A DNA stretch of 62,132 nucleotides, filler included, from Hausera hauseri (taxonomy: Eukaryota), in the NCBI GenBank assembly GCA_046269625.1. It is 12 parts of 12 records of this genome, joined end to end, with 100 filler letters (N's around TTAATTAATTAA, not from the genome) between each part and the next. Parts side by side here need not be neighbours in the genome. Positions count along the whole stretch, not along the records: positions 26,303 to 30,533 come from JBJURY010686883.1; 11 more parts are not named here. One strand, 5' to 3'. The translations under genes and the position numbers were made by a program. Below, piece by piece: positions 1-62,132 of the stretch (the first letter of the stretch is position 1; each line of letters starts with the position of its first letter). Under the pieces are notes generated by a model. It saw nothing but the letters and a program-made list of their open reading frames with translations, was not told the origin of the DNA and did no database searches.

Positions 1-1795
1 CCTGTTGTGCTTCCTCATAGTCTCTATCACTAACACCATCCTATTTTGGTGGTAAATCAGAAATCGACTGCAAATTATTGAATGTTTTGGCAGCAGTGTA
101 TTGAAAAATCCCTTTTCCTTTAATGACATCAGATGTAAAGGCTGTTGCTGTTGTAAATGGGTAGCTAAGTTTGAAGCTATAGTCTTAAGTGAAGCCGATA
201 AAAATTGCAACGAGTCTACAAATCGAATAGAAACTGACTCTTTATATGAACACTACATTTACCATCATGGTTAAAAATTTCTCCGCTGTTTGTGGAATAA
301 CACTCAAATTCCAACTTCCGGATTTACTTAATGCATGTTTTAAGATATGATACAAGTTATATCCACGCAAATTGTGAAAAATAACTTGTAAATTGTACCT
401 AATTTTACGTGTCACGTTACACTTTTTGCAACCCGGACCCAAGAATTTACCTGTAACATGACAGTGATCTCTAAGAAAATCAGTACCGTTTTTATGGTAA
501 AGATAACGAGCAGTGACATGCTTAAAGTAATACCATTCAGCAGATGTTAATGGGATCATCGGGTTTTCGACTTTTCATACCAGGGAAAAACTAAGGTTTT
601 CACAATTTCGTCTAAACAAGCCAAGAACTCAACTATAGAATTTTCTCCTACAAATTGCCTATATTCAATACCTGTTGGTGATACTTACGAGACCGGCTGC
701 AGCAGGCAAATGAATGTTTGATTTATGGTCATGACACAAAACAGATTCAAAGTCAGCATATACGACGAAAGGAGGACTTATAGATTTGGCCCAATTCTTA
801 AATTCACAAAACTTATTTTCGGGTATTTTGTACAATGTCATGCATTTGGAGTTAGACATACACATTGGCAAGTGTTTAGCGTAAGCACTGTCAAGCCTAA
901 ACCCGTGCAAACATTTTTCACACCAATGCTTACATTGAATTCTTATGGTTTTAGACTGTATGTTTAACAGTGGATTAAGATTGGGAACAGCTACATAGTG
1001 AAATTGATCATTATTCTCCAAAATTAGCAAGTTAACTTTAGCACCATTCGGATTTTTGCTTGGATACAAAATATCAACGAATGGATATTTTACTATATCC
1101 TCATCGAAGTCAACATCCTCCTCCTCATGAAACAAAAATACATTAATTGGTAACTGTGAGTTTTGTCTCTCAAATTTACCTGTTACAGATTTTTATAGTC
1201 ATATCATCCAAGGAATATTTAAATTCACCTAAGAAAGGAGTGTAATTGTTAACTCTAAATCTATTATGGTCGATAGAAGAATACTTGGTCACTGCCAGAA
1301 TTGAATATACGAAACACAAATTGTCCTTATTCTGGACGTTAATAACTGCCTTTTCATTTTTTAAAGTATCAGGTGTTGGTAGATACGACCGTCGAGACAA
1401 ATATGGTAGTGGACTTGTTCTAACTATATGAAAGCAGTATTTCAAAAATTTAGCCACCTTCTATCCACTATTATTTTCAGCAAAGTTCTCAATTTGCTCA
1501 CGTAAACTGTCGGCTACAGATTGGGGATAAGCATGCTCATAAGGCAGGGCTCGATGAGAAATGTAAGCTTCCTTAAAGTCGCCCTCAGCATTTGCAAACC
1601 GAATTTCCAGACCGTACTGAATCTTTCAAGATAAAAATCGAGAAGCATATTGTTGTAAAATAGTCAGAATTTCTTCAGGCGGTCTAGTATAAATGAGTTG
1701 GTCAGGCGCCACATCCAAACAAAGCTTAATATAGTTATTGGTGAAAACATAATGTACATCAAATCTTTGTACATTATCGATCACAGAATGTCTCA
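1..1795 (-). pseudogene. Fragmented N-terminal half of a protein-primed family B DNA polymerase (Polinton/adintovirus-like) with an endonuclease VII-like zinc module
   Basis: Colinear motifs across broken ORFs: AVINVQNKDNLCF (1176-1457), HWCEKCLHGF...H...C and VVYADFES (ExoI, 665-1135), RDHCHVTGKFLGPGCKKCN and VIFHNLRGY (242-559), RFVDSLQFLSASL (about 190-230). Multiple stops and frameshifts; runs off the window start. Confidence 0.85.
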
Positions 1796-2389
1796 TTTTT
1801 TTCACAGGAACTGCCTGATTTTTTGCATTGTTCGTTTTGCTGGTTGACGTGTTGATGGAATTTGTTGGGTTGTTGTGTTTCGTTGGACTGCTACCAATTG
1901 TTCTGCCATTTTTATCATATTCTTGTGTTCTTGAAGGATTGATTTTTTGGATTTTGTGAAATAAGATAGGTGGTGTTTATATTCAATAAGAAGTTCCGGG
2001 AATTGTAGGCTAGAGATGACTTCGCATGCTGGGCACATGAAACATTGTAATCCGTTGTACTGAATGCCATAATATTTCTGCATGGTTGCGTCGCATGCTT
2101 CCGTTGAATGGATTTTGGTTCTGCAATAATTGAATTTGCACTAATAGAAATGAAAGTATGAAAAAGCAAATAACAAATAAACCATACCAATTTCAAATTG
2201 TTTCAGCTTTCTGGGTGAATAATTGTATCAGTTTTCTGAATGAATAAATTAATGAAATTCATCACTTTATTTACACTAAATTTCAGATAATCAAATTAAA
2301 TGTAACTGACTTAACAGAAATGTTTGATGAAAATGCATTCTGATTGGTTGCTTGTATACATATAATTGTGCATTTAAAGTCTGAATTCA

Positions 2390-2921
2390 TTATGAATACC
2401 TACACTTGCAAATTAAACAACTTCAAGGACATAGTTTCGGTGACCAGCGATAGATTCAGTCTTCAACAGTACAATTTCTGTATTCGAGTTTATCCGGATG
2501 GTATTGGAAGAAATACCCATTTATCAGTTTTCTTCGCTTTGGTAAAAGAGGAACATGATGATACGGTGCAATGGCCTTTAATGGGACAATTCAGCTATCA
2601 TTACAGGGTGAAATTATGGTATTGGACAAAATAAAAACTGACTATAGATCAGCATGTTACATGTACCCAGAAGATTAAATCAACGGTAACAAAACAAGTG
2701 GATTTCCAAAATTTATTCAATAAACAAGATTGGAACCTACACTTTTAACTAATAGTCTAATCATCAAATTTGACTTGCTGGAAATTCTACCAATCAAACA
2801 GTTGCAAATCCTGCAAATTTGCAGAAAACAACTTCTGAATTTGATGAAGGAATTTACTGATTTGAACAATCGACAAAAGCATGTTATTGATACGATGTGG
2901 TCTATTATAAATAGTGAATGA
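2390..2921 (+). pseudogene. TRAF-type MATH domain protein, frameshifted
   Basis: YNFCIRVYPDGIGRNTHLSVFFALVKEEHDDTVQWPL resembles the TRAF-C/MATH core. SGFPKFI appears near 2697-2718 in another frame, followed by a helical tail (ORF 2730-2921). Confidence 0.75.
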
Positions 2922-4262
2922 ATTCCTTTCTAAATATTTTATTCTTCAGTCTTATTTATTTGTAATAAACTTGTAAAGTTTCAGTACATTTAATGCAAAC
3001 AATCAAATTTTCATACAGTATCTACTTCATTTTCTTTGCATAAAAATTCAAATTTATATTATGGTAAGTCCTACCACATTATTAATTAGTTTATTATTCA
3101 ATCAGTCGTGAGAGGGTCAATTTATAGGGTGAGCCTATAGAATCAATAGGGCCAGCGTGGTTTATTGAATTAGTACTTTTCAATCAACTTTACGTCTAGA
3201 CGTAGGTTTTGATGAAATTTTATTAGTAAGATAATTTTGTGATGACTTGAAACATGTACATTATTTTTGCTCTTATCCGTAAATTTAGGAATTTTTGCAT
3301 TAACCAAATCTCTGGCATAAATAATTAAACAATTTGAAAACAAGTAATAAGCCAAATTGTGGTGTTTTATTGAATAAATTTAAGACGATGTTTTACCTTA
3401 TTCAAACTCGAAATAAAAGATAATTCATGTACCACTGAAGAAAAATACTTTCCAAATAGTTTGTTTAAAGTTGCGTGTAGCATTTGACCTTGCTTTAAAA
3501 TTAATTATCATATGCAAGTCAGAAATTTCAGGATAAGAGCAAAATAATTTGAATTAGTGTCCCTTGTTAGATAAAACTAGAGAGTCGGAACCTTCACATG
3601 TCGCATAAAGTATTAAATTTTAGCAACAACCTGAATAATATTAATACTTACTGACCTGATAAATATTTACTGATTTTATTTAAATAATTTCAACAATAAC
3701 AAAATATTCTAACCTTTAAAGGAAGAAATTTGTTTGGTTTGTTCAAAATACCTGTTTCACAAATGAAAGTACGCAGTAGTTCCATCGATAAAATATGAAG
3801 TATTAATGGTTGCATACACAGATGCTGCACGGTATTGAACGCACGGTATCATGTACAGTATTAACACACATGCTGACTCGTACAATAATAAAGGGTCTGT
3901 CATTTAACTACGGCAGTAAAATCAGAGTAATCCATCTTATATATTATACAAACTGTCCAATGAAAAGCAATATAATATGAATCGACATCGTCAACGTTAA
4001 TATACCATGTGAAATCTGTCGATTACTCATGCCAACTCGGTTTCAAATCCTAATGTGTACGTAATCGTTGGTGATTTTGTCTTTTTATAGCTACAGATGA
4101 CTTTTCGGCTTTTTCCTTTGTTGTTTTGAGTGACTAATTGAATGCATAATCACTTTTTCAGGTGCTTAAAGTAAAAATCAATGACTTCTCTGATATTTCC
4201 GGTGTACTAATTGAAACATTTTAAAATGTCTCCACTTTGTAAAGAAATTCTTATCAGATTTA

Positions 4263-4362
4263 NNNNNNNNNNNNNNNNNNNNNNNNNNNNNNNNNNNNNN
4301 NNNNNNTTAATTAATTAANNNNNNNNNNNNNNNNNNNNNNNNNNNNNNNNNNNNNNNNNNNN
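4263..4362. other. Artificial contig spacer (44 N + TTAATTAATTAA + 44 N). It recurs at 9426, 16547, 21056, 26203, 30534, 37482, 42089, 46133, 50445 and 57734.
   Basis: Identical 100-bp structure 11 times; the 12-mer places stop codons in all six frames. Confidence 0.99.
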
Positions 4363-4364
4363 CA

Positions 4365-4910
4365 GGAGATTTTAAGAACGGCCTTACTGTAGAGATTGAA
4401 GGAAACGTATTCCAGATTCTGGAATTCCAGCATGTAAAGCCGGGAAAAGGTGCGGCTTTCGTACGTACAAAGTTAAAGAATATTATTAACGGCGGCGTTG
4501 TTGAGAAGACATTCCGCCCAACAGAAAAGTTTGAGAACGCGCATATCGACAGAAAAGAGATGCAGTATCTCTACAACGACGGAGATCTTTACTATTTCAT
4601 GGACACAGAGACCTATGACCAGATTGCTGTCAATAACGACACAGTAGGGGATTCCCTGAAGTTTGTAAAAGAGAATGAAAACGTCAAGCTCAGTTCTTAC
4701 CAGGGCAGCGTATTTGCCATAGAGCCGCCTCTGAACGTAGAACTTGAGATTACGGAGACAGAGCCTGGATTCAAGGGTGATACGGCAACAGGCGCTACAA
4801 AGCCGGCGATTGTTGAGACGGGCGCGCAGGTAATGGTTCCTCTGTTCGTTGAATCAGGCGAGAAGATCAAGATCGACACGCGTACAGGAGACTATCTTTC
4901 CAGAGTATAA
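4365..4910 (+). CDS. efp: Elongation factor P (5'-truncated by contig edge), Clostridia/Lachnospiraceae-like
   Basis: The frame reads [13 protein letters not shown]...[19 protein letters not shown] from the contig edge into ORF 4560-4910 ([17 protein letters not shown]...[11 protein letters not shown]). Confidence 0.97.
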
Positions 4911-4920
4911 TGCTAATTGT

Positions 4921-4954
4921 AAAAAAAGCCTTGCAATTTTTGCGGGGCTTTTTT
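4921..4954 (+). terminator. Rho-independent terminator after efp
   Basis: AAAAAAAGCCTTGCAA-TTT-TTGCGGGGCTTTTTT hairpin with A and T tails, 10 nt after the stop codon. Confidence 0.75.
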
Positions 4955-4959
4955 ATAAT
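4931..4959 (+). promoter_or_regulatory. Sigma-A-type promoter for the downstream gene
   Basis: TTGCAA (4931-4936), a 17-nt spacer and TATAAT (4954-4959). Confidence 0.6.
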
Positions 4960-5064
4960 TGTAATACCATAATCAATCAACTCATATTTTTCTATCTTTT
5001 CAAAGGCGCGTTCGTGCCGCGTTACCATGAAAAAATACCATGCTGCCATAAGGAAAGGAGTTCT

Positions 5065-5940
5065 ATGACTTATTACCAGTTTATCCAGGCAGTGGAAGTG
5101 AAAGTAAAGGAGAGGATCCAAGAGAATGTGACCGTTTCCATCCACACCGCGGTCAAGAATAACGGCACAAGGAGGCAGGGGCTTAATATCGTGGAGCAGG
5201 GAATCAATATATCCCCCACCATCTATCTGGAAGAGTACTACCAGCAGTTCCAGCATGGAGGAACGGTGGAGGAGATTGCGGGAGATATCTTAAGGCTGTA
5301 TGCACAAGTGCGATTTGGAAGTTCTTTTGAAAGCGATTATATTAAGGACTATGAGCGTGTCAGAGGGAAGATCATATATCATCTGGTCAACCGCGAATCC
5401 AATCGTCAGATGCTTAAAAACGCGCCGCATAAACGATATCTGGACCTGGCGGTGATCTTCTATGCACTGCTGGAAGTGACTCCCTATGGTACTGCATCCA
5501 TGATGATAAGAAATGAGCATCTTGCCATGTGGGGCGAGACCATGGAGGGCGTGTATAGGTGGGCATGCAGGAATACCCACGTGCTGCTCCCGGATGAATT
5601 CCAGACCATGCGGGCGGTGATTGAGGAATTGACGGGCATGGAAGAAAAGGGGAAAGAGGATATGATGTACATCTTAAGCAATGAGATCCGCAGTTACGGC
5701 GCAGCGGCGATCCTGTACGAAGGAAGGCTTGAAAAGATCGGCGACTATCTTAAGGAAAATTATTATGTGCTGCCAAGCAGCGTCCATGAGGTGATCATCG
5801 TGCCGGAGAGTGAGGCGCCAGGACAGGCGGAACTAAGCAGGCTGGTGAAAGAGATCAATGAGACGCAGGTGGATCCGGAGGAAGTGCTTTCAAACCATGC
5901 GTACTATTATGACCGGAAGCAGAAAAAATTGCGGATCTAG
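5065..5940 (+). CDS. DUF5688-like protein (291 aa)
   Basis: Strong RBS AAGGAAAGGAG at 5050-5060 before ATG 5065. Motifs KNNG, ISPTIYLE, YGAAAILY, LPSSVHEVIIVP and EVLSNHAYYYDR are typical of this Clostridia family. Confidence 0.8.
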   Translation: MTYYQFIQAVEVKVKERIQENVTVSIHTAVKNNGTRRQGLNIVEQGINISPTIYLEEYYQQFQHGGTVEEIAGDILRLYAQVRFGSSFESDYIKDYERVRGKIIYHLVNRESNRQMLKNAPHKRYLDLAVIFYALLEVTPYGTASMMIRNEHLAMWGETMEGVYRWACRNTHVLLPDEFQTMRAVIEELTGMEEKGKEDMMYILSNEIRSYGAAAILYEGRLEKIGDYLKENYYVLPSSVHEVIIVPESEAPGQAELSRLVKEINETQVDPEEVLSNHAYYYDRKQKKLRI

Positions 5941-5960
5941 CTTGAAAAATCGCCTGAAAT

Positions 5961-6004
5961 AAAAAAGTAAAGGAAATGTCGTAATCATTTCCTTTACTTT
6001 TTTT
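5961..6004. terminator. Bidirectional Rho-independent terminator
   Basis: AAAAAAGTAAAGGAAATG-tcgtaat-CATTTCCTTTACTTTTTT perfect inverted repeat, 20 nt after the stop. Confidence 0.85.
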
Positions 6005-7302
6005 AAAATTAAACTTTTGCATTTTCATTTTTCAAGGTTTTGATCTGTTTTATATTTTACTTAGTTGAAAGAATTTTGATGTGTGCAATACCTTTGAACT
6101 GCGTCACTTTGCATTTGAATTAAACACTTTTTTTATAACTACATGTATGCCATTCCTTCCTTTTGTGTACCTTACCTTGTACCTTGAGTACCTTAGATTT
6201 CCAGCAGATATGACAGTGGGGGTGTCATGTCCCGTGTTTCCCAAATAGACTAAACAGTAGCAATGTTTATTACTTTAATATCTCTTAGCTAAAGCTGTTT
6301 GTGTGTAAAACATTGCAATGAAGACCTCCAGTAAACTGTCCGCATTATTGACGTTTAAAGCTGGATTAAGCAGAAAATAGCACAAAACGGCATGCAGATT
6401 TGCATTTTTTAAATTTTAATGAATTCTTACCCCTATCTAGAACTTAGATTTATGTCCAGCGAATGTCAACGTATTATTTGACCTTTATTTAACCAAGTGG
6501 TCTTGGTGAGATGCAGAATCTCATTTTGAAGAGACCTGCTGTAAGACAAAAATTACAAACACAACTATAACTATACTAGTTTATAGTGATGGATATTGCA
6601 AGGTAAACAATTTAGTCAAAATAACTAGAAATACTGGATATGTCGGCATTCAATTACAAACTATGGCTTCACTGTCATTACAGAATAGCTTGACAAACCT
6701 TAAGCCAAACCGGTCACATAAACATCAAAGCATGTTATTAAATTTAAGGCCACGTTTTGCATGTCTCAATGACTAATTTTGTTTTCACTGTTGTTGCACT
6801 GCGCGACTTCTGTGTTAACAAATTAATTTAGTCTTCATGAGTCAACAGCTTTAAATAAAACACCAATCAATTTAAACTACGTCCAACCTGCGTATGTATT
6901 TCAATAGTCTGGTTGTATCATCTCGCACCTCTTTTAGAGTACTTTACCTAAACCAAGAACCTACAAGATCTGCAATTGATATTTAAACCATGCTATAAAA
7001 TAAAACAATGTAAAATAATGTAAAGTACTGCCAGTGATGTGTTTATGCAGAAGACTGGAGTTGCCTTCATTGTCATGCAAGATTTATGCGATGTCAATAC
7101 AAAATGAGTCGACTCTTGCGTTGTGAATAGTTCTCTGCACAAAATTGTTTGTACTAATAAGAGCTGTATGGAGTCCTTAAAAATGAAACAAGATTTTATG
7201 TAGTTTGTTTATTGACAATTTCACCTTCGTCAGAAATTGAACATTAACTGTGAAATTAAAAAAACTAAACATTTATACAACTTATGCAGTAACATAAATT
7301 TG

Positions 7303-9118
7303 TCACTGGTTCAACAGCTGCAGAACAGCATTACGGACATCTTGTCCATTCGCTGCCTCATCTGCTGCATTCCCGTCCCGCGCAACCAGGTCAACAGGCA
7401 CATCCCATGATGGATCATAGTTGTGTCCATAGTTCTCACACAAGTTATGTAGTGCACAGCATGTCAGCACCATGCACTTAGCAAGCTGCAGGTCACAGTC
7501 ATTCCTTTTTAGTAGACAACGCCATCTTCCCTTCAGTCTGCCAAAGGCATGTTCCACCACCACCCGGGCTCGACTGATTTTTTGATTGTAACGCCGCTGC
7601 TCATGTGTCAGTCGTCCATTGTCACTGAACGGCTTCAGCAACCATTTCTGGAGGGGGTACGCCGAGTCTCCCAGGATATAGTAGCCCACAGAGGCTGCAC
7701 CTATGTCCTTGAGGTGAGGTGGGAAAAGGTTTCCCTGATCTGCTGTCTCCCATAGTTGCGACACTTTCAGTAAACGAGAGTCATGGCTGCTTCCTGGTAG
7801 TCCACTAAAAACATTCCAAAACAAACCCCTTCCATCAACAACCCCCTGGAGGAGGATGGAATGCCAACCTTTGCGATTGTAGTAGTCACCATGACAGTGT
7901 TGCGGTGCAATGATCGGTATGTGGGAGCCGTCAATAGCACCCACACACTGAGGGAGACCCCATCTGTGTTCAAAAAAAGATGAAATTTCCCTGAGGCGCC
8001 CCTCATCTGGAAAACTGATCATCTTCTGAACAAGAAGTGTCTGTGCTGCTGAACAGAACTCCTGCAAACACCGGCACACAGTTGTGGTGCTCACTCCAAA
8101 AAGATGGCCTATGGTCCGGTACTCTGAACCGGTAGCAAGCTTCCACACAGCGATGGCCACCCGCTTCTTTAGTGTGATGCAGAACCGAATCCCGGTGTCT
8201 ACATGCTCCATAGCAGGACGTACAATGGTGCACAGGTACAGCAGCGTTTGTTCTGACATCCAGAAGTTCTCCACCCACTGCTGAGGCGTGAAGTTGGGAA
8301 CGATGTCATCCCACCACCGACTGCTACGGATGAAGCTCCAAGCCCGTGGACGTCGGCGGGTCAACTTCAAGAGAGACATCTGGAAAAACAATAGATACGT
8401 TGGCTTTAGATGTGTGATGGTTAATAATGTTGTTCATTTTGATATTTTAAAATCCATTATTCAACAATAAAATACAGGTCTGACATCTGGGGGTATTATC
8501 TGCTACAGTATTAACTTTTGTGAGATTAAATATACATACATACATACAAGGATTTATCTGGTAGTATCATGTGTTACAGATTCTAAGTTCTGATGTTCAA
8601 GTACTGCTGTATTTCTCTGAAAATGTGCAGTGCCTAATACAAACACACCACATTAAGAAATGAATGGTTTCTTGTTTTTTGTTGTAAGTACAAACTATAA
8701 TTGGGATTTGGGTTTGATTAGCCACAACATAATAAAAAAACAGGATCCCACATCAATAGAGTTGCATAGCCGCCAATATTGGTAGTGTCTATCCACTATA
8801 GATCATTGTAAGCATATGAATAATAATAAAATTTTAACATTTACTTAGGGTCTTTGTTAAAAACACTGTTGAGTGCTATTTTAAAGAATATTGTTGATAG
8901 CTTACCAGCTTTACACGATTTAGCATTCTTTGTTCCATCGCAGCTTCATGGAGCTTCAGTGATCCTTCTACAAACCTCATTAGCGACCTGCGGTTTGCTT
9001 CCACTACTCTTTGCGCACGACGCACCCGCATAAGATGCAGTTGTTGCCGTTTACGTCGAGTTTTCTCTAATTGCAAAATTAGGATCACAACTAAAGCAAT
9101 GAGCCGGAGCTGCTCCAT
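7303..9118 (-). CDS. PIF/Harbinger DDE transposase (HARBI1/ALP1-like), two exons 9118-8906 and 8379-7303, 429 aa
   Basis: Catalytic motifs GAIDGSHI, LGDSAY and VEHAFGRLKGRWRCL, plus the HTH LATGSEYRTIGHLFGVSTTTV. The GTAAGC donor at 8905 and TTTTTCCAG acceptor at 8380 join the exons in phase 0. Confidence 0.9.
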
Positions 9119-9289
9119 GTTGTCTCTGTGTCGCGTCCAAAATGACATCATCGACGCGACGAGCAGAGCTCCCGCTCGCACGCGAAAACGCCTACATCCG
9201 CCAGTGTTCACACCCCCAAGGATGTAGAAATTTACATCTATCACACCCCGAAGCGTAAGGGGACCCCAAACATGGAGACAGAACCACGC

Positions 9290-9352
9290 CGAGTAGATCA
9301 AAGCGGAGTCAACCCGACCAGAGTAGAACCATGCTTATGGAGACGAGGCTAT
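9290..9352 (-). mobile_element. Probable 5' terminus/TIR of the Harbinger element
   Basis: The minus strand reads TAT-AGCCTCGTCTCCAT..., resembling Harbinger termini, about 230 bp upstream of the ATG. No matching opposite TIR was found. Confidence 0.35.
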
Positions 9353-9921
9353 AGTAAGCTCAAGAGTTTTACCTGACTATTCGAGAGGCTCTTCACTCCC
9401 TCATCTTTAACTGAGCAGCCTATCANNNNNNNNNNNNNNNNNNNNNNNNNNNNNNNNNNNNNNNNNNNNTTAATTAATTAANNNNNNNNNNNNNNNNNNN
9501 NNNNNNNNNNNNNNNNNNNNNNNNNTCTACAGACCCAGTGGGGCTCACCGTTGTGCAGTCCCCGCCACCCGATGACTGCTGTATCCTGGATATAAACACA
9601 TTAGGCAGCTAATTTGAGCTCGTGTGCTCTGTCAAAGGGATCGTCACGTCATGCACTATGGTGCCTTCACTAAGAGAGCTGCAGGGACGGTCTTGCAGTC
9701 AAGCTGTCTTAGGATGGTGGGAAACCACAGACACACCAACACGTGCAAGGGCGCTCAGTGTAGTTTAGCCAGTCGGTCGAGACTGTTAGCGAGGAATGGC
9801 TACTGGGATCCATACACCGAAATTGGAAGGTCAAGGTGGACGGACAGGTTTGAGCCACTGAGCATGTGCACCCGCTCATTCCCCAAAAATGCTACCACTC
9901 CTGATCTCCCCCATACTGTTG

Positions 9922-10270
9922 TTAATCATCACTAGTCACGTACCACCTGTGGTCGCTAAGACATATAAAGTTTTCGTTTCTTCTACATTTGTCTCGTTTC
10001 TTTGATGTGTTCAGTGATGTGCTGAATTTCGGGTATGTCAATTCCCTGATATTATCATTCCATCTTTTCTTTTGTCGACCATGTTTTTGTACAGTGCCTT
10101 GCAGGGTAAACTTTTGCAAGACCGTTAGATCTTTTGACGTGGCCATATCATTTCAGCTTCATTTCCTTCACTGTTGCAAGAAGTTCGTCGTATTGCTCAA
10201 AGACTTTTTTTGAATTGTTTGTAGTACGTCCTCATTTGTGACTCCATCTCTGAACGATATTTATAGGATT
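9922..10270 (-). mobile_element. 5'-truncated RTE-type LINE 3' end
   Basis: Degenerate ORF2 C-terminus (DGVTNEDV..., LQGTVQKHGRQKKRWNDNIRELT) ending in a GATGAT tail; homologous to 56860-57176. Confidence 0.7.
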
Positions 10271-11299
10271 AACTGGTAGGAAATCTCTCTACAGTTTAAA
10301 TGTTTATATATTATTAAATGTTAGTGTCCATGTATACACTACACATAATATGCATGTAATTTATTAATACGTTTGCTAATACTTAATAGAGAACCAACAA
10401 ACTATAAACAGTACACGCTGTGCAAGTCAGTTGTTAATAATTGTGTTTAATAACTAAAACAACCTAATCTATATATAGCGTACGGTATATAGGCCTACCG
10501 TAATTTGTTAACTCTTTGGCTCCAGAATTATTTTCTATATAGTGATATGCTTTTTATTCCTACGTGGCGTTGACAATATTGCTATGGACTCAAAGAGTTA
10601 ACGCTTTCATTTATAGTTTGAGAAAAATAAACAAAGTATGTATGCAGTTACTTTAATCATGTTCATATTGTCCTTCTTCATACAGTATCAACCTGAGACA
10701 AGCAAGTCATCGTTATTATAATTCTGAACGTTTTGAGCAGGGCGGCGGTTGATTGTGTTTGGTCAGCCGCGATGGTCATAACCAATGAAATCTACCCAAC
10801 AATAGTCCGGTATGATGTGTACTGTAGCATAGTTGTAATAGAAATGACGGGGTCAGAGTTCACAGTGTTTATGTTAATTTGAAGAACCTGGCCTGACACT
10901 AGGTGTCACTGATTTCTCAACAGGGAATTTTTAGTTTTGTGAGTGCACTCGGAGTCCCATAGTGGCCAGCTAACAAGCTCAAGGGCTGATGACCCATTAT
11001 CAGGTCTGCCCATGCCCATACCATTACGGGAAAAGGAAGAGAAACTTGCCGGCAGACGGACAGAGAATTTGGATGATCCCCCCGGGATAGTGGTGAATCG
11101 CTTCTAGGAGGCCAAGCAAAACACGTCCTCCTGTGGGACTTCGGCCCACTTATCTAGGCAAACACCAAGACGTCATGATAGCTTTTGTATAGCCCCAGCA
11201 GTCGTTTTCGGGACTGTAACTTATGTATGGGGCTCTCCATTGTCTTATCTTTGACCCACATCTCCGCATTAAAGTTTAATGCTTGGTGACATGCGTTCA

Positions 11300-11800
11300 A
11301 CAGTTCTCTTCATTCGACATTTGCACAGCTGTGCTTTTTGAGCATCGAAATAGCGTTTAAGAAAGCCCAAAATACAGCGAACGTTGGTAATGTCTGGCCA
11401 AATGAAATCATTAATCAAACACTACTGATAAAAGATATTGTGAGATTTTTTAAGACTTTCCGAAATAACGTAATAATATCGAACAACAAATCAAAGGAGT
11501 TCAGGACTAAAGCTGACATCAGATAAGAAGGCATTCTACCACCTTATCCATTTATCATACATATGGATTGTGTAATCAAGGCTTACACAAGAAACGCAAA
11601 GAAATACTGTGCGAGATAACTGGAGTGTAACACCAGTCCAAATCACAGACTTTGCTTGCGATGATGATGTGACTCTTATAACCAACTCCGAGAATCACAG
11701 TACAACTTACAAAACAGGCTCTCGAAGATCCAGGACTAGAGTTTAACCAAGAGAAGAAAAGTTATTCGATTGAAAAGTCTGGAGAACTCTCTGAAAAATC
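11300..11800 (+). mobile_element. Highly decayed LINE reverse-transcriptase remnant
   Basis: Traces of RT motifs: IEIAFKKAQN (DxxKAFD-like), EGILPPYPFIIHMD (QGxxLSP-like) and ITDFACDDDV (YADD-like), broken by stops. Confidence 0.5.
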
Positions 11801-11935
11801 CCCACACACCCAATGTAGAACAGGAACTAATCACAAAAGAAAGTTCAACTTCACAGGTGTCCACACGTGTTATCAGTGATGCACGCTCGTACCATACGGC
11901 AGGAAGGATAGTGAATGACTGAGGTTACAAAAACA

Positions 11936-12600
11936 GGGTGGACTGTAAATACTCGAGCCTACAAGGACTGGATGGACTGTAAATCTTCGAGCCTACAGTA
12001 ACTGCATGAATTGCGAATTCCTGAAACTACAGAAAAAAACTTTACTGAACTGTGAATTACCAAGACTGAAAAGAAACTTAAAGGAATAATTGATAGTGAA
12101 CCACTGATTGAAAAGAAACTCAAATAGATAATTGATAGTGAACCACTGATGCTACAAAGACTATATAAATTGGGCGCCACTAAGGCTACAAAGACTGGAT
12201 AAACTGGGCGCCGCTAAAGCTACAAAGACGTGATGGACTGTGATTCAAAAAGACTTCAAAGATTCAGTGGGTTGTGAAACACTGAGACTAAAAAGAAAAA
12301 GTGAGATTAATGTGTGTAACAGATTATAAAGACAGTGTGTACAATAATAATCTGATGTTATAAGAACTGGATGAAAATGAATCACTTAGTTATGAGAACC
12401 GGTGGAATACGAATCTTTCTGGTTATAAGGACTGGGTGCAATATTAATCTCTCAGGTTTCAGGCACTGTGTGAAAAACTAAATCAGGTTTTAGAGAATGG
12501 ATGAAAGATTTATCAGGTTTCCTTTGTATTAGTGATTAATCTCGCTTATTTCAGGCACTTGAAGAAAGATGAATCTCTTAGGTTTCAGGGCTTGGGAGAA
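11936..12600 (+). repeat. Cluster of short tandem duplications and a degenerate ~30-34 bp minisatellite
   Basis: GGACTGTAAAT..TCGAGCCTACA twice; ATAATTGATAGTGAACCACTGAT twice; GCTACAAAGAC three times at about 33-nt spacing; GTTAT/GTTT...ACTG...AATC units at 12357-12600. Confidence 0.7.
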
Positions 12601-15600
12601 TATGTCAAGAAAACAAAAAGACGGTGGACCATCATATGAATAGACGCCACTTACTGCTAAATATAGGAATGCTCAAGTAATTGCGGAAACTCAAAGTTTA
12701 CCGTTAGGTGGCTACAGTTGTACTGGGCATTGTTATACATTCTTATTGACTGTGTTTACATGAGTCGGAGTTTGAGCGCCAACTGTCATAAAAACAGAAC
12801 AGCGCAGCCAGCGTGACGTAGGAAGTTGTCTCCGTTGTCCATTGCACCAATCTGAGGCCTAACAAGGCAAACCGACGATATCGCTCACATTAACATTTTG
12901 TGATGTATATGAATGTACTGTTTGGTAATGTTCGTGAGCTGGTTGATTTTGATGTAATTTTTTTTTTTTTTTAACTTAATTAATTGGGAAGAAAGTGACA
13001 CTGAAAAAACATTTTACATTAATTAATTAATATTTGTATTTCAATTAAACACGATTGTTTCCATTCTTTTTACCAAGAGCCTTTTATTTTGTCATCGTTA
13101 CAGGACAAGGAGGGAGGGGGCGAAGACCTTGCCGTATACAAAATTGGACGTCAGCTGGAAAAAACTTTAGAACCTCTGATTAAAAAAAAAAAAAATAAAA
13201 CACAAACATATTAATATCTTTAATCATATTTCCACATATGCTGCTTGACAGAGGCATGGGATATGGTGCCAGCAATGTTGTGGTTGGAACTGGATCAACT
13301 GTCGCACCTTTTGTTCTTAATTTTGTAAGTACTTGTCTCATTTCTTAACGCATTTGTTAATATTTCTCAAATACCTGAATGTGTGTACATATAAACGCTA
13401 GGCGTCATATCTCTTAAGTCTGCCTATTTCTAAAATAATAGAATATTTGTACATACATAAAACTAGGTACGGTCTAACTTCTTAATTTCTATGACTCTCA
13501 AAAATCTGAACGTCTGTAAGTAAAATTCCATAGCATTAATGTCACAGGGGAATGAAATGTTCGTGCCTTCACTATACTTGGCTTAAGCCATTTTGTAAAT
13601 AGAGACACCACCATCTACATCCACACTTTACTTTCCGGTGTTTTACCCCGGTGTCAATTTGAAGCTGGGTGATCATGGGTCCACTGACCAGAAACAAAGT
13701 TTGGCCACCACGTCGATAGTGGAGTGCAACAATCATTTCACCACCGCGATATCTATACATGCATAAAACCAGGTAGTGTCTCACTTTTTAAAGGTTCTAT
13801 CTGTCGAATACTTGAATGTATGCACATTCACGAAACACGCATTCCACACTGCTCTGAATTTAACAGAAAATAAGATTATATTATTTTATCCATAGCAAAC
13901 AAAAACACTAAACACATAAATGGATAGTTGTAAATCACCGAAAACCTACCAACAGCATAATAATACGGCCGATCTATATTCAAATCCTTTCCCCCTTTCT
14001 TCCGGAACTCTGGAAACATTAATGTAAAGAATAAGATTACCGTCTCCAATCAACATGCGTCGTGGGAGCTGGTGTTGCAGCAAGAGCAATTTTCTTTGAC
14101 AGATCCTGGCTCGGCCATTAAATTGATATATATTGCAGTATGGGCCTATTCTGCCTTTTTCTAGTCACCTGCTTCATGGCTTTACTCTTCACAGACGTCA
14201 CTCTGCTTTGTATATTCCGCGTCTTGATTGTACCTGGGTTTCCGCTTACTTATGGTGGTTTATTTTATCAAAGTTTACTTCGCCTTGTGATATTCTATGT
14301 GATCGTTATTTGTCCCTTTATCTCAGTCAAATTTATTCTTTAATCTGTAAGGTTGCAAGACAGATATACTGAGACCAACAAATTATTTCACTGTGTCAAC
14401 AGTCAATATACATGCAACATTTATGAGTGAAAACACCAGTAAAAAATATATGAGTTTTATTCAAAAGTATTCCCAATATATAGCTGGGCAAGTTTAGTAG
14501 AATCGTATCAAAGACATTCATAGAAATATTAATGCATTCAAAACATCGATAATTAACTGATTCTAATTACATATTTATTAATGAACAATTCCTCCTCATA
14601 ATGTTGGCCGTCTGATTAAGTGTTATAAAATTTATGTTCGGAATTCACAGGTTATTTTATTAACACAGGTGTGTTCTCATGATTTTCACTTGTAAGGAAT
14701 TATCCGTTCGGTCAGTTTCTACTTGATCCATCACTAAACGTCAAATCCAGTTTATATTTTAAGAGCAATTTACGAATTGTCAGTTAAGTCTCTTCTCATA
14801 ATACCTAAGGTGTTGATATTGTTTATACTTTCATCTCTCAGTTAAAGTCTGAATAAGGTTCTGTTAAGACTTGACTAAGAAAACCGTTATTGGTTCTATC
14901 ATCGTTTATAATATGTCAATAAGTAAAGATTTTGACAATGTTAACTGGAATTCCCACATGCGTGTATATTAGCACACGATAGGTTCAGGTACTGACTAAT
15001 GCTTTCACTCGCACTTATTGTAATTATTCACGGTTCTATACTAAAAGACTGTATCTTAACCGATTCACTGGGTGATGCTTCGTATATTCAGCTCAGCAGA
15101 ACGCTTACCATCCACTTTGTCACCTGCTTCTTCTGCGCTCTGATTAGAACGTAACAACGACCACTTGGTCTGACAAGATTAATATCTGGTAATGGCTGTA
15201 ACAAAACAGCTGTTCTCAGTAGTCTGAGATAGACTTCTCTCATGAGGCTGAACAAGTATGTGTTGTCTGGACTGTGCAAGTCAGACCGGACAGTATCTGA
15301 GTGTTACGAATAACAGTATATCTGGACTAGACTGAATGGCTGACGGAACTCACTAACACCTGAGTTCTCTCATGGCCTTGGAGCAATTATATCACTTGAC
15401 TTAAACCACTCAACTTATATTTCAAGTCATAATTCTCTAGATTCTGTCTGGCTGTCCCGTATGACTGTGAGTTTGTTTCCGTCTACTGTCTGAATAACTG
15501 GATTCCTGCTAGGTAAAAGCTGACAACTGCCCTAATTCCAGACCCTGGAAATTCCTGTACTCTCTCTATTGGTTTTGTTGTTTTTAAAGCTTGCCTCCCA

Positions 15601-16742
15601 GACTTTATGTCGCCAAACGGACATTTCTGGTGTTCTTACCATGTATTCCCGGTGTATTGGCGCCAAGTAGGCTAGGCGGGTCTTCACCTATTGGACTTTT
15701 CAATTGTTTTTCCTAATTAACTGTACCAGCATAACTTCCTAAACAAAGCTTACCCACGCAGTTAATTTCAGATTATCCCCATGTCTCATTTTCTTAAACC
15801 GCACTTCTAAATTCGGTTTCTGGGTAAATCTGATCACTTCCAGGCGGCTGTTGTCCTCTTAGTAATTTTTATTATTTCACGTACCATCCCTGCATGAAAA
15901 GCATATTCTATCCCTCACTATCATGTTCTGTCCCCCACAAACCTAAGTTTATAATTTACTAAATCGCAAAGCCACCTTATTAGCTTCCATAATTAAGTTC
16001 ACACATATTCGAAAAGATAAGTAAGCAATACAAGTTCAACTAATTCAATGACAAACACATATAACTCAAAGATTAATATTTATCTACGCAAAACATCATT
16101 CAATCCACTAACCAAAATAGCAATGGAATAACTAAGATTAATATTTCGATGTCAGCTCTGGTCTCTTTTACGTTATATCTACCTACTTAACTCAAAGTTT
16201 CTAAAACACTTATTTAGGTTCATTGTATTTTATGAACTAGTTAGTTGCATCTATAAAACATTTTTTTATAAAGATATGCTTAATGTTATTTCCCGTACCT
16301 CCGTTTTTGTGTCGCACATGACTAAAGTTTACGATGACATATGAGGGAGCTGATTCGTAATGGTCGTCCTCATATGCAGTCATGGCGTTCTGGGTGAAGA
16401 CTTCGTCAAACTCGTCTGGATCTAAAATCACGAAATATATTCCCAAGTAACACGGAAGTAGTGTTATAGACAATTTGGGGTCGTATTTCTGGTGGATGAC
16501 TGGTGGCGGGTGATGGTGGAGGATATACCGTAAAGAAGAAAATATCNNNNNNNNNNNNNNNNNNNNNNNNNNNNNNNNNNNNNNNNNNNNTTAATTAATT
16601 AANNNNNNNNNNNNNNNNNNNNNNNNNNNNNNNNNNNNNNNNNNNNCTGTTCTGTTCTACTGAATCTATCAGGTGCTCATTCCGTATTCATTAATTTCAG
16701 TAATTTAAAATCTTGGGCCTCACATTTCACCTCTTCCTTTGT

Positions 16743-16915
16743 TGTCAATGGTCTTGAGGTAGGACATCTGCCTCAAGTGCTAGAGGTATTGGGTTCGAAT
16801 CCCAGTGGAAGCACTTGGGATTATTTCTCCGGCTCTTCAAGGAAAACAATTCCTGTGATCTCTAGGTAGTGAAATCGGACATCCGCGTACATTGTCATGT
16901 GCATTGTCGTGTAAA
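16743..16915 (+). mobile_element. tRNA-derived SINE, 5' part
   Basis: B-box GGTTCGAATCCC at about 16791-16803, followed by the core TGATCTCTAGGTAGTGAAATCGGACATCCG...ACATTGT that is shared with copies at 51138, 52008 and 55010. Confidence 0.75.
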
Positions 16916-16919
16916 TTAT

Positions 16920-17340
16920 GCATCACTACTACACTATTTCTGTAGATTGTTGTGTCTCCAGCTGCCTGTGGACTTTCAGACCGATTTCTGTAGATAATCT
17001 CTTGACCATTCGTCGCTTGGAGTCGGACTCTGGAAGAAGCAATACAATAAAGGATAAAGTGGTACAGAAGAATCCCACACTGAAAAACGGAAAAGCCTTC
17101 AACAAGCTTACAGCAAAATTAAGACTGATCATTAAAGTTTGCAACTCTTTCGACATGTAATGCAATGGCAAAAAAGTCTGGAAACTCCTTGATAATATTG
17201 AAGGAACACTAAAGAAAGAAAACCCACATCCAGTAAATAACAATGGAAAGCACTTGACAGTTGATAGAAACATAGCAGGAGCATTCAACAAGCCCCCCTA
17301 CTTCATTAAAAATGGCACCAAGGAAGACAGACAAATATAG
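16920..17340 (+). mobile_element. Decayed LINE ORF2 fragment (region between endonuclease and RT)
   Basis: ...AFNKLTAKLRLII...KKVWKLLDNIEG...NNGKHLTVDRNIAGAFNK resembles the pre-RT linker of LINE ORF2; contains in-frame stops. Confidence 0.45.
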
Positions 17341-18652
17341 AAATCATACAAATGGAAGGCACTTTATAAGCTACTGATATTTTATCATCGATTTCATAAC
17401 GTTTATTCTTCGAACACGTTTGCGAAATCATTTGCTTTTCCTCATCTTTGGCAAATCGGAAACTTTCAGTTTGAGTAAATTTTCTAGACCATGAATTTGT
17501 TGAATTTCCGAAAATTTGCTGTACCCATAACCAGGATCATGAGTGAAAAAATATTAAATTTTAATTGACCTGATGTAATCTAACACTGTGTATTTCATAT
17601 TTGTTTGTTGGTTTTGATAACTGCCGATATCATTTGATAAACATTTTTGTTTTTTGGAAGTCTTTGAGCTTGATGTAGGACTTTCTGCCAGCATTGTATA
17701 TTATCTTTTCCAATTAAATGATGTTACATTTTTTTCTCTTACAATCACCATAACACCAATCATAATCACACCAATCAATATTATCCCGAATATTTTCATC
17801 ACTTTTAAATTCGGGTAGGTTTTGAATTCTATTTTCAAAATATCTTTCACATTCCTGAATATTTTTTATTCTATTTAATTTATTTGAATGTATTTCTGAT
17901 TTTAAATGTCTTTCTAATCTTTATGGTTTTTGGAATTGTTTTCCACAATTTTCGCATTACGCATTATTTTCGAGTGTTAGATCTGTCCCCACTTTATATA
18001 TCATATTTATTGTTGAGTTGAAATATTTTATTTTATTAACTTTTTATTTTTAATTTTATGAGTAGGTGTAACAATCTGTTTTTGGTCCTCACAATTCCGC
18101 CCGCCAGAGAGTTCAGTATTTACCAGTATTTGTTCGTGTGAGCAGTCGCTCTCAAGCCGTTTTTTTTCTTTTTTATGCAGTTTGCGTAGGCACAGAGATT
18201 CTTTATATCACGCGATGCCCTGTCAGGCGGGTTGCGCGGCCAAAAACTAATTTTTATGTCGACTTATAATAATTCATTATTGTTAATAAATTTTAGAATT
18301 TGTTACCAAATATGAATCTGTGCAAATATTGCGGAATTTAATAGTACAATTAAACCTAGGTTTGTTCTTTTGTTGATCAATAATTATAAAGTTACAGTTT
18401 ACAGTCCAATCAATCTACCATCACGATAGCAAAAGACAAAATTTGTGAATATTTGTGCAGAATAAATTCTAGAAATGTTGTATAATCTTGACCACCTGTT
18501 ACATAAGAAATCTGGTATTAAATTCCTTAAATTTTTCTAAATAAACCGCATTTTAGGTTTTTGCTGATTATACTGAATTTGCCGGAATTAGTGAATCGTA
18601 TATATTCTGCTTAACTATTTACTTGTTTAAATAATGTATTCAAAATACAAAT

Positions 18653-19341
<689 letters not shown>

Positions 19342-22300
19342 TAATAAATTGTGAAGTTCAAGTTGGACAATGTTAAGTTAATATTATTGCTTTGTTACAT
19401 GAAATTATGTAATGTTCCAATTGTGTAATTGTTGTAATGAGTGCAGTTGTGATTGTATACATAAATAATTTTTAATTAATTTGATTTCTGTAATTAATTA
19501 AAATGATTAATAATTGTTTGAATTCAAAAAATTGTTATGAATTTTATTCAAAATTCGAGTCAAACGGTACATTGGTACAAATTCACCGTATTTTCCAGTT
19601 ACTTTATAAGGGAATGTATTTTATTTGAATTCGCTAAAACGAACGGTTTCAAAAATCGTTCGTATTGAAACAAATTGAGTGAAGTTTCAACTTTCAAACT
19701 TCTAAAAACATTCTGAATTTGAATGAAAAGTTGTATTTTAAAATCATTTTCCTCAACTTGAAAAATTAAATTTAATATAGTTCATTTGTACTTATCTAAG
19801 GACCCAAACAATGGCGTATATATTAAATTTCGAATCCTGGTACTGGATTTCATGTGCGTCAAATGAAAATTTGTGCAAAATTTTCAAATTTTATCTGTAT
19901 CATTATTAAGCAGCTTTAGTTTTCTGGGAACACGTCCTGATTTCAGACGTCAGATTTCAGTTTTATTAATTAAACTCTAGTAAGTTTTATTTGTCAAATG
20001 AAATTCGTCATCATTAATTTATAAAGTTCAAGTGTTACCGTTGACTTTGACTTATTTATTAATACAGTAAATTAATTTTTCTTTCATGTTTGAGTTATTT
20101 TTAAAAACAATACTTGAGTCAGATGGCTTCTGTTCTTCATGTTTGAAGTCTTTAAATTTGTTTTAATATTACTACCGCGGGAAATTTGAGTTCATTGTGA
20201 TAAAACTAATTGAAATGAAATTAAATAGTGATTTGTTGGACTCGTGTATTGTGAATCCTGATTCTCTAAAATGTGAATTATTTTATATTAATAATATTTA
20301 TTTTCTATTTAGATAAAGAGAGAAGCAATTGTGAAGCTAAGTTTGTCTATTAATAATTTTAGTTTTTGGTGACAAATGTATTTAAGATGGACGATCGACA
20401 AAAATAACAAATTAAAATTTCGTAAAGCTGTAAAAGATTATTTTAATCAGTAAGTCGGATTTATCACGTCTTTCGTCATAAATTTGTTCAGGAATTTTAC
20501 TTTTGTCGATAAGCAATACAATTTTATAAATAAGCCACTTCACTTCCCAGAATTGCGGATATTTGATATGCCTACTGTCACTGAACAAGGAAAAAATAGA
20601 AAGAGAAAACAATTCGAGGCAGAGTAAGGCAAATTGTTTTGTTGATAAAAGTGTTTAATTGTTTGTTGAGCAGAGATAAAATCGATTTGGGCGAAATTTG
20701 TTCTAATGTGGACACGATTGTCGTAAACGGTGGAATAGTGAAAAAAATGTATTTCATAATAAATTGCTTGTTGAGTTTGAGTGGGTCAATTTTGATTTGT
20801 CAAACGAGATTTTCTTTCTCCCATACATTTCTGTCAACTTGTGAATTTTCTATCAAAATTATGCTGAATTATTGAGATTACCACCATTGTACAGGAGGTG
20901 GGGGTTGTTCTGATATATATTCATTGGCCAATTCACTGTATAACTGGCCAATTTACCCTCGATCTGAAACATAACCCATGATACAATATCACTTTATGTT
21001 TACGCCATAAAATTTGCCTAAATATATCAAAACAATTTTTAAATCCATGTTTTCGNNNNNNNNNNNNNNNNNNNNNNNNNNNNNNNNNNNNNNNNNNNNT
21101 TAATTAATTAANNNNNNNNNNNNNNNNNNNNNNNNNNNNNNNNNNNNNNNNNNNNTAAACATGTGTATATAGAGGTAAAATTTCATTACATTCTGTCTGT
21201 CTAGTAAAAAATGTCATCAGAAAACAATTCAAGTGGCATTTCTGCGAGTCGGTCAACAAAGTCAAAGTACTCCCCATATTCTCTCAGAAATTTCAGGTTG
21301 TATAATGGATACAAGTTACATTATCTGCGCAACGGTATTCAATTGCCATTGACGCAAACGATCAAAATCAAACTGGCGAAATATGGTCTATTGGTGAAGA
21401 TCAGCGACCATGATTTAGATACAATGGAAGACAATTTAAAAAGTTGATAATGATTTGGTGTTGACTAACGATATCCGAAATATCCTTGATTTTTCTCGAA
21501 GGTAGTATGACAGAAATTGTCCATTCACATGGTGGAGATACAACAGCAGTTTTGCTAAAGGCCATATAACATTGAAGTTGAATGGATACAATGAACTGCA
21601 AAGCGTTAAATCACCAATATGCAAGCTGGGAAAGTTTATTCTGATTTGTATTTCGCGTTTTTTTGCTCACCACATTAGTTTCATTAAAGGATAATAAAAC
21701 AACAGTCAAAACAATGAACAGTGTGCATTATTTGCAAAATAGCAATATACAAATGATTGTTATAGTAAGTGGATCACTGCATTGTTATATACATTGGTCT
21801 CTCTGCATTGAGTCGTCACCGAAGAAATCATGTTTTATTCCAAACGCCAATGTCCATACGCCTAACTTTTATTCCGCCCCACCCACCTACGCTTATAATC
21901 ATTTTATAATAAAGCGACTTTTGTATTGGTCATCGTATACAGCTGATGCTCAATCTGATGATCGTTTGAGAAACAGCCATTGATTATCCTCTTCCCTCCC
22001 CTCCGTCTTCGTCATAGACACAGTGATAATCGCCGTATCGGTAACGATATTTCATCGACAATAGTTGAGACTCCTGTAATCGTGAAAATAAGATACACAG
22101 GTGGATCTTTTTGAATGAAACATTCTCGAATTGTAGTAAAAATAACAATCTTCTACGGAATATAAAATACCAAAAAAGTTATTGTATTTAAGATGAAATT
22201 ACAAAAACGTCGGGCTGATACTATGATGATTGGTTTTTTGGTATATTAAAACAAAATAAGAAAAAAGGTCTGATGAATCAGGTTATCATGCACTATACCC

Positions 22301-22539
22301 CATGACTCCATTATATCTGATGTGCAACGCCATTTTGCGGAATTAAGAATAGGATATTACCCAAATTTGAGAAATTTTCTTTTTTAGAATGTGTAAATTT
22401 ATTGAAATAATTCGGGCTCGATAATACTGGATAATTTACATCAATCTCTGTTACTTCCGATTTTAAATTATTAGAACAAATAATACTAAATCCTAATGGA
22501 AAATGTACAAAAATATTCAATGATAATTAATTGCCTTTT

Positions 22540-22700
22540 GCTACTTGCGTCTTCACAAGCGTCTATTCAGTCATTATATGCATCGATTTCCTGACTTAAA
22601 TCATTTATTCTTGTTTGATAATCTTCAAGACAAATTTTGCATTTGATGTATCCGACATTTTTACTATGATTTAATTGGACTGCACAAGATTCGTCATATT
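22540..22700 (-). pseudogene. ELOF1: Transcription elongation factor ELOF1/Elf1 fragment
   Basis: SCAVQLNHSKNVGYIKCKICLEDYQTRINDLSQEIDAYND*IDACE matches the ELOF1 C-terminal half. The conserved Trp of DWIDACE is TGA and the first CxxC is absent. Confidence 0.8.
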
Positions 22701-23119
22701 TTCGATTAAATTTCAAAATGATAAGTAATTCAAACGTAATACTGAGATGTTTTATATCAGATCGATAGTTGGTGATGAGCATTAAGATATTGTCATAATG
22801 AAATTGCTCGTTCATATTTATGACACATGTTAGCCCTTTAACGTAAAAATCCAGAAATATTATGGGTCTTAAGTTAGCCTCCGTATGTTTTACAGGACTC
22901 TGCAAAACCGATAAATTAAGTGAGTACTTTTTATGCACTAGACGCCATGCTTTAGTTGGGCTTGTACTGTCATTCATTACTTCCAACTTCAATCCAGGCT
23001 TTTCAACAACGATTATAAAATGTTCAAAATAAAAAATAGAATAATTGGTAGCCTGATAAATAACCAAATAAGAATACTGATTTTTCACACTGATATGAAC
23101 TGTTCGGCTGCCAATCAAA

Positions 23120-26100
23120 CACAGGCCAAACGGTTAAAGGCAGGATGAAAACGGTGCCGGCTTAGCTGCATCAATCGATGATCCTACTGCTGAAAACGGA
23201 GGGTTATGTCCTAGATCGTGGCACTACACACCGTGATTAATTTCTGTCTGAGCAGCAAAATTCCTTGTGCGCGCATTTTCGGTTCACAATCCGTTAAAAG
23301 ACTGTAGCACTTTTGACGCAGAAATATCCATTCCCAATACTGAACTCGACTTTCGCTTTCATCCTTGAAACAACCAATTTTGTTTGTAATTACGTTACAG
23401 TGGATGACTCTGTGGGTAGTTGGACGTGTCCAGTAATCCATCTGCCATCATTTGTCGCTGAAGTTGTTCGTTTTTTAGTTTGAGGAAGAAACCCTCTGTG
23501 CTACCGGCAATTATATTAATTTTGCAGCCATCAAACATTTGTCAATAACGTGCCAAGTCGCGATACTGCAGCTCATACATCCGCAACTTGCTCAGATCCA
23601 ATACCACCTGTCCTATATAACTTGGCCGGTCTAGTACGACTTCCATGTTTAAAAGTACGGCAACCAATCCATCGGTAATGTGCATTTACCGCCTAAATTG
23701 AGCCTTACCGGTGTACGTGACCAACCGTTTTTCGCTGTTGCATGGGCGCACGTTGATCCGCTTTTTGAGATTCTCTACTACTTTTCCGTAGAGTGAATTA
23801 TTTTTCAGCTTGTATTAGTCTTTTTCAAACTTGCTGCAGCCTGCAGCTCGTTCTCCGAATTTCGACTGATGTACGCTTTGAATATCAAAGCCTGTACGAA
23901 TCGGATTGCACGAAGAAATTGTGTGATGCCAATGAACAATGTAATTCGATTTGGGTTAATACGTCATAAGTATTTTCTTCATCTTCGAGCCAGGCGGACA
24001 TTGACCAATTGGTGCGACTGGCAATTCATCCAGGTCATGTAGCTCATCTGGTACCACGAAATCGACTTCCATCAAGTATCCGATTGAGCTGTTTGCTGCT
24101 GTGTCTGCTCTCAGGAGATTTTCCATTGTCATCCAAGTCCTGTTTGCCGACTATCCATTCGAATGAACCGCATGGCAAGGGTTGTGAAAGCGCCCAGCCG
24201 TACAGGTTATTAATGTCGATATACAAGTGATGTGGTATTATCATCATCACTGGTAGCAGTAGCAGCACTAACATGGTGCTTGTTGACAAATGTCATGCCA
24301 CCACGAATACCAACATCAAACAGTCTGTACATTCTGGGTGTTGCAGCCGCTCCATATCCCGATCCAGTGACATTAGAGGTGACTCCCAACTCATTCTCGG
24401 TATGGAATAAAAGGTGAGTGGCACTAACCTATCTTCCTGCAACTCTTTAGTCCGAAATGCCTGAAATACATCGGCTAATAAGTACGCATCCACTTTCAGA
24501 TACTAAAGCATGTACTCCAACAGGTTTCTGCAGCCGAGGTCTGTCCAAAATCCCCGTGCTTTCTGCCACTCTTTTTCTGTGATACCGGACCAACGCAGCG
24601 GTAATTCTTCTATCGTCTGAAGCCGCTCATACGATACCGCAAAGTCATATGGAAATATGCCTTTGCTGCGTGCAATGTGCATAAGAAAATGTGTTGATGT
24701 TATCGGCACATCTTGCAAACCATTTACTAGCATTGCCAATGATTCATTCAGAAATTGCAATGAATGGAGAAAGAGTACACGGAAACGGTTTATACGAGCA
24801 GACAGGGACAGGTATTTCTCCATCGTAGTCGTAATTGTAGATAGTTCCCTATGTGGGAATCCATATATTGACCATTTTAAAATATGGTGACAATCATAAC
24901 CCCTGAAGTTATGAAAGACCGTAGGTACGAATGGCCGCACGCGCCTTGCCAAATTGCATGCAGCTCCTAGGTATCGGCCGGTAAAATGATCATGATCTGG
25001 TACAAGCTGCTCCTGTGCATCGAACGCTAACCTATTCTGACAGGAAACATTCATCGGTGGGTGCAAAAATCAACGGTTCATATTCGTCTGTCCAGACCAA
25101 GGGTTTATTGCAATTATTGCTATACCACGGTGCGATTTCTGCTTCTATTACTGTTTGCAACTGAAGGAAATAAAGTATGCAGTTCCAACCATGGAAAAAG
25201 TAAGACTGCGGCTGTTCAAAGACTTTTATTGGGTCAACTAATATACCGACGGCGATTTCAATATGCTTTTGGTCATATACGTCGTGCCGTTGTAGAATAG
25301 CTTCGATATCGGCATATACCACGTATGCTGGACTGCCGGTACATTGCTGTGCATTGTTGTTTCTGATAAATTATGTTTGCAGTGTCACATGTTTTGAAAC
25401 TGACCTGAAACCATGCAGACATATGAGACACCATTTACACCGTATTTGGTTTTGCATGAATTGTCTAAATTTGTCACGACCAGGTAATGAAAATTTTCCA
25501 TCTGCTCTAATAGCAACAAATTTACTTACTGCCCATTTGGGTTCCGACTTCAATAAATTATGTCCACATAAGAATTCTTGGAAATCTCTTCATCTGCCGG
25601 TATTTCTATTATTGTTATACCGGAACACGTTAATTGAGTGTCGTATTACGCCGCTCAAAAACCGGAATGGTTTTCAGTTTCATCGGCATCCAACATTCAT
25701 CGAAGTCCAATTCAAAAAAATACTGCCTATACTGATTTGGACGAATGGCGCTATGTCCACTTCGTTATACTTTAAGACTACCAGAATACTGTAAACCAAA
25801 CAGTATTCGTCATTAGTATTTTTTACATTCACATGCTTTACAGCTGCAGGTGTCGGTATGAATGATGGTCAGACAAGTAAATTATGTAACTCGACTTTGC
25901 TACAATAGAGCCGAGAGTGACCATTTTTATAATTTACCAGCCACTACCTTTTTCGGTGTAGTTGGCCATTTTCTTATCCAGTCTTTCTCCTACATGGACA
26001 ATATATCCTTCGGCATATGGCAGACCTCGATGTAACAGGTACCATTGTTTCCTGTATCCTTGTACGTTTTCAAATTGTGCTAGTACATAATACTGCACTG

Positions 26101-26202
26101 TGCAGTGGTGTTGGAATTTCTTCACAACTGTTTCAAATTACGACAGGTAAACCCGATGTGTGTGGAAGAAATGTATGAAGACCATGGACACGAAATGGTG
26201 CC
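23120..26202 (-). pseudogene. Near full-length decayed protein-primed PolB (Polinton/adintovirus-like) with an endonuclease VII-like module
   Basis: Ordered motifs: EKGSGW, WCLICLHGF, VYADIEA, DHDHFTGRYLGAACN, VFHNFRGYD, SKGIFPYD, LLADVF, YIDINNLYGWALSQPLP (motif A), KLKNNSLYGK (motif B, about 23780-23812), degenerate motif C (AGSTEGFFL), IGCFKDE, KMRAQG. Many stops and frameshifts. Confidence 0.9.
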
Positions 26203-26302
26203 NNNNNNNNNNNNNNNNNNNNNNNNNNNNNNNNNNNNNNNNNNNNTTAATTAATTAANNNNNNNNNNNNNNNNNNNNNNNNNNNNNNNNNNNNNNNNNN
26301 NN

Positions 26303-29300
26303 TTGAAAAGAAAATATTATTGGTATACTATGACTAAAGATGTCCAGGATTGGTGCAAAAGTTGCCCAGTCTGTGCCACTAGAAAGAACACCGGTTCAAA
26401 AATTAAAGTCCCTCTTAAACCAATAGAATGTCCACCAGCCCCTATGGAATTCTCAGCAATGGACATTTTGGGACCATTGCCTCTAACGATTAACGGAAAT
26501 AAATATATGTTAGTGTTTGTCGATTTATTTTCTAGATGGCCAGTTGTAATACCGATACCAGATCAAAAAGCTCAAACTATTGCTCAAGCTTTTGTTGAAG
26601 AAATCGTTTTTAATTATGGTGCACCAACCAAATTATTAACGGATCAGGCACAAAACTTCACAGGAGAAGTCATGACAGAGATATCGAAAATATTTCAGAT
26701 ATTGCAACTAAAAACTACCCCATATCATCCTCAAACGAATGGAACAGTGGAAAGATTTAACGGCATTTTAACTAACATGTTAGCTACAATGGTAAATGAA
26801 CGACAAGATGACTGGGATGAATACATTAAACCATGTCTGTTTGCAATAAGGAATACAATTCATCCTGCCACGAAAGAAACTCCATTTTACCTAATGTATC
26901 TTCGAGATACACATATGCCTGTTGATATAGATTTCAAAATGCCTGTATCCCATTTAAAGGATATGGAGTATAGAGAATTATTGGAAGAAAAACTCGGATA
27001 TGTATGGAACCTAGCCTCACGACATATAAAAATATGTCAAAAAGAGTATAAAGACAGATATGATGAAAAGGCTAAGTCTCATAGTTTTAAACCGGGAGAC
27101 AAAGTTATGTTGCACACACCGCTAAGTAAGAAAGGTAGAACACCAAAACTAGATAGACCATATAAAGGCCCATTTATGGTCCAAAAAGTGGACGAAACGA
27201 ATATCTATTTGAATAAAAATAAAAGAAACAAAATAGATCCGATAAAAGTTCACGTGAACAGATGTAAGCCAGCTCCAATGGAATCAAAAATTAGAAATGG
27301 AAACCCTAATCTATTAATGACAACTTTTATGATATTATGTTTGGTGACCTGTGTATCGACTCAATCTCTGGATGTCATATATAAAGCTGTACAAGTTGGA
27401 AAATATCCATGCATAAAAATTACAGCCAACCGGAACTTAACAAAAGATGAATATATACACATATTCATATCAAAATATCCTATTTTGGAAAAAGTGACAC
27501 CAGAAAATTGTGACTTGTTCTACAATCATTCAATACACACTTGCTGCGGACTTTCATTCGGAGAGACATATAGAATTCAATACGCGACAGGAAAAAGCGA
27601 CCAAAGTTATAGAACATACTTTTCATATCCCGGCACTACGCATTATTTTCACCGACCATATTTCCTTATTACATTTTACGCTAAGGTCATGAAAGATGGA
27701 CCCTGTGTGACTGCGGAACCTGACGTTATAATTACAGAATATAGAAAGTTCAAGTATATAATATTTGATGGAACTAACAGTATAGACTGTGAACCGAATT
27801 ATCAAGATCCATATAAATGTTGCCCTATCGTTTTTAACAAGCAATATACGATATATTACTGGACCACGTATAACGGCTATACATGGTCAAAAACAGCAGA
27901 TGGTCCAGAGATAACTGTAAGCTCTCCGGTAAAGGTTACCTCTATTTCGACAACCAAAATAATTGCCTCAGTAACAAAACCAAGTACACCAACCATATTA
28001 CAAAAAGTAGTAACTACTCAAACAATAGAATCTAAGAAGGATGTTAAAGAACTGGATATAATTATACAACCAACAAGTCACTCATTAGTTATTACAGTGC
28101 CTGACTTGAAGCATACAAACATAAAATTTGAGTGCCATCTTAACCACAGAGTGATCAGTGAGGGAGTTTTAACCCCTGAAGAACCGACGTCTGCGTGTAT
28201 ATTCCTGAAAGCTGACACAAATTATAAAGTCGTCATAACAGAATTAGATGACGAAGGAGAAATATTACGAACAGTTTCCCGTACAGAAAAGACTCTAAAA
28301 CAGATGATAACTACTCCTAAAATTATACCAATAATGACGACGCCAAAATCAGAACAAACCTTAAATAAATATCTTTGGATAATTGTTATATTATGTATCT
28401 TTTTAATATTATCATTAATATTGTTACCCGTAATAATCTGTTGCGTAAAAATAAAACAGCGACAACGTAGAGTAAAAGAAACACTAGAACAACTAAAAAT
28501 GTTAAGGGAAAATTCCCAAGACTCCTTAATAAAAGTAAACGCGCCTTTTCCAGAAAATCAACGGCAAGTTGAGAAACTTACCAACCAAAGACGGCAAGAC
28601 CGACTGTTAAAAAATAGGCAAGCTGAAGAGCTTGCCGACCCAAATTGGCGAATCCAACCATATAAAGACATAACCCTATGTCTGTGTACGAAAATATGTG
28701 ATAAGGCCGCCGAATCCTTGGCGACCTACATAAGAGATAAACGATCAAGAAAAGAAAATATTATCCTTTTTAAAACTTCTTGGTTAATATTAATGTCTTT
28801 TATTTTAGTCCAAGAAGGTACAGAATTAGTTCAAAGGTCAAATGCCTTTTACAATCACATCATGGCCAATCTCCTGGCTACGACCCATAAAAACTACTGT
28901 TATTACGGCAAAGCGACACTCATCCCAAATAATCTAAAAGGACATTCAGTATGCCAAAGGACAGGCCTCCTCCTTAAACTCCAGGCCAGATCAACGAACC
29001 TTTCAGATATTATAAACATATCCACGAAAACATTTGCCATATATATTTCAGTGGCAAAAGAGAAAATCCAGTTGAAAAGTAAAGCTCCCTCCACCGGAAT
29101 TACAGATGTGATGGATATTACAGAGCGCACAACGATCCGCTTAGATCCTCGCCTATACACAAATGTTGCCATAACCATCAGGACATACGACACGCCGTAC
29201 CCAATTATATATGTGGAGATAATAAAAAAGGAGAATATACCTCGTCCAACTTACCAACTTGAGGAATACTCTACACCAAGACCTAAAGAAACGGAAGTAG

Positions 29301-30289
29301 AAGAAGGTCTACCTTTTTTAAGAAGATCAATTCAATCAAAATCAGAAATCATAATAATGGCAATTAACTCAGTGTACTTAATGACCCCTATTAGAAGTAG
29401 AGAGATGATAATGATCGAAATTACTTTAATGGACCTAGAAGGTAACTCCATAAAAGATGAAATTCTCACCCCTAGAGAAAAGATAGACAATTATGACAGC
29501 CATATTACCGGCTTAAAAGAAGCCGATATCATCGGACGCAGAGATGCATATGAAGAAGAACCCCATTTAAGAAAAGCAATATTTGGGAAGGTGATAGTCG
29601 GTGTCGACATCTACAATATGCTCGCCAACATTCTCCGATACGATTACAATTACCTCCTCGGTATTAGAGACTTACTTTATCATAAAGAAATCAACCCTCA
29701 TCGAGAATATACTGCAAAGCAACTTTTAATGAAGTATAATCAGGGCATATACCCACAAAGAACAAAAGACAAGGCTTTAACGATCTTAAAGATTTATCGC
29801 AGTATTAAAGAATATAAAAAAGAGTGTCATGATGCATCTCCTATGGAAGTCCAAGAACCTGAAGTAACCCAAATAGCGCCTATCCATGTAGCGCCAATTC
29901 AAACGGTACCCTTATGCCCAATTATTCAACAAATATTGCCACAATCAGAAATTGATCAATCATCATCCACTATTCCAACCAAAAATCAAAAAGCAACCTC
30001 AAGCCCAATGACTAAAGACTGTTATATTGACTTAGAACCTTTGACCTTGGCGAGTTCATCAGAATCTATCCTTATTGACTTAACAAAGAAATCAAAGAAA
30101 AAAATCCCCAAATCAGAAACAGTAACCTTGAGAAAAACCATCAAGAAGAAAGGTAGAAGCCTCCAGATTAAATCAGCGAACTACCAAGATGTGAATGGAG
30201 TCGTTGAAGTCTATCCCTTGATGCTGAGGACAGCATCATCTAAGGAGGGAAGTGTTCAGCCAGGTGTTCACCAGTCGGACCTAAAATGA
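26303..30289 (+). CDS. Gypsy-type integrase polyprotein (5'-partial) with a ~990-aa extension: signal peptide, three FN3-like modules, stalk, TM helix, unknown domain, inactive DEDDh exonuclease fold
   Basis: One open frame of 1328 codons. CxxC half of the HHCC finger, D54/D114/E150 D,D(35)E triad, TPYHPQTNG and the GPY/F motif (RPYKGPF). Hydrophobic segments begin at 27317 and 28374. REXO4-like segment at 29345-29805. Confidence 0.9.
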   Translation: MKRKYYWYTMTKDVQDWCKSCPVCATRKNTGSKIKVPLKPIECPPAPMEFSAMDILGPLPLTINGNKYMLVFVDLFSRWPVVIPIPDQKAQTIAQAFVEEIVFNYGAPTKLLTDQAQNFTGEVMTEISKIFQILQLKTTPYHPQTNGTVERFNGILTNMLATMVNERQDDWDEYIKPCLFAIRNTIHPATKETPFYLMYLRDTHMPVDIDFKMPVSHLKDMEYRELLEEKLGYVWNLASRHIKICQKEYKDRYDEKAKSHSFKPGDKVMLHTPLSKKGRTPKLDRPYKGPFMVQKVDETNIYLNKNKRNKIDPIKVHVNRCKPAPMESKIRNGNPNLLMTTFMILCLVTCVSTQSLDVIYKAVQVGKYPCIKITANRNLTKDEYIHIFISKYPILEKVTPENCDLFYNHSIHTCCGLSFGETYRIQYATGKSDQSYRTYFSYPGTTHYFHRPYFLITFYAKVMKDGPCVTAEPDVIITEYRKFKYIIFDGTNSIDCEPNYQDPYKCCPIVFNKQYTIYYWTTYNGYTWSKTADGPEITVSSPVKVTSISTTKIIASVTKPSTPTILQKVVTTQTIESKKDVKELDIIIQPTSHSLVITVPDLKHTNIKFECHLNHRVISEGVLTPEEPTSACIFLKADTNYKVVITELDDEGEILRTVSRTEKTLKQMITTPKIIPIMTTPKSEQTLNKYLWIIVILCIFLILSLILLPVIICCVKIKQRQRRVKETLEQLKMLRENSQDSLIKVNAPFPENQRQVEKLTNQRRQDRLLKNRQAEELADPNWRIQPYKDITLCLCTKICDKAAESLATYIRDKRSRKENIILFKTSWLILMSFILVQEGTELVQRSNAFYNHIMANLLATTHKNYCYYGKATLIPNNLKGHSVCQRTGLLLKLQARSTNLSDIINISTKTFAIYISVAKEKIQLKSKAPSTGITDVMDITERTTIRLDPRLYTNVAITIRTYDTPYPIIYVEIIKKENIPRPTYQLEEYSTPRPKETEVEEGLPFLRRSIQSKSEIIIMAINSVYLMTPIRSREMIMIEITLMDLEGNSIKDEILTPREKIDNYDSHITGLKEADIIGRRDAYEEEPHLRKAIFGKVIVGVDIYNMLANILRYDYNYLLGIRDLLYHKEINPHREYTAKQLLMKYNQGIYPQRTKDKALTILKIYRSIKEYKKECHDASPMEVQEPEVTQIAPIHVAPIQTVPLCPIIQQILPQSEIDQSSSTIPTKNQKATSSPMTKDCYIDLEPLTLASSSESILIDLTKKSKKKIPKSETVTLRKTIKKKGRSLQIKSANYQDVNGVVEVYPLMLRTASSKEGSVQPGVHQSDLK

Positions 30290-30989
30290 ACTCAAAATAA
30301 ATGAAAATGAACAAAACCCACTTAAAATTTTATTGATCATATGTTGATTGACAGAAAAACAATATTTGACTTAATCTTCATATTGACTTAATTATTTTCA
30401 ATTTTTGTTATTCTATTTTAATTGATTTTAATTTATTCTGTACCACATGTTGTGACTTAAAATAGTATATATAGCTGTGTTTTTATTCATTCTGACCATA
30501 CCTTTTGCTTTGTATCAACTGACCAAATTTTTANNNNNNNNNNNNNNNNNNNNNNNNNNNNNNNNNNNNNNNNNNNNTTAATTAATTAANNNNNNNNNNN
30601 NNNNNNNNNNNNNNNNNNNNNNNNNNNNNNNNNCAAGTTCATGCCCATATGAAGATGCTTAAAATTGCCACCAATATTTACAAGAAAAGGCGTAGGAAAA
30701 TAAGCATTTTGATACATAAAATCTGATTGCTGAAGATATTCATCTCGGAATAAAGGCAAATTGATACTGGCAGAGTCTGTTCCATCAGTCGGTTGCAGGT
30801 TATCACGATTAACATCAGGAAAGTTAAAATAAGCATCGGTGTCGGTCGGAGACACCAATGCAACATCCTTTCTGCGCGTAACCATACGCAATGTGCAGCA
30901 TGACTTCCTGTTCGTTTTTGTCCAAATTTTGTTCCTTTAAAGGTATGCGCTTCATCGTTATTATTAAATGGTAAAATTATCCGAGAATA

Positions 30990-33179
30990 TAAAAATCATG
31001 CAATTGTAAAACAATAGTTTTGTAAAGACCGTCTAACGGCTTGAGTAGTAGCGGATGCAATGTATGAGTTGTTTGGTGATGTGCAGTCAAGTGGTATTTG
31101 GTGTAAGATGGTTGAATTGAAAATGGTGTTGAATAAAGTATTTTCGTCAAATGAGTTAACGTTGGTGGCAGTACCACAATTATCGACATTGAACTTCAAT
31201 CGAATATCAGTATTATTATTTAAAAATTTACGAACTAAGTTATGGTTATGAAAATTCAAATTACTCACTGGATTTTTAAGATTGATCTCCGCGTTCCGGT
31301 CGACTGAGCGGTAGTCGAAATGCTATTTACATTATAAAGAAATGTCGCTAGTGGTGCCGTTCCTCAAACATCTCTGACTGCAGTCAACCAGTAAAATGTA
31401 GTGTGAGAGAAAGTCGGATCCTAGAATTGCCGTCTGAACGTTAGCTACTGTGAACGTCCAGTGGAAGGGTGAAAAAAAATTGGTAAAGCGAAAGACAATT
31501 TAGCCATGCCAGAAATGTGCAGCGGTTGGCCTGAAGCAGTGTATAAAGGCTTGATTTTGAATGGAGAATTTTGTACAGGAAAGGTGTGTGGTAATAAAGA
31601 AATCGCTGCACCTGTATCGATGAGGAAATCAACAGATTGTGTTGTAGGAACAGTAATTGCAGCCTTTAGAGTAAAGACAGCAAAAGAGACGTGTCGGCGT
31701 TCAGAAAGTGAAGTAATGCCTTTGCCAGAGTTTGCCGTGACTTATGGCGGCGAACTTAGTTTTTTTGAAAGGGTGAATTAGGACGACTATTAGAAGGAAA
31801 GGCAGTACGTTCGTCGTTTGTGTTTGATTTGAAAGTGCAGTCTGGAATACATTTACGAGCTTGGTTTATGAACCTTGCATGGTCGATGCAAACAACGGTG
31901 TCCGAGGAAAAACTTTTGTTATAAAATTTTCACCCTAGGCAGCACTTCTGAGCATTAGTGTTAAATCTTCTGTGGTAATAGCAGATCGACGAACGCGCAG
32001 GCGATGGTCAGCGGTTTCTAGACGCAGAACGGGCGCGGTCAGCGGCAAAACCCCCTCGGCGAGACAGAGACAATTCGTTTAATTTATTATTGATATTGTT
32101 GATTGTTGCATGCAATGCAATATTTTCAACACGTAGCTGATTACGCTGTTGTTCTATGGATGTATTATCTTTAGCGGCAACTGCTGCTAAAACAAATGGT
32201 GGAGAATTTACGTGTAGGATATCGTGTGTCCTATCGGCTATTTCGGCCAATTTCTCAAGCGGTGTGGAGTCCTCCACCACGGTAAGTAGGGCCCGGATCT
32301 GGATAAATAACGCATTGAGGAACTAGTGGCGCAGTAGATTTGGGTTGTGTTCTTTAGTGACGCCAAGAGTATGTAGAGTGCTAAAGATGTGCGTAAGAAT
32401 TCTGATGGTCGTTGGGTGCCTATAACGTTGTCGTGGAAGAAACGTTTTATGATCGTGTCCATGGAAGGTTCTGTGATGTTAAGAACTGCGTTGGAGAGTT
32501 GGGAATGAGTCTGGAAGTTCAAAGATTTCGATGATGTTGTGGATGCGTGTTTTGATGTTATTAGACAGTAAGAGAAGGTTATGCGCTATAGTTAGAGTCA
32601 GTAATGTTATTTGCCTGTAGCCATAGTTGATGGAATTGTAACCAAGTTTTGCTGGAGCCTTGGTTGTCAATGAAGAATTCGGTGCAATTAGGGAAAGCAG
32701 CGGAAGAGGTAATGGGTGGGAGGTTGCTGGCAGGAGTAAGAATGGGTTTTTTAAGTAATATGACAGATTTTAGTTTTGTGGTGGTTTTATCCGTGGTGTC
32801 TATGGTTGGCAAAGAGTTCATGCCACCACGGATACGGAAATGTATGTAGAGACACATGTGGTTTAACAAAGATGGCAGGGTTCCGGTGAGGGGTATTATA
32901 AAACCGTTGAGTCAGATAAAAATTGGAAGAGTTGAGTAAGAAATGAAGGTACGAAGGGCTGGAATATGTAAATGTGATGTAGTGAGTGTGTAAATATGTA
33001 TTATTTATGAAAAGGAAAATAGAGGGGTGAAGAAGTAGAGTGCCTGGGGTGTGTTGTGGGGCCGACGCAAAAGGCGCCGCCTGACCGACCGGCGCAGGGT
33101 TGACGGACGGAACCTCTGCCCCGGCGCGGTGGGCCCCAAATTGCAGGGTGGCCGAATCTCCCCTCAAAAGTGCGGCCAT
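30990..33179 (-). mobile_element. Decayed Gypsy element, copy A (CsRn1-like): leader, gag, protease
   Basis: Gag motifs IGTQRPSEFLR and LEKLAEIADR, two C-x2-H-x9-C-x3-C motifs (31835-31987), protease FLIDTGAAISLLP (about 31590-31630) and AILGSDFLSHY. Nucleotide-level similarity to 47590-49163. Confidence 0.85.
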
Positions 33180-33226
33180 CTTCAGCGTCTTTAAATCGAC
33201 CGGACTCAATCATGTATTTGGTGCAG

Positions 33227-33487
33227 TCAATTAATGTATCGATCCGCTGTGTCCACTGATTTAGGCTCGTCCAAACGTTTACTGGCCAAATGGCAATTCC
33301 CAGTATCGTAATAAATACGACCTTTCAGTGTATAGAAGTCAATCAGAGTCGGTGTGTGATATAGCTGGTTTTCAACGAGCTGTAAGGCACCCGAAACTCG
33401 ACCCATTTGACTATATTGTTGTGCCAGCAGATAATTAACAAATATTTCAGTCGTCAACGGTTCGATCTCAGCATCGACATCTTCCAA
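33227..33487 (-). pseudogene. NAA15: NatA auxiliary subunit NAA15/16 fragment
   Basis: HTPTLIDFYTLKGRIY...LDEPKSVDTADRYIN matches the conserved HTPTLIE...LDTADRYIN region; isolated fragment. Confidence 0.75.
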
Positions 33488-34341
33488 TGGCCGATATTCG
33501 TAAATGATACGTTTGTATGTTTCGTAGTGTCCCTAGAATATCGACCTTTTCCATATGTAATGTTAGTGAGTGAGCGAATGAATTTTGTTTTAAATTAATT
33601 TTATACAGCTGGATTTTGAAATAAAGCCATAATGAGGTCATATGGAAAGGTAAAATTATTAAAAGGATGAAATTATTATCGTCAACGATAGAATTACCGA
33701 ATCGTTCGCACCATGACGTGCATCGCCAAATTGCGGTACAAAATAACTGCTGACCATTTGCTTATAACATCCAGCAAACAATCCGGTCTTCGGACAATGC
33801 AGCAGATCGCTAACTCCGGCATTGGTATCGTAAGAGAACCAAACTTTTCCTTTGTTTTCAATCGGTTCCAGTATTTTGAAAATGCTCCAAACCGACGCAG
33901 CCACTTTGACATTGTGAAAAATGATATGGCAAAACGTGCCCTATATACTAAAATAACATTATACGCATCTGGAACCATTAGAGCGTAGTTTCTCAGCAAT
34001 TGCACCGAACTGTTATCCGGCATAACCATTAGTGTTGCATTGTTGAATGTATAAAGATAAGAAAGGAAATCGAGTGTCTTTAAGGACTTTGAAAACGTCG
34101 CAAGTTTTCTGTCGAGGTGCGAATAATTATCGGTTTTTTGATGAGAATGTGCGGATTGACCGGGGGATATTCTTTCCGTTTTGATTATTTATTTCAAGTA
34201 GAATTCCAAATCTCCAATTGACGAATTTAACCGTTATCTTAAAGGCTTTGTCAGTGCCATAACTTAGGAAAATTTCGTCGTACGTGTAACTTGGTAATTT
34301 ACAATCAGCTTCCAATAAATTTTGATTATCAAATAAGCACA

Positions 34342-35380
34342 TCAAACAATTTTCACAAGACATGTTGATTTGACGCTGCCATCAATTCTCTCATAGTACA
34401 TTTTCATATCCTCCAAATAACCCATAACATCATCGTAACGACCTAATTCATAAAGCCGACCAATGCACGCCATGAATTTGTCACCATCTACGGAAATCTC
34501 CTTCACATACTTGTTAAATGTCGGATCATCAAAGAAATTGAACATATCGGAATATAGCAATCCTATCAACACAGCGGAAATCACATTGACCCGATTGTCA
34601 GCAGACAAATCCTTGGTGAAATACAGAAAAGGTATTTTCTTGTCCGTGAAATTCGATAATTTAATGTTCACATCGGCGATGTTCTTTGTCACAGCAATCA
34701 GACTTTTGTACTGTTTCAACTGTACTAAATCCCGTAACAAGCCAATCAGCTGGTCATTCGTCAGTCGATCCGGCACGATCGTATTGACCAATTCCAAACA
34801 TTCACATTTGCGTTTCAGATTCGCCAACATCGAGAATTTTTCGCTTAATCGCAACAAATTGTCGACGAATTTGTCGATATTGGAAGATTCCTTCAGATTT
34901 GGTGCCACAGAAAACAATGTAAGTTCTCGTCGGAGCGTTTCGCCTTCTCGTCCGTTTTCTTGTAACAGTTCGACAAGTGTCGACAGGATTTCTTTGTCGC
35001 TTGTGCGATTGTACGCCAACTTGGCCAATTCAATGGACATTGGCAAACCGTTGACTTGTTTAGCAAACTCGATACAATGAAACCATTTGTCGCGTACTTT
35101 TGAGTCACAATGTTCAGCAGTTACAAACATCGTTAATGCATCTTTGAATTTGGCTTGATTTTCATAGACTTGACCAAGAATTTGATAAGCACCAGGATGT
35201 TGTGGATTTTCAAGCAAAATTATATCGGCTAATTCTTTAGCCTTATCGAAATTGGTAGTCCACAAATAATTCTGTGTCGATCCATAAAAACCTTGTACTT
35301 CATCCTTCTTTTTTCACTTTTTGCAAGTCTTTCTTTGATTTTTACCAATGCCTAACATTTCAAATGTACTACCACTCTGT
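34342..35380 (-). pseudogene. TPR protein fragment resembling TFIIIC subunit GTF3C3/Tfc4
   Basis: A basic patch, then AKELADIILLENPQHPGAYQILGQVYENQAKFKDALTMFVTAEH...KW follows the GTF3C3 N-terminal TPR array. A stop at 35314-35316 cuts off the basic patch. Confidence 0.55.
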
Positions 35381-35394
35381 ACTCCATCAATCGA

Positions 35395-35860
35395 AGGTAG
35401 AGGGGCAGTAAGTAATGAATAATCTGCAAAGATTGCTTTCAATGGGGGCTGGATCCTTGCACTGTCCAATTGATCTTCCCAAGAAAATCTCGAAGAACCA
35501 AACTCAGAAGCTATTGTACCATTGATGCCTGATTGAAATCCCTCTGACTTTAATGTTACAATTATTTTGATAAGTTCATCAGCAGGCTTGAAAACCCGAT
35601 TGGAAGTCCAATTTTGATAGACGTTTCTAAACGAATAGTACAATTTGCCAAATGAATTACTAGTAGCAGCAGCTTTAATATTATCACATACCGAAAAACC
35701 CTTTTCAATTAAACGTAAAACCATGTAAATTATATCCGTGATATTCATTTTTCCATACTTGTTATAAGCCAAATTAAAACCTGACAAGATTCCAGGAATA
35801 GCAACAGAATCAGCGACTCCATATCTGGTAGAAGTAGGATCGCTTTTTACATTTAAATGT
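35395..35860 (-). pseudogene. Gamma-glutamyltranspeptidase large-subunit fragment
   Basis: SVAIPGILSGFNLAYNKYGKMNITDIIYMVLRLIEKGFSV and YSLLTAPLPS match GGT motifs; lacks both termini. Confidence 0.75.
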
Positions 35861-36055
35861 GCAACGCAAGAAAAATTCATTGTTTCTGACACCAATTTAT
35901 TGTTCAATTGGAAATATCTACAGCGAGAGAACAATCTTGCACGACACAAAAACTGCAAAAACTTATGAACCTCCGTATCTTTTCCTTTGTTCTTTCGTTC
36001 ATTTCTTCAATACCTTGTCCGTTTCTTTCAATATTTTGGGAGTTTTTGGATTTGT

Positions 36056-37143
36056 TTAATGTAATGCCCCGACTAGCTCCACTTCTGTCGAGGCTCTGCC
36101 TTTTGGGCTTGTCGATTCTGTGATGGATTCTTCATAGTCCTCCTCAATATATGCAACGTATGCGTGCCTGCTGTTCAACCCAACTCCATATCTTTTCTCA
36201 CCATACCCCGAACGTTTCAATTTGTTGGTATACGTATTCTGTCTGCTTCTGTTTTTGTCAAATTCTGTATAGCATTCTTCTTCCCTGTTTCCTTTACTGT
36301 GACATCTGTTGCATTTAATGTTTATGCAGTTTCGTCTTATGTGTTCTTCCTGACCGCATCCATAGCATATTATTGGTTTCCTTTCAGGACAATTAGCGTT
36401 AATGTGACCTTCTTTCCCGCAACCAAAACATCTTGGTACTTGTCGTTGGTTGCATGTCCGGCTTGTGGCCCGTCTTTCTAGCACGACCAGAATTTCATCA
36501 TCCTCTTTGCCTGCGTATTGTGTGGTTTGAAATCTTTCCTTTCTTATCTTGGTTTGTAAAATTTGTGCACCACTATGTCCCGATAACTCCGTCGATTATC
36601 TTTAGTGCATTCTGTCACTTTATTTATTTTTTCCGCCTTTGTTGCCACTTTGTGAACTTTCTGTATTTTCTCTTTGATTTGTTCTAGGCTTTTTTGTCCC
36701 TGCGGTAAATTTTCTTTTTCATCTCCAGATCGTCACAGCAGTAGATCATAAATTCCTCTGTTAGCGCTTCTAGTGCTATTTTGTGACTAAAGATGCTTTT
36801 CTCCAGCTGTTCGATTTTGTTGAAGTAGGCGACCGGTTCTGCCCCACTTATTCTGTAGTCAAACGCCTTCTTTAGATCTCCGCACAGCATTGCGGGTTTT
36901 GCAGAGGCTTTTCTCAACGGTTTTGGTACCTTTTAATTTTATGGCTCACTAGATGGTATTTTTCCTGTGCTTCTTCTGCCAACAGGCACAGGACTGCAGT
37001 TTTTCGGTCCGTCTCCAACATCTTTATAAAGTCGAAGTATCTTTCGCATTTTCCAATAAAAGTTTCCACGTTGTCACCTTTCTGGAATTCTCTGGGCATC
37101 CATTTCTTCTCGAAGAAGTCTCTTAAAGCGTTGGTCGCCATGT
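36056..37143 (-). mobile_element. Frameshifted gag of a second LTR retrotransposon family with three CCHC knuckles
   Basis: CFGCGKEGHINANC, CYGCGQEEHIRRNC and CNRCHSKGNREEEC (third His lost). N-terminal FQKGDNVETFIGKCERYF. Split over three ORFs. Confidence 0.85.
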
Positions 37144-37190
37144 TAGTAGATCGCTTTTCTACCAACCCGACCTCAACGTCACTCGACGAT

Positions 37191-37360
37191 TGTAAGATAA
37201 AAATATCCACAAAAGGTTTATTATAAAAGTTTATATAACATCTATCTCCATCACTGGGGAAATGAGAATATTTTTTTCTTTTCTGAATTTCCTGACTTTC
37301 TGTTGGCTGTTTATTGAATTATGTTTATTTACTGAATATTCCTTTCAATTCCTCCTCACA
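37191..37360 (-). repeat. 170-bp LTR
   Basis: The minus strand begins TGTGAG and ends CTTACA, contains TATATAAA and AATAAA, is preceded by the polypurine tract AAAGGAGGGGA (37361-37371) and is followed by gag. Confidence 0.75.
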
Positions 37361-37901
37361 TCCCCTCCTTTAAGAAATTTCGCAGTTTTTCCATATTTCT
37401 TTCCAAGATTCTGATTCTCTCTATTAGTACGCTTTCTCCAATGTGGAATACCCTTTTTACTGGTATGTTTTCTGGATTGTTNNNNNNNNNNNNNNNNNNN
37501 NNNNNNNNNNNNNNNNNNNNNNNNNTTAATTAATTAANNNNNNNNNNNNNNNNNNNNNNNNNNNNNNNNNNNNNNNNNNNNAGACATGCATTGGATGCCA
37601 ATTTAAATGTCAATGGATAGGATACCGGTATGCATGAAAGCCAGTTTTCTGGTCTATGAATAGGATATATATTGGCAAGAAGCCAGTTTATTGATTTGTT
37701 AAGTGAGAAAAAAAAATACGATTTTATAAATTGGAAAGGGGGGGGGGGGTGGCGCTTTCAAAACGTGGTGACGAAATGTGAGAAAGTGAAACACAGGCAC
37801 AACGGATCAACATAGAACTAAAATAGATTGGCGTTGTTCTTACATATTCAGTGTTTGCAGGAACCACACACATAAATGTAACACGTTCTCTGTTTTATGA
37901 G

Positions 37902-38013
37902 CAGGGCTGCGGAGTCGGAGAGTTAAGAGCATTTTGTGGGGTTGCCGGAGTCAAGAGTCAGAAGCTTCGCAAAAAGAGGAATCGGGGATTTTTTGACCGA
38001 CTCCGCAGCACTG
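37902..38013. mobile_element. hAT-type MITE, 112 bp
   Basis: 17-bp TIRs CAGGGCTGCGGAGTCGG / CCGACTCCGCAGCACTG (16/17 match) and 8-bp TSD TTTATGAG / ATTATGAG (7/8 match). Confidence 0.88.
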
Positions 38014-38057
38014 ATTATGAGAAGAGGTTAGCGCTATAGGGAGACAACTGTACTTAC

Positions 38058-41000
38058 TGGAACCTGGACCTTTGGCTAAATCAATAAATGCGGCCTTGTT
38101 AGCGATTGGAGCACTGCGACTTCCTCTGGCCCTGTCTGGGATTATATCGGGAGCATTTCGAGCGGGTGCTGCTTTCCTGTTAAGTCTTTTCCCGGTGTCT
38201 CCTGCTTGGAATTCTCTGTTTTGAGAAGAATCTCGGTTCCTGGCAATTTCACTTTCCTTTTTGGTTTGCATCTCGCGCCATTTATTTCTTGCGCCGTGAT
38301 TGTCGTAAACCTGATTGTGAGCGTAAGAGCTCTCCTCCGCGTGTCTCATGCTTTGTCCTGCTGAAGCAGTTTCGGGTGCTCTTGTCGTCTCATGATTCCC
38401 ACCAGATTCCATCGGTCTTATATCGTCATCCCGCCTGAAAGAAAATGGGGCCCACGCCCCTGGTTCCAGATCTCTGTTAATGTCCTCAGCATAATCGTCC
38501 TTATTTGCCACGTTCTCGCGGCAAACTATGCCGCCAACTGTCTTGATTTCAGGTACACCAGATGTTTCTGCAGCTTCCATTTCAATTTTCTGCTCAAAAC
38601 TATACGTTTCTTCATCAGGCATATAAAATCCCCTTTCTGGACTCTTGCTACGGACGTAGCTGAAGTAGCTATCGGCTTCGTCCGGTGGAGGTTTTACCGG
38701 TGGCTGCCTTGGTCTCTGTGGTTCTTCAAAGTGCACGCTCGACTGCCTGTGTTCGTATTTTCGCCAAGGTTCGTTAGTTAAGTACGTGCTGGATTCAGAA
38801 TACGAGGACGTGTCTTGCACGAAACTCGCCTGCTGAGGAAGATGTTCTCTCGGAGGATCGAATATCGCAGACGACGATCGCCTGGCAGCAGCAGGTGGTG
38901 CGTAAAATGAGTAGTAACTATCGTCGACGAATGTAGAGGAGGTGTTTCTCGGCGGTTGCTGATTACCATACTGCTGATTGCCATACTGCTGACTGCCATA
39001 CTGCTGACCTCCATACCAGTTTTCTTGCGGAGGCGGCCTGCTGAGGTTTGGTTGCTCCTGCACGTTGGGCCGAATATTCTGTGCGCCAAATGAGCCGGTG
39101 TAAATATCATCAAAGTGATTGTTGTTCGTGTCTGGCTGCGTTTTCTCCCATGTTTGACGATTACAGTTGTTTGTTTTGTTGACTTTAGGCCGCACTGTGC
39201 TGGTGTAATAATCATCATAGTACTGCCAGCTAAACACCGATACCTCCGATATCGGTTCAATTTTTCTAACCACTTTCTCAGGTGTATCATTTTTGTGTTC
39301 CTGTGGTAGTCCGTTGAAACCACTGTACCAAATACTATCTCCACTAGAGGCATCCCTCGGAGATGGCGAGAATGAACATTTTTGGGGTTCTTCAGTGTTG
39401 TCATATTTCAAGAAATCGAACACCGGGCATGTTTTTTCAATGGTTCTAACATGAAACTCAGGTCACATTCCGGGATCATAGAAAATGTACAGGGGTTCTA
39501 CACTTTTGATAACAACAGTCCCTTGATTGAAGGAGTTTTCGAAGTCGTCTAGACCATTCCAGTTATTACTATTTTTGGAATAGTCGTAGCAGGCGTTGTC
39601 ACCGTAAGTCACAACAGAATTCGACAGACACTCCCAAGCTGAATCATTACTTCTAACCGTAATGGCGCTCATGCGTTCTTCCACCTGATGAACGTGTACA
39701 AGTACTGACTTTTCCATCGTTCTCCATTTCGGCTGATAAATCAGCTTCCCTAATTCCTTTCATTTGTGCTATCAGCTGAGTATTCTGATCGCTGTTAAAA
39801 ATACTCCCGCTATAAATGTCGAACTCGCTTGGTTCACGCTTCGATGCAACATTAGCTTCCAAGTAGATGTGGCTGGAAGATTCCTCGGCACAGCTACCTC
39901 GACTTGCCTTGCCATCGCTGTCGTAGAATGGATCATCTTTGTAATAGCTTCGCTTCTCGTGCTGATGGAACTGTGTGAGATGGTCGAAGTGCTGACATCC
40001 CCACTCATAGTGTAGATATCTCTGGAGACGCTAGTGAGGTCGTGATAAGGTGGTAACTGTGCACGAGTGGTTTGGCGTTTGGCTAGGTGGTAATTCAACC
40101 CGGTATCTACGTCCGCCTCTGTGTACATCGACTGCCTGCGAGAAAATACGTGCTCCCATGATCCAGAGCTTTTCATCAGTGCTTCATCTGAAAAGCTGCT
40201 CTTCGCCATTGTTATCAAATGAAAGCTTGTGCTGGATTTACTTTCCAGTGAACGATCTCTTTATATCAAGGTTCTGTCACCTGAAGATGATGCACGACAC
40301 GGACTGTACCTATGACTTTCCTTCTCGTTTGAAATATCAGACTGGCCAAACGTTTCAACACGATCGTGGTAATCAATCTCATCGTCGAAAGCAGAATTAT
40401 CATCATGTAGAACAGCCTTCACTACATCATTCCCAAGCTGGTTGTTTCCTTTACTGGGATCGGTGTAGCAGTAGTAGCTTTCCTCATCGATGTTAGCGTC
40501 ACACTGATCTTCAATTAACCCATCCTCTTCAATACAGGGAGATAACTGAGTCTCTAACCCATGACTATAGTATTTCCTGCTATCGAAATAAGACTTGTTT
40601 TGTGAATGCGACAGCCCGACGTCCATTTCTGTATTAGATTCGGCCGCATCTTTTACATTGTCAGAAGGAATCTCCTTGCTATAATACTCTGTTGTTTGGT
40701 ATCCGAAAGTGTCCATGGAAAACTCTTTTTGGAGAAAAGGATCGCTAGAGTATACTTTTGACTGCTTTTTTGTCACCGAAAATCCACGCTCTTGGTTTCT
40801 TGCCATGGACATAGTTCCAGCAGAAGAATTGTCTCTTCTTTGTTTGCAGCCTTCATCCTCACTCTCGATGACGGACCATGATATGCTCCTGTGAGGCTCA
40901 TCTCGTTTAACGAGCGTATGTTGATTCCCATCATAAGATGTCGACCGTTTCTTGGTGAATGAAACTGTAGGCAGCACAGGGTTATCCTCTCTCCATCTTT

Positions 41001-41990
41001 CTGAAAGAGTTTCAAACACCTCTTGATCCCTCTTTCTCTCGCTGAGGCTGTTTTCTTTTCTTAAAGCTGAAGCTTTATTTGTTTTCACCAGAAGTTTTGT
41101 ATTGGATCTGTTGGTCTTTACATCGCCTTCTCCTGCAGCAATGTCTCTTTTTGACAAATGGTTCTTATAAGGGGCCGTAACGCTGCGAAGGAACACAGCT
41201 CTTCGGCATTTTCCATCATCACCTTTTTTGCTGTCTAAACTGCACGGAGGATCTACCGATGTTCCTTCACGGATAACTTTTTGCCTGGAAATGTTAACCG
41301 TTTGCGATTCTTCCTGATCCAGTGACGAGACGTCAATATCCACGTCCATATCATTGATTGTTTTGCTTCTGTTTCGGTGAAACTCGTAACCTTTCTTGTG
41401 TTCGTTATTTTCATTCTTCTTACTTGCTATACTTTGCTGGAGAGGGCTGGTGCGGAGATCACCATCTGTCCTTGCTCTTTCTACACGCGCAAGTTGTTTA
41501 ATGAAAATTTTAGTCTTTGACTTCTCTAGCTTAGCCATTCTGTTACTTTTATCACCATTCTGAATTAGGAACGGTTTAGCTTCCTTTTCTAAAGAGAAGG
41601 AGTCACCAACCATGTTTGAAACATCTGCATAAGGGGTTACGGACGATGACTCGCAGGCACTGGCCTTCGTTTTACCCATCAGATACATTGATGAACGTCC
41701 GCATTTCTCTTCTAAACATGTACCAACACGCCCATCATAAGACATGCTTTTGTTTAGTAAAGTCTTTGAACGCCCTTTTTGGGGATTCATCAAGTTGATC
41801 TCAGTCATGTATCGATGCAGCGGCACGCCTGGGACACTTCTATGGACCACGCCATCTGCTGGCGGCACACGTTTAGTGTCATCACAGTCCTTCTTCAAGT
41901 TCGGATTCCGAATATCTCCTTCGCTTATTTCCGGCTCGGGACTGATAAGGAGTATTTTCTTGACACTATTAGCGATACATTGAGCGTATG
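38058..41990 (-). CDS. Very large exon(s) of an unknown low-complexity Ser/Glu/Lys/Gln-rich animal protein, with apparent frameshifts
   Basis: Successive minus-strand ORFs of 545, 148, 69, 84 and 490 aa with disordered composition and QQYG repeats; GTAAGT donor at 38057. Confidence 0.55.
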
Positions 41991-42188
41991 CTTTCAGTTC
42001 ATCTAGCGGACCGTTGCGGTTTGCATCCTGCCCGATTCGAATCCTACAGTTTTTGCAGAGAACACATCCACGGGTTAGTTGTTCATTCNNNNNNNNNNNN
42101 NNNNNNNNNNNNNNNNNNNNNNNNNNNNNNNNTTAATTAATTAANNNNNNNNNNNNNNNNNNNNNNNNNNNNNNNNNNNNNNNNNNNN

Positions 42189-43053
42189 CATTTTTACATA
42201 AATACGTCCCACACTGTAGCCAGTTAACTGCTCCTTTCGCTCAACGAAGAGCACGGCCTAAGAAAAAGCTCATATATTGGAGACCATCACTAGTTAACCA
42301 GTTCGATGAACTCCGTGAAAAGCTGAAAACAGTCGAGATTCTTGCTTACCCAAAACCAGATGCTGATCTTATTTTAACAACCGACGCATCAACTACAGCA
42401 CTAGAAGCGGTTCTTCATCAAATATCGCAAGGTATAAACAAACCGTTAGAATTTTTTCACGCAAGCTGCAGCCACAAGAAAGCCGCTATTCTACCTTCGA
42501 TAGAGAACATCTGGCTATTGTTTTAGCTCTGAAACATTTTTCACACTTGCTTATCGCTCGTTCCTTCACACACAGTTACAATACTCAAAAATGATAAAGA
42601 GCAAAACGTACACATAACTAACGTAAAACCTGCATTTTTCGTTAATAACACGCCGGATCCAACAACTAACACTGCACATACATTCCTTGACTCCTTCAAT
42701 CCTTCTTCTGTTCTACCTTCACGACAACCTGCCATTCCAAAACCCGCATCAATTCAAAAGACTATGCAAAACGACATACCGACTAGTTCTCAAGTTGCTA
42801 ACACTTCAAATCAAAATTTAATTTCCTCCCAACCAATTCAGCAAGCAATCAAACAACACATTAAGACACAAATACAGCAGAGAACAGAATTTCGACAAAA
42901 TTCAACGCCTTGTTCATACAAAGATGCAATAACTCATAAAAGTATTCTTTTCACGTTTTTCTTTTTTCACTGTTTTGTCTTCTTGCTTTCGCCCCGATAG
43001 TATCATTTTATAACGGGGGTGGTGTGGTTTCGCGGACTCGGGCGCCATCCACA
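42189..43053 (+). mobile_element. Internally deleted Gypsy element, copy C: RT connection/RNase H, integrase tail, PPT, short TG..CA unit
   Basis: LILTTDASTTA, SRKLQPQESRYSTFDRE and ALKHFSHLL are close to copy B. The sequence then jumps to VHITNVKPAF, and GGGGGTGG precedes TGTGG at 43023. Confidence 0.8.
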
Positions 43054-44227
43054 ATCCATATTATTACGAAGTTATCAAAGAACCCATCAATTTACGGAAA
43101 ATTGCTCGGTAAATGCGAAAAACTGACTGAATCGATACTATGAAACCCGTCACGAGGCACTTTTGCAATGGACTGTTTATCGGGTACAGATCAAATAGGA
43201 AGTCCGTTAAAGAGATCTGTTTTCAATAAGAAAGCAAGAAAAAGTAAAGAGACTATTGTTCATCGCCACGTTTGAACGATACTCCAAAACACAAACCAGA
43301 TTACATAAATTCTCCAAATCCATTTGGCAAAGATTGTATCAAAGATTCTTCAATTCCATTTACTGAATGTTTGATTAATTTACTGGGTATAGGTGGGAAA
43401 TAACTGTCAAAATTATATCAAGACGTTGATACAAATCCTATGATTAAAGCATCCGAAAGTTCTGTTGATGCTAAAAGTTTTTAAATACTTCCCAATTAAT
43501 ATTTCGCTGATTTGAAATCCGACAAATTCCAAATTCAAGGACAAAAAAATTTAAAGGAACATTTTTCTGGTGACAAAAGACAACGGGATGAAACTATAGG
43601 GGACCGTTTTCATCCGAATGATCAAAAAGCAAGTTTTTCATCAAAACGATCTATTAAAAATGAGAAAAATAATTCGAAATTAATTACGGAATTAAATTTA
43701 CGACGGAATCAACGTGAGTTTTATTTACGACAGAGACATGTTGAAATTTCAGAATTCAATAATGACGACGATGATTTCATTGCCAAGTTTAAAGATGTCA
43801 ATTGGACTAAAAATTCTTCAGAAAAAGTAACGAAAATTTCAAATAGAAAACCGCATTGTTCTTTGTGCATGTGACTGTAAATGTGTTGGTGATTTGTATT
43901 TAAGCTTTGTAATGTTATTGTTGATTGTGTTTAAAAGTGTATTTTTGTTTTAATATTCACGACAGAAATAGAAATTTTTTGAATTTAAAAATTTGAGGAA
44001 AGTTCATAATTGTTCTAGATTGTGAAATAAAGTCTATCTACACGTATTCATGTTTTCAAGTGAATTTTTTGAAAAAGACAAGGTATATAATGATGTTAGA
44101 ATATCAGCAAACGCAGTCTGATTCCGGATTAAACATTCTCGTTCAAGTTGTGCGTTGTACCAGACGATATCCAAGATGATTTCAAATCACTATTTACATT
44201 ATAGCTCCAGATGCTACCTTTGGTGAC

Positions 44228-44440
44228 ATGCCAGAAGATCTGATAAACATTAATCCAATAGCTGTGACAAACGATGATTTGTTTGGAACAATTAATCCTG
44301 TTATAAGAGAATGGAAAGACGATCTGTTTTCTACGGTAATGCGAAACCTTACAAACATTAGCTATACTGAACCGAAATGGATTGTTCTCTACGGCCATAT
44401 TTATCCGATGTGGATTGAATCTCTTAATACTGTAATGAAC
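44228..44440 (+). pseudogene. Axonemal dynein heavy chain AAA2 fragment
   Basis: NPIAVTNDDLFGTINPVIREWKDDLFS...[22 protein letters not shown] matches dynein WKDG...[23 protein letters not shown], with the conserved Asp/Gly residues mutated. Confidence 0.88.
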
Positions 44441-44599
44441 TCCACATTGTCGATTAAAACTCACCAGTTTCAAATTCTCAGTATAATGAGTTTATTACGA
44501 AGACGGCTCAAATCGGTTATATTTTACGAGACTTATACGATACTGTACCGGAACAGAAAAATGCTATCAATGTTTCCCAGCATTTCGTAGCACCATTTA

Positions 44600-45725
44600 C
44601 CAAGAATTTAGTTCGAAAGAAATACGTCGAATTCCATAGTATAGTCCATTTCGACACGGCTGTGAATCCGGGTAAAATTTATAGCCATCTGTTAGACGGA
44701 AAGTATTTAACGACGTTTGCCTTCATTCAGGATATTCTTCAGATGTTGTTCAACATTGAATCCTATGCCGCCAAACAAAGTAACATCGGGAAATGTACCA
44801 AGAGAATTAAGCCGATTTATAAGGAATTGAAAACGAATTCCATCGCATTGTTCGAAACATTGACCAACGAAAGTATGGACGAAAGAGACAAACAGAAACT
44901 CCTGTTAAATAATCTGACGCAAATCTCGAACGCTATTGCCGCAACTAAATCCTCCGTTTCGGATTTAGAATCATCGGATACCGGTGCAACACCGAAAAAT
45001 AAAAAGCATAAACAAAACTGTGCGGGCTTAGCAACGAATACCCGGGGACGTTTGGAAAAGAGTGCAGAAATCATCAAGTGTATCCTTGGATTTCTCGTTA
45101 AACCCGGTCATGTTATGGTGCAGTGCAATCGGTACTTCGTCTGGCAACATGCGTATTGCAGAAACGCGGCACGGTCTGCCAAATTGGAACTGTATCATTG
45201 TCACAATTATTTGAATTTGTCTCTCGAATCTTTGGTACGAGAAATTCCACGGCATTTTGTAATTACGGACAAAACGGTGGATTCAGGAAACACTTTATTT
45301 TGGACGCTTTTAAATTCGAACAACATCGTGAAAATTGACGACCTTGCATACATCTAAAAATGGAATGAAACCAATTAACACAAAAGGTAAGGCCAGATTG
45401 TCACCATCTGGTTCACCGAGATTGCCGATTAACTTGTCGAAATTAACATCACTTCGAACATATAATCTTTGGAAAGACTCTACTGGTCAACGATGGATGG
45501 AAAGGGGCCTTTTCGTACGACCGTAGGATGAACAACTTAAACGACTTGTTGACAGTAAGTCTGGAAAGATTCCCGGTAAAAGAAAGTTATCATCAGTCAT
45601 TGATCTCAATACATAAATGGTACCAATCAGAGTTCATTTACACGGACATAACGAAAGTTTTACCGGCTGACGTTGTGGTTGGACATTGTCACGTTCTGAA
45701 TGTTCACATGTTTAAACAAGAGTAG
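44600..45725 (+). pseudogene. ASH1L: ASH1L/Ash1 C-terminal bromo-PHD-BAH fragment, decayed
   Basis: Bromodomain tail (GKYLTTFAFIQDILQML), PHD remnant (IIKCILG...MVQCNRYFVWQHAYC) and BAH (NLWKDSTGQRW...RP, VVVGHCHVLN) in ASH1L order, with lost cysteines, stops and frameshifts. Confidence 0.75.
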
Positions 45726-45777
45726 GGGATGTTAGAACACTGGGCCAATATAAATTTCCTATCTCGAGACCACCCAG

Positions 45778-45980
45778 GATTGGAAATCAATAATCAATGT
45801 TTTTATATGGTAAAAATTTGGAAATCAATATTTTATATGGAAAAATTTGGCCCAGCCGTGGTTTAACTATTCCCACCCCTAAAAATCAATTGGCCCAGCC
45901 GTGGTTTTACTATTCCAACCCCCGATATTTTATATGGGAAAATTTGGCCCAGCCGTGGTTTCACTATTCCCACCCCCAAT
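45778..45980 (+). repeat. Tandem repeat
   Basis: TTGGCCCAGCCGTGGTTT.ACTATTCC.ACCCC three times, interleaved with TTTTATATGG.AAAATTTGG three times. Confidence 0.85.
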
Positions 45981-46232
45981 TTGTTTAAATTTTGCAAATT
46001 TCATATAAATGCACCTATGTCACTTGTGAATAAAAATTTGTCAACATTTAAATGTACAAAACATAAGACAAAGAAGTCTGTACAAATATTTATTAATATA
46101 ACAAATACAATCAAATATTTACACATTTGTACNNNNNNNNNNNNNNNNNNNNNNNNNNNNNNNNNNNNNNNNNNNNTTAATTAATTAANNNNNNNNNNNN
46201 NNNNNNNNNNNNNNNNNNNNNNNNNNNNNNNN

Positions 46233-49163
46233 AATCAGCAACTAAATTGTTAACTCCGTTAATATGTTTAATATCGAAGTTAAATGTCGATAAGTATGAT
46301 ATTTGTCGTGCTTGGCGTGTGTTTCATGGCCATGATGTTAAGTAAAGGCTTGTGATCAGTTTGTAGAGTGAAATGACGAGCGACAAGCAGGTGTGAGAAG
46401 TGCTTTAAAGCGAGAACAATTGACAACAGTTCTCGATCAAATGTGGAATATCTGGTTTCAGGTGCGATTAGTTTGCGAGAGAAAATTTCTAATGGTTGGT
46501 TTTCTCCCTTGTAGATTTGGTGAAGTACAGCGCCTACAGCAGTGGTTGACGCGTCTGTAGTAAGGATAAGTTCTGCATCAGGCATGGGAAAGGCTAGAAT
46601 ATCTACGGTTTTGATTCCGTCACGTAGCTTGTCAAATTTGTCAACCAATTTAGGTGCCCATTGGATTGGTTGATGTTTTTTGCCGCCGCCTAAGTGTGCG
46701 AATGGTGCTGTCAATTCCGAGCAGTATGAGACGTATTTATGTACAAAGTGTAGTGTGCCAAGGAAGCTACGCATTTCGGTGGTCGTATGTGGCAACTGGA
46801 TGTTTTTAAGAGCTTCAACTCGGTCTGACTGGGGAGAATGACCGCCTGGTGTAATAACGTGGTCTAAAAGGTTAATGCGCTTTTTGAAAAAGTGGCATTC
46901 GTCAAAATTGATTTGGAGGTTGTGGTGGTTGAGACGTTGGAATATTGCACGAAGGTGTTCCTCGTGTTGTTTGGCCGAAAATGAAACGACTAGAATATCG
47001 TCCATATAATGGTGTGCAAACGGGAAATCTGCAAGAACTGAATCAATGTGCCGCTAAAAAGTTTGTGCGGCATTCCGTAAACCAAATGGCATGAATGGGT
47101 ATTCATAGAGACCAAAAGGAGTAATTACTGCAGTTTTTTCTGTCTTCGAGTGCTACCGGTATTTAATGGTATGCTTTAGCTAGATCAATGGTTCAATAGA
47201 TGGTGGTTGAATTAAGATGATGCAAGATATCCTTGATGAGTGGTAAAGAATATGCGTCCATGATAGTCAAGTTATTCAACTGCCGGTAGTCACCGCATGG
47301 TCTAAAAGTACTGTCCTTCTTGTACAACGTGTAACGGTGATGACCAAGGAGATTTGGAACGGCGTACTATGCCGGAACGTTCTAGTTCGAGAAATTCGGC
47401 TTCTACGACCTGTCTACGACGAGAAGACAGAGGCCGTACTTTTTGGAGTATTGGACGTTGGTGCTGTGTGACTATGTGGTGTAAAGTGCTGTTTCCGGGA
47501 ATAAAGAAACGGTATTTTTTAAGTACGCGTGGACAAGATGTGTTGACGAAGTGTTGTAAAGTTGTAGGTAACTGAGAGATTTGGTGAAGACGGTGAAACG
47601 GCTTGAGTAGTTGCAGATGCAATTTGTGAGTTGTTGGGTGATGTGCAGTCAAGTGGTATTTGGTGTAAGATGATTGAATTGAAGATTGTGTTAAATGAAG
47701 TTACTTCGCTGAATGGAACAATGTTGGTGGCAGTACCACACTCATCGACATCAAATCTCGATCGTATATCCATATTATTTCTGAAAATTTTACGAATAGA
47801 ATTATTGATATAAAAAATCGAAATTTTCATTGACTTTTTTAAGATTGACTTCCGCATTCCGGTCGACCGCGCGGTAATCGAAACGCTATTTATATGTCCA
47901 AAAATGTTGCCAACGGTGCCTCCCCTCAAGCATCGCTGACTGCAGTCAACCAGCAATTAGTAATGTGAGAGAAAGTCAGATCCTAGAATTGCCGACTGGA
48001 CGTTAGCGACTGTGAACGTCCAGTGGAAGGATGAAAGAAAATTTGGCAGAGTGAAAGATAATGTAATCGTGCCAGAAATGTGCAGCGGTTGGCCTCAAGC
48101 AGTGTATACAGATTTAATCTTGAATGGAGTATTTTGTGTAGGAAAGTATTGTGTTAATAGAGAAATTGCTACACCTGTATCAATGAGAAAGTCAACAGAT
48201 TGTGTTGTAGGGGCAGTGATTGCAGCTTTTAGAGTAGACTGCAAAAGAGACGTGTCGGCGTGCGGAATGTGAAGCAGTGCCTTTACCAGAGTTTGCCGTG
48301 ACCTCTGGCGGCAAACTTAGTTTTTTTGCAAAGATGAACTGGGATGACTGTGAGAAGTGAAGGCAGTACGTCTGTCGTTCGTATTGGATTTTAAGGTGCA
48401 GCCGGGGATACATTTATGTGCTTGATTTTTGAATCTTGCATGGTTCTGTCTGTTTTAATACCGCGTCGAATAATTGGGCATAAGGGTCAGTGTTGAAAGA
48501 TGTCTAGTAAATTATTGATTGAGCCTTTATGGAGTTTGGGAATAGATAATGTAGGCTGTGGGCTTTGGATAAGGAGTCTGTGATACCGTTGGACTGTAAC
48601 CAGAGTTGATGGAAGTGGAGCCACGTTTTACTGAAATTTTCATTATCTATGAAGCATTCAGTGCAATGTGTAGAAGTATTGATAGGATTTTTGTTTGAAG
48701 AATTTGCGTCGGTTAAAGTGGGTGGAAGATTTGGTTTGGTGTAGTAGAGAATGGATATTGCCTTTTTTGTGGTGGTTGTATCCGTGGTGTCAATGGTTGG
48801 CGAAGTGTTCATGCCACCACGGATACGGAAATGTATGTTAAAGCAAGCCTGATTTGAAAAAGGTAAAGTTTAGTTGAGCTGGATTATAGCGCCGTTTTGA
48901 GTGAGGTAAAAGTCGGGAAAACCAAGGAAAGAAATGCAGGTCTAAAGGTTGGGAATGTGTGGACGTGTTGTATTGAGGGTATAAATGTTTATTGTTAAAA
49001 AAAATGGAAGTGGGAGCCATAGTGCACCTGGGGGCGTGATGTGAGGGCGACGCCAAAGGCGCCGTCCGACCGACCGGCGCAGGGTTGGCGGTCGGGGCTT
49101 CCGCCCGGCCGTGCGGGCACAAAAATGCAGGGTGCCCGAGTTTCCCCTCAAAAGTGTGGCCAT
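46233..49163 (-). mobile_element. Decayed Gypsy element, copy B: leader, deleted gag, protease, RT, RNase H
   Basis: [22 protein letters not shown] (then a stop), YMDDILV, TDAS, YSTFDREL and TDHKPL; protease FLIDTG near 48170; homologous to copy A. Confidence 0.92.
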
Positions 49164-49330
49164 TTCCACAGAGTAGCCTCTGATTTTGACTATTGCCTTG
49201 TATCGACCACAGATTTCTAAACTACCATCCGATAGCAGGTAGGCCCGGTCTCCTGTACGATACATTGGATTTCTAGCTTTTGCATCCAATTATATATCTT
49301 GACTGTGTGGCAGGAGCCTCTTTTTATTTA
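49164..49330 (-). pseudogene. Adenylation (NRPS/AMP-binding) domain fragment cut by the Gypsy element
   Basis: MYRTGD (A7) and GRYKAIVKIRGYSVE (A8) motifs, ending at the element boundary. Confidence 0.75.
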
Positions 49331-50136
49331 AATCGGGCCTTTTCGAGTAACTAATAGCAAGAGTAGGTCTATATGCAAAGATTTGTCTCGTCATTCCCAC
49401 AGGCAAGTTTTAAATCTTCCTCCAGGTTATCGTTTAACGGATTTCTGAAGTGTAACAGGAAACAGGAAGTGTCCTGGGATGTATGAAAATTGTTGAAAAG
49501 GTCAACGGATTCGCAAAGATCTTGAATAAGCTCTGGATAGACATGTGAAAGATTTGGTTGGGAAAATTTTGCATTACGATAGGTTCTGGAGTGTGTTGAT
49601 TTAATGTAGGAATCGGTATAAGAGAAAGATAAATAAGAGAAGTCAGGTTCATTGGGAATTATTTCATTTATCGGACTGTTCGTGTCATTCATCGGCGGCT
49701 TGTGAGAGTCTCTGAATTGCATGTGAAAATGAATTCCCCGACGGAGTTTTATGTATCCGATGTGTGCTTGAATTTTAGACAACGGTTCGTACAGCTGATC
49801 AGCCCGTTGTGGTCGTATTAAGTCACTTGGCAGCATGCTACAACAGACCTCACCGACCCTAGGAATATCTGTGAAGGGGTCCCAATCGATACCATGTGCT
49901 GATCTCATGAAAGATCCGTTGGTGAAACCATTGACATGCGAGAAGTCGCCGACTGTCGAAGTACATTGCCTTATGGGTGATTCGGAGAAATTTAGCATTT
50001 CTCCGAATAACTAGTCGAAACTACTACAAAGTTCTTTAAGGTTTCCTCCGGATGATGGCTGCCGATATTCATGAGGTACCATTACATGTTGATTGTCTGG
50101 ATTAAGCCCAAGTGCTTTCTAACGAGGGGATTGTAT

Positions 50137-50444
50137 TTACCAAAGGGTCTGAAAGTAATGTAAATATTGCCATCGCGTTGCGGACAGAACTGTGACATGA
50201 TACAAAAAGTTATAGATGGCAAATTTCGGACAGTGCATTATTCTGATACGTCTCAAATTTGGCGTGGAATCCGATGGTGGTGCTGTTCCAGAATTTATAA
50301 CAGTCGCTTGCAGTTGTGGACAGTTTTCCAGCATGATACTTTTCAATCGCCGATTAACCACACCCTGTACCATGTCACTTATATCCAATATTGGTTTACT
50401 GTCCGTTTCACAAATGGTAAAATTTACTAGTTTCACAGCACCCT
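50137..50444 (-). pseudogene. Cys-containing LRR fragment
   Basis: LKSIMLENCPQL and PNLRRIRIMHCPKF repeats. Confidence 0.4.
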
Positions 50445-51137
50445 NNNNNNNNNNNNNNNNNNNNNNNNNNNNNNNNNNNNNNNNNNNNTTAATTAATTAA
50501 NNNNNNNNNNNNNNNNNNNNNNNNNNNNNNNNNNNNNNNNNNNNGGTATTTTGCCTGTGGTGACCAAGTTCTCCAGACCTTCTCTTCTTAAAATATGACC
50601 AATCATAGATGCTTGTCTCTTACCTAATGCTAATATCCTACAAAATCAACAACGAAGAAAGAAGACGACCTTGCAATGCCATCATATTTTTATTTTCTAA
50701 GTTCTAAAGTTGAGGTTTATATTAAAACTTACGTTTTAAAATCTAGAATTCCTATGTCAATCTATCCTCGACCCTCCACGGACACAAAATTGGGAACCTC
50801 TATTCTAGAGATATATATTTACCTCCCACGTCTGACCTGGCAAAGGTCATTATGAGCTTTGATGTAAGCTCTGCTTGGTCTTTGTTCAGATCTTGGGCCT
50901 ATTTATCTATTTCCTAACAATCAGATTCAGTTCTGTAAGGATCCTTTGCAGTCACTCAGACATTTACTTTGCAGTCTGTCTTTTGAAATTTCTTAATTAC
51001 AAGGACTGGACGGATCTTCCTGAAGGATGGTTATGTTTAATTCTATGAGGTGCAGTGCTGTTGTAAACTAATTTTTATTGGATGTTTTTCTTGCCTAAGG
51101 TTTCTTTATTTCTTTATTGCATCGAAAAACCATTGTT

Positions 51138-51470
51138 GGGGGCTCTGTGGTCTCGAGAAGACGGTCTTTGGATATTGGAGATCCAACGTTTAAATCCTCG
51201 AGGAAGCAATGACATTTTTTTTCTCTTATGGAGCTTACGATAGAAAAAAATACACTGAACTCTGGATAGTGAGACTGGACTCGGTGTTCCCGTGTGCATT
51301 GTCGTGCACGTTAAAAATCCTTTAACAGTTGGAGATGGAAGAAAGCAGGCCGTTGTCAAGAGAAATTCTAGAAAAAATGTACCTAAACCTCAGCAAAGCA
51401 ACGGAATTCGTGCACTAAGCTGACACCCTCATATCAAGAGGAGAATGGAGAACTCGGGGATATACATACT
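51138..51470 (+). mobile_element. SINE copy
   Basis: Shares GTGGTCTCGA head, CATTGTCGTGCACGTTAAAAATCC core and GAATGGAG...GGATATACAT tail with 55010-55387. Confidence 0.75.
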
Positions 51471-52007
51471 GATAGTCATTCCAGTTTAGCAGGCTGCGAT
51501 CGTTGGTTATGTAACCGTGACAATTTAATGCTAGATTTTCACCTCAACAGTCGTTCATATTTGTACGAAAACCAATGAATACACAACAAAACAGCAGACG
51601 TTAAACTCATTATACTTTGTGTGTATATCACTAGATGACAGCTCAAATCTCTCGGTTAACATCAACATTTTCCACACAAACGTTTGTGTCAGCATTCAGA
51701 CAAACACAATCAGTCAATCAAAACAGTAGCAAGTTGTTGGCATGTTCTGAAATATCATCTAAATCTTCTTATAATTTCCAATATGCGTTCTCAACTGGTA
51801 ACAGTCTTATTCTGAACATGGGGCGTTGTTACATACATACTAACTTTGTCTTTTTCCCCACGAAAAAGAAAATACGCGCAGTATAAAACTTCGCTTCTCC
51901 CAGTCTTTACTCTTCCAACATTTACGGCCGACTGCCAGGGTTTCTTCGTTAAACTCCCACCTTTTTAATGATCACTTTGTTTTCGCCGTGGACTGAGTGA
52001 GCTTTCT

Positions 52008-52221
52008 CCCCTGATCTCTGGGTAGTGAAATCGGACGTCCGTGTACATTGTTGTGCATGTTAAAAATCCCTTGACAGTTGAAAATCGAAAAAGAGCAGGC
52101 CTAACAGACGCTGTCTGGGAAAAAATTCTAGGAAACATCTACCACCAGGGCAGAAATGTAAACAGGCAATACTGCCTATTTCTCAACCCTGGTTAAATAA
52201 AGATCATATCTTATCTTATCT
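52008..52221 (+). mobile_element. SINE copy (5'-truncated) with AATAAA and (TCTTA)n tail
   Basis: CCCTGATCTCTGGGTAGTGAAATCGGACGTCCGTGTACATTGTTGTGCATGTTAAAAATCCC core. Confidence 0.75.
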
Positions 52222-55009
52222 CAGGCTCCAGCAACTCCTCAATTATATTTATATTCCTCGTCTTTGTAACTTTTGTGCTACTCCGCATATGCACGTCTGC
52301 GCTCTGCTGTTAGTCCCTTGCCTCTCCATACCTTATGCCATTACAACTGCTCACAAACAAAGACAACAATAGGGCGTCGATTATCCGAATTAACTGGGAG
52401 CTGGAGTGTTTCAAATAATAGAAATTCCACATAATCGAACAGCAAATAAAGCAAAGCATACGAATGACGTCATATGACTGTGCGCACTTAACGCTGTAAT
52501 TTAACGAGCAGAACAAGTTCTACGACACTGTACGACTTCATTTTGTTGAGGGAAGACATTGCTGATTTGTTGTTGTGATTTGCCAAACAAATTTGTATCA
52601 CTGACGTTTTGGGTAACTGCTTATAAGATTCGGATATTTGACGATGCGGTTAACTGATTTTTTTTATAATGTAAACAAATACATAAATTCTGGCACGCAT
52701 TCGGTCAAAGAAACCAGATGATGTGCCTTTTCCAGTATTAGGTCGGTATCACATAGCGTTTGAAAAATGGATCCGTATTGCCTTGTAAGGCAGGATGCAG
52801 TTTATGGATACCCAGACTCTGTGGGTACAATGCTTTAACATTCGAAATAAAGGGAAATAAATCAATGACAGTGATCTTTCCAGCAGCGTATTAGAGTTAC
52901 CGCACATGGAGATTGGACGCTTAAATATGACTGCTTATTTGCACAAAGGAAAGTAACGAAGAAATCTCATTTATAGTTGGTTCGAATATCCGTGGGCAGA
53001 CCAATACAACATATGTTGTTGTTTTTAAACTGCTCAAGCTCATATTAAACTAAAATTCAGCCTCAAGAATATATAGGAAACGCGATAGTCATCAAAGCTG
53101 AAAGTAGCCTCATTACGTCCTTACGTACCCACGTACGTTACTGCGCAACGATCCCAATATTAACGACTTTTTGTTAATTATTAGGCACAGTCTTTCTGTG
53201 TACACATTTTTTTCTGTTAACACCTTCATTCTCTTTTGCGCTGAAGTACACTGATAGTGCTAGAGCTGTATCCAAGACACCAGAATGAAGTTAATGTCTT
53301 TTCCATGTTCAAGTAGCACCCTGCACTTTTCCACAACTAGATTCACTCGGCCAGAGCTTACATCAAATATCAAAATAAGCTGTTTAGTTCTGCACTTGTT
53401 ACTCTGACGTCTAGATTCGTATATCGCAAAGATGCTCACTTGGGTGTGAGGTTTTTTTGCTAGCAGAAATGGCTAAGTATTCTTAGATGGTTTGTTTGAC
53501 CGTGTCTTTGAAGTTGGCGCAAGATGGTATGATCGCCTGACTATCTCTTGTCTTCTGGTTGTGCTGAGTTTGTGTAATCGATCTGAAGTATCTGTAAAAC
53601 ACTGATAACGACGCCGATAAAATGTAGAAAATGAAAATTACTTAATAATTTTCATTTTATTTTGACAGATCTCTGTACATACTGCTTTTGATACTTCCAC
53701 AAACATGGTCCTCGTCTGGCTTTATTTGGAGAGAAATACACGCCTATCGAGGTGGAGCTTGGGGTGCGTTCTGTTACGACTTGACAGAATACATTCCAAC
53801 ATGCGGATGGCAGCTAGTTCTTAAGACGCCTGTTATTTTCAGTAAAATTGAGGTAAGTTGTGGGATCAATATCATCATTAGCATAGTGTTTCTTTCCTTA
53901 AAGCTGTAATTTCCTAATGAGTCATGGGCAGCCTAAAAATCTATAAAATCACTGTTACTTAGTGGTGTGCAATCAAAAGAAGCAAGCAAAACACTGCCTT
54001 AGCAAGGATTTCTCATTTATTTCCAAACTGGAAACTACTTTTGACAACCGTGAACTTGTATAGGAGGCTATAGCTCGTTAAACAGGAAAAAAATAGGCGT
54101 GGCATTTCACTGGTTCGTAGAATTCACTTGCAAGCAAACCGAGCTAGCTATCAATGGAACACGAGCTGTTGAATACCTTCATGAAACTTTCTTTGAAAAA
54201 TAAGAACTGACGGCTTTTTGCGACGAAGAAGAGGAGGGTAGAGTTCAAATGCAAATAAGCGATCTTGTTTCCCAATAATGTTGCACAAAAATTTAATTCT
54301 GTATTTGTGTTTATAATTTGTCTATGCTTGATAGGAAAGCATGTTGCTAACACACACCTTGTATAATATGCGAACTGGTGGGCGAGAAGTGGTTCTATAC
54401 AGCACATAGTTATCATGATTCAGCCCAGGTAAGTACGCACGCCACTGCTCTTACTTATCCATGAAGCCTGGCAATCTTACTATGCTGTCTACAAGATCTG
54501 TTCAAACTTTCATGAGCCTTTCTTTCTATTTGGTTACATTTGCAACTAAACTCTATTTGTATCTGCCTCTACTTTTTGTACCAAGTATTATGTGGTCTTC
54601 ATTTTGTTCACTTTTTCCCTGTGTATTTTAGATTATTGCCTACCTAGTACAGCTTGTAGGGGATTTACAAAGTAAATGGCCTATTCATCTCCGGATTTTT
54701 GTGCAATGTTTTTTTCGACCGGACTTGGTTTCTTCCTAACTACTACTACTTGTTATCTATTTCATTCGCTGAACATAGGCCCACCACTGCATATCTCCAT
54801 TACTGAAGAGCTAATGTATTTGTCTTTAGCTCGGTCGGTGACCTATTTTTGCATTGATATATTTGTCAAGGGTCCCTCAGGTTGTTGATGGTATTCCCAC
54901 TCTTCTCTATCCATATAGGTTCCATTGTGAAACATCTTTGCTATGTTCTTTTGCTCTCTGCATTGTGTGTGGTCTTATCCGCTTCCATCTATCTGAAGAC
55001 TACAACTGT

Positions 55010-55387
55010 TAGTTTAGTTGTTTAGTTTAGGCTAAAAGTCGACAATTTCGCATAAGGATGTATATCCACACGTGCTCCATTCCCCTCAATTCTGGAGGAT
55101 CCCAGCTCTGTGTGCGTGCTCGGTGGCACTGGGAGGGCCTTATAGGTTGGGTAGATTTTTCGTAGAATTTTTCTAGTGCTGCGACCGTTAGGCCTGATCT
55201 TTTTTTTCAATGTCCAAATGGCAAAGGATTTTTAAAGCGCGCGACAATGGACACGAACGTCCCATGTCGGCACCTAGAGATCAGGGTAATTTTTCTACTG
55301 GAAGATCGAGGCGGAAAACCTTTGTTTCCGCAAGGCCCTCACTTGTATCACTCGAGGCGGACGGTTTACATCGAGACCACTGCGCCT
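55010..55387 (-). mobile_element. Near full-length SINE copy with (CTAAA)n-like tail
   Basis: The reverse complement reads GGCGCAGTGGTCTCGA...CCCTGATCTCTAGGT...CATTGTCGCGCGCTTTAAAAATCC...CAGGCCTAAC...CTAAACTAAAC. Confidence 0.75.
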
Positions 55388-55559
55388 CCCCCTCCCAAGA
55401 CTAGAACTGTGAAAATGAAGAAGTTCTTCACTATGGCATCAGGCGTCAAGGTCTGATAGCTGACAGTTAGAGGGAGATTTACCACCTCCCACCTAAATAA
55501 TTTTTCTGATGTTGTTTATCTTGTTCAGTCCGTAATAATTGGCTTTCAGTCATAACGTT

Positions 55560-55848
55560 GCTACACAAGTTTGTTGGAGATGGTCAGGACATATCAGAAG
55601 ATCTAACGGTCTTGCAGACACCATTTTGTAAAGCAAACTGACGGGCAAAGGAAACAGAAGAAATCAGAGCTGGCGGACGAAACTACGGCAACATAATTAA
55701 AAAAAAAAACCATAGGCGTAGCACAGAACGAAGCAAAGAACAGAGATGAATACAGAAATGTTGTTACGGGACCACTGAATGTGTCAGTATGGCTACCACA
55801 TGTTGCGGGAAATGATGATGATGTTGATATGATGCCGATGATGTTGAT
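55560..55848 (+). mobile_element. RTE-type LINE 3' end
   Basis: RWSGHIRRSNGLADTIL motif, NRDEYR and a (GAT)n tail. Confidence 0.65.
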
Positions 55849-56610
55849 TTGGGGTATTATACTGATTGTTTTTCATTTTCACAGAAACGTTAACAATACG
55901 TTGTTTAATTATTGTTATTATGTTATCTTAGTGTTTAAATAAAAATGCTGTATGTGTGCATTGATTAGGTCATGCAGGAGTGAAAGGGAATGAGAAAACA
56001 GGCGCAAGCAAAATAGCAATGGACAAGGTAGACATGGTGAATGTCTTGTGAGAAAGATAGATGTGGATTATGAAAAGCAGGAGAAAACTGTAAAACTGAG
56101 CACAACTGTAGGCTTATGTGTAAGAAAGGTTGATGGATGGACATGTATACTGGCAGGAAAGGCAAGAAAGAGTGAAATCAACAAGTGCCTGTTGATTATG
56201 GTATGGTGAGCGGAACAAGTATGAGAAAGTCCCCAGTGATGTGGTACCGGTTCCACTCGTATGGACGCTTTCTGTATTCTTCCTTTGGCGGTATTTCAAT
56301 AAGCACATTTGCATACAGCTTATTGTTGGATAACTGCTTGTTACAAAAGTCAAGTCTCAAGTACCTGTAGTTATTCATTGATGTAGCCTTGTTCATTCAA
56401 ACTTTCATGACACTGAGACGTATATGAAAATTACATATCAAATGATCTGCTATTAAAAGCAGATATCTTGACGCGGTCTGGCAACTTATGTACTCACCGC
56501 TAGAACTACGCCTGAGGAAATTTTACTCCTGATAGCACTAACCTAGCCATTGCTACAGAGTACGTGCACTGAGATCCAATATGGAGTAGAATGGAGTATT
56601 AATGAATATA

Positions 56611-56680
56611 CAGTCATACCTCTACTTACGTCGGGATTACATTCTGGCAGTTTTAAGGCATGTCGAACTGGACGTAAATA
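56611..56680 (+). mobile_element. Possible Tc1/pogo (Tigger-like) terminal inverted repeat remnant
   Basis: TA-CAGTCATACCTCTACTTACG; partner end not found. Confidence 0.3.
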
Positions 56681-56859
56681 AGCTATCCAAAATTAGTATT
56701 AAATAGCCCAATAGGAAGAGTGATTTTATTTGTAATAAGAGAGGAAACATGTTTTTAGATATATAATTTTGTGGTGTATATGTGATATAGCCGAGCTATA
56801 GTTTGGTAATTATGGCCCACATACTGTGTTCTTTTCTTCCGAATTATAGACGTGTTTGC

Positions 56860-57176
56860 GACTGGGCGTAAGACATGTGGACGCAGGTCGAAGAGTGAAT
56901 ATTGCAAAGGTGAAAGAACAGAGCCTGAAATGGTATAGCTACGTCACAAGATCAAAGAATCTTGCAAAACTATCTTGCAAGGCAATTTACCAGGTGGAAG
57001 AAAATATGGTCGACAAAAGAAAAGATGGGAGAATAATATCAAGGAAAGGCGAGACCTGACATTCAGCGTATCACAGAACACAGGAAAGAACAGAGACGAA
57101 TGGAGAGGTTCTTTGGGGATCATTGAATGTGCTCCAACGACCACCATAGTTGATGGGACTGATGATGATGATGATA
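56860..57176 (+). mobile_element. RTE-type LINE 3' end
   Basis: LKWYSYVTRSKNLAK, QGNLPGGRKYGRQKKRWENNIKE and NRDEWR, followed by (GAT)5. Confidence 0.75.
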
Positions 57177-57660
57177 TAAAGATGCGTGCGTGTGCGCGCG
57201 CGAAGACGTTATCCGTCGATTAGGCTAAACAAAACTGTTAGACCATGTTTTGGTTTATGTTTACAGGTTTGGGATTCGTTCTACACTACAGCTGACAATT
57301 ACGTCTTTACATTTACAAACCTAAGTTTCAGCGGTAATTTTAAGAAGAACAACAACTGCACAAACATGAACTTCTACGGACAGTTTGGGTATGTACACCT
57401 GTATGCTGAAGATCATGTCTCTGTGGTATTTTATGACGTCATTGTTGCTGGAATGAAGTATATAGAAGTATATACCGTATAGAAGTTGCAGGGTCCTGTG
57501 TCCCTAAATCTTTGAATACCCGACTTGGTAATCTGTACCCCCCTCCTCCAGCCGTAAATCCCAAAATTATAGATGGGACGAATCCTAAATTTTCTCCAAT
57601 CCGAATCCGAATTCTAAAAGTTTTTCTAGGAATAGAATAAAAAGAAGAAAAAAAAAAAAA

Positions 57661-57669
57661 ACACACACA

Positions 57670-57733
<64 letters not shown>
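57661..57733. repeat. (CA)n microsatellite at contig end
   Basis: About 36 AC units preceded by poly-A. Confidence 0.98.
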
Positions 57734-58266
57734 NNNNNNNNNNNNNNNNNNNNNNNNNNNNNNNNNNNNNNNNNNNNTTAATTAATTAANNNNNNNNNNN
57801 NNNNNNNNNNNNNNNNNNNNNNNNNNNNNNNNNTTTTTAATGACACCAAATTTAACTTCTTTGTTAATGTAAATTATTTATTGAGAAATATGTGTTTGTG
57901 GAGATCATGCTGTTATTCGAAGTAGGCGCTATATTATTTTCAAAATTTTTCATAACAAGGAAATGTCATACAAACAAACTTTAATGGCTTGCGTGAAACA
58001 AAGAAAAACATCAATACTGGACGGAAATTATGTTGGGAGGAGTTGAGTTATTTAGATTCTTTTGAATTATTGACGAACTTTGAACCATATTTATTACTTT
58101 GCAATTAAACATATAGTAAATTTAAAATAAATTTCGAAGCAGCGAAACTAACGCCGAAATTCTATACACAAATCATCTACTAAACTGCGACAAATCAAAC
58201 TAAAACTTTGCCGCAATGACTAAAATTTTAGATGTGCTAATTAATTTAGTCAACAGTAAATTTATG

Positions 58267-59608
58267 CAGGCCGTACCGTAAAAACCACGTTTTTGTCTCG
58301 TGTCTTATACAGAATTCCATGAATGAATGATTGAATGTAGTGTATACAGTAGGAAGTTAATAATAAATGATGTCTATCTATAAATTCAAATTTAAATGAC
58401 TTACCTAGTTACAGGCTGAAATTATAGCAGTAAAAATCATTAACTCGTTAAAATTAAGTCAGGTATTAAAATTAAAAATTGCCGCAATGAATTTGGAATG
58501 CACAAAGGAGAAATTATTTTTAACAGAGTCACTACGCCGGAATGGATTTAAAGCCATACGAATTCATGAAATTATAGAAAAAGCTTGGCCTGAACAGTCT
58601 CTCAACTTACGTCAAGTTCAGTCCATTTGCAAAGATTTTAAGGGTGGAAGGACAGTCAATTTCGAAAGGCGTGATGGTAGTGGTCATTCAAGAGGTGATA
58701 AGACTTGATAATGTAGAAACAGTTGGACGCATAATTCAGGAAGATAACAGACGAACAGTTGAAGGAATTGCTGATGAGCTAAACATTTCCCATACAATCT
58801 ATCAAAAAATCATTGGAGAAGACCTGATTTTACAGTGGAAACCCACAAAGGGGCTTTCTCATGTTCTGTCAAGCAGTAGGAAGATGCCATGATTTGTTAG
58901 ATGCCTTATCATCCAGAATCTGTCGTTTCAACCTAATAACGATTGATGGGAAATGGTTCTACTTTGGTATACGATTCTATGGAACACAATAAGATGTTGG
59001 TTACGCCAGGTGGAGATAAAAATGTTATTCAAACACATAGAAGATCGACGATGAAAAACAAGTTTATGGTGTGTTATTCTGTATCACAGAGGGATGCTCA
59101 TTTGCCATCACATGAAATTATGAATTCAGAAAAATTTGTTAAATTTTTGAGTCGTTTGGAAACATTCATGCTTCAGGTCCCTAATCCAATCCGTTTTGAA
59201 AACATGAGACTAATCAAAGATAATGCGCCTCCCATATCTGAACGGCCGCCATAGATTACGTTCAGGAAAGAAATGTACGTTTATTAAAACTATCTCCATA
59301 CTCCCCCAATTGTAACCTGTGTTACCGCTACATTTTCCATCGATTGGAAGCCAAAAGAAGTGCCAGTTTTCAACAAATGAATGATATTTCTGCTTTTTTG
59401 GATGAACAATTACCTTTATTCACAGAAAAGAATTGCATCGGTGTTAAAGGAGATGGAGACAGACTTACATAAGATCATCGAAAAACATAGTGTATATTTA
59501 TGACCACTTACGCTCATTGGGTATGTATATGATGTTTTATCTGTTTTCTAAAAAACAATAAAACCAATTTAATAAGACAAAAAACGCGCTTTCTTACTGT
59601 ATGGCCCG
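58267..59608 (+). mobile_element. Decayed mariner transposon with ~32-bp TIRs; transposase pseudogene at about 58487-59503
   Basis: Left TIR CAGGCCGTACCGTAAAAACCACGTTTTTGTCT versus right-end reverse complement CGGGCCATACAGTAAGAAAGCGCGTTTTTTGTCT, with TA on the right. Motifs ITIDGKWFY, IKDNAP and SPYSPNCNLC(Y)RY. The second-to-third Asp spacing is 104 nt, i.e. D34D after restoring one base. Confidence 0.88.
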
Positions 59609-62132
59609 TATTTAGAAATTAGAAGAAATCTAATATTTACTAAATAGTGATTATCAAATCCATTTAGAAGCCATAATTTTTAATTAAAATATGCCTAAAA
59701 ATGGAAAAATTTTTAGACAAATTTAACTAATTAGTAAACATTATATATATATAAGTACATAAATGCATGATGATCATTAATGATATTAAAAGCTAAGCTA
59801 AGCTAAAATTACACAATGAACTCTATCAAACATTACATTTTTTCGCTGTTCTTAGAACTATTGATTATGTAATTTCAATGTTATAGATGGTAGGTAATAA
59901 ATTTTATTCGCATTCCAAATTTGTTAATATTTTAAAGAAGCCAGCTGTTAACAAGGCAAATAATCATTTCAGTTACAAAAAACGCATCAAACGTGCGTTA
60001 CCCATTAAAGTTGTCAGTACTGATTGATCAATGACAGAAAAAATTGGTTTCCTCACGATAAATTTTCCTTTTTCGTGACTTTTCAACGAAACTGTTTCAT
60101 CTACCGATGATGTATTAAGGCAAATGAATTTGTCTATTGTTCGGTCAGGTTATCAACGATGTTGCTATCTTATTGTTGATACATCAATACAAATGAAATA
60201 AAAATTTGTCACATAATGAGTATGATATTTGGAAATTTTTTCTACTGTTTTTATTTTCTGATTATAAATTTGAAATTTGAAAACTGATATGCAATCAAAT
60301 AACCAAAACTAAATATACGATGTTAGTAGCGTTAAAATACATGTTCTCTCTCAAACCCCCGGGGTACCGTAACTCTGGAGCATTAATATATCGATTTCCA
60401 ATAAATCGATCATGCGTGGTGGCCGTTGTCACCTTAAAGGTTTCCATGGCAACCGATAATCGATCTAGCGTAAAAATCAAGATTTTGTAAAGATCGGTAA
60501 TAAACAGTACACCAATAGATTTTCGATCGCGTTGAGGTTCTAGTCGATAGTGCTTAAGTGTGTGCATCGAAATATTCAGTGCACTATTCGAAATTGGTGA
60601 AAATCAATAATATTGATATTCCGATAACTCCAAGATCGATTATTCGACCTTGAGAACAAGTCACATCTATTAAACAAAGTGTGCTCTATCTAACTTTGCA
60701 AACCATTTTTACATGGGTCAATTGGTTTTTGAATAATATCCAATCAAAATTAGTGGTGTAAAAGTCCCATAGTTTTTTCTGATCCAAAGTAGCAATAATC
60801 AAAAATTCTTCAAGCGTAGACAGATACGAAACCATACACGGAAAACCAGAATCCGGTTTTAGATATTCAAATAGTCGAATAATTAATACTAATATTAATA
60901 CTAATTAATATCGAATAATAATACTACATATAATTCAACGGGACTCTTTGTTTATTTAACTCAAGAAAGAGAAAATGTTAAGGTGATCAAGGTTGAAATT
61001 GTAAGATCTTTAAGCCTGGACAGATAGGAAACCATATGTGTTGTAAAATAGTGGTGAAACATGTGAGTCGTTAGTACCGCACCAGATTGATTTTTTTGTT
61101 GACTTAATTGAAAATAAATAAATACCTCTTAGTGGTGGAAAATCAATGTAAATAAAACGCAGGTTGATTTACTGTAAATAGAATGTGGACAGGAAAATAG
61201 TTGAATATTGGGATCAATTATGTATATGTAGAATAAATGTGGCAAATGCAATAGAAAAACAAACTATTTTAAAATTTCTTTTAAGCACTTTACCTGCAGA
61301 TATGTCAGGCATGGCATTTTCTAATGGATATCGGTACATAATCTTTCCAAGGTGGGTAGGTGGTTTTGAAACGAGACAGAAATGCCTTAGAAGCACGGGG
61401 ACGTAATCATAAATCTCGGAGACAAGGAATATAACACCAGAAAATACTGGTCTGTTTAAATTGTCTCACCACTCAAAGTTAATAAGGATAAATCCCCATT
61501 CTTTCTGTGCAGACGCATAAAAAAGAGAAATCAACTACTGCTGATGACAGAACCTTTAGTTTCACTCGTCCATCCACTTAGTGAGAAAGTCATAGCAAGA
61601 TATGTATGCATACACACGAAAACCACAAAGCACTAAACATGAAAACTACTGTGTGATGTCCCTTGGGTAGAAATGATTAGTCCCCCTAATAACTGGCAAT
61701 TGTTACGATTACAACTAAAATATCACATTACTTATGTAGCATTTGGTGAGTACTTTCTTTGGTTTGATAGAACAAACAGTACTCTGATTGTTCTAGGGGA
61801 ATCTAGTCTGCTTGATTAGTAAATTGTTATGTTGCCCATTAGTAGGAGTAAGTATTAGGAGATCCATTCAACATTCTTTTTTAATCATGCTTTTCCGTTC
61901 TCAGTAACAGTTTGAGACTTTCAGTTGTCCACATCTTTTCGTTTGTTTAGATTATCCTTCTTGGACACTCCTTTGTTGAAGGTACTACACTATGAGACAA
62001 CATGGCAGAAAGGCTTAATTTTTCGGCTACGATTGAGGGTTCGAAACACAGTAAAACTGTGGTTGACATGCCATTTTTCACAAGAATAACCAAATATGAA
62101 AACCAACCCCTGATCCCAGGGGTTGGTTTGGG

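Follow-up and report, generated by a model that had tools for sequence, protein, structure and literature searches.

Organization of the locus

The window, meaning the whole stretch of Hausera hauseri DNA that was analysed (62,132 nucleotides), consisted of 12 small contigs joined by N44-TTAATTAATTAA-N44 spacers. The contig considered here occupied positions 26303-30533. It is 4.2 kb long and begins inside an integrase. Its single ORF runs on the + strand from 26303 to 30289 (1,328 codons) and is open at the 5' end; all features given below are in this frame.

The Ty3/gypsy integrase (26303-27277, open at the contig start) comprises an H2C2 zinc finger, an rve core and a C-terminal domain. It was identified with Pfam (rve, 1e-12; Integrase_H2C2, 1e-6) and by comparison with the PFV and Ty3 integrases in the PDB. 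A signal-peptide-like hydrophobic segment (27311-27367) was located in frame behind it by hydropathy, and has a counterpart in 7/7 of the clade loci described below. It is followed by a Cys-containing, beta-rich ectodomain with repeats and a Thr/Pro-rich stalk (27368-28369). The repeats are possibly fibronectin-III-like (ESM Atlas FN3 clusters at 0.85-0.87, taken as a lead only), and the ectodomain had no PDB match by sequence or by profile. A transmembrane (TM) helix lies at 28370-28447 (Kyte-Doolittle up to 3.45). The subsequent linker (28448-28825) contains an in-frame ATG at 28793 and fuses an accessory unit to this Pol-TM chain; it has 0 stops in frame, versus 13 and 9 in the other frames.

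The accessory unit has two parts. Structure searches with a predicted model assigned the N-terminal domain (28826-29233) to a predicted double-stranded beta-helix, AlkB/cupin-like, without a conserved HxD...H triad. The second (29345-29830) was assigned to a REXO4/ISG20-type DEDDh exonuclease fold in which none of the five catalytic residues is left, on the basis of a family profile, an AlphaFold model, structure matches and a synonymous bias among sister copies. A low-complexity tail, Pro/Gln/Ser-rich and then Lys-rich, ends at the stop codon (29831-30289) and does not match that of the nearest relative, P0210. The final 244 bp (30290-30533) are AT-rich, with a GC content of 0.23.

Variant contigs from two public runs aligned to the contig in thousands (6,367 in run X1 and 1,316 in run X2, most less than 95% alike), and the sequence is therefore a multi-copy repeat. 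Most of the contig's words (0.72 and 0.57) occurred in two public runs, one of which may be the source of the window itself; no RNA dataset was present among the seven public runs listed as sharing them. Intron-bearing genes on other contigs and the type of element suggest a eukaryotic host, probably an invertebrate. The first-pass annotation had placed the domain in a mobile element, and the gypsy-type integrase in the same frame, together with the repeat, supported this.

Identification of the nuclease-like domain

The motifs quoted in the first-pass annotation as following the REXO4/ISG20 pattern were present at the position given there, in the + strand frame 26303-30289. A comparison with RNase_T/DEDDh families, suggested there as a check, was successful in part. 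Searched directly, the domain gave no exonuclease match in Pfam, NCBIfam or PHROGs; an HMM built from five intact element copies alone gave 57.4 bits on 29345-29830. The same HMM gave a maximum of 16.0 bits over 2,000 shuffles of the domain and 0.6 bits for the reversed sequence. The intact element copies themselves matched Pfam RNase_T directly, at up to 1.5e-11. A family profile of 10 rows, which includes the domain itself, matched ISG20L2 (1e-23), SDN1 (2e-17), ISG20 (7e-16), PolC exonuclease and PAN2, in that order. A phmmer search with the domain returned one match among 177,635 PDB sequences, ISG20, at E 0.39, and RNase_T and REXO4-like clusters ranked first in the ESM Atlas (0.92 and 0.91).

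An alignment-based AlphaFold model had pLDDT values of 83-95 per 10-residue block across most of the nuclease domain. Among 48,161 chains, its best structure match was ISG20 (Z 16.8, rmsd 2.6 over 155 residues), with the next entry at 13.7. Foldseek gave E 1.6e-7 and TM 0.78 by target. The domain is 16-18% identical to ISG20-type structures and enzymes. Exuperantia, which we take to be an inactive protein of DEDD fold, was also among the structure matches (Z 10.0). By modelled fold and by the ancestry that the profiles indicate, the nuclease half belongs to the DEDDh exonucleases, REXO4/ISG20 subgroup; the intact-copy profile, the family profile and the comparison of the AlphaFold model with ISG20 all upheld the initial assignment.

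A single-sequence fold of the domain was poor (pLDDT 40) and was set aside, and a Foldseek search using it was uninformative. Word-based protein searches with the domain yielded 0/1,058 and 0/29 candidates, scans of metagenome and viral contigs for loci matching the domain by itself were empty, and phage tblastn gave chance matches only. In the viral contigs no relative of the integrase was found, and the single nuclease locus there (L037) was weak and looked unrelated. Six candidate start forms of the ORF were absent from the protein collection searched.

The catalytic columns of the alignment hold Ala1020, Asn1022, Met1106, Gln1152 and Lys1157 (numbered from 26303; codons at nt 29360, 29366, 29618, 29756 and 29771, respectively). 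ExoI Asp-x-Glu is thus replaced by Ala1020 and Asn1022, the ExoII Asp by Met1106, and the ExoIII His and Asp by Gln1152 and Lys1157. The register near the ExoIII His is loose, and the segment is without any His. The loss of all three Exo motifs reported in the first reading accordingly holds at 5/5 catalytic positions. In a study of ISG20, single Asp losses abolished its activity (PMC7756014).

The nearest relative, P0210, is a standalone protein of 447 aa (28% identity over 301 aa, E 5e-32) and carries the same Ala-x-Asn at ExoI. As this replacement is shared at 28% identity, the residue loss long predates the present copy.

The partner domain and the fusion to Pol

A feature not noted in the first-pass annotation is that the nuclease-like domain forms the second half of an accessory protein with two domains. 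The N-terminal half is AlkB/cupin-like (approximately aa 842-977), and its model is of moderate confidence (pLDDT ~52-75). Comparison of the model with seven AlkB/2OG-type entries gave VIA Z scores of 8.0-8.6 over ~128 residues. Foldseek matched it to cupins. The double-stranded beta-helix fold is therefore predicted, and as cupins match too, AlkB ancestry is a possibility. The HxD/E...H iron triad is not conserved in a 59-row family alignment, which shows a single His column (83%) and no Asp column that is conserved; the conserved His is Ser in the 28826-29233 copy.

The unit is fused in frame to Pol-TM in the 26303-30533 copy only, and is encoded by separate genes in the seven clade loci. 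In relatives, the place of the linker is taken by a stop codon and an AT-rich spacer. The last part of the linker (aa 790-835) has a codon-position GC unlike that of coding DNA. We infer that a start at ATG 28793 would yield a 498-aa protein resembling the standalone relatives.

Element lineage and relatives

A Pol search via the integrase separated nine proteins (365-408 bits) from 111 others (249 bits or less). Most of the nine carry the same in-frame membrane-protein extension, and close relatives of the integrase have the order RT-RH-IN. The nuclease domain was found in the same chain in 0/120 of these Pol proteins. An alignment of the clade's Pol retrieved 33 metagenome loci, seven of them in the clade (L001-L007, 50-57% identity), and three loci from a genome collection. 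Two of the latter are in the clade, and both end before any accessory gene. No long direct repeat was seen in the present contig, which is too short to show LTRs, a PBS or a PPT, or in L001-L007, all of which are partial loci.

Each of the seven metagenome clade loci encodes homologues of the nuclease outside the Pol ORF, in genes of their own downstream of it. Of the nine such genes, five retain the complete set of catalytic residues (Glu replacing Asp at ExoII in one) and the other four are degenerate. Related elements with active-type versions, which the first-pass annotation had suggested looking for, are thus represented by these five genes, as judged from their residues. L005 and L006 each have a dead gene and then an intact gene, separated by 299 and 342 bp, respectively. 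Within the nuclease domain, identity between the two L005 copies is 25%. L002, L003 and L004 have an intact copy without a dead one in the available DNA, and L001 has a dead gene with no second copy in the following 580 bp. In the integrase tree, L005, L006, L007 and the 26303-30533 copy group at 91/89. The DNA 3' of the stop in the present contig (244 bp) is shorter than either dead-intact gap, and any following intact paralogue would lie beyond the contig end.

Further features of the clade were recorded. Throughout, the integrase is followed in frame by a signal-like segment, by beta-rich repeats (possibly FN3-like) and by a TM helix, and P0008 has a second unit of signal/beta-rich/TM type at its N-terminus. 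The Pol-membrane-protein chains end in [ST]-x-[VLI], which we take to be a class I PDZ-binding-like motif, in 11/14 of the clade (Pol ORFs of L001-L007; P0001, P0002, P0004-P0008) versus 3/111 other Pol proteins; the 26303-30533 chain reads on past this point. L003:2-10279 and L004:97-11205 are giant ORFs of 3,426 and 3,703 aa, in which a Monjiviricetes-type fusion glycoprotein precedes the protease in frame and aspartic-protease-like domains number two or three; the membrane segment linked to the integrase is additional to this true upstream fusion glycoprotein. L004 also contains CCHC knuckles and a weak ubiquitin-like match. Extra aspartic-protease-like units follow the integrase in L005:3-7106, L006:1-6660, L002:1-4773, P0002 and P0009; in L005 and L006, ankyrin repeats come after these units. 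A RING-finger gene (L007:2684-4135, Pfam 5e-7) separates Pol from the dead nuclease gene, and small accessory ORFs, two of them coiled-coil-like, lie beside nuclease genes (L004:11375-12040, L003:12229-12663, L005:10906-11517). Elements of the eukaryotic clade were also found inside bacterial metagenome-assembled genomes (L034, L035, P0003), likely through contamination.

Intact and dead classes of the protein family

Searching 1.84 billion proteins with the family profile yielded 6,287 matches at E 0.001, and the best 150 of these were examined. The N-terminal domain was present in 44 of the best 150. Of these 44, 28 keep 5/5 catalytic residues, 13 keep two or fewer and three are partial; none of the 44 N-domain matches among the best 150 of 6,287 keeps 3/5 or 4/5. 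The family comprises at least 50 proteins and is split into fully intact and dead copies, with DEDDh or DEEDh retained in many. Element context was established for the 26303-30533 copy and L001-L007 only.

Trees were made without partial domains, P0121-P0123 (which match L loci), and P0124 and P0150 (presumed duplicates though not identical). In a tree of 77 rows, 58 family rows formed one group (SH-aLRT 98), apart from 12 putatively cellular, REXO4-like proteins. A quick nuclease-only tree suggested a single origin of all dead copies (24/24, SH-aLRT 93); this was rejected, as it failed once the catalytic columns were removed. With these columns removed, two changes were needed with the nuclease alone, four with both domains and five with the N-domain. 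In the two-domain tree (56 rows, four changes), 0% of bootstrap trees gave one change. There, 20/22 dead copies, including the 29345-29830 copy, grouped with one intact copy (82/92), and two dead copies were placed among intact ones. The probable history is one principal, old lineage of dead copies with additional independent losses, with certainty limited by long branches: the median end branch is 0.87 in dead copies versus 0.55 in intact ones.

Pro1057, Arg1058 and Asp1081 are present in 22/22 dead copies, versus 100, 68 and 71% of 34 intact copies, respectively. Lys or Arg occupies the ExoI Glu position in 45% of the dead copies. The 29345-29830 domain has a pI of 9.2; the ranges for dead (7.9-9.5) and intact copies (5.5-9.8) give no separation.

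Two to four tandem REXO4-type domains, intact and dead mixed, were observed in P0142, P0151, P0158, P0169, P0176, P0178, P0179, P0182 and P0193. These proteins are without the N-terminal domain, and those placed in the tree lie outside the element clade.

Retention of the dead domain

Variants were found at 134 places over 29200-29900. The best supported 40 of the 134 were examined, each change being classed alone. Of these 40, 32 were inside 29345-29830, with 22 synonymous and 10 non-synonymous. The 22/32 synonymous changes compare with 32% expected for transitions (p 2e-5, omega ~0.2, best 40 of 134 variants). No indel and no catalytic-codon change occurred among the best 40. As sister variants are mostly synonymous and P0210 shares the ExoI loss, the loss is old and the gene has been kept; the pattern of substitution indicates a nuclease-like domain under selection, in agreement with the retained pseudo-nuclease originally proposed.

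Possible roles of the dead protein

In an ancestor of the lineage, an extra gene after pol and the membrane-protein segment encoded an AlkB/cupin-like domain followed by a REXO4/ISG20-type DEDDh domain. Many copies, including 29345-29830, lost most or all of DEDDh yet kept the fold. The residues are lost, the frame is conserved, and relatives have intact copies, two of them beside a dead copy; the dead protein is therefore likely to bind RNA without cutting it. That it is a non-cutting, RNA-binding accessory protein which shields or chaperones element RNA is our preferred reading, and its chances of being right are judged to be about even. The first-pass annotation had suggested binding or shielding of RNA ends, or decoy action, as roles the protein may have, and they stay proposals here. 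Gene duplication would have freed one copy to drop catalysis. The dead copy would have been retained through binding of single-stranded RNA or RNA 3' ends on a basic surface and, bound to element RNA, might block host 3'-5' trimming or small-RNA processing, any cutting being done by the intact paralogue of the same element. The fusion behind the TM helix would put the unit on the cytosolic face of the membrane, unless the element's protease or a start at ATG 28793 frees it.

The evidence for RNA binding comprises the fold with its residue loss, the retention, the old ExoI loss shared with P0210, the bimodal family, the grouping of 20/22 dead copies, the dead-copy invariants, the basic pI, the tandem pairs and the precedent of the RNA-binding pseudo-exonucleases PML PXL, Maelstrom and EXD1. 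It is weakened by the failure of pI to separate dead from intact copies. ISG20 Arg53, presumably a ribose contact, aligns with Asp1065 of the domain, which also counts against RNA binding. The invariant Arg and Asp of the dead copies may be structural, and the tandem dead and intact arrangement is known from two sister elements, close to one event, with L001 lacking a second copy over the 580 bp behind its dead gene. Counting against it too are the faster evolution of the dead copies and their failure to form a single clean clade.

Other roles were weighed against this one. The dead protein may mimic a host nuclease of REXO4/ISG20L2 or silencing-pathway type and tie up its partners as a decoy or scaffold, RNA binding being incidental. 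Conservation of the fold and of a set of surface or structural residues without catalysis would suit such mimicry, as would the other host-manipulating cargo of the lineage (RING, ankyrin and ubiquitin-like domains), and an exonuclease-dead ISG20 mutant retained antiviral activity in the ISG20 study (PMC7756014). The identity of ~17% to ISG20-type structures is low for the mimic of a specific interface, and a decoy is considered fairly unlikely. A related proposal pairs the dead copy with the same element's intact paralogue, as a non-catalytic subunit that sets substrate choice or activity. The adjoining dead and intact genes of L005 and L006 invite it, and P0176, P0178, P0179, P0182 and P0193 join intact and dead domains in one chain; those of the five that were placed in the tree are not in the element clade. 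On the other hand, L002-L004 show an intact copy alone in the available DNA, so the dead copy is dispensable for the intact enzyme, and the two L005 copies are just 25% identical in the nuclease domain; this pairing is judged unlikely.

The domain could also have no such role, or have kept its old one. If it were a relaxed remnant, namely a duplicate being lost whose frame is open only via young element copies or the fusion to Pol, the longer branches of dead copies, the several separate catalytic losses and an apparently derived fusion to Pol-TM would be expected. The synonymous bias in 29345-29830 makes this very unlikely. So do the long open frames and invariant residues of dead copies at 18-26% mutual identity, and the absence of copies with 3/5 or 4/5 residues from the N-domain matches examined (best 150 of 6,287). 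A nuclease still working through a rearranged site is less plausible still, indeed highly improbable. Acidic residues remain near ExoII and ExoIII in sequence, and Asp1102, Asp1156 and Glu1039 could be enlisted, but both ExoI acids are missing. At the positions of Asp1102 and Asp1156, intact copies likewise have acids, next to the true ligands, and the nearby acids are not conserved among dead copies, the Asp1102 column being mostly non-Asp. The effect of single Asp losses on ISG20 cited above (PMC7756014) also argues against this.

A broader form of the RNA-binding proposal may be put forward tentatively, and is held to be doubtful. A widespread, envelope-bearing lineage of large gypsy elements would encode a two-part RNA-control module, consisting of an active AlkB-fold/DEDDh exonuclease and an ancient, selected pseudo-enzyme paralogue, which protects element RNA from host decay or small-RNA silencing. 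If true, the module would be a retrotransposon-encoded silencing suppressor made from the nuclease fold that animals deploy in antiviral defence (ISG20) and, in its dead form, in the defence against transposons.

The findings bear on how LTR retrotransposons counter host RNA surveillance. They define an unannotated two-domain family, the dead form of which is missed by Pfam, as well as a clade of gypsy elements set apart by the membrane-protein extension of their Pol. The family amounts to a natural experiment: the same protein exists in dozens of intact and dead versions, which in some elements are neighbours. Because intact and dead genes adjoin there, catalytic and non-catalytic roles are separable with small isolated proteins.

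Comparison with known systems

The closest published precedent found is the rotifer DEDDy ORF3. In Rodriguez et al. 2017 (PMC5408684), DEDDy (RNase D-like) ORF3 is described from the rotifer gypsy elements Juno and Vesta and from Athena/Terminon; its ORFs have intact residues and show no significant departure from neutrality. As there, a DEDD 3'-5' exonuclease gene follows pol in gypsy LTR retrotransposons, and the DEED motif variant also occurs in the present family. Unlike ORF3, the present family belongs to the DEDDh REXO4/ISG20 branch, has an AlkB/cupin-like partner and includes a large dead subfamily. Intact relatives have His in ExoIII, not the Tyr of the rotifer DEDDy type, and match PF00929 and ISG20-type structures.

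Cellular ISG20, ISG20L2, REXO4/REX1-type proteins and SDN1 are the best profile and structure matches and have the same motif spacing; they keep 5/5 residues, whereas the 29345-29830 copy is element-borne and keeps 0/5. The domain shares a DEDD fold without catalytic residues with PML PXL, Maelstrom, EXD1 and Exuperantia, in which that fold serves, or is assumed to serve, to bind nucleic acids. Those, in contrast, are host genes of other DEDD subfamilies, and the demonstrated likeness is one of fold. PML PXL (PMC13659232), and Maelstrom and EXD1 (PMC5408684), are described as RNA-binding pseudo-exonucleases.

The in-frame fusion glycoprotein before the protease in L003 and L004 resembles that of Burro giant gypsy elements of planarians (PMC6431247) and of GAG-ENV-POL errantiviruses (PMC13524379), as far as the available descriptions go; the corresponding part of the element is missing from the 26303-30533 contig. 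The weak ubiquitin-like match in L004 and the ankyrin repeats in L005 and L006 also recall these elements, a resemblance by description, without comparison to Burro sequence. Unlike the present family, neither is mentioned as having an exonuclease in the available portions of those two papers. Burro-type cargo (BIR, BCL2, MATH) gave no Pfam match in L003 or L004 at E 0.1. The AlkB domain of an orchid Ty3/Gypsy element (PMC9289625) is likewise an AlkB-fold accessory domain in a gypsy element. It is called a functional m6A demethylase in the title of that paper, whereas the present domain has a fold resemblance alone (Z ~8.5), no metal triad and a junction to DEDDh.

In the open-access literature searched, no REXO4/ISG20-type DEDDh gene, dead or active, was found in LTR retrotransposons; prior annotation elsewhere is possible. 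Exonuclease cargo of gypsy elements was already known. What sets the present family apart is the DEDDh subfamily, the AlkB/cupin-like partner and a large dead class able to adjoin intact copies.

Other contigs in the window

As the window consists of 12 contigs with fixed spacers, features outside 26303-30533 are unrelated to the finding. The contig at 4363-9425 looks bacterial (EF-P, DUF5688, DDE transposase), and the window therefore mixes organisms. Broken fragments of protein-primed polymerase B (Polinton-like) were found at 24503-25370 and 665-1192. A second gypsy RT/RNase H fragment, unrelated to the element described here, lies at 46280-47700.
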